Shown one piece after another: positions 1-64,000 of a DNA stretch of 64,000 nucleotides; within the stretch, counting starts at the first letter, position 1; each line of letters begins with the position of its first letter. This DNA comes from Fimbriosthenelais zetlandica (lineage: Eukaryota). The notes below the pieces were generated by a model. The model made no database searches. It saw only the letters and a list, made by a program, of their open reading frames with translations, and was not told where the DNA came from. The translations under genes and the position numbers were made by a program. The stretch covers positions 22,630,001-22,694,000 of the forward strand of contig OZ365114.1 in the NCBI GenBank assembly GCA_977030845.1. Direction: 5' to 3'.

Positions 1-3000
1 AAAGTAAGTGTGCTACGCAAGATGTTGTCAGATATCCTCTTGATTCATGGCCTCCAAATAACCCTCAACCCCGAATTCAACTTCTGACAGTGCTCCAGAT
101 CCCGTCCTTAAGGGATTTTTTTTATGCCTACATACTCCGAACATGCCAGCAAATAGATAAGAAAATGGTGTGATTTTTCACAGAGGAACTCTGTCATCTT
201 GTTCAGAAGTGGCATGCTAGCTAGACGATGTCCTATCTTTATCAAAGTAGCTTTTGGGGAAATCATACAGGGGATTTATGGTCAATACTAGTTAACAACT
301 GCTATTCCCATGGTACAAACAATGTTCGCTGAGGCAGTCAACACCGATAGAGAAAGCAGGGTCGTTATGCATGCCACTTCGTGAAGCAGTAGATGTAGAT
401 TACCCCTGATCATGCTTGGCAGCAGGGGGTAACCTTATCGGAGAATGGCTCTGAGGATTTGGCAAAGTGTCTGCCCCGTCCATCCCCCACCAGAGAAATA
501 CAATTATGGAGGATTATGTTCGTCAGAGTCAGCCCTGCTTGGGCAAGGGGCTCCACAACAAATAAAGACTCAACAAGAGGTAGAATACATGAGGCATGAT
601 CCAGGGGGAGGGGCTGATCCGGACAATGATGTATGAACCTAAAGTCCTACCCTGGCAGGATAAAGCCGGCAGAGATTGTCGTATACAGTTTAAGGTTGCC
701 TAGATTATCACCCTCAACTGCACCTTTTATTTTCACACAGAACAGTAACTCTGATTCAAGTCAAACATGAACCAAAAAGACCAGAGGAAAGCTTGCGTTA
801 CCCGCTGATGAAATTACAGGCTTCTCGGTCTGCACTCTAGACGGCAAGTCAAAGCTGGTTCAGGCACCCATGTCTTATTGCTGCTAGCCTCATTTCTCGA
901 GTACCACTAACATCTGAAGCAGGCATGCAGATGTGGCCCAGGACCTGTGAAACAGTATTCACCTGATTTGTGCAAAAGTGTCGAGACTAGGGCAAATACA
1001 TTGTGCCAATGGGCACCTACGGACATGTATGAGGCCATTTTGATTACATGTTAACTCCCACAAGGGCATTCGCAGCCCTGCAGGCAATCTAACATAGCAG
1101 ACTATGGAGGATGCCAAGTCTGTGCCGGAACGTCACCTTATTTAGAAGAACGTCTGAATAGTGAAGTATATTCCTCTGAAGGAGCAAGGAGAGGAGTTAT
1201 ATTTATTAGATGAAACCAACCCCCAAAAGGGGAGAATATATGGAGAACATGATTATAATATTTATTTTCTATTAGATACCGCCACACTGCGACACGAAAT
1301 TGGGATATTTAATTAAATTTGGAGGGCAGATATGAAATAAATCCAAAGGTTTCTGGTTTTAAATACAGCTCCCTATTTCCCGGTTACTCACTTGAGTATT
1401 GCTACGCCCTCACCCTTGTTGGGGAGAATGAACGGCCGTATTCAAAACCACGGGTATGGTGGCCTATATGGGTATGCATGTAGCCGCTGGTGTTCTAAGT
1501 TCCTGATATTTCAATTATATTCCCCAGGCCACCATATGTAATGAAGGTCTAAAGACCTATGCTACTGATTTTCCACCCATGCAGCAGTCTAAATAAGGCA
1601 AAACTGTTTGGGATGATTGCCATTGGCTGATGGATGCTGGACTGAACACTGATTCAGTGTCAGTTTACAGTAGCTTGTTTACAGAGTCAGGAGACGTGGA
1701 AAGCTGTCTGTCGCGAGCTTGTCGCCTCTCTGACAAGCAACATGCCATGATTCAGGCCTCCTCTGACATCCAGACATTGTGTACACGCTAATTTGTCCCT
1801 ATGTCTCACCCGTGATGGAGCTGATATCTAACGTCCCGGAGATGTATGATTATGAAGACTTTAGTAAAGGGGAATTATACACATATAGATTCCCCATATA
1901 TACAAAGCTTTCAGTGACAGCGCAAAGGAAAACACTTCTAAAGTACATACAAAGTTGTCAGCTTGTTAGGTTAATAATATGACAAGGTCTTTCATTCGGA
2001 GAGGACAATTTTGAAACCATACATCTTATTACTTTCGTACGTCATGATGGCATGAATATTGAGTAGAATTACATCTAAATTCTTGGTTACAGATCTATAG
2101 AAATAAAATGATTGAACAATATTAATGTTCAATATTAATTACAGTGTTTAATTACTACCTCTGAATCATAAGGAATGATTTCATTTGTGAAGAACACGGA
2201 CTGAAATGGCAATCAGCAACCTATTAGTAATCACTAATTGTTTTTGTATTCTTTTAGAGGAAGCAATATTATAGTTCCCAAGTTTTCATAAAACGCCTGA
2301 GGCGAGGTTTGGAAAATGTGATACAAAATGTGTCACCAATCAGAAACGCTTGTGCAGGCGTCATAATGAAGTGTTGCCTTAACCATGAAAAATTGAAAAT
2401 GGTGCCAGTTATTTTGAACTGGAGACAAGCGGATCTGATCACATCCATTATGATCATTATCTTCCATCGTGTTAAATTATGTATGAAATCTCCTCAGTTA
2501 TCACTCACCACTCTTCATTTCAGTTTTTAATGAGTGAAGATAAAGAATTCAAACTTCTCAAAATTAATATTTTCCTATATAAAAAGGGGGTAGGTGGGCG
2601 TCCAAATGGGCATCTATGTCAAATGATTGATCTAAATTTGTTACGAATATTTCTGTTGAATCTTAGTAATTTTTAATTTGTAATATTCATGTTTACCAGG
2701 TCTCTAGAGAACTTTCGTGCTATTTTCCTCATACCAGGCTTGCAGAATTACTCTTTTATCTCTCTACGTCTCCATCAATATCTGACTGATTGAGGAACTC
2801 ATTTTGTCAATAGTAATCAATCTCTTGAAATATTTGCTCTAAACGCACATTGAAAATCCGGGTCTACTGATCCGATTCCATTCTTCACCATATGTTTCTT
2901 AGGTGGGATTGAAATGGGCAATCAGTCTTGAATGCCCAATATTTACATCTCTTCAATAAAGCTCCGAAATCAACTTTTGACATTGTCATAGAACTGAGGC

Positions 3001-5568
3001 CCTACTTTTCTTTTTAATCTATCTAAGATGCATTCCTTCCTTTTGTGCTCCACTTTTGCCAACCTACCAAACATACTACCCCTCCTCTGTACACATCGGT
3101 CCATCAATATTTGTGCCATCCATACTAATACATTCCGCAACTATTGAATTTTGCATGGCTTGTCACTTTCCAAACACACCTGTCTCCATCATGCAACTTA
3201 ATTTTGACATTGCATATTTTCCTTGCAGCAAATCACTACCGCTTAATCAAATCCTACCCCTTGCATAATACTTCTTGCAATTCAGGAAGAGGAAAGGATT
3301 GGAAACTGTTCATTTCTAATTAATCCAATAGACCCCTGTCCTTCGTCCACGAGCCTTTCATATCGGCCATATCGATTTTTCAAACAATTAGAAAGCCCGC
3401 AGGGTGGGACAGATAGCTAGTTCTTGTCTCCCCAGTCTTATTCATCATATAAGGGACTGGCTCTACGCTTCCTTTCATTGAGTTATATTTAATTTCAATC
3501 CACATGACAGTTCCAAGACCCAAGTAATCCATCAGAATATTGGACAGGAGCCTATAGCAATATCTGTAGTGGGGGATATGGTAACTAAATGTACAAGTAA
3601 AGACCCCTTATCAGGGAACTGTTATTATCTCTGTTTGAGGATATGAGCCTTCTGCAGCTCATGTGGTGCGGGAAGACTTAATCACCTTCAATCAAACAAA
3701 TGTAGACGCAGCCAAATCCCCTGATAAAAACACATTATGACATTTTCCTATCATAACTATACTTTCCATTATTAGCTGGTTTTAGATGTTTGCTAATAAT
3801 CTGCGCGGGTGAAACGTCTGTCTTGTATTACTAGCAGTTCTAGTTCCTGTACCCATGGACTCCCATGATTAGAAGCTATTCCATTAGGATTGTTGTGATG
3901 GGATGATGCGAAAAAGAGGAGGGATTCCCTAATTAGACTATATAAGGTATAGGACGTTTCAAATTGGATAAGGACGGAAGTCAAAGCATGAGTTCTAACG
4001 GATGGGGAGGTTTAACATGACCCATTATCATCACGCAGGAGCAATCAAAGACATGGCCATTACACCTCCAGGCTGGTCAGGAAATGAGACCTCCATCCAA
4101 AGGCTACCAGGTCTAGCTCAAGGGGGGCCCGATGGCAGAAAACGAGACAAAAAAATAGAGGCATTTTGCATAACAAACAAAATGACGATTTCTTTTAGAA
4201 ATTTTATTTCGTTTAAATCAACATAATATATATATATAGTGGATATTATACAGAAAAACCGTATGCCTTCCACGACTTGATTTCAATTACAGACCCAGAT
4301 GCTGTGGTCCTTGCGACTGGGACCCACATTTTATTTCTGAGGCCCCAAAGGCAGGATAGGTAGGGCGAAAGGAAAGCATGATGAATCAGGATAATTAGAT
4401 AGGCAGGGAAAAGGTCAGGCTGGCTTAGAGCTGAGGAGGTGAGGAGGTAACGGTCAAGCTGGTATATAGATGAAGTCCCGGTGTACGAGGAGAATTGGGA
4501 GCAGCAGAAGGGGATGAATAGGGGGATCAGGCCAGAAGAAAGAAGCAAGAAGAAATGAATGTTAGGGCTTGGTAGCTAGAACTTCTACAAGAAGTCATCT
4601 TGTCTGATTAGATCTTAAATCAGACCGACTGACAGCCATCGGAAAGGCTGGTCTACTGTACACATTATACCCCTTGTAGACATTTGCAATTCAGTATAGA
4701 ATATTCTCCTATTCATAAATAAAAAATGGTAAATTCATACTTTAATAAAAGTAGCATGCATAAAGGCTGCTCTAGCAAATGGAAATACCTAGTAAATACC
4801 ACTGTTAATAGTATGTATTCCTAGGTATTAGGACGTTAGTATGATTTTACAGAACCGTTGACTTTGCCAAATATAAAAATGTGTCAAAAAGAAAACCTGC
4901 AAGTAACCATAGTTGAAACTAAACAGTGAGGTTTGTTGTTTACAGGATATTGGTTTTGCCTTTGACAGCATGGACATAAAGGCAGTTGAGTTGAATTTCA
5001 CCCACTTGGGGCGAAACAATTGTTGCCCGGGCAAAGGCGAAGGCCAAGGCAACAAAGCATTCCAGTAACTGCTGTAAGGCTAATCACAATATCTTAAAGG
5101 AGCCTCACAGCGAATTGTCAGGTCACATCCACCTCACATACTGAATGGTGGTATGTCAACTTCTTAGGTTTTGAAAGTATTTTTTTGTAGAAGACGTACA
5201 TGGTAATATAAAAACGTGACGAGCTGACATGACTCTGAAGCTGTGGAATATCTACGTCGGAAATGACAAGAGATAATGGCTTCAGGGGTTGGGTTGCATG
5301 CAATGATTGCACCTAACAATTAGTTGGCCCGATCTAAGAATGTTCCAACATTCAAAGTCAATGGGATTTAAGACTGAGACATGGGGCTGAAAGGCAGCCT
5401 CGGGCAAGCCAATGGTAGACGTGTAAGACAGGAAGGAACTATTTGTGAAATAGGAGCATGATGACATGAAGCGTATAGAACTGACTCGTTGAAAAAGTAA
5501 AGTAATTATATCCCTTATTTTAGGAAAAATCTAACTATGAATATTTTTCCCTATCTATTATCTATTGC

Positions 5569-5599
<31 letters not shown>

Positions 5600-5630
5600 A
5601 AGAGATGGAGAGAGGGGGAAGGGAGAGAGA
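5569..5630. repeat. (GA)n microsatellite
   Basis: Direct reading. Confidence 0.9.
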
Positions 5631-8600
5631 ATATCGGCCACAGCATGGGTTCGTTCAATACATGTTTGTAACCGTATCTGATCTTTTATGACAACCCAAT
5701 ATTAAATCAGGAGCTACGCCAAAGAGCAGCCTTACAATGGGCATGCAATCCCACTCAGCAGCTCTGTTCATTGGATGTGAGTACTATTCGTTAAATATAG
5801 TCCATTAAACTCTTTTAAAATAGTCGGAGGCAAATAGTATGCTTTATTCTACATTTTAGATAACCTTCAAAATGTTTCCAGGTGCAAAGATTGTGAAAAA
5901 TGACTGATGAATGTTATAATAGTACTGAAATAATCATAACTTACTCTGTCCTCTTGAATCCCTGGTATTCTTTAGAAGCCAGCACAGCCGTCAAAAAGGA
6001 GTAGCCTCTCATATATGATGAGGAAGAGTTTGGACAATTTTTGACCAGAGTGTTGGTCAGTCAGGAGCTCTTGTGAATGTTCATTTCACCAGCCAGTCCT
6101 ATTTGGCATTTCTTTGCTCAGCATTCACCAGTGGAGGTGGGAATTGAGACGGGGGAAGGATCCATAGATCATAACTATAGCATTTACTGCCTGCTGTAGC
6201 ATCCCAGTGATGATATGCAGGTCCCTTATTGCCTCATGGTGAGGGGCGTGGAGTGACTGCAACCAAGAGGTGCTCTATGTGCTGGAAACTTTATTACTCC
6301 GATGGCTTTGCTCCTTCCCACTGGCGGAGTGAGCCCTGCTGCAAACTTCAATCGATATGATGATGTAAAAGAAAGAATCTTCAAACAGATTTAATATCAG
6401 TTGTTCAAAGATGGTTGCGGTCTGATAGGTGTAAGCCTATAGCAGTCTGAGGGACACTTGATGTTTCTGAACCACGTATTGTCTTTCCAATGTGCAACAT
6501 GAAGGTGATGTGGTCTTCACCATCATCAGTTGAGTCCATGTGATATGGTAGTTGTACTAATCGATCAATGCTTGTATTTCTTGTATATATCTAAGAGTAA
6601 AGACACTTTTGAGGGGATTTATCTGCCAGTAATGAGCCTCGGGATTGGAGGAGCTCAGCCAGCATCCAACCGTCCCCGCCAATCACCCCGCCTCTCCCAC
6701 GCCCGCCTCTCCCTCTTTTCAATGCTGGATCCGGATAGGTCCCTGATGTCCTTGCCTTGTGATTGGCTAGTTCAGCATTGCAGCTTGTCGTCTGCCTGCA
6801 AAGTACAAGAAGACTGGGAATTATTGATGATATGACACAGCATTTGCTTCATGAGGCAATCAACAAGCATTTGCCAAATCTGAACTGCCATGTGTACGTA
6901 AAAGATTCACACTCCCTTCCATTCGTCCCTCCCTCCCTCCCTCCCTTCCTCCCTTCATTCCACCTGCCTACCTCCCACAGATGATTCCGTTTATATTTTC
7001 CACTTGCCAAAGTAATTGAATGATTGAAAAGAACAATTGGATTATGTGAATTGGCAATGAAGTCATGGATATATATGTTTATTGTCTATTCATCTGATTA
7101 AAATGATCTTAAATGTGCGTAAATGACTATAGATTCCATCCACTCTTCTTCCCTCCCAAACACCCTCCCACCTACAGACCCAACCTCCCTTCTGCCCAGT
7201 CATCTTTAAACCCACCCTCCAACCCATCCATCCTACCACCACCCACCCACACCCACACACACATACACCTTTCTCACAGTTCTATGGTCCAAACCAATTT
7301 TGGCAATTTCGCCATAATACATACAACCACCATATCCTCACCCCACCCACCCTGCTCCCATCAAATGAAAAGGGAAGGGGAAAATGATTGGCAATGAATA
7401 GTGGGAAATGATTGGCAATATCATTTCCAAATTTGACAGAAATTTCATGATGTCATCACTATGTAAAAGCGACCCTGGCATCCAGTCGCCACCTCCCTCC
7501 CCTTCCCCACCCACCCATTCTGCCTCCCACTCCTGCACAAAGATTTATTTTCTTTCCCAATTACCAATTACAATACAAAATTAACGAAAACAAAGCTAAT
7601 TTAATTAGGCGAATGAACAATAAACCCATCGTCTTTAATTCTCTCTTCAATACCTCCCCATTTATGACCGTTCTCTTCCTAAAGAGCCCTTTGATTGAAA
7701 TTATCTCCTTCAATATCCTATCCTTCTAGAATTTCTTGCAATATAGCAAGGCCTTAGCAAATCCCTTGCCCCTTGCAGGTCCTACTTCCTCATGAAGGGC
7801 AGAAGGAGGTGGGTTCCTTGCATGTGTGTACCTTCATAGATAGCCTAAGATCCTTGGCCTTTGTCCTTTTATCAGTTTGCAGGGCATTTATTACTTTGCG
7901 GAGGGAAAGTAGCAGGTGTCATGGCGCACAAAATAACACATTACTTCACACTTCATTTGAATTCACCCACGCACAGAGAATAAACAGTTTGATTCAGATC
8001 CCTGGTGCATTTAATACAGACTGACCATACAGACCTGTGTATGGTAACCTGCTCATAAAACAGTTATGTATTGTCATATTTTATATATTGTATTGTTTCC
8101 TTTGTGAGACCTTCCCAAGATCCGTTTCAGACACAATTTATTTATTTTACATGCCCCCTTGAAACAGGCCACAGGTCATTCTCTTCCAGAGCCATTCAAC
8201 CATTCAGTCTATTCTTGTACCTAGTCCTTGACAATGGTTTATCGTACTGAGTTCTTCCTTCCCTCTCTGTTAAACAATGTAACTATATCTTGGTGGGTAA
8301 TTTCCCCAAAACTGATCGCCCATATCCTGCGTTCATCAACACATATATCAAGAATTAATTGAATGCTCGAAGCCTTCTTTAATGAGATGGGTGATCAAGG
8401 AAAGAACAATCCCTCTATTCTAATTTGGATTAATGAGCAGCATACAAAAATCATGTCGTGAAAAGGGAAGCCCATCCATTCAAGTCATGTTATGACGGTT
8501 CCATGGTTACCAAATATTTAAACAATCATAAAATTGGGCACACATTTCATAGGCCATATCCTTTTTGCAATTTGTATACGGGCAATAAACTTAGCTTTCA

Positions 8601-11369
8601 CACAATTGTTACATTGGGACCGAAACAAGTCGAAGCTCCCACTGGTGACTATAAATGATAAAGTACCAACTCTTTTTTTCTCCTTTCGTTTTTAAATCTA
8701 ACTATAATGAACAAACCATTCTTCCCGCGAGCGAAACCTCGTTTGTCTTGCTATACATAATTTTCCATTTCATCTTTTGTTTCATCTGTTGCTTTTGTGG
8801 CAGAAAAGAAGCAGGCATGCATTACCGGTAGACATCAAAATAATGAAAGCAACCCGCGGAGACAGTTAGCCCAACGTCTTTAGTTAAAGTACCGACAGTA
8901 GACATACTTTTAAGTTTAGCCTGGTACATGATATTACTGTTAAAGCTTGAAGTTGGATGGTGGTAGGGGCACTTTGGTCCACTATGGAGGATGGCTCATG
9001 GGGCCTCAGCTGTCTCCATGTGATACCTCTGTTATCTGAGAGACATGAGGGTCTTCTAAAGCTACTTCAATTTGTCGCTCAGATAAGTGCCATATGCTAC
9101 AAGGTCCCCGGTGGTCTAGTTGCTGGGCTAGTGTAGAAAGCGAGAGTGAAGTGGGCGTGTGAAATTGAAGAAGTGTTTGAAGCGAGGCATACGATGTATG
9201 CTGTTTGCTTACTTCGGCCATGCTGTGGGTTGGTCTCTTAGGCATTTTGTACAATGGCAGAAAACGGTGGTTGTAGGTGTTTGTCCTGGGCTGAATAGCA
9301 CTATAGGCAATGACAAGAGGAAAGCCCTTCTACGAGTTTAGATTTTCATTTTGGAATACCCTATCAGGTAAATTGCAAAGACATCATATTAAGTATCAGG
9401 CAGAAAGGGAAACCGTCTCAAACCGTAACCAAACTGTCTCTTTCAAGGCTGGCTTTAATATTGTAGCTAATTTAATCTGATCAATTGGGAACCATGTTAA
9501 TCATACCAAAGTAATTCCTCTCAACAGCCTTGACTCAATTGGTGGGATATTTTTTATCTATTATTAAGAATGACAATTCATGGGGGATTAACATCCGGTA
9601 ATGAATTACACCAAACTTTTCGTCATACTTTTTTTCAAAATTCTGCAGATGGTATCTTTAAATCATGAAGACATAACAATTTTTGTAAGAACACACTTTC
9701 GCACTTGGATATTGCACCGTCTTGTCATTACACGCAGCTTCAGTTATGTTTGGAATTTAAAAGCAACCATCCATTACACATAGACAGTGAGGGATGGTGG
9801 TGGGGGAGGGATAGCAAATCAGCAGATAGAGGTGAGAAAGGGAAGGTATAAGGAAGAAGAGTAGGAAGAGAAAAGAGATTGGAGAAGATGGAGATCGAGA
9901 AATCAGGATGGATGGTAAGACACGGTTCCCCTCTTATCACAGTTCCTACTGCTGATGTATTGGTAGGGAGGTGGGTTGTGACATTTTCCTCTACAGTTGA
10001 TTATGTGACCCTCTACCCTTGCATTGTCACTTTTAAGCCAACTTGCAGGGGTGACTCCAGCTAGACCTTACATCATTTTGTAGTCGATTAGAAACAGAAC
10101 GGACATTTGAAAAGGCTAGTCCTTTCAACCGAAAGCTATTTTAATACAACCTGATGAAGATTAAACGTCTCCAAATGGCATGCATAATGAAGGTGAACTC
10201 TATCTAAACATTGGTGGAAATGTTTTATTATTTGTAATTTATAGGTCACTTCTTTATTCATATAATAATAGAAAGTAATTTTGTACGATGACTTTCTTCA
10301 AAATTGGTGAAACAGCAGATTAAATTTTCCACTTTTACTTAGATTAAATGGATGAAGTAAAAAAAATGGAAAGTAGATGTACTTACCCGCAGTGGGAGAT
10401 CCTCCTATGCTAATACCAGCTCATCCATTCACGCATTACCCAAGTCAGCTCCTCTTGAGCTCTGTCTTCTCCCAGCTCCTCCCATCTCTCTCTAGGAAAA
10501 CTCCTCCTGGTCTGGGAAGAGATCTTCTCTCAGTCCACCACCACCTTTATCACCTCCTCCTACTCCTTCTCCTTCACAGTCAGTTCCATCCAGGTGCAAG
10601 CAGCAACGCCCCCTGTCTCTGACTCACTGAGTCGCTCTTGCACCTGCTGTCGAGCAGCTTCAGCACACGAGAGAGACTACACCACCACACTGATAGCAAT
10701 TCCCCCTAGTGATGAATTGCTCATTCATAACACCCTTTGTGTTGGTCTGCCCAACGGCGCAACACTCTACATGAATATATATATGGTGACAGCCCTTCAC
10801 GAGGCCACTTCCAAATTGAACATACTCTAAGTTTTGGCACCTACCATTGTGTTGACCTCCAGATTTTGGCAAAAATGTCAATGGAAAATTTGATTTGCTA
10901 TGGTGAATAGCGCACCTGATTATCAGTACTCCAAGCAGGTCAAATATTTCATTGTTTCTGTTTTATGTGAAACAGTATATACAAATATGTTGTAAATGGA
11001 AAACAACCATGTTTTGTGTACCTCGCTAAATTTAGGACAAAGGGAGTGAAACGGAACCAAACAGAGTAACATTACTAAGAACTCAATTTCCTCTATACGG
11101 GCCGGAGTTTTTAGAATGTACAATTACAGGGCTTTCCACCCATTTTGGGAGCTTATTAATTACGCGGTACATTCACCATCAAATTATTGTAAACACTATT
11201 TGCCATGGTACAAAAGAAGAGAAGGTCAGCTTTCTAGTAATGTATACTTTGTATGGGTTATATACAACTGTTGGTGTACTTGACAATATAACTCTCAATA
11301 TGTACACATTTTCTGGTGAGAAATAGGTAGTTTACCGAATTTCAAGTGTAATCATTTTAAGAATGTGTA

Positions 11370-11772
11370 CCGTACTTGCCGGTGTATAACGCGCTCCGGA
11401 CTATAACGCGCACCCCCCTACCTCTCAAGTAAAATCCATATATAGTGCGCACCGGTGTATAACGCGCAATTTGTATACCCGTTTCTCCCACCCCAGACAG
11501 CGTCCTCCCAGACACAATAGCCATCTCAAGGCAACATAGCTTTTCTGTATGGACTAATTAGCCGACCACTAATCCGTGGACATAGTCGGCTGCCTCCCAC
11601 CATGCGTCCCTTTGAAGTCTGACAAGCATGGTCCCGCCGAACTTAGACCGAATTTGGCAGTCACCATGTGAGAAAAATCCATATATAATGCGCTCCGGTG
11701 TATAACGCGCAGGCCCCGATTTTGGCCAATTACCAGGTCAAAAAGTTGCGCGTTATACACCGGCAAGTACGG
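11370..11772. mobile_element. Tc1/mariner-pogo-type MITE (~400 bp)
   Basis: Perfect 25-bp TIRs CCGTACTTGCCGGTGTATAACGCGC, TA on both sides, internal copies of CCGGTGTATAACGCGC, and no ORF. Confidence 0.85.
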
Positions 11773-14700
11773 TATATTAAAACACAATAAATGCTGTAAA
11801 TATGTAGCACATAATGATGTTCCTCTACACATACAATATAGGCGAGCTATGATGTGTCCTGGTCAATTTACCCTTCATGTCACATCTATACACCAGTATA
11901 CATGTAACTGATATGAAGTTTAATCCAATATTCAGGTTCAAAACTAATATACATGCACGTAATTACTAATATTGAGGAAGTGCAGGTCAAGAAAGGTCAG
12001 ATACGGTCGTATTAATGTGGGAACCTCGCTATTTTCCTATGTTGTTCGTAATTACTAATATTATGTCGACTATAAAGAAGTATGTAGGAGAGCGCGAGCA
12101 TAAATACTATGATATGAGGATGGATGGGGCATGCAGCTTATAGTATTATCATGTTTCTGCATCACTTCATTTTGCGTTAACAGGATGTTGAAAGGCCGCT
12201 GGCATGGTACTCAATATCGCTAGATCCTTCACACTTCCGGTCAACTGGAGGTTCAACTATGGACCTCCAGTTTGTCATTGGGTCAAGAGCTGACCTACTG
12301 CCGAAGGTGATTTCATGGAAGTGAGTGGCTGATTGCCTGCAAGCAGCTATTGGATGGCTCTAGACTTTATCACTGTTTCAGTGTAGAGTGGAGGCTAGCT
12401 GACATGAAGCTATAAATTTAGGATAACAGGGTCGATGGTAGCGCGAGGGTAGATTAATAGGGCAATAGATAGAGATAGGACTAAATCAAACCGAAGGATT
12501 ACTTGATTTCCGACACCACACTGCCACTCTCTGACATTATAGGAACTACATCAGAATACCCATCTACATGTATATAGCTCTTGGCCACCAAAGAGAGTTT
12601 CAAGTGATTACTTGTGGACGAACTGGCTCGAATGATCAAAGTAGGTTGTTGTTTCAGCCAGTGCAATTACTCTGCTAGGGATTTATATATAAAACACGAG
12701 GTTTGTTAAGTGATGAGGTTCGTATGCAGGGGCAAGTAAAGTGAGAGGTCTGTAGGCAAATCAGAAGGATGCGCCTTCTTTGTAGAATGCAAGGACTCTG
12801 AAAGCTATTGGGTGTCTCCATTTTAAATGGATGAGGGACAGGTTCATTGCCCTAGGTGAGTTTTGGGAACTGAGGAAGATGAGAGGATACATAGAGTCCG
12901 TTTGTGGAAGAAATTGCACATTATCCCATGAAAGTGGAAAGGTTCCTTATATAAGTAACAGTCCTTATATCGTCATCCTAAGAATCCTGCATTGCCATTC
13001 ATCTGAAAACATGTATATTTTATGCATATCGAATTATTTTATTGATAGATCAAAAGGACACTACAATGACAGGTCCCCCCCCCCACCCTGGATTTTATGC
13101 ATACAAGAATATGAAGATAAATTAGCCTGGTTAGTCGAGTGACAATGTAAAGCATTCCCTGCAGCAATTTCAAAACTGTAATCATCCATTACCGATTCAT
13201 TTTCCCTGCAAAGTCTTGTCAGAATCTCTTTCAACACAGGCAAGAATATCTTCATCAATTTCCAGGGATTTAATTATACTTTAATCCATCACCAGAGTGT
13301 GAAGAAAAACGACTCTAGAAAGCTATGGTTGGAGGAGGTAGGAGAGTTAGAAAAGGAGACTTGAGCTGGGGGAGTGGAGGCAGAGAATAAGTAGGGAGAC
13401 TGAGCATTCTGTTGAGGAGAGGATGAAAGGAATGGTTTCTTCGAGGAAGAGGAAGAAATAGTGAAGAAGAGAGGGGCTGGAGAAGAAATAGACCAAGAAC
13501 AGCTGCCAAAGGATACTTCTTCAAAAATGTCTGTTACGGATGTTTCACTGAAGAAAATGCATAGCATTGGATCCTCATGAACAGAGAATGCGATACTGCG
13601 AGATTGATGGGGAAGAAGGATATGGAAAGAGGAGAAGAAAGATATCGCAAGTGGAGGAACGAAAGTTTGAGGCAATTCAGAGCTCTCGCCGATCCATCCA
13701 GTCAATATGGCAACTGTGTAACTTTGCCTGTTTTGGCCATTCTTCTATATATGAATTGATTCTGGATACAAAGAGATTAAGCTCCTGATATTTCATCTAG
13801 ATAATGGATAAGATGTGGGGATTGTTCACATCCATTTCTCAATGTTAGCATGTTTATCTCCATACGCCTTTGATTTCAGTTGAAGTCATTTCGACTCAAT
13901 TCGATATCCACTTTTCACTTTAAGAATCGTTAGGGCTGAGTTTCATAGGCCATAATCATTACGAAAGTGGATGATGGGCATGATGACAGAGATAATTCCA
14001 ACCGTGCAGCAGAAATGATTAATTTCAAGCAGCAAATTTTGACGTTTAATTTGAAGTCCTCCTGTGTTGGAACATGGTATAAGTAGGGAATCACCTAAAG
14101 TCTGGCTTCTGAGTACCATATACCACACAATGAAAGTACATGGCATAACCTTGAATATCAGTTTATGACATGTACATATGGCAATTTTGTTACTTATACA
14201 TTGCCGTTATTATATAAGGAGGGTGGCTAATGTCATGTTTCTAATGGGGGTAGATTACAAAACTTATAGTTATACATCAGTGAATATATAGTTCACGTCC
14301 ATCATCTGAGATATAATTCACGTCCATGAACTGGGATATTGGTGATTGAGGAAGCCAAAGTAGTACATAGATCTCTGGTGTAAGAGTACATGTGGATGGA
14401 TACCTTAAAAGTGGGTCAAATAATCGGATACATGGTGCTCAAATGTGTAAAAATGGCAGGTTCTTGAAAGTACTGTACTTAGAAGCAAGCTTGAAGACGC
14501 ATGTATAGATGAAGATAAATTCTTGAGTAAGAACTGTCATCAAGAAAAAAGTGGAGGTCCACTATTCTAGTTCTAACATCACTCCATCTGTTTGAGCAAC
14601 GAGTATAGAAAGTATACTCGTTGGTTTGAGCAAGATTCCGGTAGTCCTCCTTTCTCACCCTGGCCTTTTTCCATATTCCCTTCTAATTTCTACCAGATGG

Positions 14701-16299
14701 TGATTTGTCCCAGCTTCAGCGAGCAGGGTTTGGAAATTGTGACCTGACGATAGTGACTATTAAAGAATCCTGAAAGATTGAAGACTTGAGAATGAAACAC
14801 AGTTTGTGCTGCTTTGTGCCCCCAGTTAATTCCTATGGCAATTTACCGATGGATAATTCTTGACGATTCTTGGAAGTCCTGGGAGCAATTAAACATTCTC
14901 TTTTGCTCAGCAGGACGTCGCTTAATTTGATCTGAGACTAATTTTCATGCGATTTCTGTGAAATAATTATTCAGATCTAACTCTAATAGCATTAAGTTTG
15001 ATCAGTTGCCCGCTGAAAAGGATTGACAAACGGCAAAGCTGATGCGCTACCAGCCACAATATGAGGCCTGCTTGACTGGATGTATTTACGACATCTACAA
15101 GGACACAGACAGTAATTTATGGGCTTCAATATAGTCGTAAACCCATAATATTTAAAACTTATTACTGTATAACTCATAAATCACACCACAGCTCCCTATA
15201 TACCAGACGGTTTTATGAGGTTCAATATGGCGTTGATAAACTCATGAATTCAGCATCAATGATGCTTCCATTAAGCTCAGGATGAAGTCACTTCACATGA
15301 CGTCCCATACATTACTGTATGACTCCATGTGCATATAGCAGTCAATATATTGACCTTGACATTAGCCTCAGGCAAATATATAATCCTTTATAGGCCGTAT
15401 ATAAGACTTAATATCCGTCATTTGCCCCTCTGAAGAGGCATTATCTTAGCCTGACAGACTCAATATCAGATTTCTGTTGTATTTGTTTTTTTGTGGTTAC
15501 TAATATCCCTCCTGATTAATTAAATCATATTTCGTTGTTATAGTGCTGGGTCTTTGTTGATGTTAAGGCGGGCTCAACATGAGAAGGGTAGATTGATTGG
15601 CTTGGCTCTAGGGTCTAAGGTCACCATTCTACTTCCTGCTCTAGGCTCAGATTCTTCCGTCCATCTCATCCTTCACCTTCCACCGAATCAGCAGCCAGCA
15701 TTGATCGACACAGGTCCAGTCTCAGTCAGTTATCGCACGACGATCTGTCGCTGATATTGTCACTGGTAAGGCAAGTGATGTATGGTTGAGCATCAATCTC
15801 TTCACAGTTCAATGCCAGAGTTCCAAAATTCCTCCCGTCTAGGAGTTGGGAGGTGCTGAGGAGAGCCAATACACCTGTCTATCCATCAGCCTCTAAGCAG
15901 GCTCCAACATAGGCTAGTGGGATTACTATTACAAAGCCACCAGCTCTCAGAGTGTCCTTCCATTTATCTCAGATGAATTGACTCGTGAGATTTAGCTTCT
16001 TTTTCCTCTACATTTCCTAAAGGGTAAAACGTTAGCCATGTCGCAGTGAAAAATAGATTAGATGCGCAGAGGAAAGGACAGGACGAAATCTCGAGATAAT
16101 ATATCGCCATTTTAACCAGGAGTTGATTTCCTTACCTATACCTATAAGAGTAACTTCAAACTCTTATCGTCAGTTATAATTATGAAGTCATTATTGTCAA
16201 CATTATCTCACTGCTGTATATCTACGGCAAGTTAGCATCCACCATGCGCCCTGAAGGCCATTTATATATAATGCTTTACCAATCAAACTAAGTAAGAGG

Positions 16300-16385
16300 C
16301 TTTGGCCATTTCCTCCGGCAAACTTTCGGAAGTCGCTGACTTTCAGCCAATGAGGATCGGGAACTATATTCACTTCCGTGCCTCC
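16300..16385. promoter_or_regulatory. Housekeeping-type motif cluster
   Basis: GGCCATTT (YY1-like), CGGAAGT and ACTTCCG (ETS) and AGCCAATG (CCAAT) occur within 85 bp. Motif inference only. Confidence 0.25.
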
Positions 16386-17829
16386 TCGTGTCACATTGAA
16401 AGAATAGACATTGCATGGCGTGACTGAGGACGGAATTCAAATAATAACTCTCCAGGCATGGGTTGGCAGCCGGGTCGACAGCACTCATATCCCTGTCTCT
16501 CTCCATCTACAATAAGATATAGGATATACATGAGGCATGGGCTAATTCCCAGGCTCCTTTTTACCTCTTAGTCCACGTAGGTAAGGCACTCATCTCCCAA
16601 AGATAACTAATGAGATGAATGAGCCATTACTCATAGAAATTATTTTTCTTTGAACTGCTTCTGTGCTTCGAACATATGTACAATTTCCCAGCCAGGAAGG
16701 GACAGGCAGTGATATAGGTAATTTAGTTTACAATAAATCTAAATGGCAAGACAAAGAAATAATAATTAGCGAAAGCCTGTTTCATATGGGAAAGCATGGC
16801 TGTTGTTGGACAGCTTCTTTTAAACAGAAAGAATTATATGGAAATCCGACAATATGTCTCCAGATGACGAGAGTTTACATCTGAGGATCACTTAATTACA
16901 TCATGGTGAATCTTACTGTCAGTATTAATACATAAAATAGACCTTCAAGGTTCCTTAACCTCTATAATTCAAATTTGTCTAACTTCATTCCCTTTATAGC
17001 TAATTATATCTCTTTGAACACCAATTTGCATCAAAATATCAAATTATAATGACAAAATCTGTTGAATATTGCCATGTGCTAGGATCAAGGGGTTCCTATT
17101 ACAAGACTGGCAAATCTTAGTACTTGCCATTTCTACTCGAAATCACATGACAATTATAGGCAACAAATTACTTCTGCCCGTATAAATATTGTGCCGACAT
17201 TGTCGATTTCCCTCCAAATCTGAAGTACAAATTCAGAGCCATACTATGAAGGCAATCAGACCTGTATGAGTTTTAGTCAAGATTATAGAAAATGCTCCTA
17301 CGCAGAAACGGCTTTTTGAGGAGGACATAGTAATGATATGTGTTTCAGCAACTGCTTGGTTCGCTCTATTAAGAGCTCATAGGAATTTGATATGGCCAAT
17401 ATTGAAAGAGACACTTTGTGGAAGTAGACACGACTTGTCAAATTGCTGCTATGGCACGTTAACTGAAGATGCAAACTGTAACTAGAAGCACGTCTTTTAC
17501 TTCTTTTTTTTTGGTTTCAAATAGAAATCACTACTAGTTTAGGAAAAGCTGTTTACAGTACATCTCATGGGGATAGCCATTTCAGTGCAAACACTTCCCA
17601 TAGACTTACCACTGCTAATGGTTGTTTTGAAAGAGGCTCCAGAGATTAAATAATTGCTTGTATGAACAAAACACCCCCGACCCCATAAATGAACTTTTAA
17701 CTTTTCTATAGATCGTAGATTGCAGAAAATAATGGAATAGTCGGTCTTCAAAATTCTTTAAATCCTTTTCCTTGCCAACATTGTCTTCATCTCCGGTCAA
17801 TTTACTTGAGGATCACGTTGGGGGACATC

Positions 17830-17966
17830 AGCGTCCGCCCTCTGGTGTGTAGAATGGTCACGTGGTGGTCAAACCTAGCCTTTTAGTGTCTACAAGAGGA
17901 CAGGAACCGGAAACACTATTTCACCGCGGCCAGACGACTTTCACTCATTAATTATTTTGGTAAGTC
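17830..17966 (+). promoter_or_regulatory. Possible promoter and first non-coding exon
   Basis: CTCF-like CCGCCCTCTGGTG, E-box GTCACGTGG and ETS CCGGAA are clustered and followed by a consensus donor G|GTAAGT at 17960. Motif inference only. Confidence 0.3.
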
Positions 17967-20900
17967 TCGCTCGTTCTCCAACTGGCTGCTGTGAACTTAG
18001 AGTGTAATTTCAACTCATGTAAATTGATTATTGGCTCCTTTTTTCTCACTGGGAGTGGAGTGAAATCTTCTATAGGTCTTATTTACTCAAGTCTACTTAA
18101 GGAATTAAGATACATTTCTGTAAAAACAGGTTTCCTTCAAAAAGTAACTTTCTGGATTCTTCTGCAAAGTTAATTCCCCTTTCTTAAAGAAATCATTCCT
18201 TAATTGATGGGATGAAAAATTAATCTGCAGAGAACTTCTCAACAATTAATCATTTGTTTAAATCAAAGTTACAAGCAAAGAGACCCTGACAACAACTCTT
18301 GTCACTTTATTCCTCAATATGACAACCAGAAATGCCTTTTTGTCTGATCTACAATTCACGAATTTCAAATATCGAAAGAGAGTGGAATTAAGTTATGAAA
18401 AGGCCTTGCCGTGAATTTGAAAGGACTGCTCAGACCCAGCTGAGTGTGAATCAGAATTGGTTTAGAGACCAATAGGCTTTACAGAAGGTCAGATCCCCAT
18501 TAAGCTGTCAAAATCTGTCTTCATTCATCAATGAGTGATCGTGAGCTAAAATACTTTAAGAGCTCCAGTAAAAAAGCCAACGTTAAGACAACTAAAGGGA
18601 TAAGAATCGAGCCATGCTACTCTCATGTATCCATGGACACTTCTCAGCAATCTACTGTGTAGATGGATACCAGCATAGCATCACACAGTCTGGCATTTTT
18701 TTTAGCATTCTCCATACATGAGCAAATCATCTCGTTGATGGATGATACTGAATGTGTCAATGACCTTGATTGATCAGTGACCTGTCCCATGACCTCGATG
18801 GATTCAACAGTTTGTTAAGGATGATTGAGCTGTGCTGGAGATTGAGTCTCTATATAATAGCCGGGTTGCTCCCAGCAGGCAGTGTTGGAGATAGTGTACT
18901 GTGGATGTATATCCGTCCAATGGTGACTGATTACAGAGTAAATGTAAAACGTCAGGTGAGCCGCTCTTCTTGCCAATCACACAATCACAACTTCCGCCTC
19001 ATTGCGCCGGTGTACAGGAGATTAGTTTGACCAGAATAAAAAGAGATGGGAAGCACTGTATAATAGGCATGCTGGGATGTCCAGCTGAGAGAACATGTCC
19101 AGTCCTTCCCTACAAGGTCTACATAGACGGCAGAACCAGGCTACAGCAGAAGGTTTTAAATATGATCTTTATGGACTCACCGGAGAGGTCATTTTAAAGT
19201 TTAAAACACTATCGCATATATACAGTAATTGTACAAATCATTACATCAGATTTTTTTTAAAGCGAATAATTCCGCTGAATAATTCTCAAAGCTAGAGTAG
19301 ACAGGAATGCTGGTTTTATCTCCAGCAGTTTTTGTAATCAGTTAGGTAGAGCAATGTTATCTGCTTTTTGCAAACTTGTTTTCTCTAAATTTTCGGTCTT
19401 CCTCATGGCAAGGGCAATGGGCAGAAGCTGGAGTTGTTATGAGCAGTTGATAATAGATATACTCACCTATGAGCAGATATGAGCAATTCGTGATCTAGTA
19501 GCCAGAAGACAGGGATCGAAGATAAAGATGAATAAAATGGCTTCAAAACTAATAGTGGCAGGGGTCAGAGTTATCATAAGCCGTTCAAAATATATCTAAT
19601 CACATCTGAGCAGATATGAGCTGTTCATACATTTGAACAGGTGAAAGTGTTATCCATTTTGCTAAGTTGTTTTCTCGAAATCTTTGTAGCAGTCACCTCC
19701 TGTTCTTCCAAGGTGCAATAACCTTCATCTTGGCCTTAGCTTTCACGCACGACCGCCTGCACGACCACAGTGAAAGCCTAGCCTAGTCCCCGATCTCTCT
19801 CTCTCTTCTCCTGTTTCTCTCTCTCAGCCTCGCTTATCGTTCCTCCCTTCTCTATACTCCCACCTTCTTTCTTATTCTAATTCAGGTAAATATCGAGGAA
19901 ATCGATAACATTTGTCTAAACGAGTTGACATCCTATTGATCTTAAATATACTTTAATGTTGAACTAAATGTTGATATACCCTGCCAATAACCAGTATTCA
20001 TTGATTTTTTTTCATTTCTCTTCATAAAGATCATGTCATTAGTTGACGTTGAAGAATTCTTTCAATGAATCTGCTTCCCGTTTTTGAAGCTGCGTGTTCA
20101 ATATTCGTGTTTATTCACGACCAAATGTTACCATCCATTCCTGGACGACTCTTGCTTCTGCACGAAAAAAAATATGGATCTTCATCAGGTTAAATTCCAA
20201 TAATATAATCAGGCTTCACACATATTGTCCCGCCAACAGCAGGTGTTCCTTTGAGTCACATGGTTTTTGGTATCGACTAGCCAAACACAATCAAGTTGCA
20301 TGCAATATTAAACTTCACCCATGCATCTCTTTTGACAAGCTGGTGCTAAGCGCAAGAACGAAGAAGGTGCTGTTATTGCAGACGTCGCCATATTGTCTGC
20401 ATTAGCTAAAAGGATCGGCCATTAATGGTTGTTCATAATCCTCCAGAATAGTTTGCATTACTGATTATGAGGGCTGGAGGACTTGAGTCACGAAATCCTT
20501 AGCGCTGCTGAGTGATTGTTTTAGGCTCAATGGGCTTGAATGGACTTTACATCACTAGAGATGGTGAATTTTCTCTAGAATCTCTACAACGTCCAATTCA
20601 TTTAGGCATTAAAGGAGGCAGTAACATTATTTTGTAAAGAATCTCTTTCTCATGTTCAGTTCTGAATTATGTTTGTAACCTCAAGCTCCCGCTAAACAAT
20701 TTATAAATTCCCATGCCCTAACTGGGATCTTGTTGGTCTTAATTTCCTATTGCCTTTCTGCAAAAAGGCAATTAGGCAATTAGGACAGTTACTATCCAGT
20801 TTTAAGCCAGCAGTGTCTAGACTTCAACATAACAGGACATTTACAAACATACTGGGCCTTACAAAACCATTTATCTGTTCCAGACTCTGTGTTATATATA

Positions 20901-23900
20901 CGGTTTATCCAATGTAAACGCCAGACCATGTATACAATTCTACTCACGTCTCTGCTGCTTTAAATGTGTGTTTATTCTTGGCAGTTGAACTTCCACAACC
21001 TGTGTGTAAGTTCAGAAAGTAAAGAAAGCTTGGCCTTCACAATGCCGGCAACAGGACATCTATCGTCCACAGCGGGCTTGATTGACGAATGAGAGCTATG
21101 AATGGGGAGTGTCTTGCTTCAGTTTCTGGTCACGCCACCAGAGGGGCGAGATGCACCCTGTGGAGGAAGAGCAGGAGCTCGTTAATGATCTGAGTCTAGT
21201 CAATTGTTATCAGATCAATGAGACACACCAGCCCACCGGCTATAACAAGTTCTCCTCCCTGCCAATGGCAACTGAGGCAAGGGGCTCTACTATGGTCATG
21301 GGTCACAATAAGAGGCGAGGGTCCATAGTTTAGAGCTGTTTAAAAAGAGGAAAAACATAATTATTAACTTGAGGTCTGTTCTGTTGAAACTGAACCTCTA
21401 AATGCAATATATAATGATAAATGATATATAGAATTTTCTAGGCCTAGCTCCTGAAAACCTGCACTATTGATTATTTGTGTATTCATCTGACTATGTACAA
21501 TGTCAGTATTTGAACAGTCCTAGCAACTCTTACATCAGCTGTCGCTGGGTCCATCTATCTTTATCTCCAGGTGTTTACGCCGTAGCATGAGCCCATGGAT
21601 TATTATGACTCTCTGAGAGATGCATGTCTATATGTTGGTCTCTTTACATTAATTGGACATGTAACTAAGTTAGTGCAGTTTTTGGTCCCTATATATGGTA
21701 TATACAGTCCGATAGGACTGATGAGGAGGAAAGGCCAATCAACAGGAGCTGTCGTAGTCATGAGCAGTTCATAACAACTCTAATAACTTTTGAGCAGATG
21801 TGAGCAGATCATGACCTAAATAGCCAGAAGGCATAAATCCGTGATGAGCAGGTCCTTAGTTTGTGACCTGAAAGCAACATTAGCCTAACATTGACATCTG
21901 TAATCATGCTACTATATACTATTTATAACACAGTCCAATGGTATAAAGGAATGGCAGACGGGGAGGAAAGTGGAGTGGTCATGAGTGGCAGTTCGTAAGT
22001 TCTAATCACTTCTGAGCAGATATATGAGCAGATCATGACCTAATAGCCAGAAGATATTAGAAGATATGAACTATTGATATATAGAGATATTGCTTATATC
22101 GCCCCACATATGCAGGCCAACATAGTTTTGATCTATCTCCTCTAGACTCGAGCAATTCTTAGCCAGGTTCTCCTTTTGGACTCCTTGAGGCAACATGACA
22201 AGGAATAATGTATCAATCTCCTCAAAGAGAAACACTTCATCAGTAACTCCTAATTGGTCTATAAGATCAGACTCCTCCATAATTAAAGCCTGAAGTAATA
22301 ATCAATTTTCAAAGTATACCTAATTACAACTTTTGATAATTATTCGAAGCCAAGGCAAGGTTACACATATATGTCTCCAACATTTTTATCTCCAACCGAT
22401 AACCATTTTTGTCTGCATTCCCCGAATTATGCCTGAGTCGCACTGTGCCGACATTGACACCGATGGGGACAATATAATTTAAAGGATCGTGTAAACATCG
22501 CGCCATACGTGAGGGCATCGTATGACCATCGTACAGCCATCGTACAGCCATCGTATTGTTCAATTTCGGTACAGTGTGTCTGCGGTACTATACAGGAGGT
22601 CTCTGTCTCATTGTGGAGATACACTCGTGACAAGTGCAGACTCATGCTGGTGGAGGTGAGGAGAGCAAACCTATGTACTTGCGGCAGCTCCAGTGGAGTC
22701 AGCATGAGGGACAGACTGGTATAGATACCTTCAGTGATGCCATGCATTAATTAATGTCATTGAAATTTGTTCCAGTAATGAATTAAATCCACAACATATA
22801 TGTTGTGGTATTTATGACATGCTCTGTCAGATATTAATTCATTATCTTTACCATGCTCCGGTTATAAGACACACCAACGTTATTCTTATTTTCTCAGTAC
22901 CTTTAATTCCGCAATTTTCAAAATTTACATTAAAACTCCATTAAGTCTGGTGACGCTATCACACATTATTTAGAAATGTCACCCTCGTTCTTCTTCCACT
23001 TTTATAATTAGAAAATATGGCTTTTGTTACAGGCGCCTCCTGGTTTTATGTTCATTCATTTCAGATCATTTTCTCTTGGCGTAAACCTTTTATTAGTGAC
23101 TGATTCCTCAAAAATGAATTTATGATACTCACTAAAAATCCCTCAGTCCAAAGTCAGGAATCCAATGCGTCATTTATTTGTGTGCGCTTCCTTAATATGT
23201 TGGCTGATGGATAGTCAATATGACACGTATTTCTGATGGGATGTATTCACATATTATGTTATTATCCCCAACCGCCTATTATAGGGCTGAAGTCATGCTT
23301 AATATATGTTCGGTTTTTAAAAATGGAAAAGAATATTTGATAAATTGGTTGGCAAAACACACTGTTAAATGCAGCTTTCACATGTCGAAGGATATAATAG
23401 CGCTCTTTTATAGGTGTTGTTTTGTATTAGCATATTCTGCATGTGGGTGATATAATGTGCTAGAAATTATACATAGAACGACACCTTGTTGCTTAAAAGC
23501 GAGCAAATATATGCACCACTCACAGGAGTTAGGCTTAAAGAGTATCATTTATATACCAAACGAAGATTCATCATCACTCATGGATTTCACTATAGTCTTT
23601 TGCCTCTACCAGGATCAGGCAGGGGGGGGGGGGGACCATTATACTCAAGATAACATTATGTTCTAATCTATTGATTGAAATTTCGCGGTTAACAAGGTTG
23701 GTGTTGTTGCTGCCCTGTTGTTGCTGCCCTTTTGTTGCTGCCCTTTTGTTGTTGTTGTTCTCTCGAGTGCTGCCTTCGAGACAAGAAAGAAAATGGTGTC
23801 GGAAAGAGGCAGAGGATAAGAAGCAGGGGTGGTGAAGGGCTGTCCATACCCACTATATAGATGCATGAGCAACTAGGAGCAGTTGTGAGCATTATAGTCG

Positions 23901-26900
23901 AGATGCTTTTAATATCTCATTTGCTTAACATTAGTCTTTTCTCATTTCTCTCTACAATCTTTATAATGCGCCGGAAAGTATACTAGTTCACAATATTTTT
24001 TTTCCATCTCCTCTTGTTTTCATTTCAGCAAAATAATATTGAGCTGAAGCTTTCTTTTGGATTTCATTTCTTCATAATAGGACAAACATTTTCTCAAACA
24101 ATAATTTAAGTAAAGATGTCATTAAAATTGGAATATTTTCAAGGAAATTTAACCTCGTTTTGCAAGCTGTGAGATCGTGATAAACGGGATAAAACTCCTT
24201 GTATTTACACCTGATTCTCATTAATGACGAATATGAAGAGACATTCGCCTGAGATGAGATATTAAAAGCATCTGCTCAATCCAATAAATATCTCAAAAAT
24301 GAGTTCACATCCCATATCCTGAGCGAGATCATTTTTAATGAAACTTGATCTTTGTGTTTTTCTCCATTCGATCCTTCACGAATATTCATACCATTGACAA
24401 TGATTTATATAGAAGAGATCCAATGATCTTCTTGTTTTCATACTGTCCTTTCTCTCCGATATTGATGCCTTCCGAACATGAAGCCATGATACTGTCATCC
24501 TTGGGATCCCATGGGATCAAAATAATGTTTTAATGAACAATATGTCAAGCCTCATGGCCACCAAATACCTTCACAACCAAATGGCGAAAATAATAGCCTG
24601 CTCAGTGCAAGGCCTGGACAATACCCACACATCCTGGAGCCTGTTTTAAAACAACCATTAGTCTATGGGAAGGAATGTTTTGCATTGAAATGGACATCAG
24701 GAAAAAGACCTCCATGTTTGTTATGTGTTGACTACATGAGGTTGGATCCTATGAGAAGTTTATACCTAACAAGTAGATGTGTACATGTACATATATCCAT
24801 TTTCACTGTAACATACCATGTAATATCATCTAAACTTATTTAATTTACAAATTGATTTCATATCCAGAGGTTTTGGAAATACCTCTTAACCCAAAATACC
24901 AAGGAAGTACGTGTACCCCTGACCAAAGACATTTCTCCAGATTCCAAGGCCCATAAGAAATACTTTCATGTCTTGAAGTCACATAAAAATACCCACACGT
25001 CCACAGAAAATCGAAGTCACATCCATGCATGGTCTTCCTAATGGTGAATGTGGGAGGCAAGTATAAAGCTCTACATTATGGCATTAACAGTTCATGCTGA
25101 CCCAGAAAATATCATTAATCACCCAGTGCATAGTTATGCTAATGCTAACTAAGTTACAGAACTATCTTTGTGCTTTATCATCTGGTGGCATCGGTGTCAA
25201 AAAGATATTAGGGGAGGCCTTTCACAGGCTGATAAGCTTAGTGATGCTGTGAATACGGGGCTGATCAGTCGTAGTGTAACCTCAGTTAACACATTACGCT
25301 CTGCTCATTTTCTTTACATTACGCCCATCATACACTAATAAATTATGGAGATTGAAACACGAAAACCTGTCTCATGTCTTGAAAATCTTTCAGACAATAT
25401 TATGATTATATACCATACAAGATACTCCTTATGGTAAAAGAAAAGTGATAATAATTCAAGTATATGAGTATCGATTTAAGAAATTCGAATATTCGAAATT
25501 AAAACATTAGGGATAAGTGACATATATGGGCAATATAGGCCTATATGGAATCTATTTTTCCTGCTGGCATTGCTTTGGCCCATAGTTTGTCCCACAGATC
25601 AAAATGCTGGTATATATAAGGGATAATAAAGATTTTCTATAAGAAATTCATTAATTTATGGACGGAAAGTGAAGTGAGAAAACATTGAGAGAAAGTGTCT
25701 GCTTGTCAAGTTGCATGGTGTTTGCGGTAAACACACTGCCAGACACTAGCAGTGACAAAATTGATGCTTGGCAAAAGGCTGCTCTACAATTACATTAGGC
25801 AGCATCCTAAACGGGTAACCATGTGTTGTCGAATGTCTGGGGTAACGAGATCTCAACAACTGATTCACGAGTCACACCGTCCACACAGGTTAACACTGCA
25901 TGCGCCAAGACAAATTAGTGCTCAGCCAGTTCAGCACAATGTCCTTTGTCGCTGTGTTTTGCCATTTGCTTCAGCATTATGAGCATATTCATCTGCCTTA
26001 GGCCCCCCTGATGCCTCCTTACACCCTGGAATTGTTCCATCTATATCGGTAAATGAAAAGGGACCACAGCGTTTTTAGGGAATTAGTCTGTCAGCTGCTC
26101 ATTCTGCCTTTGCACTATTTGATGATGTGTAGTCGATGCCAGCTTCAAATCTGCTGAATCATTGCTTCTGTTGTTGCACCCCGAATGACTGACTGACATA
26201 TTTGCTCTAAAGCAAAATGCTGTTCACACTTATTTCGCCCTACGAAGGTGCCCTTTCAATTTAGCCGTATTTCAATATCACCCATGGCGTTCAAATGCTG
26301 AAGTTCGGCATTTAAGTACGGTATTTTATAACCCATGTAACTTCTTACAATCGAATTAATCTTAATGGGGAAGTATTGCCATAACCTAAAAATATAATAG
26401 GAATCAAAACTCTTTTTGTTTCAAATGATCGTGCCTGTAGTGTTAATTGCGCACTCTCATGGTACGTGAATGTGAAGGCCTAGGAATAATCAATCAGAGA
26501 AATATATCACTTGATTAGGTGGCAATCCTCCTATTGCCCCCGCATTACACTGGGATGTCATTAGGGCAGGTCTGCTTCTCACCGCGATCATTTCCTGACA
26601 CTAAAACCCCTTCAGACATCTCTACTTCTGCCATGCTGTCACCATAAATAAAGGTTTAGTTAATGCAGGTAAGACTGACTGCATTCAATATCTAAAGCCA
26701 CTTAATGAAGGACGGTGAACGACAGTTATATTTATAGCCTTCAATCGTTTTGGGCCTGGATGACCTCAGAGTTAAATCCTCATTTTAGCAATGTTCTCTG
26801 GCGTACATGACCTCTGGTTAAACATCCAGTATGAAAACCATTCCTTAAAACAGGTCTTGGGCGTTTTGGAAAAAAACCTAGTGCATGTAAATAACTAAAA

Positions 26901-27996
26901 GAAGTTTTTGAGAAAAGGTGCAAAACTTTGACATTTGCACTCTAAGATTAAGCTCTAATCCCACAATTAGAAGGACTTTGCAATTACTTGTTTTTTTCTA
27001 TGGGATAACATTATTTTTTCGTCAGTATCCGTGGGAACACGACTTACTATAGGTTTTCCATACCAAAATAAAAAATCGGAATACCCATGGCACGTCTCCT
27101 AAACATATTTTGACTTGAATAGGCCTATAAGTCCCAGGGTGGGGATCGATCTAGTTTGATCTGAGATACTGGAAATCGGAATCCCCAGGGAAAATAGAAG
27201 AGGGAAAGGGATGTGTATCCACATATAACATATAACTTGATTTGATTTGAGAAATATTAATAATATCCATTCATATCCGACGTGAAATATTTTGATAAGA
27301 CTTTCCACCCACTCTATATAGAGTTTCAAGTTATTGGAATTCAAGTACTCCCTAAATTAATCTTCTTATTATTATGATATGGGAGAGATTAGTGTTCAAT
27401 ATCAAATCTGCTAACTGTGCTCCCTTGCAATATACTGACATATTATATTATAGTTGAACAGTGAGATTCAAATAAGTCATTTTTTCAATTATGAGGAGGT
27501 GATCAACATCTTATCTCAAAATCAAAAGAAGTTTTGCAGTTTTTGATGCCTATATCGCTCATGCTTAACTGAGCTGGATCATCTTTTTCCCACGTACAAT
27601 TTTTGAACAAAGATCTCTTTTCGTTGTAAAAAATGTAATCTGCAGTAATAATCTTTTCTATCATATATATGGCGAGGAAAGTCTAGAGCATCATCTCATT
27701 CCATGCACGCAGACAGCTTGAATTCCTTCCCATGAAATTTCTAAGCTTCTACCTCCCAAAAGATCGTCCTGAATCAAAAAGGAAATATGTTTTTTTTACC
27801 TGTTAATTGATAGGACAATTGTGCACTGAACTGAAATGTATCGACCTCTGCATGCCAAACATAAATACAACCATAACTTTGCTCTTTACTTCCCACATTT
27901 CACTGACAAGATTAAGTTTTGTCTTCCTTCTCTTACTTCTTCCATCCCTTTGTTTGTAAGATTCCATTGCCCTGATTCTGGACGACGTATAAATCT

Positions 27997-28166
27997 AGAG
28001 AGAGAGAGAGAGGGAGACAGAGGAGAGAGGGAGAGACAGAGGGAGAGAGGGGGAAACAGAGGGAGAGGGGTAGACAGAGGGAGAGGGGGAGAGTGTGAGA
28101 GAGGGAGAGAGACAGAGAGAGACAGACAGAGACAGAGAGAGGCAGAGACAGAGAGACAGACAGAGA
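27997..28166. repeat. GA/GACA-rich compound microsatellite
   Basis: Direct reading; explains the spurious ORFs 27836-28288 and 27933-28190. Confidence 0.9.
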
Positions 28167-28476
28167 TTTTCCTCTTTCAGCGGAAGTCAAAAGCTATATG
28201 GAAATCCAGTCGTCGATATCAAAATGAATATTCAGTTGAGCCGTATTCAATTGATAGGATAATACATGATATTATCATTAAGAAATAATTGTTACATTGA
28301 TTCAACACATTAAAAACGACAATTTTTTGTTATTTTGGGCTTATTGAAGAATATTGAGAATTAATTAACCACTGACTGGGGGACTTGTCAAAGTCAACAT
28401 CATTAAAAGTCAGGTTAACATTAGCCCTGAGATAAAGGAAGCTAAAGGTAAGGAGGCTTTGAATGTAATTATAGAG

Positions 28477-28493
28477 TGCTGCCATCTAGTGCC
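28477..28493 (-). promoter_or_regulatory. CTCF-like motif
   Basis: The minus strand reads GGCACTAGATGGCAGCA, close to the CTCF core consensus; it lies ~1.4 kb from the tRNA-like mosaic. Confidence 0.3.
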
Positions 28494-28729
28494 AACGTGG
28501 AACAGTTCACATGTAATATTAGGTCCGGGCTTCTCTTCTCTGGTCGTATTGTATGAGCATGACCAACCTCAGTATATAGTTCTATATGTTTACATAAACC
28601 CATGACAAAACCTACTAGTTAGCCTATAGTAGACGTATCATTCCCTACTAATAGGCCTACAGTAGATATTACAGAGCAGAGCCCAAAAAGTCGGTCTCCA
28701 CTCATGGGCCTGGATGCTTTTGGGTGGAC

Positions 28730-28930
28730 TTTTAGGGCTCTGCGACACCGATGGGACTTGGACGGGAGAGACACGTTTTGGGCTCTGCTCGACCGACTTC
28801 ACTCGAGTGGAGTTGGTGAAGCAGGCCCCAGTCACTCAGTCTCCCACCATGGGCCTGTAAGGGAGACCGTTTTGGGGGGCACTGGTCCACCGCCTTCCCC
28901 CGAGTCAAGTCGGTGTAGCAGAGCCCAAAA
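28730..28930. mobile_element. Degenerate MITE-like element
   Basis: Imperfect ~35-bp inverted ends (TTTT(A)GGGCTCTGC..CACCGA). The motif GCAGAGCCCAAAA or a near copy occurs four times between 28676 and 28930 in both orientations. Confidence 0.4.
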
Positions 28931-29522
28931 ATCTAATTTATGGGTTTAAAAACTACATCCTACCATTTTTAACATATTTTTTTATTTTATAAAGTTGTTA
29001 ATATGTGCAGATGTTCGGTGCTATTTTTTCTCTTTTTCAGTTGTTATAAGTTTTATTTGAAAAACAGAATCGCCAGATGTATATTGATTTTGCACAAAGT
29101 ATGTTGGTTCTCAGTATTCATTGTGAAATGAGAGTGTATATTTGTTGCCTGTTGTTTAGAATAATCTATTTTCAGCATCAATATTAAAGTTAGTGTAAAC
29201 ATGTGATATATTAATATGCTATTAATGTCGAAAGCACTTTTTTTATTTTAAATTTGAAAAGAATCACTTGATAGTTTTAAATTTCTTCATAAGAAAATAT
29301 ATGTAAAGAATAAACTGTTTAATATTCCGGCTGACTTTTGGTATTATTTTAAGTTCAACTATAAAATCCATCAGATTATTTCCCTAGCAAATGACTAGGT
29401 TAATCAATAATTTAATTAATTAATTAATATTAACCCACACTTTCATCATGGTATTGTTTATTTCTAGGTCCACCGGAAGTGATAAAGCATCAGAGTAACT
29501 TTTAGACCATACATCTCCAATC

Positions 29523-29595
29523 TTCTTCGTGGTCCAGTGGTTAACGCCCTGGTAAATGATGTGAGAGTTCACGGTTTCGTACCCTGATCAGGGAA
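29523..29595 (+). pseudogene. Degenerate tRNA-Glu-like sequence or SINE head
   Basis: GTGGTCCAGTGGTTA ... GGTTTCGTACCCTGATCAGGGAA resembles both ends of tRNA-Glu; the middle is diverged; followed by a T run. Confidence 0.5.
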
Positions 29596-30260
29596 GGTTT
29601 TTTTCCCTGGAAGATTTCCATTCACCCCTGCTCCCCCTGGTGGTAGGAAATGGTGGGAGGAACGAGCAGCGCGGTAGGAGGAACGACCAGCGGGTATAGG
29701 CCTCATGATATTCATGAATAAAGAACAAGAAAATGAAATATATGTTTGTTGCATTTTATTAGACCTTCGTACAATGCTGAAATAAAAGCAATGCCACTAG
29801 TGGCCACTAGGGGTACTAGGAGGGTTGTGGCATTGGATGCAGAGAAGGGAGAGAGCGGGGAAGGAATAAGGGGACAGGGGAAGAGTAAACAAAGAGGCCA
29901 GGGACATAGTTCATCTAGTCCCCGCTAGATCATATCTCTACAGTCGCGCTGGCTTGGTTCTTCCATAGAGTTCAAAGCTATAGTAGCATAGTTCAGCCTT
30001 CTCCCACATCATATTTCGGGTCGCTACAATCGCGCTGGGTTGCTCCATCCATAGAGTTCAATGCTATAGTAGCATAGTTCAGCGTTCTCCCACATCATAT
30101 CTCGGGTCGCTATAGTAAGACACTGGCCTGGAACGCCAGAGACCAGGGTTCGATTCCCTGCCTGGCAAATCGTTTTTGATTGCCACCTGGATCGCTACGC
30201 ATGTATGTGGCTTATAGTGTTGATATGGGCTTTGTTTTTTTTGGACAAATATGCGGTGTG

Positions 30261-30331
30261 TGCGCGGTAGTCTAGAGGTAAGACACTTGCATGGATCGCG
30301 AGAGACCGGGGTTCGACTCTGTGTCCATTAA
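30261..30331 (+). pseudogene. tRNA-like module, third variant
   Basis: TAGTCTAGAGGTAAGACA-CTTGC-ATGGATC-GCGAG-AGAC-CGGGG-TTCGACT, then TTTTTT. Copies at 30782-30852 and 34521-34591. Confidence 0.7.
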
Positions 30332-30390
30332 ACGTTTTTTCGCTGCTCCCTACAGTGGAAGTGCAATACAGTTATGGTTTCCCAAAAGAA

Positions 30391-30461
30391 TTGCCAGGCA
30401 GGGAATCGAACCCGGGTCTCTGGCGTTCCAGGCCAGTGTCTTAACCCTGGCCTACCTGGGG
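30391..30461 (-). pseudogene. tRNA-like module, second variant
   Basis: TAGGCCAGGGTTAAGACA-CTGGC-CTGGAAC-GCCAG-AGAC-CCGGG-TTCGATT-CCCTG with a 5-bp acceptor remnant CCAGG/CCTGG. Copies at 30923-30993 (-) and 34364-34434 (+); partials at 30114-30168 and 30667-30690. Confidence 0.7.
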
Positions 30462-32333
30462 CGACTTGATATAATGCTACGGCCAAAGGGTGAACTAGCT
30501 TACTATTATGGTATCTTGCTTCATTGCGCAGGTGCTCAGGCCAGGCGCGGGGACACTTCCGCCACTCACGATTGGAATCAAGCTAAACATGAAATAGAGG
30601 AGGGTGTCATTTTCCGTCGGACAAGGACGTGAACAATCCGTGTCACCACTCTGATTTCGAAAATCTCAGGGTTCGATTCCCTGCCTGGCAAATCGTTTTT
30701 GATTGCCACCTGGATCGCCACGCATGTATGCGGCTTATAGTGTCGATATGGGCTTTGTTTTTTTGACTAACATGCAGTGTGTGCGCGGTAGTCTAGAGGT
30801 AAGACACTTGCATGGATCGCGAGAGACCGGGGTTCGACTCTGTGTCCATTAAACGTTTTTTCGCTGCTCCCTACAGTAGAAGTGCAATATAGTTAACATT
30901 GGCCTATGGTTTCCCAAAAGAATTGCCAGGCAGGGAATCGAACCCGGGTCTCTGGCGTTCCAGGCCAGTGTCTTAACCATGGCCTACCTGGGGCGACCTG
31001 ATATAATGCTACGGCCAAAAGGTGAACTAGCTTACTATTATGGTATCTTGCTTCATTGCGCAAGTGCCCGGATCAGGCGCTCGCATACTTCCGCCGCTTA
31101 CGACTAGAATCAAGCTAAACATGAAATAGAGGAGGGTGTCATTTTCCGTCGGACAAGGACTTGAACAATCTGTGTCACGACTCTGATTTCGAAAATCTTT
31201 AATATCTCGGCAACCACTGGGTCTTTATAAGAAATTCAAAATGGAAAATCTTAGTTGGGAAAATGTCTAGAGGGTGGTATAGGAAATAAATGCTGAAACA
31301 GCTTCTAAAAATTTCGATTTTCAAAATGTTGCTAATTTCACCAGGTGTCCCGACTCCAGCACCGTTTCCAATCCAAGGCTCTGATCTCAGCTGAATAAGC
31401 ATAGTTCACCGTTCTGCCGCATCATATCTCGGGTGCGCTACAGTCGCGCTGGCTTGGTCCTTCCATAGAGTTCAATGCTATATAGTAGCATAGTTCAGCG
31501 TTCTCCCACATCATATCTCGGGTGCGCTACAGTCGCGCTGGTTTGGTCCTTCCATAGAGTTCAATGCTATAGGCCTCTATGACGATTAGCTCTGTAGTAT
31601 ACCAGTGTAACAAATATGCGGAACAGGGGCGCCCTCATATGGGGGAAGGTACACTTTGCGAGGAGGCGAGTCTTGTCTCTCGGGTTCTATGGCGTGACAG
31701 GCGAGCTAGATCCTAGTCATAGTAGCATAGTTCAGCGTTCTGCCGCATCATAATTATCTCGGGTCGCTAAGTATGGAAGGACCAAGCCAACGCGACTGCA
31801 GCGACCCGAGATATGATATGGGAGAACGCTGAACTATGCTACTATATAGCATTGAACTCTATGGAAGGACCAAGCCAGCGCGACTGTAGCGCACCTGAGA
31901 TATGATGCGGCAGAACGGTGAACTATGCTTATTCGGCTGAGATCAGAGCCTTGGATTGGAAACGGTGCTGCAGTCGGGACACCTTGTGAAATTAGCAACA
32001 TTTTGAAAATCGAAATTTTTAGAAGCTGTTTCAGCATTTATTTCCTATACCACCCTCTAGACATTTTCCCAACTAAGATTTTCCATTTTGAATTTCTTAT
32101 AAAGACCCAGTGGTTGCCGAGATATTAAAGATTTTCGAAATCAGAGTCGTGACACAGATTGTTCAAGTCCTTGTCCGACGGAAAATGACACCCTCCTCTA
32201 TTTCATGTTTAGCTTGATTCTAGTCGTAAGCGGCGGAAGTATGCGAGCGCCTGATCCGGGCACTTGCGCAATGAAGCATGAAACCATAATAGCTTCATTG
32301 ATTGTTATTGTCAGACTGAGGCACAGACCTGTA

Positions 32334-32404
32334 CACAACGTAGTCTAGTGGTAAGACACTGGCCTACAACGCCAGAGACCCGGGTTCGATTCCCGGTCTA
32401 AGCC
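32334..32404 (+). pseudogene. tRNA-like module (Gly/Asp-like architecture), broken acceptor stem
   Basis: A box TAGTCTAGTGG, D stem GTCT/AGAC, anticodon stem CTGGC/GCCAG, T arm CCGGG-TTCGATT-CCCGG, then TTTTT. Related copies at 32657-32727 (-) and 33807-33877 (+). Confidence 0.75.
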
Positions 32405-34965
32405 TACATTTTTCTGCACCATAAGTCGGTACATAATTATTTATTCGGTTCCAATATACATAATTATATAGCTTAAATATATGTCCAAGCTTAGATATAT
32501 TCATATATCTGGATTTCGGCTTTGCGGTGTCTCATCTTCCTGTCCTCTTCCTTCCCTACACACAATACCACACCCCTTCAGCGCACCTCAATCTGGCTCA
32601 GCGAAGCTCCATGCCTAAATAATTATGTAGTGACCTCTATGGAGCAGGAAAACGGGGGTTTCGACTGGGAATCGAACCCGGGTAGCCGGCGTTGCAGGCC
32701 AGTGTCTTACCACTAGACTATGTTGTGTACAGGTCTGTGCCTCAGTCTGACAATAACAATCATTGAAGCTATTATGGTTGCATGCTTCACTGCGCAAGTG
32801 CCCGGATCAGGCGCTCGCATACTTCCGCCGCTTACGACTAGAATCAAGCTAAACATGAAATAGAGGAGGGTGTCATTTTCCGTCGGACAAGGACGTGAAC
32901 AATCTGTGTCACGACTCTGATTTCGAAAATCTTTAATATCTCGGCAACCACTCGGTCTTTTAAAGAAATTCAAAATGGAAAATCTTAGTTTGGAAAATGT
33001 CTAATGGGTGGTATAGGAAATAAATACTGAAACTGCTTCTAAAAATTTCGATTTTCAAAATGTTGCTAATTTCACAAGGTGTCCCGACTCCAGCCCCGTT
33101 TCCAATCCAAGGCTCTGATCTCAGCTGAATAAGCATAGTTCATCGTTCTGCCGCATGATATCTCAGGTGCGCTACAGTCGCGCTGGCTTGGTCCTTCCTT
33201 CCGACCTCTGCGCTAATCGTCATATAGGCCTATAGCATTGAACTCTATGGAAGGACCAAACCAGCGCGACTGTAGCGCACCCGAGATATGATGTGGGAGA
33301 ACGCTGAACTATGATACTATAGCATTGAACTCTATGGAAGGACCAAGCCAGCGCAACTGTAGCGCACCCGAGATATGATGCGGCAGAACGGTGAACTATG
33401 CTTATTCAGCTGAGATCAGAGCCTTGGATTGGAAACGGTGCTGCAGTCGGGACACCTTGTGAAATTAGCAACATTTTGAAAATCGAAATTTTTAGAAGCT
33501 GTTTCAGCATTTATTTCCTATACCACCCTCTAGACATTTTCCCAACTAAGATTTTCCATTTTGAATTTCTTATAAAGACCCAGTGGTTGCCGAGATATTA
33601 AAGATTTTCGAAATCAGAGTCGTGACACAGATTGTTCAAGTCCTTGTCCGACGGAAAATGACACCCTCCTCTATTTCATGTTTAGCTTGATTCTAGTCGT
33701 AAGCGGCGGAAGTATGCGAGCGCCTGATCCGGGCACTTGCGCAATGAAGCATGAAACCATAATAGCTGCATTGATTGTTATTGTCAGACTGAGGCACAGA
33801 CCTGTACACAACGTAGTCTAGTGGTAAGACACTGGCCTGCAACGCCAGCGACCCGGGTTCGATTCCCAGTCGAAACCCCCGTTTTCCTGCTCCATAGAGG
33901 TCACTACATAATTATTTAGGCATGGAGCTTCGCTGAGCGAATAAATTTCGAAGACAAGTGGAAGAACAAGTAATAAAACGAAATAAATCAAATCAATCCA
34001 AATAAATTATTTTATTTCTTTTATTGAATCATACATACTTTCTTTTATTGAATCATACATACATACAAGGCATATAGACTAAAGTAGCATAGTTCAGCGT
34101 TCTCCCACATCATATTTCGGGTCGCTACAGTCACGCTGGCTTGCTCCTTCCATAGAGTCCAATGCTATAGGCCTCTGCGCCAATCGCCATATAGGCCTTC
34201 GTTCATCCACCACCTGAGGGCGCCACTGTGCCAGACTTTCAGCTGAGATCGGAGCCTTGGATTGGAAATGTGTCCCCGCGCCTGGCCTGAGCAGCTGCGC
34301 AATGAAGCTTGAGACCATAATAGTAAGCTAGTTCACCTTTTGGCCTCACCATATCTCGGCTCGCTCCAAGTAGGCCAGGGGTAAGACACTGGCCTGGGAC
34401 GCCAGAGACCAGTGTTCGATTCCCTGCCTGGCAAATCGTTTTTGATTGCCACCTGGATCGCTACGCATGTATGCGGCTGATAGTGTTGATATGGGCTTTG
34501 TTTTTTTGACAGACCGTGTGCGCGCGGTAGTCTAGAGGTAAGACACTTGCATGGATCGCGAGAGACCGGGGTTCGACTCTGTGTCCATTAAACGTTTTTT
34601 CGCTGCTGCCTACAGTGGAAGTGCAATATACTGTAGTTAACATTGGCCTATGGTTTCCCAAAAGGGCGCGAAGTTCAAGGGTATAGGCCTGCCATCTTTA
34701 ATAGGCGGCCAACAGGCGAACTACATTAGGACCTCCGCCAGAGCCACTGCCAACAGCTACCGCCACCACCACACTACAGCGGGCAGTACAGGAACTACAG
34801 CAGAAAAGATGCTGCACATGAACAATACAATTTACACTCTTTGATAATTTCGTGATTTTAAAAATAAATTCATTATAGTTTGGCAAGATAGATTGGTGTT
34901 TATCTCGCCGGATGAGTTTTATTCTGCTCGTGTATGATCCTCATGATAAGAATACAAAGTTCTAG

Positions 34966-35064
34966 ATTTCTAGTCACACCCAATGCTTGTAATTTTAACA
35001 GTCCTTTACATCTAGCTAAGGCTAAGCACTGACAAAATTACAAGCATTGGTTGTGACTAGAAAT
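34966..35064. repeat. ~100-nt hairpin
   Basis: 31-bp arms ATTTCTAGTCACACCCAATGCTTGTAATTTT and its complement with one mismatch. Confidence 0.8.
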
Positions 35065-35353
35065 ATAGTTTCGCACGGCTATCACTTGGAGAATGGCCTG
35101 TATAATTATGTGCCCCAGGATGTAACCAACAATTTATGCGTTAACATACATGTAGAATACACACATACATGTAGATTTAAAGGGTCTATTCAATAATGAT
35201 TTTTGGTCTGTCTCTACTATATGGAGTAGCTTGATAATCCACTGTGAACATGGTAGGGCTTCAATACCGCCTCTGTTGTATAGTTACATCTTCCGAGACA
35301 ATTTGTTACATAGGGCAATGGAAAATACATATTTATGATTTCATATTTCACAA

Positions 35354-37186
35354 TTATATGTTGAATAGTCTCATGCTTCGCTGGATACTTGTTGTCGGGT
35401 CGTGGTCTGCATCTGACTGAGATACAGCAGACATGGTTAAAGTCTTCGTTCCTCGAGTGGTTATTACATCTTTATCATTGTTTTCTTTCCTACTTTGTTT
35501 CTGAGTCTTTTTTGCAGGGACCTTACCGCCCCCACCCATGCCCTTCAATTTTAGATTTTTGGGTGACATTAATAAATCTCGGTTTTCTGTTTTCACTTGT
35601 TTAGATCTCTGACGTTCTGGTTGTATTGATCCCATGGCAATGGCTGAATCTGCAGCGTCTGAGGATCCCTTCTTGTTGGTGGCTGCAGTAACCTTGTGAG
35701 ATGTACCACTAGATGGTTTGCTATCACTGCCATCTGGTGCTGAAGTGGGTCTTGAGGAAAACTCAGTTGTGAGATAGCTGGCAATGCTCCTTCTCGACTT
35801 GAAGCTAATGTTGCTCAGCCTGGACTTTGACACTGGTTTTGTCATTTTGAGAGAATGACTGGGTGGCTCAGAGGCCTTTCTATGGATCTTATGACCTTTG
35901 CTTTTACCACCTGTGTCCTCACCTGAAGTGGTAGTTGTTGGTGGAATCTTGGAGCTAGCACTTGTAGTGGCTTCTTCCATTACCTCCTCACTACAAGGTC
36001 CCAAGTGTCTCACATTCCTGGCCACCTGTCGTGATTTTCCTTTTAATGATGATTCTGTGAGGTGCTTTTCATTCCTTTGTAAAACACGGAGAAAATCAGG
36101 TGTGAATATACTGTCTGGGGAAAGAATGTCGATAGCTCTCTTTTCACAGAATGATTCAGTGGTATTTTCTAAATCTTCATCTCGTCCTCCTCTCATTTCC
36201 TGCTCTCTTTTCTTTGCTTCAAGGTTAGAATTGTTTAATGTGTTTCGTGCACCCCGTGGACTTTTCAACTCATAAAGAGATTCAGTAGATTCTAAAACAT
36301 AGTCCTGGACACCGTGGCCCTTTTGAGACGTTAATGGGTGGCCATTGTCCGGAGTGTTGACTAACCTTTTCTTGTTTTCACTCCAATGTGGACTTTTTAT
36401 GACAGGTAATGTGATTGTGGTACCGCTGCAGTCAGACGCAGCATAGCTCGATGCTGTCTTATTTTCTTTTCCCTTTTCTACATATTTCCTCATTGTCTTA
36501 TGATCGTAACATTCTCTGGCATCATACTTGCTTTTGTATTCCTTATAAGGCCATCCCTTGACATTAGCCTTGGCTTGGAATTCCCTAAATTTGAATTTTT
36601 GGTGACCAAACTCATATGATGATATAGGAGTGACCCTGTTTCCGTACTCGTCCAAGATATCATAAAATGCTGAAGGTTGAAATTCCTTTTTTATTTTCTT
36701 CTCAGATCTCTTTGACTTGTTGTTTTTTGAAATAGGGATATTAATGTCCCATTTTTGTATTTTGGTGATCCTTACTCTTTGGCTTTTTTTCCAGTTTTGT
36801 TTCAGTGGGGGCAAAACGTGCCTTCCACACACCGACCCCTCCATATTAAGAAACGATTTTGTTCTTTTCAATTTAGTTTCATGATCACTTTTTTCCTTCA
36901 TTAAGGAGCCCGGATCACTTCTGTAGGTCCTTTTCGGTTGATTTCCCTCGTGTTTAATATGCATATTCCTATATATGAGTCCATTTTCCTCATCATCTAT
37001 CCCACCATTTTCTTTTAGCGTGTTCCCTTGTGGCCTTCCTACAATTGCGTTCTTCAAATAAGATTTATTCTGGCTTTCAACCGTGTAAGTTCCCCCTCTT
37101 CCTGAAGGCAGACTGTCGTCTGTTTCCTGGGAAGAGGCAACTAAAGACACATCAGAAAAGGTATCGGTTTCGTCCTCCCCGTCCAT
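35354..37186 (-). CDS. Uncharacterised 610-aa Lys/Ser/Arg-rich, probably disordered protein (single large exon or terminal exon)
   Basis: 1833-bp open frame in AT-rich DNA with AAGATGG start context. A candidate AATAAA lies on the minus strand at 34918-34923. No recognisable domain. Confidence 0.7.
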   Translation of the reverse strand: MDGEDETDTFSDVSLVASSQETDDSLPSGRGGTYTVESQNKSYLKNAIVGRPQGNTLKENGGIDDEENGLIYRNMHIKHEGNQPKRTYRSDPGSLMKEKSDHETKLKRTKSFLNMEGSVCGRHVLPPLKQNWKKSQRVRITKIQKWDINIPISKNNKSKRSEKKIKKEFQPSAFYDILDEYGNRVTPISSYEFGHQKFKFREFQAKANVKGWPYKEYKSKYDARECYDHKTMRKYVEKGKENKTASSYAASDCSGTTITLPVIKSPHWSENKKRLVNTPDNGHPLTSQKGHGVQDYVLESTESLYELKSPRGARNTLNNSNLEAKKREQEMRGGRDEDLENTTESFCEKRAIDILSPDSIFTPDFLRVLQRNEKHLTESSLKGKSRQVARNVRHLGPCSEEVMEEATTSASSKIPPTTTTSGEDTGGKSKGHKIHRKASEPPSHSLKMTKPVSKSRLSNISFKSRRSIASYLTTEFSSRPTSAPDGSDSKPSSGTSHKVTAATNKKGSSDAADSAIAMGSIQPERQRSKQVKTENRDLLMSPKNLKLKGMGGGGKVPAKKTQKQSRKENNDKDVITTRGTKTLTMSAVSQSDADHDPTTSIQRSMRLFNI

Positions 37187-40159
37187 CTTGGTAGGTTATT
37201 GTATTCCGATTGATACAATATTATTGCTTAGCAATACATAATATCAAGCAATATTTCTTAACTGTCTTGAGGGGTAGACTCCATCGACGTAACAAAAAAC
37301 ATAAATACTCCACGCGTCTAGTTGACAGTATTCCATGCAGCTACCAGCTGGGATTCTCCTTGTTCTTTCTGAAAAGATACATTGTATATTGTATTGTGTG
37401 TCGTCTATCCCTTCTATGCCATTATTTGGTTGTAGATTTTCGTACATGACACAGATCTAGCTGTAGCTGAAGTTTGGATTAACGTTAGATTAATTCCAGT
37501 AATCCCATGTCCAAGGCTATTCCATTGGTTATGTTAATACATGTATACTAAAACCTCTGGGTATAATGCTTATGGTTATGATGGACCAGATGGCAATGAG
37601 CTTACTATTAATACTATACATTTAGATTTTAGGATATAAGAGGATTTGAGAAACTCATAGTGCTTTGATCTCTGATCACATGTATGTTCAACTGTTGTTG
37701 TGAATGGTAACACTAACTTAGAATGGCAACGTAGAGAGCAGTGAAAATATTTGTGACGGATTATTTTGTATGCTCTAGAAAATATGGCTTAACGTAAGGA
37801 CATTGATTAAACTGAGGACATTGATTAAACTGCATGTCTAAACGACACGTCAGGTTAATGTTATTTTGTAACTCATCAAACTATCAATGTTAGTGTCACT
37901 TCAAAATGACGACACACTACTCAAAGAATAATCTCAGTTGTGGACACCCAGTTTACAACCATGCCAAATACAGTCAGAAACAGATGATACTCGAAAGAAA
38001 CAGAACACCTTCCTATCAGTATCAGAAAATAGGTGTCATCAGCAGCTAGCTGATTACCATGTGACAGACTTTCCCCATCTGATTTTAATACTATGGATCG
38101 TATCTCAACGAGAAACAAAATCCATATAACCCATCTACTCCAATGGAATAAATTAATGTACGCTGAAACAACATCACAACCACCATGTCCTTTTTAAAAA
38201 TAGTTCCAGTAAACGCCACTGTCGCTATGAGTGGCGTGCTAGTGCAGTGGGTCTTTCCAGTTCCGGTCATTACAATGTTGTACATCTTGGCACGCTTAAG
38301 AACTCGTTAGGGGACAGGAGAACTGAACACAGATTGTCATCAACCCACGATAACACCTACAAAGAAAATGAAACATTTCACAAGTAAATTATATACGGGG
38401 GATCAAAATGATTTAACTCTCATCACAGATTATGGGTAAAGACATTTGGGTTAAATTTTGTGAAACACCCACACAGTTTCTTATTGTCTTGATTTGGAGT
38501 GCTGGAGGGACCGGTGAGACGTGCGATCTGGGTGGTTCACTAACGCCTGAAATGAAGCAATCTTGAGACGGGAGGTGAGTGGAGAAGTAAAGCGGGGAAG
38601 GCGGGAAGGTTGCAATGAGGTGGGAGCATTGAGGGTAAAGACTGGGCCTCAACCTATGCATCTTCAATGAGGCCTCAGATGGGTGGGCCCCTGTTCCAAC
38701 GGAATAGTTCCATCATACCAATCTGAGGAATGTTCTGAAAACTGACATGGTAATTCTCTAGTTCTATTGGCTTTGTGGGCACATTTGCATCTTCCTTCTT
38801 TTCAAACCTAATGAATAGCATCTGTATTCGCTGCTTTGGGACGTGTGCTGCTTTCATTTGCAAAGGAGAAAATTTCTTATGAGCAGCGAAAAACATTTGA
38901 ATTGTCGTTTAATTAATTGACGGGGAAGCAGCTAGGATCCTCCGTGGCCGTGGGGTGATATACTACCGTCGTGCAGCTTTTAATGAGAATTATCTGAGTA
39001 TTATATTACTTACAACAACAGTGAAACACTCCCTTAACACTTAATACATTTTTAGATCACAAAATACATTTATACGCTGGATGGTTGAGAGTGGATGCTT
39101 AGCGAGAAAATTTTAACAGGTCCCTCACATTTTAATGTAATTAATACTGCTGTGGTTATTGTTTATCTTCAACAGATTTCTCATCTGCCTGAAAGTACTG
39201 CGGCATGATTCAAATTTCCCGATTGCATGACAAGTTTCAATTTAGAGAGATACGAATGAATTAGGATCGATTTGAATCACAAGGTTATGAGCTTAGCCTT
39301 TCGAGATGATTAAAGTGAATTACACAATAATGATTGAATGACAATTGAATTTTTCTGTGGGTGGAAACTGTAGACCACTGCCCTTCTGTTATCTACAAAG
39401 TCATTTCACAGATAACGCAGTACCGAGTTAGCAGATTTATAATACATTACGCTGCAAGTGAAGTAAAAAGAAACACGCTTAAAATTGGATATTTGTTACT
39501 AAAAAGGTGTTTTTATATTCAATAACCTTTCCAAGAGCCCGTTGTATGAATTCATCCTCTTCATTTTGGTACAACTGCATGAGGCACCAGTGAATCCAGT
39601 CCAAACAACGATCAACACAGTGCTCTGTACATCATATTGGACAGTTAAAACTGTCTTACATTTAAACTAAGGAAAACATGATGATACTTTGATTTACTTC
39701 TCTATAACCCAGTCGTACTTTTTAGAGCATAACAACAACGTAGGCGATGGAATTTAAAAATCATTCTACTGTAATAGAAATGTACAAATGTGTGAATATA
39801 ATGTACTTGAGTTTTTCCAGCATCACTTCCTAAATACCATATCTGGGATGGACTATAGGTATCAAATTTTGACCATATGAATGCACTATCCTGAAGAAAT
39901 CTGATGGGATTTGAAAATGTCAGGAAAAATCAATCACATCCATTCTGGGGACTTTTTGCATCATTCTAAATAATATTCCTTATAACACTATAAAGACAAT
40001 CTCAATGCCTTCCTTTGACGGGTAAATTATGAAGTCTCTTGTTTCACATCTTCCACATAAAAACGACCAGGTACGCACCAGATATACCATTCTATTAAAT
40101 TCATGTAAATCCTCACACACATGATCACACAGCACCCTTAATAACCATTGATAGAGAAC

Positions 40160-40975
40160 TCATGATAATGACAGAAATATTGTTCCTATTATGAGAGCAG
40201 TTATTAAACACAGGTCTGCACTGGCCCATTTTGATGTGGCCTTATTTTTCCACACACTCCGAGTCCGTGACTTTTGAACTGTTTGCTTACTGGGGGGTTT
40301 AGTGGGTTGTGGAGGAGGTCGACTGGTTTTTTCTTTCGTCCTCGTTTTTGTCCTTTTCGGTGATATTGTCCTGCCACTTTTGGGCTTCAAATTCTTCCTC
40401 CTCGACCCATCCCTGCTACACCTCCCTTTCCACCATTTCTGTCTGAATTTGTCCACCATTCCATTGTCCAGCAATGTTTGTAATGCTCTGTTAATGCGGT
40501 TCTTCAAACGTGAATTTTTCTGCACTGCGAAAGCATAATAAGTCGGGTTTAGAAACTCATCGAACATCATAAGATCACATGGTTTCTGATTCACAAGATA
40601 TTCAGCAAAAGTGCTCTCAAGAAAAAAGACATATTTCCCTTTGGATTCTCTCACTCTCTGTACACCTTTGGCAGAAGTCCATTCAAACACACTCTCATTT
40701 CTTTCGCTCGATTTGAGCATTGTTCTCCACATACGTTTGTAAGTTGTGTCATTTGTGGTTTGAAAAAACCTATAGGTCAGACTGCCTGGAATGCAGCCAT
40801 ATTTAATTTCACTTTGGTTAGCGAGATCTCTTGGGTGGCGGATTGGTGGGGCTTTGCCTGATGATGGCTTGCGCATGATGGTAGCAATGCCTGCCTGCAT
40901 GAAAGGTAAAGTAAAATCCACAACTTCCTCCCTCCATGGCAACACACTCAATGCTCCTGCTGCAACATCAGCTTC
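40160..40975 (-). CDS. Last coding exon of an iGluR-derived ligand-binding-domain protein (end of S1, S2, basic stalk, hydrophobic tail)
   Basis: Acceptor tttcag|GAA GCT at 40975. AMPA/kainate-type motifs REEVVDFTLPF, KYG, MWRTM, GKYVFFLEST, KPCD, KWWKGRC. TGA at 40160-40162. Confidence 0.92.
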   Translation of the reverse strand, partial: EADVAAGALSVLPWREEVVDFTLPFMQAGIATIMRKPSSGKAPPIRHPRDLANQSEIKYGCIPGSLTYRFFQTTNDTTYKRMWRTMLKSSERNESVFEWTSAKGVQRVRESKGKYVFFLESTFAEYLVNQKPCDLMMFDEFLNPTYYAFAVQKNSRLKNRINRALQTLLDNGMVDKFRQKWWKGRCSRDGSRRKNLKPKSGRTISPKRTKTRTKEKTSRPPPQPTKPPSKQTVQKSRTRSVWKNKATSKWASADLCLITALIIGTIFLSLS

Positions 40976-41092
40976 CTGAAATGTAGACAACAATGTTATT
41001 AAAATATCAGTAATTGCTTCTCATGCTTTCTCAAGTTTTACATTCCTATTTGGCTTAATTTATTTGAGAGAAAAGGAATAGATGTCACATAC

Positions 41093-41269
41093 CCCACGCA
41101 TGACTTCTCCGACCATGCCGTTCCAGGAGCCATCTTCTTGTTTTACCCCATAACCTCCCCACGCCACCAGTTTGAGATTGTATGGAGTACGCAGACGGAG
41201 TGCAATCTTTTTAACTAAGTCTGGTATAAAACCTTCAAGGTCCCTTTTCTTCTCCAAAAAAGGAGGATT
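41093..41269 (-). CDS. Internal exon of the iGluR-LBD gene (S1: NPPF...EGFIPDL...YG...WNGMVGEVMRG)
   Basis: Acceptor ttttcctttcag|AAT CCT and donor GGG|gtatgt. 177 bp, phase 0/0, joins in frame to the next exon across a 117-bp intron. Confidence 0.9.
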
Positions 41270-41440
41270 CTGAAAGGAAAAGCAGTTCTTAATGCAAGAG
41301 AAAGACAGTAGTTTTTCTGATTACAATATACAGCTTTAGAGGATCATTTCTCAAAATGGTGGTGAATTTATCTTATCTAAGTAGAAAACAGATTAGTATG
41401 AACAAATCCTTTAATTGCTGGATATTTCCGGACTACTTAC

Positions 41441-41502
41441 TATGAGTGATGTAAAAACCAGGACGCTGGGTACACTTTCTGACTGGGTGTCACTCAGAAC
41501 AG
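41441..41502 (-). CDS. Upstream exon of the iGluR-LBD gene ((A)VLSDTQSESVPSVLVFTSLI)
   Basis: Acceptor tttttcttgcag and donor ATA|gtaagt. Splices in frame to give VLVFTSLI-NPPF, matching the usual S1 start (VVTTILESPY type). The upstream intron is phase 1. Confidence 0.75.
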
Positions 41503-44500
41503 CTGCAAGAAAAAAGAGACAAATAGTCAGAGAGTTACAAATAAAGGGATTCATTATAGAAAATATGATCAGCTAGGGCCACTTTGGATTTAAAATCCTT
41601 TTCAGGCATATACCAAAGTGTCCCACCTTTTGAGAAGATAAATTGACGTGGCACTCCTTAATAATAATTCATGGCGGAAATACATGATAGTACTGGTTCG
41701 GAGGGTTCAAAGGAACACAAAGGTACTATGTAATGTAGAAAGTAGGATGGAGATCGCTGTAAACTTTTATTCCTACTTCTACACCAACTCTCTCACGCGA
41801 GATGTCCATTAACAGAAAAATTCATGTTCTAAACTTGTTACCGGGCTCACTTTCAAAGCTTTCAATACCTACACACTTAGGACACTACCTATGATGTCCA
41901 AAAGTTAAAATCGTAAAGAAAAAGCTTAAAACAGAAGTTTCATTTAAAAAAAACTTATAAGTATATATTCATCAGAAAGTGCGATCCGTATATTCTGATG
42001 AAAGCAAAAGGATCCATAATATCTATCGAGATACCAGTAAGTATGGCGAGGTTTGTTTGATACATGTAAGTTATACATGGTACAGTGCATGCCTTTTTGA
42101 GCTCTGAAGTTTGAATAGACATTTTGTCTGCAGCATTATATTATTGTGATAACAGGTGGTATCTATATGGACTGGGTAAGGCTTTACTCCCTATGGATGT
42201 CCATCTTATCTGGGATGGATTGAGATATAACATAACCCAGGGAGAGTTTCTTGTGAGAGAAGATGGCTTCACTCTATCCCACCAGTAAGTGGCTTATCAA
42301 TGATGTCATGAGGAGCTGGAGCAAGAAGTACTGGAGATGTAACCAGCACTGGAGGAGACTGGTGTATGGTATATATAATATATGGATGTGGAGGATCAGG
42401 AGGAAGGATCACAACGCTTGACCGGCAGACCCTGGAGAAATCAAGCGGGTCCGAGCTCAGCAGGGACCATGTTAAATTTACAGGCTTATAGACGGGTTAT
42501 TGATCCTAGCAGGAGGAATTATGTCCACCCTCCACTAGATGGTCAGCTTAGTGTGGGCTGGAGAAGGACATGCATAAAACCTGGCCAAGAAGCTTAGAGA
42601 TGAGTGCCGTATCTTATAAAGGTATTCAGGACCAAAGTGCATGGAGGTCAGGGTAGATAATATAACATGCCTTTACATGCCTTGTTTAACACAAACTTTT
42701 CTATTACCAGACGTAAATCTCACTGACTTTCTGAATGTTTTTCAGTTAAAGTCCAATGTGAGGAAATATTTCCCTGAAACCTTTAACATTTGAGAACCAA
42801 AACAGGGGGGCAAAGGAAGTATCAGTTCAAGCTGGGAGAGGACCAGTCAGTTGTTTCAACAAATTAAAACAACAATTTATGAAGCCAATTTATGCATTTT
42901 GAAGCCACGGCAGCCTGATGCTATTGAACAGACAATACCCTGCTGGCCATGACCAAAAGAAATGAGGCCAACAAAGTAGAGTCCCTTCCCATCAGAGTGT
43001 ACTTGTTTATCGTCTGAGCAGCTCGGAGCCAATTCAGCCAGTCAGAATTACACGGAGTTGCCCTGAATCAGGCTTTGTCCAAGAAATGCCTTGTATGTGG
43101 CTTGTTTGCCCCATAGACATGTCGTGTGCCTATCAGAGAGGAGAACAAGTGGAGTGTGGTAGAAAAGGGACCCATATTCATCTACCCCTCCTCTTCCTGC
43201 TTCTACTCCCAGCCTTCCATTCAGCTGTCCCTCTGTAGGTTGATCCGATGAGTTTCTCTATAGTGAATGACCTGGGCTGGACCACCATATACAGTGGGCA
43301 GACTCAAAGTAGGGGAAACACATGCCTTAAGGATACACTTTGTCTCTTCCAGTTTGAAGTAGGTCTATACATGTATATGTACTACGTGTAAGTACTACGC
43401 TAAGGCTTAATAGAGCAGATTTACAGAACCCATATAAAAAGGAAAACTGACATTTCTTTTTTGTTTTAGACTTACTTAGCCTAGTTATGCAAATGTTAAA
43501 TGTATAAATTTACAGTTTACATATATATAAGTAGGCAATATATGGTTACTTATGGTTAGATATGGATCCCAAACACTTAGAGAAACAAAACTGCATGGAC
43601 CTCCAAGTGATAGATTTGGTTGTGAATTGACTATTTTGCACAGCATCTGTACAACACTTCCATAAATAGCTCTTTGTTCTCCAGAAGGTCCCAAGAGATG
43701 GGTCATATGCCCTTTACTCCAATTCATCTGCCATAGAGATTTGGAAGGCCATTCAATGTCACAAACAGAGGGAGGCAGCATGTTGTATGGTGGACGGCTT
43801 TTGTTACATATACAGCTTGTACATGTATGTTATAAACATGAAGCATGGGATGGATACAGGGTGGAGGGTCCGCATACCTTCTCCAGGGGAAACTGTCAAA
43901 CCAAATATTGTATTTCTCTGTGATACGATCAATTCTGACCTGCTTTCTGAAGACAACAGGAGGGTTAAAAAACCATTCTGATATTGTTCATAATAATGTG
44001 CGGGGAAGAAAACATGGATCACAAAGGTATTATTAGATAGGAAGGATCATTATCGATCTCCAATCCCTTGCCCTACATAAAAGTTATATGGAGATAACAA
44101 GGAAATTGGATTGGATAGGATAGGAACTGGGACAATGGGAGTGGATTTTAAGGAAATAATCCAGTTGGTATAAGTGTGCAATGTGCAAAGTGAAACAAAA
44201 ACTTGAGAGGTTTTCTAGTTCCTGACTGGATGAGATTAATGCCTTAAATCAGAAAACAGTGGTCCTCTGACAACGTGTCACATGTCGTTAGCCAAGGCTA
44301 CTCCGTGAAGAGTTCCGACAGGACGTGTTGGAGATGGAATCTCTGACTATTACTGCTCCCTCGTCCACTATACTACACACTCTCACGCAAGCACACTATG
44401 ATTATTACCTATAGCTGAATATTACTGGGAAAGTAGCCACTTTTCGAGGCCCAAAGCTCCAATGGCTATCTTCCTGCACTCAGCTTATATGAACATTTAG

Positions 44501-45563
44501 GCCATGGCATGCCAATGTTAAGAGGCAATCTTAAGAGGCACGAGGTCTAATTGAGAGTTGATGTTCAAAGGACTAAGTTCTATTATTTCCTAAAGTACAA
44601 CCTGTAGGTCATTTGCAGTCTGAATCTGCTCATTTAAAAGAGACGTGGAGGTCGTATTTTTTTAGCATTAACTGCACTGATTGCATGGGTGACACCGACA
44701 TACTTCTGAGCAGATCCTAAGCTTATAAATCTGGCCGGTTTTATCTTTATTAAAGGTTGAGCGAGGAAATTACTCATATTGTATGCAGTGAAGAGACGCA
44801 AAAGACAGCACAATCTACCCTTTCTTCTCAAGTCATTACTCAGAAAGGCGTGCTTTATATTGATTCCAACCTTCTAATAGAATTTAATTAAGCCAATGAC
44901 GGTTTTAGTGGCAGATGGGTTCAAAAGAAATGAACCAATGCTTTTGGGATGAGAAAGGGGATCAAGAGAGATTTATTTCAAATTGTGTACGGATCTCCTT
45001 CAGAGTGGATTAGATTCAAAAATGTTCTGCTCCTCTTCTCTATAATGGCCTTCCAAGTGAGCAATCGAGCCTGAAAGGTTTTTCAATTTAATTCTCTGGC
45101 TCCCTGTAAGGTCCCTTCCGTTTTGCCTCCTTACAATAGAAGGCGATTGCCGGGACTCTTTGTATTCGGAAGGGGCCGTTTGAACTGGTTCGCCTCCAAT
45201 TATGTAGCAGGAAAGATCCCCACAACAAAATATTGCAATGGGGGACGTCCTAAACCCATTAGGTGATAGATGGTTAGGATCGGGTCGTTTAGGCACAATG
45301 GGGTGGCTCAGTCTTGGCTACTCAGCACTGCTTATAGACTTCAATCAGTGGAGGGCAGTATTCCTTGAGGTCACCTCTTAGAAGGGCTCTATAATATCAT
45401 TTCCATTACGAAGAGAAATTTTGATACTTTTCAGAACCGTTTCAGATACTGTTTCACTGCTTGCTTTTGCCTTCCGATTCTAACAGCATAATCATTTTCT
45501 GGCAGCAATTGATACACTTGCAGTTGATAGTCCCGTAGACAAGCCCCATGTGCAAGAATCACT

Positions 45564-45659
45564 GCAAGAATCATAAGGCAATGATCCCTGGTAGGTATCC
45601 AATCAATGTACCAGGTCATTTGAAATATCCATTAGATATTCATGACTTGCAATTCTTGC
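45564..45659. mobile_element. 96-bp mini inverted-repeat element, copy 1
   Basis: Starts GCAAGAAT and ends ATTCTTGC; a diverged sister of the same length lies at 45903-45998. Confidence 0.55.
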
Positions 45660-45902
45660 CAAGTTTCATACCCGTGTTGTCCAATGTCTTCCCACATAGG
45701 CGGGGGCTTGGGTTACAGATACCAAGTCACATACATGGACCGAGTGGTGTGTGTGTTGGGGGGGGGGGGGGGGTTGTGACCTACATTCTGTCAAAGAAGA
45801 TCTCAATTGCCTTGCGATTCTGGCAACATATAATTTTCTAGCATCAATTAATATACTTGTACTTCATGGTCTCGTAGGCAAGCTCCACGTGCAGCAATCG
45901 CA

Positions 45903-45998
45903 GCAAGAATTGTAAGGCAATGATCCCTGGTAGGTACCCAATTTGTGTACAAATTCGTTAGGGATTTCCATTAGATAAACATGTCTTGCAATTCTTGC
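45903..45998. mobile_element. 96-bp mini inverted-repeat element, copy 2
   Basis: Termini GCAAGAATTGTAAGGCA / TGTCTTGCAATTCTTGC are 15/17 complementary. Confidence 0.55.
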
Positions 45999-48900
45999 AA
46001 AGTTTCACAACTATTATAGAAGACTGAAAGATTGAAACTTGACATTTTCCAAGCTAGGTGTTTCCCATGTCCCTGCTTCGATCTTGTTTTGTATCCAAGT
46101 TTGACAGTGTTTGCATGTACTCCTTCAAAACAAATTTGTTCAGACAAATTGTCTTAAACTTGTGACACCTGAGCTCTGCCAGTACTAATTCAATCTCTCT
46201 TGAAACGTGACACTTTCCCTTTTGATGTATTTCATTGAAAATGGGGGAATCTCAGGGACTTTGAAACATCTATGCTACTAAATTGTAAAGTTACTGAAGG
46301 TATCCTTTGAACGTCACATGTATAAAGCAATGAGTATCAAGTAGAACACAAGTCTTATATGTGTTGTAAAACGAGAAGAAGAGACAAGATTATAAGGACA
46401 AGTCACTCCACCAATCTTCAGGGACGTCACATTACTGGCTGACAAAAGGATTCATTGCCCTTGGTCGGGAAATATTCATGGAGTGGGAGCGCACCTCTCT
46501 CCAGGTATTCCACGTCGTGAGTGACATGATGCTCCAAGCATCATGCTAGATTGGCTAAAAATGTCAATTTTGCCAGGAATTTTCATACTGACCAAACACT
46601 AAATGTTGAATGGTTTTTAATGCAGTCAACAAGCATAATACAGTCATCGCACAAGCTTTCACCATTATGACTGTGACATCAGGTTGTCTTCGCTTACATT
46701 GGCAATGATGTTGGTCAGAGGTCAAGGTACATAAATTCTGACATGGTCAGAATATGGTCCGGTGAGGACAGTTGGAAATGTATAATGAATTTACTTTGTA
46801 AATAATGTATTATCATTGGCCACCCACAACACCAGGCAACATATTAGGCCCAGTATTGATGGCATACATGTAGTCAACGAGGTGTCACTGAACTGTCCCC
46901 CAAGTGAACACTTGGTGACACAGTTTGTCCTGTCTTCAACACTGTCACTGAAGAAGACTAGTTAGCACCTTGGTGACAGCCCAGTAGATCAGTGACAGCT
47001 CCATGATAACTATGACTTATAAATGCATGTCACACAATTTTCACACATTTGACTTGCTTTGTTCTCTCGGAAGATGTTTATTAATCTGTATTTATTAGGA
47101 ATAATTATGTCAAAAGAAAGTTGTGGTGCAGTGATTCATGACATGGTTGTAAATCGTCAGGAGACGTTAGAGATTCCTCTGCTGGATGGGACATCACAGC
47201 GGTGTACCATTTCAGATGAGCAAAACTCGTGCATAGCAATAAGCCAAGTAAATCATACTCCAAGCAGCGGCCAATTTCAGCCAATATAAGTCGGCTTCTG
47301 GTGTCATAAATATGCAATAAAACATGACTAGTCATTGTATTATGCAAATTGATGGAAACTTGTGGCCATCTAATGTCTCTCTTGCATTTAGGCCCAGATG
47401 GTCGTAGGGCCAACAGTATACAAGTTTGGGAAATTTACGGAGGAACTATGTCTTGGCCAAGTATTCAATGTGTATGCAAATTCCTGCCTATATGGAGGAT
47501 CTAAACATGGCCCTGCTCCTGCATAAAATGGGAACCGATCGTGAGAAGGCCCTCTCTGATAGTGGTGGGATTATTTTAATGCGCTTAATGATACAAGTAT
47601 GTAGCCATGTCACGGCGCCGCGCCGAATCCCTAAGGTAGGGTGGCCCGTAAGCTGAAAACAGACAGGGGTTGGTGTGCTATACATTGCTGTAGATGGGAG
47701 ACTCGTGGGACAGTGTGGCGTGATTTGACATGGTTAGGACTAATCTTTCCTGGCTGGGTTTAACTTCGTTTTATTCCCTCGCATTTTGGGTGTAAAGAAT
47801 CTATCATTGGAGGACCAAAGTTGAACGTTTTACGCCATGATCTTTCACTTGGGAATAATGATCATTATAACTATCCGTGAAAAGCATGTGATGCTTCAAA
47901 TAGGGGGTTAGAGGATTTAGGGGAATCTTTATGCGTGACAAGTACCTTGGACTTAAAGACTTGATTGGCTTTTTAAGCGGCGAAATTCCCCTGCATACTG
48001 ATTTAGAGGAGGACATGTATACATATAGGCTAGATCTACTAAACAACATTCTATTAGTAAGAATGGCAGTGGACTTAAATGAGTTGCAGAATCCTTCTTC
48101 ATACGGATTGCAGTAACTGAAAAAGAACTTTAACTTTGCATATAGATGTCAGAGAGAGGGAAAGTAATTCCAATTCAAGAGAGACGCCTTAGCTTGTTCT
48201 CCTTCATCCAATACAGAGATTTTTATCACGTCAAAGTGCTTGAATTCCTCTCACCCTAACAGAGGGCACCATTCCAATGCTTTTCTCCAAGTGCAATGAT
48301 GATAAATCTAAGTGGATTCTAGCTTAGATCCTTCCATCTCACAATCAGTATAGAAGACACATCTGAATCTAACGTATATGGGAATGGAGGCACAATCCAG
48401 GCAGGCCATCCACTATTCCCTCTCCCCCATTCACAGTGATGGAAAAGCATTTGTAGGAGCCTAAATATTTGAAATACCCTAGTCACGAAGTCGTGTGTAC
48501 ACTTAGCTGGCCCCGTTGCTCTTACTGCTGACAGTGGCCATGTAAAATTAATGAAAGCGATAGGGGATCATTGAGACATTTGAGCTTCCGTACAACTGAT
48601 TGAAATTTCAGCACAGAGCTATTTTTCTGCGACTCCAGAAGCAATCTGAATCAGCATTCCAAGGTATCAATCATCCACCATGTTATCCCCCTGCATACAT
48701 TACATGTGACAGTTTATGTACATGGTACATTCCAAAATAAAAATATCTGTGGCAAAGGCATTCTACTCATAAAGTTAAAAGGAGGGACCATCTTGACAAG
48801 ATATTAAAGAATCCCCACCATGAGAGAGGGCAGTGTCTGATCTCAAGCTTTCATGTATTATACATAGACCTGAGCAATGAGAACTGGTACTGGACCACTT

Positions 48901-51900
48901 CTCAGAGGCTCCACCACTGTCTGACTCACACTTTACCTTCAGTCAGACGTGTCTTCAGTTTGAAAGAATATGCATACAGCGCATTCCTCCTTCTCGGGCT
49001 TTCCTGAGTTTTGGGGGTCGTGCCTCTCTCAATAAAACGATAATTTAATGAACAAGTTTGTGCAGGAAAAACTAACAGAAGCTTCAAGAAGTTCAAACTT
49101 TTTGAATCAAATATTTTACGACATTCATCAAAGGCAAATCCCGAAAAGTATATACTTGGATTGAAAAGAAGAGAGCATTTTCAGGCTTCCCAAAAGGATG
49201 CATGCTCGGCAAGTCCTCAAAGAAGTGTTCAAGAACTCGAAGTTCTAAATCTCTCTAGAGAGACAGCAGAATGTCAAAAAATATTTCTTTCCTGTTTTCT
49301 GCAATGCATTCTCTCTCAGAACTGATACAAAAACTTCAGTCAGACTTTGTTCTTACACATCACTTTACCATGATGGCTTCGACGCCTCAAGGTCCAACAT
49401 CCCAGACAATCAGACATCCTATTTTACATGTGATACCTCACTCGGAATCAGTCATTCAAACATCTAATGCTTAATATTGAATCAAATGTCACGGTAATTA
49501 ACATAATTTCTGAGTTGTATATACCCACAGGATAGAAACTGATTGCTTTGTTGTCATCTCCTTTTAGAGATGCAGAATGCATATAACTGCAGGTGTTTGA
49601 CAAGTTTGCTCTTATTACATGATAATAAAGTATATCTCAAGGTACGTGAAATTACAGTACCGTCAAGACCTAAATTGATTCAGACCTACATTAGTAAAAG
49701 TCGGTGTGGACAAATAGAGGTTGCCAGAAACTCATGGACAGGCTCAGCCCATGGAATCTGGGAGCAGTTTCACGATAAATGTGTGCTACATTTGTCAAGC
49801 ATAGGTATGTGTGTCAATGAAGCATTATGCTCCTTCTGAAACATACCCCTGCTTGTTTGGGAAGGACATGATTAGGGTGGACCCTGATTAGTACAGTGGA
49901 CCTAGTTTTTACTGGCATATGTCCTCAAGGAAATGCCCAGGGAAGGCGAGGGTGACTCCATTTGCATAAACAGGTCCTCAAATTTAGTATAAATGCAAAG
50001 CAACTGTAAATAATTTTCGACTCCAGCAATGGAAATAATTTAACCTAATCTAACCTAATAATATGATCTAGCCCACTATCTTTTGGTTTATTTTTTGACC
50101 ACGTTTTCAATCGGAATACTCTTATCACACTTCAGGTTAATAAACTTTCGCAGCTGACATGAAGAACTAGCGTAAATATTCTGACTATTATCTGTAGGAA
50201 ATCAGTAATGCATTCTGCTTACAGTACTTTCCTTTCCTTTGTGATGCACCCTTTTAAGACGACTAAGTACACCTCAATGAAATATGCCATCTACATGTAT
50301 TTTAGCATCAGATTCTCACACATTAGGATTGTATTAAGGATATATTATGAATCAGTATGAATACTTTATGTTTCATTAGCTAAGTCGTCCCGTGATTTAT
50401 TTAAAAGTAAGTGAAATGCCTCACAATCATCTCTGAGGAGGAAATTTGTAAAGCTATAGAGAGGTTACAACAAGAGACATACGCATTAATGCTTTTAACA
50501 TTCTCTTTGGACCTTGATGGAAGGTAATAGGATATTAGCTGACACTTTCCGGCGGAGGTAGTGAAAGGAAAGTAGAGCAAGGGGAATGTAATAGTCCATT
50601 TTTGTTCCATATCTCAAGGACGAAGGGGTCATTACATTGGTCTATAGGAGTCCATCAGTCAAGGTATTTCAGGTCGTTACGTTGTCATTTTTAGGTCATT
50701 GATTGAATTATTTGGAGGGCCCCCCGACCCTAATAACCACATGGGTGATATGCTGGCACTTTCTAATCTTGCCGGCTGGGGGAGCTATCTCGCATCTCCA
50801 TATATATACACAGCCCCCGCTTTCCCATATACTACTTACTGTCATTAATCTCATCAGGTCAATGGACTAGCACAAACACTCTGATGTATCTACATTGGAA
50901 CAGACTTAACCATGCACAAACTTTTAATCAATACCGAGCCTTTCTCTGTATCAATTTCAAGATTGGAAACTGTAAACTTCAGTACTCAATCAGGATGTAT
51001 ACATGATGTCTGTATAAATAATTTATAAGAGAAAAAATAACGTTCCCTATACATTGATCGGTCATGTCCCATGCATGGAAGTAGGATGTTTAGGGTCATC
51101 TTTTTTCTCCCCCAGCGAGCCTGAAACTAATATCAAATATCATGTTTCTATGGCCTTTACAATCCTCTGTGTGTACGGCTATAATGTTTCTATTCCTGAA
51201 TGCCACGAGGGGAACAGATGATAGAATGGTGATCGATTTCTATGGTAAAGAAGATGACTTTAGAGGGTATACTTACTGTCACAGTCGAGCAGCACGAAAC
51301 AACCAAGGAGGCCGTAGAGTATGAGAGTCTGCTGAAGGCAGGGTAGAAAAATAACCTTCCATAAACTGCTCACATCCATCTTCTACTGAGATTAATCCAG
51401 TCACTTTTCTATGCCTGAGTGATCTTTGTATAAAGAAATGTTCGAGCCTGCGCCGATAAAATATCGCCCGACCTGTCACTTAAGTGTTAAACCTCCTCAT
51501 GTAATCCCATGGAGATATATATCATGGTTCCCATGAGGGGGCACAATAGTTTATTCCTCCTCAGACATCATTATCTCTCATCAGCTTCTTAATCTTTTCT
51601 CCATGGGGCCGTGCTATCAAGGATTACCAGCACATTTACCATGGTTATTACACGTCACAGGAAGGAGCAGATGGTCCTGGAAGACGTGACATACTGCTTG
51701 TTGGAAGGAAGAACACTCCTGGTAATTTGTACCAGGACAACAATGCAAGGCTCGAACGAGGAAGACTCTTCTATATACTATAATTCCAGCCTAAACCATT
51801 CTAGGCTGGGGACACCCGCGTTGTATATGTGTTGCCATGGGAACATTTATCCTCCTTAATCCATTATCATCCAGAGGGGCCCTTCAATCAATTAGATCTT

Positions 51901-52620
51901 ACTTTGCTTAACCCTGGATGCCTCCTGAGGTTAATTAAGCCTTCCTCCGAGCCATTTACCCGCTAAAACCTTCATGGAAGGCAGGACAATCATGGGCAAT
52001 AAAAATATGGTCCAATCTCCAGCAGGTATCCTTCATTTGGCATGGATGATAGCTTTCTGGCGCATCATTCGTCTAGTCCTGTAAGCATAGACTAATTAAA
52101 ACCTACCAGCGAAACGATAGCATGTTTCCATGTATAGTACGCATCACCCAGACAAAAATGTCAATGCCATGTAACATATGTCAAATAGTGCACTTTCTGG
52201 CAGAGACTCTAGAGCACTGTGGCACTAAAATCAATACTAAGATGTAAGATCCCTTTTTAATCTTTTAATCCTCTTGGTTTTTTCCTTCTTGCATCTGAGT
52301 GCAATTCGAGGATATTGCTTTCAAACAGGAGAACATACATGTGGGTGATGCCTCAACATTTCCCATCCGTATCTCTGGTCTAATCCATTTGTTCCTGGCG
52401 AATGATTTCTGAAGTCAAGCATTCTTGTGGAAAACATGGATGACATTGATTGAATCTAGTCATATAAACCGATGGACCACTCTCGGGGATTGTGGTGAGC
52501 AGAGTGTATAGAAAAGTGTTCTTAATGCACTCTCTGACACTGGGTGGGTATGTGTATGTATTAAGGGTTAAGGAGAGTTGGTATCTGTAGTAGTGGTAGT
52601 AATGGTAATGGCCTGCTCAC

Positions 52621-52766
52621 GTTGACCTGCCATGGAGGAATGGCTCCCTGGAGGAGGGCCAGTACGTTGATCCACGCCTGGAGGGAGCAGATTGCCGGTG
52701 GAGTATGGAGTGGGACAATCATGAGGGGTCGCCAAATGTCAGCCTCCCTCAGTCTACCTCCATCAC
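52621..52766 (-). other. Candidate isolated exon (146 bp), parent gene unknown
   Basis: Strong acceptor ctttttttgttttctcttctccag and donor AAC|gtgagc; one frame is open throughout; no recognisable homology. Confidence 0.35.
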
Positions 52767-54719
52767 CTGGAGAAGAGAAAACAAAAAAAGCACATTAACC
52801 AAAACATATCGTGGGAACAGAAAAAGAACAAAGTAGGACACCCACAAGCACCAGAAATACTATGCAGTTGTACCATAATATATCCTAGCGATATTGGTTC
52901 CAGGTTTTTTTCCTTTGGTCACATTACACAAACACAAAAAACATTCATCCGACAGGAACATTAATTTGACATATCTCTACAAATTAAAAAAAAAAAGGCA
53001 TTCATGTACATTTCCGCTTCCAGGAAATTACTTTTTAGTCGTTATGACGCAAATTACATAAAATGTCAGAGCAATTAATCAATATTATCTCGCCTAAACC
53101 CATCGATTATCATCATTTTACAGAACATCACAGCATTAGTTGATCTAGTATTGACGGAAGAGGTCACTATTAAGTCCGGATTGAAGGAATGTGTCCTGGA
53201 GGAGAGATGGGCAGATTATATGGCAGGAGAGGACGGACAATATAGCCAGATGATACAACAATCTCACCTCACCCATCCATCATTCTTATTTCCACTTCTT
53301 TCCGATCCTAATCTTATTATTTCTAGCTTCATTACACGAGACATGTGCATTTGATAATTGCAATCTATATATTGACCATAATGACATGCTTCAATGAAAA
53401 AAATCGTGTTTCTGAAGATAACATCAATGTTACATATCACCTTTAAGAAGAGGCGAATAATGTTACTTCTCAAGCTGAGTCTAGAACTTTCACCTATAAC
53501 ACTGAATGGAAAAGATTTCTTCAGAAGAAATATGGACAACTTGATAGATTTTGATCTAATAGATTTTCCAGAAAAACTTATTTGACGTACATAAAGGCTG
53601 TAAGCTATATTTGGACATAAGTGAACATGAACGAAAATGACTACATGCAGTGGGAGGACACGTCCACCTTTGTGAAGTAATGGAATAGTGGTAGATGTGT
53701 CGATTGTAGATGAGACTATTTGAGATAATAGTGTATAAAACACAATTAACAGAACAGACTCTGGCTCGATGATAGCCAGTTAAATTAATTAAAGCAATGG
53801 CTGTGATGAATGTAGAGTAATTAGGACTTGGTGCTTGCACACATAGCCAAGCTCATTAACAAGCTGGTGGCTTCTTTTTACCGGGTATTAGCGGAATGTC
53901 TGTTAGTCTGTTTTCACTCCTTACAGACCAGATATATGACAAACAATGAAACAATTGTAGACATTTTATGACAATCACGTGGTGCTAGGGATGAAGTGTA
54001 GAGAAGAGCAGTGTCAAAAGAATGCTAGAATTAATACTGGAGTGAAATGTATTATGATGCTAAGTTTTGGTAAAGTTCCCAGCTGTTTTAAGTGTGGAAA
54101 TCGGTATTAACTCAATGTCAACTAATTTTGATGTCTTAGCTCAATGTCTACTAATTTTGATGCGTGTTTTAACATAAAAAACTGAAAAACCGTCAACCGG
54201 TCTCAACTCATTCAATCAACTCCCGGAATCAACTCTTTTAACTATAATATGGGTTATATATAGCAAACAACATAATGCCCACTCGTCATACTCCAACCAG
54301 GTTACGGGTAGCAATAGGGCATGTAATTGACGCAATATGGGGACATCTATATGTCATATATAACACAGGTTTAATATATCACATACGACCTCTACCTCAG
54401 GAGTCAGCTTGGCCCGATCATGACGTGCACCTTCCTAGAGGTCCAGAGGGTAGAGAAACACAAAAGATGATGACAGATCTGGGTGAGTGATTATTGTGTT
54501 ATGCATGTGCCCACTGCTTGACCATTGTACAGCTGGCTGGACTCTATGGGTGGTAAAGAGATTGCTGGTCGTGTTGACATATCACTGATACACGTGAGTC
54601 CTTGTGATATTAGGTTATCCAAGGTTCTAGTCAGCCCACTCGAGGGGATAAGATTACTCTCATCTTACAACCAAGTGACATTCAGTAAAGGATAGACTAG
54701 ATGTATGTACAGGATATAG

Positions 54720-54898
54720 GAGTTTAGTACACTACTAGCTCGTTTTCATGCACTATACTAGGTTCAATATTTCCCCGTAGTGAACGCACCAGAAGTCGCT
54801 CCAGACTGATGATGGTGCACTGTAGTCGTTTTACCAGGGTTTGAACCCTCTCCTCCTGTGCCAGAAGCAGGCACGTTACCACTGAGCTATGGAGATCG
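54720..54898 (-). mobile_element. tRNA-derived SINE fragment
   Basis: On the minus strand, A box TAGCTCAGTGGTA and B box GGTTCAAACCC are followed by a non-tRNA body. The 3' boundary is approximate. Confidence 0.6.
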
Positions 54899-55981
54899 CT
54901 GATATAGAGGGTGGGAAACGAGGGTTTTATCTTGAGAGTGGCCAAGTGACCTCATGTACCGACCTCCCAGGAGTCACATGGGGGTGGTTAGTAGGTCAGT
55001 CCAACGAGTGGTCAGTCTACTACCAAGCCTCCCCCTGTTGCTCCTGGTCCCACCATCCTATAGTGAGGTGTAAATCCATCACTTGTAACTCATCAAAAGG
55101 AGAATTACTCATTGAGTTTCTTTTTTATAATCATTCTGTGTCGTGCACACATCGATGGTGGGATGGGATATATGTCTTATGTCACCATTATAGTCTACAG
55201 TAGAAATTGGCATAGAAGAGGAGTCGAAGAACATAAGTCCAATGTGTATAAAGAGCGTGCACTATTACTTTCCACTCATCCAGAGAAGGAGGGGTAGGGA
55301 GGAGGGGAGGTGGGGTGAGTCTGGTGATAGGGAGAAGCTCTCGTCTATATGTGGGGTGCACCATTGAGTTGGTGCTGTAATGGGAATGACATGTTATGCC
55401 TGATTATTTCAGGCTCTCCTTATTACTCTAGTAAGAATTGGTTGTTCCTCCTGGATAAATGAGATAAATAAAGAAACGAAACAATTCTAATGTAGATGTA
55501 TCCCACAAACAGGGAATCAAATCCCATTGAAGTCATGAAATGATTGCATGGAATGAATCCTTGGAATACAAATTAACAATAGTGACCCAATAAGTTATAA
55601 CCAATCTATGTAAAAAAGGAAGACAATAACAGTGACCCAGCTGTCTCATGGAAGTCAACGCTAACTAGGCTGCAGTGACCTCAATAAATGACCTAGCTCG
55701 AATCAGGCAACATGGGAGAAACTCTTCCAAAAGACATGCACTGACCTCCTTTTGACCTTCGCAGTGCTGACCCTGGAGGATGTGTGTGTATGACCAGAGA
55801 CCATATAAGTCTCTGGTATGACACAGGGGTCTATGAGTGTGTGTATGTTGGGTGAAGCAGGCGGAAAGGTGGATGAGTGGCTACGAATGTGTAGAGGGGA
55901 CAAATATAGTCACAAGTCATCAGTTCTAACTCATTACAAGTTAAAATACTTATCAGTCTTGTCTATTCTAATGTGTGACGT

Positions 55982-56124
55982 GTACTAAACGCAATAGTGA
56001 CCTCCACTGAATCCGGTATCGTTCACTATTGCTGACGAAGCCACGCGGCCTGCGGCCTTGTGGCTTTATCAGCAATAGTGAACGATACCGGATTCAGTGT
56101 CGGTCACTATGGCGTAAATAGTAC
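55982..56124. repeat. ~143-bp palindromic element
   Basis: Perfect 31-bp arms at 56005-56035 and 56069-56099, inner stem AAGCCAC/GTGGCTT, GC-rich loop, and imperfect outer arms. Confidence 0.85.
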
Positions 56125-56333
56125 CTATACCTTTTTAACATTGCACATGATTGAATTGTATTACATGTCATGATAGTACTCTCCTTTCACCATCAAGCTC
56201 AAATGGGCATAGAGCCAACTTTATGTCCTTTGCAAAAGCAAAGTAGCTCTGCTGTGTTTTGGCCTGGTTTGAAAATAGATACAATCCAAAACACAGCGCT
56301 TCGATATCATCCTAGTAAATCTATGGGAGCAAG

Positions 56334-57044
56334 TGTTAATGTGGCGACATCTGTGTCATGGTTGGGTTAAGGATGTTTAATGGTTAAATACTGATTCTGT
56401 GACATTCTTGTTTATTATAAATTACACCTTTGATGTTGAATATCTTAGACGTTTAGGTGCCATGATTATAACATTAATCTCGATGATAAATAATATCATG
56501 TGTAGGGGCTGCCAGCTTTCTTGTGTTTGGTCTAGGCTGACAACTTAAACAATGGCCAGCATTTATGCTAGCTACTGTGAAAGCTTTGTTTGGTAGTGTG
56601 TTCAGGTCAAGTTTATGATGCTGTGTGATTTATGTTAGAATGCTTTATGTCAAGCTGATGATGCTGTGAAAAGCTTAATGGGAATGCTTTCTTTTACAAC
56701 TTACAAGCTGGAGCTGATGGACTATAAAGAGGCCTAGCTCAAGTCTCTCTGGGTCACTTGTTGACTCCCGAATTATTGGGCAACAACTCCACCACTAACA
56801 TTCTACTGTCTTCACCTACCATCTATTCTTGGGGGATATTACTGGGAAAGGAATACAGCTAGGATTGTACTCAACTAGGATTGTATTTGGACTTTGTGAA
56901 TTGTATCTTTGGACATCTATTGTATATCATATATATCATATATGTTGGATATTATATAAGGCATAAATAAATAAGTGGCAAGCCATTAAAGCAAACGATC
57001 TCTGGTCGTCTCTAATATACAGAGGTCAGCCCCGTATATTTACA
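56334..57044 (+). repeat. 5' LTR (~711 bp, TG...CA)
   Basis: Begins TGTTAAT and ends ATTTACA (imperfect inverted termini). TATAAA at 56723 and AATAAA at 56966. Matches the copy at 63655. The 3' boundary is inferred from the CA and the adjacent PBS. Confidence 0.9.
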
Positions 57045-57045
57045 C

Positions 57046-57063
57046 TGGTGTGAGAACCCGGTT
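57046..57063 (+). promoter_or_regulatory. Primer-binding site
   Basis: TGGTGTGAGAACC starts 1 nt after the LTR end. It resembles a tRNA-Leu type PBS (TGGTGTCAGAA) with a mismatch; primer identity is not certain. Confidence 0.7.
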
Positions 57064-57161
57064 TGGCTTGCCCTTAATTTTGCCTTGGACATATTGCACA
57101 ATCAGGCCCACAGGGATACAGAGGCCAGGCCAGGAGGCCAATAACACAATAACCCACGTAT

Positions 57162-58622
57162 ATGCCTGGGAAGTATCCTACTGAGCCAACTCAGATTAGA
57201 ACAAGAAGTGGGGTAAATTTCTCTGAGCGTTTCAATCAAACATACACTGGAGCCAACAATAATACAGGAGACATATCCACAGAGCCTCTAACAGAAGACA
57301 ATCCAGACAATCTCTTACACACTATAGAAACCTACAGCCTTGCATCAGGACCAATACAAGACCAAGTCATCATGGCGGCAGAGGCTTTGGATTTTTTGAC
57401 AAGAAGACCTGCAGAACCTAGGCCTTTCTCAGGTTCCGATGACGAGGATATCAGGGATTTTATCGAAAATTGTGAACTATGGGGAGAATCTTTTGCAGAA
57501 CGTATGGGGCCTGAAATTGTTAAAAGACTCCCAAAGTGGCTAGAAGGGGATGCAAAGAACTGGTACAGAGCATGTGTAAAGGGCCAGGGAGATGAGACAT
57601 GGGAAAGTGTCAAACAGAAACTTTGTAAAATGTATGATTTACTAACAGAGAAAGACAAGAGGGACTTAATGGCAGTTAAAATGCGAGAGTCAGAAGACGT
57701 AAAGGAATTCAACAAAAGGTTCCTCCAGAGGATCAATAAAGCAGGTATCGAGGACCCCGAAACACAAATAAACAGGTACTTGGACAATGTGACTCCCAAA
57801 TATTACAACATTGTGACAAGGGGAAAAGCTACCACACTGCATACAGCCATAGAACTAGTTAACGACTTTAGTAAGGAGGAGAGGCAGAATAAACAAGTTG
57901 ACTTGGAGGATGTCTTTGAGACAATGAAGGCACTGATTGACAAAAAAATAACGAGCACTGTTCAATCAGTAATGCAATCCCAGCAACCACCATTTCAATT
58001 GGAAAGCCAATCTTCTTCCCATTACAAACAACAAATGCCCATGCACTTTCCTCAACAGCTAGCCCAACCAGACATGGTTCCGGTGTGTACCTATTGTAGT
58101 AACAGGGGACATGTGGAAAGGGCATGTAGGCAGAAGATGCGGGCAGAGAACCAACAGAGGAAACAGGCAATAACATGTGGTTATTGCGGACGCATGGGCC
58201 ATCAAGAAGCAGCTTGCAGAAACAGGAAATGTATATGGTGCAGCGGCCAGGGTCACTCACCAGACAACTGTGTCCTTAAGCAACAGATGCAGCAGATGTT
58301 GTCAGCCTGGCAAGGGAACAATATACCTCAAGGTACTAGCCATGGAGACATCCAAGCACCTCAAATGGGTCGCCAACCTCCTAATGTACAGTGCTACATC
58401 TGTTGGCAGTGGGGACACATTTCAAGGAGATGCCCACAAGGTCAATGGGGAGCATACCAACCCATGTGGCAGAACACTCAGCCATCCAGGAACCAGCCAT
58501 CACCTCAAGCACAACAGACAATGCAGCAGCAACACCAGTCTTGGGTAGCTGGCCAACAGGTCAATAATCTCTTGTCACAGGAGGACCAAGAGCCACCAAT
58601 GGAACAGGTTTACCCAAACTAG
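57162..58622 (+). CDS. gag: Gag polyprotein (retrotransposon capsid-like region plus four CCHC zinc knuckles)
   Basis: 486-aa ORF after the PBS. Capsid-like segment (PFSGSDDEDIRDFIENCE...WYR...W) and four CX2CX4HX4C motifs; Gln-rich C-terminus. Confidence 0.95.
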   Translation: MPGKYPTEPTQIRTRSGVNFSERFNQTYTGANNNTGDISTEPLTEDNPDNLLHTIETYSLASGPIQDQVIMAAEALDFLTRRPAEPRPFSGSDDEDIRDFIENCELWGESFAERMGPEIVKRLPKWLEGDAKNWYRACVKGQGDETWESVKQKLCKMYDLLTEKDKRDLMAVKMRESEDVKEFNKRFLQRINKAGIEDPETQINRYLDNVTPKYYNIVTRGKATTLHTAIELVNDFSKEERQNKQVDLEDVFETMKALIDKKITSTVQSVMQSQQPPFQLESQSSSHYKQQMPMHFPQQLAQPDMVPVCTYCSNRGHVERACRQKMRAENQQRKQAITCGYCGRMGHQEAACRNRKCIWCSGQGHSPDNCVLKQQMQQMLSAWQGNNIPQGTSHGDIQAPQMGRQPPNVQCYICWQWGHISRRCPQGQWGAYQPMWQNTQPSRNQPSPQAQQTMQQQHQSWVAGQQVNNLLSQEDQEPPMEQVYPN

Positions 58623-58662
58623 ATAGCCTCCCAACTGGTAAGCGTGGGGGTAGGGAGGCTAT
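58613..58662 (+). promoter_or_regulatory. Putative -1 programmed ribosomal frameshift signal (C CCA AAC plus stem-loop)
   Basis: X XXY YYZ heptamer in gag frame directly before the gag TAG; pol is in the -1 frame. A 10-bp stem ATAGCCTCCC (58623-58632) / GGGAGGCTAT (58653-58662) follows. Confidence 0.8.
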
Positions 58663-58675
58663 AGATAGATCGGTC

Positions 58676-61600
58676 ATGAAAGACTCTAAAGGTAGTGTTA
58701 GTTCTAATGTCACAAGTCACAAAACAAATGATTTGAGATCAGTATGGGGTAACAAGGGACCCGTACTCTACTCAAATGTGAATGACACTAAATTGCCTTA
58801 TACATATGATCTAACAAAAATTGACCCACGCACACATAAAGTAGATGCAGTTTTGCAAGGGATGGGTGTCAGAGTCCTTGTAGATACAGGGGCATCCCTG
58901 TCAATTATTTCTAAAGAAGTTTTCTCTGAGCTCACAGAAGGCAAAAAAGTAAAATTAGGTAAAGGTACAAGGTGCATGGTTGCAGACTCCTCGACTGTGG
59001 AGTCATTGGGAGTGTGGTCCACCAGGATACAAATTGGATCAATCTCTTATGCCATTGAATTCCAGGTTTGGCCTGATGTCTCAGCACACATTATCCTAGG
59101 GACAGATTTCCTCATACAACAAGAAATAGTGATTAGTTATAGGGATGCAGTTACACCAGTAAGGGAACCTATGCAGGTGAAAATAGAAAGGGAGGTGAGT
59201 GTGCCACCACATTCTGAAGCTATTGTAAGAGGCATTGTAACATCAGGAGCGGAATGTCTAGATGGGGACTTATGGTTTGACCCAATATCCTTCGGCACGG
59301 GTTTAGTTGGGGCCGCAGCAGTAGTCACTGTTACAGAGGGTCTCATCCCAATTAGAGTGTGTAACTTCTCCACAGAAATGAGGACAATTAAATTGGGAAG
59401 GAGGGTAGGATGGTTGAACCCAGAAAAAACAAACTGGGTAATGGCAGTAGGACAGGGTGATAGAAAAAAACAGGGATGCAGAGGGCAAGAGGAGGACTGG
59501 CTTCCACAGGTAGATTTGGAAGGGAGCCAGTTACCAGAAGGAGAAAAAGAGAAAGTAAGGCAGTTATGTGGAATGTTTAAGGAGGCGTTTGTAGGTCCAG
59601 ATGGCCAGTTGGGGTGCACTGACCTGGTAGAGCACCACATCAAATTAAAACCAGATACCAAACCAGTGTCCAAAATGCCTTTTCGCCAGTCACCAGTGAT
59701 GAGGAGAATGATGGACGAACTGGTACAGGAACAGACTAGGCAGGGGGTGATTGAGCCATGTTTTGGCTCTGAGTGGGCATCACCTGCATTCTTGGTGGCC
59801 AAGGGAAATGCTGTCCCAGGAGATTCCAGCAAATGGAGAATGGTCATTGATTTCAGGGGCCTCAATGCATGCACTATTCCCCAATTCACACACATCCCCA
59901 GGGTGGATGATATCTTGGACAATGTGGGACAGATTAAGCCAACAATATTTTCTTGTCTGGACCTCCAGTCTGGGTTCCATCAGGTCCCCATTGCTCAGGA
60001 AGATAGAGACATAACAGCCTTCATGACAGCCTCTGGGGAGAAATACCGCTTTACCAAATTACCAATGGGTATGTCAAACAGTCCACGCACATTTCAAATG
60101 CTAATGGATATGGTCTTAGCAGGGTTTAAATATAAGACATGTCTGGTGTATTTGGATGACATTGTTATTTTCTCCCCCGATGTCGACACACATCTGAAAG
60201 ATCTGCAAGATGTGTTTGAACGTCTCATAGAAGCAGGACTAAAGCTCAAACCTTCAAAATGTGTGATGTGTCGGGATAAGTTGAAATACCTTGGCCACAC
60301 TATCTCCAAAAATGGGATAGCACCACATAATGATAATGTCAAACCCATCCAACTGATGAAGCCCCCTACTAAGTTGGTGGAAGTCCAGCAGTATTTGGGT
60401 ATGGTGGGGTACTACAGGCGTTTCATAAAGGGTTATGCCACCCGTGCCAAGCCCCTAACATTGCTGACCAAAAAGGAACAACCTTGGATCTGGGGCGAGG
60501 AACAGCAGAAGGCTTTCGAGGACCTAAGGAAGGCTATCACATCAGCTGAGGTATTAGCCTACCCTGATTTTACTAAAGAATTCACCTTAGGAACTGATGC
60601 TTCAAATGTGGGTATAGGGGCAGAATTGACTCAGATTGATGACAGTGGCAGGCGAAGGCCAGTGGCCTATGCAGGAAAGACCCTAGATGAGGCAGAACAG
60701 AGATACTCAACTACAGAGAAAGAGCTGCTTGCCGTCGCTTGGGCTGTTGACTACTTCAGAGTGTATTTAGAAGGTCGAAAATTTATTCTGAAAACAGACC
60801 ATATGGCTCTAAAATGGCTTCTGAGATCCAACAAACCCAAAGGTAAATTTGCAAGATGGGCTTTGACTTTGCAGGGTTTCAACTACGAAGTACACCATGT
60901 CCCAGGGCCACAGAATGTTGTACCAGATGCCTTATCCAGACTGAAATTTGAAACTTCCCCAGATGAAAGGAACCTTCCAGAGGACTTAACTATCCAGACA
61001 GTGAGTAAAGCTACATTTTCTGGACAAATTAAGGAGGTTTTGCCAGTGAATGCTATCTGTTCCATTACAGAACTTGCAGAAGGAAAAAATAGAGCTGCAG
61101 GCAAGAAAAAAAGAGTTGACAAAGCTCTGCAGTCATTAAATACAGATGTTCAAAAGGAGGGTTTAAATTTAAAAATCATTGCAAGGGAACAGGACAAGGA
61201 TTCCTTAGTGGCAGAAATAATAGACTTCCTCGGAACAGGAGAGCTCCCTGACAACCCAAAAAGAGCTAGGGAAATAGTACTGACAGAACCTGACCATTTC
61301 CTTCATGAGGGAATCCTGTATAGGATGGGTCATACAGGACTAGGGGGAGAGTTGAGGGCACTGATTGTTGTACCAGAAAGCCTAGTTAACCAGATCATCA
61401 CCTTGTACCATGAAGGAGACCTGGGAGGACACCTTGGCCCAGGAAAGATCATTCCTATTTTGAGGAAAAAATATTTCTGGAAAGCAATGAATAAAGATGT
61501 GAGAGCTTACTGCAACTCATGTCATTTATGCAGCTCAACAAAGAGAATGACACATCCCATCCGGGCCCCCATGACTTTGAGGGACCCTGCTCCACGACCT

Positions 61601-62830
61601 TGGGCCATTATCAACATGGATGCCATAGAAAACCTCCCAACAACGAAGAGTGGCAACAAACATATCATAAATGTGGTAGATTACTATTCACGCTACCTGG
61701 TATCCTTTGCCACCCCAGATTTGAAGGCTGAAACCTTGGTAAAGCACTTCTTTTCTAAGGTAGTATTTAGGACAGGAGGAGTCCGCGAAGTGGTTAGTGA
61801 CAATGGGAGTGCTTTCTGTTCGAATGTGTTTGCAGAATTCTGTGCCAGAACAGGCATTAGACAAACTTTCATCACAGCTTTAAACCCAAAGGCATCAGGA
61901 TTAGTTGAGAGAATGAATAGAACAGTGCTAACAATACTACGAAATATAGTCTCTCAGAAACAGGATGACTGGGATGAACACCTACCATTTGTAGAGCACC
62001 TTGTAAACACCAGCCCTGCCTTTGCAACAGGCCAGACTCCATACTTAATGATTCATGGGGTAGAACCTATCCACCCTGTAGAAACAAAACTGATCGATCC
62101 TATGGAGGATGAAAGTAATCTTAGACAGGTTTTTGTGGACCTCTTGGAAAAACAAGAGGCCGTAGGTAAGGCAGGCAAGGAAGTTTTAGAAAAAAACCAA
62201 CAAGAAATGAAAAAAAGATACGACACTCGAACATACAAACCTGATCTAAGTGCAGGAGATATTGTTTACCTCTACTGGCCACGAATCTCTGGCCCAGGTG
62301 TGAAACTGAAACTTGCCAAAATCTACCATGGCCCTATGGTTATCTTCAGGTTCATCACAGACAAGACTGTTGTATTGAAGAGACTACAGGATGGTAAAAT
62401 CATGACAAAGCCTGTAACTGTGGATAGATTGAAAAAGGGTTCACTAAGAGAAGTTACCAAAACATGGGCCCCTTTGACTGGTGACTTTGAGGATGCACAA
62501 GAGTTGGAAGAAATAGATTTTCCAGATGACAGTTTCCTTCCCCATGAAATGGGAGACAAAGGTACAGAAAAAGAGGAGTTGCCCCAGACTGTACCACCCC
62601 AAAGGCCCGAAGCATGTAAATCAAAGTTAGGGAAAGACTTTTTCCCCATCAAGGATATAATAGATATTGCAAAGATCAGTGGTGAAGGGCTACGGTTCAA
62701 AGTCAAATTTAAAGATGGAGACATTAAATGGGTCACTGAAAATTCTCTGAACCAAGCAGCAAAAGACAAATATCTAGACAGAGGATTACAGGAAATAAGG
62801 GAGGTCCCACATCTATTAAGGAGCATGTAA
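58676..62830 (+). CDS. pol: Pol polyprotein: aspartic protease, RT, RNase H, integrase, chromodomain-like tail
   Basis: 1384 aa from the first ATG, with the frame open from 58568. Motifs: DTGAS (protease), YLDD (RT), TDAS (RNase H), HHCC plus D-D-E (integrase), GPM in place of GPY/F. Confidence 0.97.
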   Translation: MKDSKGSVSSNVTSHKTNDLRSVWGNKGPVLYSNVNDTKLPYTYDLTKIDPRTHKVDAVLQGMGVRVLVDTGASLSIISKEVFSELTEGKKVKLGKGTRCMVADSSTVESLGVWSTRIQIGSISYAIEFQVWPDVSAHIILGTDFLIQQEIVISYRDAVTPVREPMQVKIEREVSVPPHSEAIVRGIVTSGAECLDGDLWFDPISFGTGLVGAAAVVTVTEGLIPIRVCNFSTEMRTIKLGRRVGWLNPEKTNWVMAVGQGDRKKQGCRGQEEDWLPQVDLEGSQLPEGEKEKVRQLCGMFKEAFVGPDGQLGCTDLVEHHIKLKPDTKPVSKMPFRQSPVMRRMMDELVQEQTRQGVIEPCFGSEWASPAFLVAKGNAVPGDSSKWRMVIDFRGLNACTIPQFTHIPRVDDILDNVGQIKPTIFSCLDLQSGFHQVPIAQEDRDITAFMTASGEKYRFTKLPMGMSNSPRTFQMLMDMVLAGFKYKTCLVYLDDIVIFSPDVDTHLKDLQDVFERLIEAGLKLKPSKCVMCRDKLKYLGHTISKNGIAPHNDNVKPIQLMKPPTKLVEVQQYLGMVGYYRRFIKGYATRAKPLTLLTKKEQPWIWGEEQQKAFEDLRKAITSAEVLAYPDFTKEFTLGTDASNVGIGAELTQIDDSGRRRPVAYAGKTLDEAEQRYSTTEKELLAVAWAVDYFRVYLEGRKFILKTDHMALKWLLRSNKPKGKFARWALTLQGFNYEVHHVPGPQNVVPDALSRLKFETSPDERNLPEDLTIQTVSKATFSGQIKEVLPVNAICSITELAEGKNRAAGKKKRVDKALQSLNTDVQKEGLNLKIIAREQDKDSLVAEIIDFLGTGELPDNPKRAREIVLTEPDHFLHEGILYRMGHTGLGGELRALIVVPESLVNQIITLYHEGDLGGHLGPGKIIPILRKKYFWKAMNKDVRAYCNSCHLCSSTKRMTHPIRAPMTLRDPAPRPWAIINMDAIENLPTTKSGNKHIINVVDYYSRYLVSFATPDLKAETLVKHFFSKVVFRTGGVREVVSDNGSAFCSNVFAEFCARTGIRQTFITALNPKASGLVERMNRTVLTILRNIVSQKQDDWDEHLPFVEHLVNTSPAFATGQTPYLMIHGVEPIHPVETKLIDPMEDESNLRQVFVDLLEKQEAVGKAGKEVLEKNQQEMKKRYDTRTYKPDLSAGDIVYLYWPRISGPGVKLKLAKIYHGPMVIFRFITDKTVVLKRLQDGKIMTKPVTVDRLKKGSLREVTKTWAPLTGDFEDAQELEEIDFPDDSFLPHEMGDKGTEKEELPQTVPPQRPEACKSKLGKDFFPIKDIIDIAKISGEGLRFKVKFKDGDIKWVTENSLNQAAKDKYLDRGLQEIREVPHLLRSM

Positions 62831-63634
62831 ATAACTAGATAGTGTAAAATATTAGTCAGATATGAAGCATAAGATACACCTTATATTGGTATATGATAGT
62901 CACAGTATAGTACAGCAAGAAAACCATCCATAAGTGATCTTGCAAAATAAGCCCACCATTGTGGCCGAGCCAAGGCTTGCAAACCCACTATCTGTGGTCA
63001 GGTATTAACCTGCAATTTCAAGTTTCTAAGAATAATATGCTACGGTATATTAAAAAGGAAACAGAAGGTATTATAATTATAAAGGGAAATTACAGAAACA
63101 AGGAGGACAGGATTAGTAAGTTTGGGACAGGAAGATTTTTGTCTGTATTCAGGCCTCCCATAATGACCCACAATATCCTGGTGACCATTAACCATGCTAA
63201 GGTAAAATACAGCCACATATTGCATATTTCTTGATAATAATATTAAAGACTGCATAAACATTATACTCTATTATCATGTACATTTCTTGTGTTAGCTTTA
63301 AGACAGATAAATGTTCTGTACTGTAATTATTTTCCACTGTGGGAAATACGCTATTTTTGTGGATATATATTATTGTCTTGTACTATTGAATTACAGAACA
63401 TTTTGAATTCATTAACTGGTGAAAACGTGAGTGTGTGTTTTTGTCTGGGTGGGCACACATGGAACGTACCCTTATTACATCCAGACACTTTGGTTGAGCT
63501 AGAAACCTTTCTATGCAGGTTCTGATAATGTGATACCTTATGTATATATTGACTTTTTATTTTTCCTTGAACAATCCTTTGATATATTGCATGTACATCT
63601 GTGGAATTATACATAGGTTTCGCCCGGGAGTGCG

Positions 63635-63654
63635 AAAAGTAAAGAGGGAGGGAA
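63635..63654 (+). promoter_or_regulatory. Polypurine tract
   Basis: AAAAGTAAAGAGGGAGGGAA directly abuts the 3' LTR. Confidence 0.85.
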
Positions 63655-64000
63655 TGTTAATGTGGCGACATCTGTGTCATGGTTGGGTTAAGGATGTTTA
63701 ATGGTTAAATACTGATTCTGTGACATTCTTGTTTATTATAAATTACACCTTTGATGTTGAATATCTTAGACGTTTAGGTGCCATGATTATAACATTAATC
63801 TCGATGATAAATAATATCATGTGTAGGGGCTGCCAGCTTTCTTGTGTTTGGTCTAGGCTGACAACTTAAACAATGGCCAGCATTTATGCTAGCTACTGTG
63901 AAAGCTTTGTTTGGTAGTGTGTTCAGGTCAAGTTTATGATGCTGTGTGATTTATGTTAGAATGCTTTATGTCAAGCTGATGATGCTGTGAAAAGCTTAAT
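63655..64000 (+). repeat. 3' LTR (partial, runs off window)
   Basis: Read by eye, the 346 visible bases are identical to the start of the 5' LTR. Confidence 0.95.

What the first reader, a model, noticed from the sequence alone, without database searches (positions are those of the whole stretch)
40160..41502. Natural pore-less glutamate-receptor ligand-binding domain: candidate glutamate-binding decoy protein
Seen in sequence: within one exon, the end of S1 (FMQAGIATIMRKP) is followed after only SSGKAP (40847-40864) by the start of S2 (PIRHPRDLANQSEIKYG). Established: in iGluRs the M1, pore-loop and M3 segment (over 100 aa) lies exactly here, and the S1S2 crystallography constructs replace it with a short linker. 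Because S1 and S2 are contiguous in the genome, pore exons cannot be spliced in. The frame is intact, with clean GT-AG introns and the conserved S2 cysteine pair (KPCD ... GRC). Inference: this is a functional channel-less, iGluR-derived binding protein, conceptually a glutamate counterpart of molluscan acetylcholine-binding protein. It differs from vertebrate kainate-binding proteins, which keep their membrane segments. I do not know of a described family but cannot search.
Basis: partly seen in the sequence, partly recalled or inferred. Interest (0 to 1): 0.88.

Follow-up and report, generated by a model that had tools for sequence, protein, structure and literature searches.

The report
Channel-less, membrane-tethered glutamate-receptor binding domain
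This is a real, selectively maintained gene, probably in an annelid worm, that encodes only the ligand-binding clamshell of a glutamate-receptor channel, with no pore and a lipid-anchor-like tail, and it belongs to a sizeable family for which I found no published description.

Summary
On the minus strand, one exon (40160-40975) reads from the end of S1 through a six-residue linker (SSGKAP, 40847-40864) into S2, where channel-forming iGluRs carry 100-150 residues of M1-pore-M3. It is not an assembly artefact or pseudogene. The same junction occurs in at least seven other genomes and in Capitella teleta CAPTEDRAFT_115399. LBD dN/dS is 0.04-0.07. The Arg/Glu amino-acid-binding pair and the S2 cysteine pair are kept.

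The protein is channel-less and under selection. However, S2 is followed by a disordered stalk and a 17-residue hydrophobic C-terminus with nothing after it, which looks like a GPI-attachment signal. It is therefore probably surface-tethered, not a free decoy like AChBP. The ligand need not be glutamate, because the first position of the alphaF "GST" motif is Ser/Thr.

It is also not a one-off. Among the 150 best of 4,123 relatives, about 70 lack the pore; in the 120-row tree set, 42 of 48 fall into three clades. The named members are annelid "hypothetical proteins" (Capitella, Helobdella). One member is a polyadenylated mRNA contig.

Nine literature searches found no description; one major iGluR phylogeny discarded sequences lacking the pore motif.

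The 5' signal-peptide exon of this gene was not found, and no RNA runs could be listed.

The parts
41441..41502 (-). Exon A: mature N-terminal peptide and first beta-strand of S1 (..VLSDTQSESVPSVLVFTSLI). It begins in phase 1 after an AG acceptor, so at least one upstream exon is missing.
   Evidence: Conserved in L002 at 7055-7219. It corresponds to exon 2 of Capitella CAPTEDRAFT_147793.
41093..41269 (-). Exon B: the main part of S1 (NPPFLEKK...GMVGEVMRG).
   Evidence: Pfam Lig_chan-Glu_bd, E 4.7e-12. It is 84% identical in protein to L002 and 78% identical in DNA to L003.
40865..40975 (-). Start of exon C: the end of S1, including the ligand-binding Arg (GluA2 R485 equivalent).
40847..40864 (-). 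Six-residue natural S1-S2 linker (SSGKAP), in the place of M1, pore loop and M3.
   Evidence: The S1-S2 gap is 2-14 residues in almost all pore-less relatives and mostly 100-150 residues in pore-bearing ones.
40418..40846 (-). S2 lobe up to WWKGRC. It contains the T655, E705 and Y732 equivalents and the C718/C773 cysteine pair.
   Evidence: pN is 0.11-0.17 against pS 0.73-0.85.
40214..40417 (-). Basic stalk rich in Ser, Thr and Pro: 65 residues, pI about 12, 22 Lys+Arg, with a conserved QKSRTRSVW motif.
   Evidence: The corresponding region of the P0030 model has low confidence. dN/dS is 0.13-0.32.
40163..40213 (-). 17-residue hydrophobic C-terminus (LCLITALIIGTIFLSLS) preceded by small residues (ATS..ASAD). 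It looks like a GPI-attachment signal, or alternatively a tail anchor.
   Evidence: Nothing follows the hydrophobic run.
40160..40162 (-). Stop codon.

Best explanation
The locus is the 3' three-quarters of a functional gene, probably of four exons, in what looks like an annelid genome. It encodes a predicted signal peptide (exon not found), a complete iGluR-type bilobed ligand-binding domain with S1 joined directly to S2, a disordered basic stalk, and a C-terminal hydrophobic signal that most likely specifies a GPI anchor. Shown: the protein has no pore, no M4/cytoplasmic domain and no detectable amino-terminal domain. The LBD is under strong purifying selection and keeps the residues that clamp the alpha-carboxylate (Arg) and alpha-amino group (Glu) of an amino acid. 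It belongs to a multi-clade family of similar proteins. Inferred: the protein sits on the outer face of the plasma membrane and closes its clamshell on a free alpha-amino acid, possibly glycine, serine or another small ligand rather than specifically glutamate. Because it cannot conduct ions, it would act either as a tethered local sink or decoy for that ligand (my estimate about 40%) or as a ligand-dependent co-receptor that signals through a partner (about 35%). A shed soluble form is a further possibility (about 15%).
For: Contiguous S1-linker-S2 in one exon with GT-AG introns. Pfam shows LBD domains and no Lig_chan domain. The sequence aligns without interruption to GluA2 S1S2 constructs, E 1.6e-40. 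tblastn with 47 full-length iGluRs hits only 40.2-41.3 kb in the whole window, so there are no pore or ATD exons. Seven orthologue-type exons at 42-74% identity share the same junction, stalk and tail, and the three exons are conserved in L002 and L003. LBD dN/dS is 0.04-0.07. The R485, E705, T655, Y732, C718 and C773 equivalents are kept throughout the 12-member clade. The AlphaFold model of clade member P0030 has pLDDT 87, and its top Foldseek hits are GluA2 LBDs with target TM-scores of 0.86-0.92 and rmsd about 2 A. That model is closer to eukaryotic iGluRs (TM 0.70-0.73) than to bacterial SBPs (TM 0.54-0.58). Most pore-less relatives end in a hydrophobic C-terminus with few or no residues after it. 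Relatives with complete N-termini have a signal peptide directly before S1. Capitella CAPTEDRAFT_147793 has a signal-peptide-only exon 1 about 4 kb upstream and the same terminal-exon structure. A family member, P0124, is present as a polyadenylated mRNA contig. Three N-glycosylation sequons lie in the LBD.
Against: There is no transcript evidence for this gene: no sequencing runs were listed. Its first exon and signal peptide were not found. GPI anchoring is inferred from simple sequence heuristics only. No ligand has been tested, and three pocket positions differ from glutamate-selective receptors (P478A, G653S, S654L). The basic character of the stalk is not conserved across the whole clade. 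The structural model is of a relative, not of the window protein itself.
Confidence: 0.72

Rival explanations
1. One reading: a freely secreted, soluble glutamate-binding decoy, functionally equivalent to molluscan AChBP.
For: The LBD is intact and under selection. The stalk carries dibasic sites (RRK, KRT) that could allow proteolytic release, and GPI proteins can be shed. A few family members (P0126, P0160) end without a hydrophobic tail.
Against: The hydrophobic C-terminus is conserved in this clade and in most pore-less relatives. The alphaF motif S-L-T lacks the Gly found in all glutamate-selective receptors surveyed in PMC13648236.
Confidence: 0.13
2. A decaying fragment or pseudogene of a tandemly duplicated iGluR, or an assembly or annotation artefact in which the pore exons were lost.
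For: No RNA evidence could be obtained, and the 5' exon was not identified. Transposable elements are close by: a Ty3/gypsy element at 57-63 kb.
Against: The frame is open and the splice sites intact. LBD dN/dS is 0.04-0.07 while synonymous sites are saturated. The same architecture occurs in independent assemblies of at least eight other genomes (seven exon-C clusters plus Capitella CAPTEDRAFT_115399). Full-length relatives with a signal peptide exist, and one is a polyadenylated mRNA.
Confidence: 0.03
3. A single-pass or tail-anchored membrane protein, with the hydrophobic end being a remnant of M4, that joins pore-forming iGluR or IR complexes as an accessory ligand-binding subunit.
For: A hydrophobic segment follows S2, as M4 does in iGluRs. 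The whole LBD surface, not only the pocket, is highly conserved, which could reflect protein-protein contacts. The family has diversified into clades, including one that lost the amino-acid triad as many chemosensory IRs have.
Against: The hydrophobic run is only 17 residues, sits 65 residues after S2 and ends the protein with no cytoplasmic residues. This is typical of GPI signals rather than of M4 followed by a C-terminal domain. No homology to M4 was detected.
Confidence: 0.12

Closest known systems
Engineered S1S2 ligand-binding cores of AMPA receptors (GluA2 S1S2, e.g. PDB 1FTK/1FTJ)
   Same: Both join S1 directly to S2 by a short linker at the same position. The alignment is uninterrupted (E 1.6e-40). 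The fold of a clade member matches with target TM-scores of 0.86-0.92. The Arg/Glu ligand clamp and the disulfide cysteines are the same.
   Different: This protein is natural and genomically encoded, with introns. It carries a 65-residue stalk and a hydrophobic C-terminal signal. Its pocket differs at the P478, G653 and S654 equivalents.
Vertebrate kainate-binding proteins (frog, chick, goldfish KBPs; 'glutamate receptor U1')
   Same: Both are iGluR relatives that lack the amino-terminal domain and are not known to conduct current by themselves (established knowledge). The Atlas structure search lists a 'glutamate receptor U1' cluster among the nearest folds.
   Different: KBPs keep the Lig_chan membrane segments (PF00060 in 100% of that cluster). 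This protein has none.
Molluscan acetylcholine-binding protein (AChBP)
   Same: The concept is the same: the extracellular ligand-binding part of a ligand-gated ion channel existing as a separate, channel-less protein.
   Different: The fold and superfamily are unrelated (Cys-loop). AChBP is a secreted soluble pentamer. This protein has a membrane-anchor-like tail, and its oligomeric state is unknown.
Bacterial periplasmic amino-acid-binding proteins (SBP family 3)
   Same: Both have a contiguous bilobed PBP type II fold and match Pfam SBP_bac_3.
   Different: The similarity is much more distant (TM 0.54-0.58 against 0.70-0.73 for animal iGluRs). The gene has spliceosomal introns and groups with pore-bearing animal iGluRs in the tree, so it derives from an iGluR rather than from a bacterial gene.
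Annelid hypothetical proteins CAPTEDRAFT_115399, CAPTEDRAFT_147793 (Capitella teleta) and HELRODRAFT_185259/167133 (Helobdella robusta)
   Same: They share the same pore-less architecture. CAPTEDRAFT_115399 is in the same well-supported clade (100/99). CAPTEDRAFT_147793 shares the intron position before the (E/V)AD motif and the single terminal exon.
   Different: They are only 25-39% identical to each other across clades. Clade 3 has lost the Glu and Thr of the amino-acid triad. All carry only automatic names.

Membership tests
iGluR superfamily ligand-binding domain (S1S2, PBP type II) | Significant match to the Lig_chan-Glu_bd / SBP_bac_3 profiles and to solved iGluR LBDs. | tested here: met
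   Pfam scores are above the gathering thresholds. GluA2 S1S2 matches at E 1.6e-40.
iGluR superfamily ligand-binding domain (S1S2, PBP type II) | Bilobed clamshell fold superposable on GluA2 LBD. | tested here: met
   The model of clade member P0030 has pLDDT 87, target TM-scores of 0.86-0.92 and rmsd about 2 A. The window protein itself was not modelled.
iGluR superfamily ligand-binding domain (S1S2, PBP type II) | Conserved Arg (R485) and acidic residue (E705) that bind the alpha-amino-acid, plus the C718-C773 disulfide pair. | tested here: met
   All are present in the window protein and invariant in its 12-member clade.
Ionotropic glutamate receptor (ion channel subunit) | M1, pore loop and M3 (Pfam Lig_chan, SYTANLAAF motif) inserted between S1 and S2. 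| tested here: not met
   Only six residues lie between S1 and S2. There is no Lig_chan hit and no pore exon in the 64 kb window.
Ionotropic glutamate receptor (ion channel subunit) | M4 helix followed by a cytoplasmic C-terminal domain. | tested here: not met
   A 17-residue hydrophobic end lies 65 residues after S2, with nothing after it.
Ionotropic glutamate receptor (ion channel subunit) | Amino-terminal domain (ANF_receptor). | tested here: inconclusive
   No ATD-like exon was found in the 22.5 kb upstream, and relatives have a signal peptide directly before S1. However, the 5' exon of this gene is unidentified.
Kainate-binding proteins | ATD-less iGluR homologue that retains the membrane segments. 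| tested here: not met
   There are no membrane segments between S1 and S2.
AChBP-type secreted decoy (functional class, not homology) | Soluble secreted protein without a membrane anchor. | tested here: not met
   A conserved hydrophobic C-terminal signal is present. Shedding cannot be excluded.
AChBP-type secreted decoy (functional class, not homology) | Binds the transmitter and lowers its local concentration. | not testable with these tools
   This needs binding assays and physiology.
GPI-anchored surface proteins | C-terminal signal: small omega-site residues, a short spacer, and a hydrophobic stretch of 15-20 residues ending the protein. | tested here: inconclusive
   The pattern is present by simple heuristics (A-T-S ... 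A-S-A-D followed by 17 hydrophobic residues). No dedicated predictor or experiment was available.
GPI-anchored surface proteins | N-terminal signal peptide. | tested here: inconclusive
   It was not found for the window gene. It is present in full-length relatives P0042, P0047, P0069 and P0102.
Bacterial SBP family 3 (contaminant or horizontal transfer) | Closest relatives are bacterial, and the gene is intronless. | tested here: not met
   The closest relatives are animal iGluRs, and the gene has GT-AG introns.

The most novel reading that the evidence does not exclude
Annelids, and possibly other lophotrochozoans, possess a previously undescribed and diversified family of GPI-anchored, channel-less iGluR ligand-binding-domain proteins. 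It has at least three clades. Two keep the amino-acid-binding triad and one is retuned to other ligands. These proteins would act as surface-tethered transmitter or chemosensory binding proteins, either as buffers or as ligand-dependent co-receptors. They would be a natural counterpart of the crystallographers' S1S2 construct and a new way of using a neurotransmitter-receptor domain without a channel.
Probability: 0.5. Interest if true: 0.8.

Novelty: new variant of a known kind. Interest (0 to 1): 0.7.

Why it matters
iGluR ligand-binding domains are normally studied as parts of channels, and isolated S1S2 cores were known to me only as engineered constructs. A conserved natural version with a membrane tether raises three points.

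- The domain has an independent, selectable function outside ion conduction.
- These proteins offer ready-made soluble-domain targets for finding the ligands of invertebrate iGluR-type pockets.
- They point to an unrecognised layer of amino-acid signalling or chemosensation in annelids.

The case also exposes a blind spot. Surveys that require the pore motif, such as the SYTANLAAF filter in PMC6307864, remove this family by design.

Tried and rejected
- RNA evidence. Two run searches listed no runs, so read laying could not be used.
- Finding exon 1. Low-stringency tblastn between the upstream regions of the window and L002 gave only noise. A scan for ATG, hydrophobic core and a phase-1 GT donor gave three window candidates and one L002 candidate with no convincing similarity, so no call was made. 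L003 and L004 do not reach exon A. The Capitella orthologue is cut off by an assembly gap.
- Pseudogene or artefact reading. Rejected on dN/dS and multi-genome conservation.
- Bacterial origin or contamination. Rejected on introns and on closer similarity to animal iGluRs.
- Single origin of pore loss. Not resolved. The free tree needs 8 changes and its well-supported branches force at least 4, but holding the three main clades together is not rejected (AU p = 0.43). Some scattered cases may be gene-model artefacts.
- Taxonomic range beyond annelids. Could not be established. Most relatives are unnamed Logan, ENA or JGI contigs. An Atlas lead to a chordate cluster scored only 0.88.
- Word-indexed searches with P0069 and with alignment A2 added little.
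- Literature. Nine full-text searches, plus reading of five papers, found no description of the family.

Full report
**Observation.**

The feature lies on the minus strand. Reading 41700 to 40900 in reverse complement shows three exons with canonical boundaries:
- Exon A, 41441-41502. Its acceptor is ...ttcttgcag and its donor is gtaagt.
- Exon B, 41093-41269. Its donor is gtatgt.
- Exon C, 40160-40975. It ends in a stop codon.

Exon A starts in phase 1, so at least one upstream coding exon is missing. The three exons give 350 residues.

S2 then begins (PIRHPRDLANQSEIKYG...) in the same open frame.

Pfam finds Lig_chan-Glu_bd and SBP_bac_3 above their thresholds but no Lig_chan pore domain. 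Against PDB sequences the best matches are the engineered GluA2 S1S2 constructs (1FTK, E 1.6e-40). The alignment runs straight across their artificial linker.

**Is it real?**

- A word-indexed search with exon C, restricted by design to proteins of similar length, returned seven clusters at 42-74% identity. All have the same short junction, a long stalk and a hydrophobic C-terminus. They are single-exon ORF calls on eukaryotic genomic contigs.
- In a 20.8 kb locus from another genome (L002) all three exons are conserved in order. The closer L003/L004 contigs conserve exons B and C. An assembly collapse is therefore excluded.
- Nei-Gojobori estimates on exon C show selection on the LBD. pN is 0.11-0.17 against pS 0.73-0.85 (saturated). 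Omega is 0.04-0.07 where it can be computed. The stalk and tail give 0.13-0.32. This is strong purifying selection, not a pseudogene.
- tblastn of 47 full-length iGluRs (800-1100 residues, with ATD and pore) against the whole window hits only 40.2-41.3 kb. There are no pore exons and no detectable ATD exons within the 64 kb window.

**What the protein looks like.**

After WWKGRC comes a 65-residue stalk. It has pI about 12, 22 Lys+Arg, 26 Ser/Thr/Pro, and a conserved QKSRTRSVW motif. The protein then ends in LCLITALIIGTIFLSLS, which is 17 hydrophobic residues preceded by small residues, with nothing after them.

This matches the pattern of a GPI-attachment signal. A tail anchor is the alternative. 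It is not an M4 helix followed by a cytoplasmic domain. Three N-glycosylation sequons lie in the LBD.

I aligned the protein to a GluA S1S2 sequence present in the database (P0043). The window protein and its clade compare as follows:
- Kept: the R485, T655, E705 and Y732 equivalents, an aromatic residue at 450, and the C718/C773 pair.
- Changed: T480 to Ser, P478 to Ala, G653 to Ser/Thr, and S654 to Leu/Gln.

So the clamp for an alpha-amino acid is intact, but the alphaF "GST" motif is S-L-T. In a 2026 functional survey every glutamate-selective receptor had Gly at the first of these positions. Glycine-selective and other-ligand receptors did not (PMC13648236). Calling the ligand glutamate is therefore unsafe.

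An AlphaFold model of the closest spliced relative (P0030, using alignment A2) has mean pLDDT 87. The stalk has low confidence and the C-terminal segment is helical. Its best Foldseek matches are GluA2 LBD structures, with target TM-scores of 0.86-0.92 and rmsd about 2 A. In the ESM Atlas it is closer to animal iGluRs (TM 0.70-0.73) than to bacterial binding proteins (TM 0.54-0.58).

**It is a family.**

An exhaustive profile search of 1.84 billion representatives gave 4,123 hits. I measured the distance between the S1-end and S2 profiles in all 168 fetched proteins, including the best 150. The distribution is bimodal:
- In about 70 proteins the gap is 2-14 residues.
- In pore-bearing receptors it is mostly 100-150 residues.
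- Most of the short-gap proteins end in a hydrophobic tail.

One short-gap entry (P0043) is an engineered GluA construct and was excluded.

Full-length members such as P0042, P0047, P0069 and P0102 read signal peptide, S1, short linker, S2, hydrophobic tail, in 300-340 residues.

Named members are annelid "hypothetical proteins":
- CAPTEDRAFT_115399 and CAPTEDRAFT_147793 from Capitella teleta.
- HELRODRAFT_185259 and HELRODRAFT_167133 from Helobdella robusta.

An earlier follow-up in this scan also judged the genome annelid-like.

One member (P0124) sits on a contig that ends in AATAAA followed by an 18-residue poly(A) run. That contig is therefore an mRNA.

**Phylogeny of the pore-less proteins.**

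I built a tree from 120 S1-end plus S2 segments.
- The window protein falls in a 12-member pore-less clade with 100/99 support, which includes CAPTEDRAFT_115399.
- Two further pore-less groups appear. One has 16 members, is well supported (95/91) and includes CAPTEDRAFT_147793. The other has 14 members and includes the Helobdella pair. It is a clade in the quick tree (SH-aLRT 83) but is split by the midpoint root of the careful tree.
- The free tree needs 8 changes of architecture, and its well-supported branches force at least 4.
- Holding the three main clades together is not rejected (AU p = 0.43). One or several pore losses remain possible.
- The 16-member clade has replaced E705 by Pro and T480 by aromatic residues. 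It has probably left amino-acid ligands, as many IRs have.

**Shared gene structure.**

Gene structure supports kinship between the clades. In CAPTEDRAFT_147793:
- exon 1 encodes only the signal peptide and lies about 4 kb upstream;
- the last exon starts at the same position (before V-A-D-F, against E-A-D-V here);
- that last exon carries the S1 end, the junction, S2 and the tail.

This is also the best guide to the missing 5' end of the window gene. It is probably a short signal-peptide exon some kilobases upstream.

**What could not be done.**

- No sequencing runs were listed for this stretch, so there is no transcript evidence for this gene.
- The first exon could not be identified by comparison or by a signal-peptide/donor scan.
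- GPI anchoring rests on heuristics.
- The taxonomic range beyond annelids is unknown.

**Literature.**

Nine full-text searches found no description of a channel-less or GPI-anchored iGluR LBD family and no mention of the named annelid proteins. [quoted passage not shown] That filter would remove this family. The library covers open-access papers and bioRxiv only, so a description elsewhere cannot be excluded.

**Verdict.**

It needs correcting on three points:
- The protein is probably membrane-tethered, not soluble.
- Its ligand is an alpha-amino acid of unknown identity.
- It is one of a diversified annelid family, not a singular case.

Mechanistically, I infer a surface-tethered binding module that acts as a local sink or as a co-receptor. 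Nothing in the data distinguishes between these two roles.

Noticed in passing
window 57162-62830 (+): A Ty3/gypsy retrotransposon with long open gag (486 aa) and pol (1384 aa: protease, RT, RNase H, integrase) reading frames. It lies upstream of the gene and looks like a recent insertion.
   Followed up: partly
window 35354-37186 (-); L002 15616-17922: An intronless 610-residue ORF about 3 kb downstream of the gene has no Pfam or PDB match. It is 26% identical over 493 residues to a 752-residue ORF that lies about 5 kb downstream of the orthologous gene in L002. It could be a conserved neighbour or copies of an unclassified mobile element.
   Followed up: partly
window 39496-39598 and 38607-38747: Two single-copy patches downstream of the stop codon are 72-75% identical to L001, L003 and L004. 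That is as conserved as the coding exon, although synonymous sites are saturated. They may be 3' UTR elements or an unannotated exon. One frame of the first patch is open.
   Followed up: partly
The repeated odd anticodons suggest tRNA-derived repeats rather than working genes.
   Followed up: no
P0024 (989 aa, representative library): One predicted protein holds two complete ATD-less iGluR units in tandem, each with signal-like start, S1, pore, S2 and M4. It is probably a fused gene model of two tandem genes.
   Followed up: no
P0102, P0062, P0149 and the other clade-3 proteins: A 16-member pore-less clade has replaced the alpha-amino-binding Glu by Pro and T480 by aromatic residues while keeping the Arg. 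This points to ligands other than amino acids, in parallel with chemosensory IRs.
   Followed up: partly
Helobdella robusta ESO10625.1 / ESO10626.1: The two leech family members have consecutive accession numbers and sit on the same 5.1 Mb scaffold. This suggests a tandem gene pair.
   Followed up: no
P0043 (258 aa): The public protein collection contains an engineered GluA S1S2 construct (GT linker). It ranks among natural pore-less hits and must be excluded from any survey of this family.
   Followed up: yes
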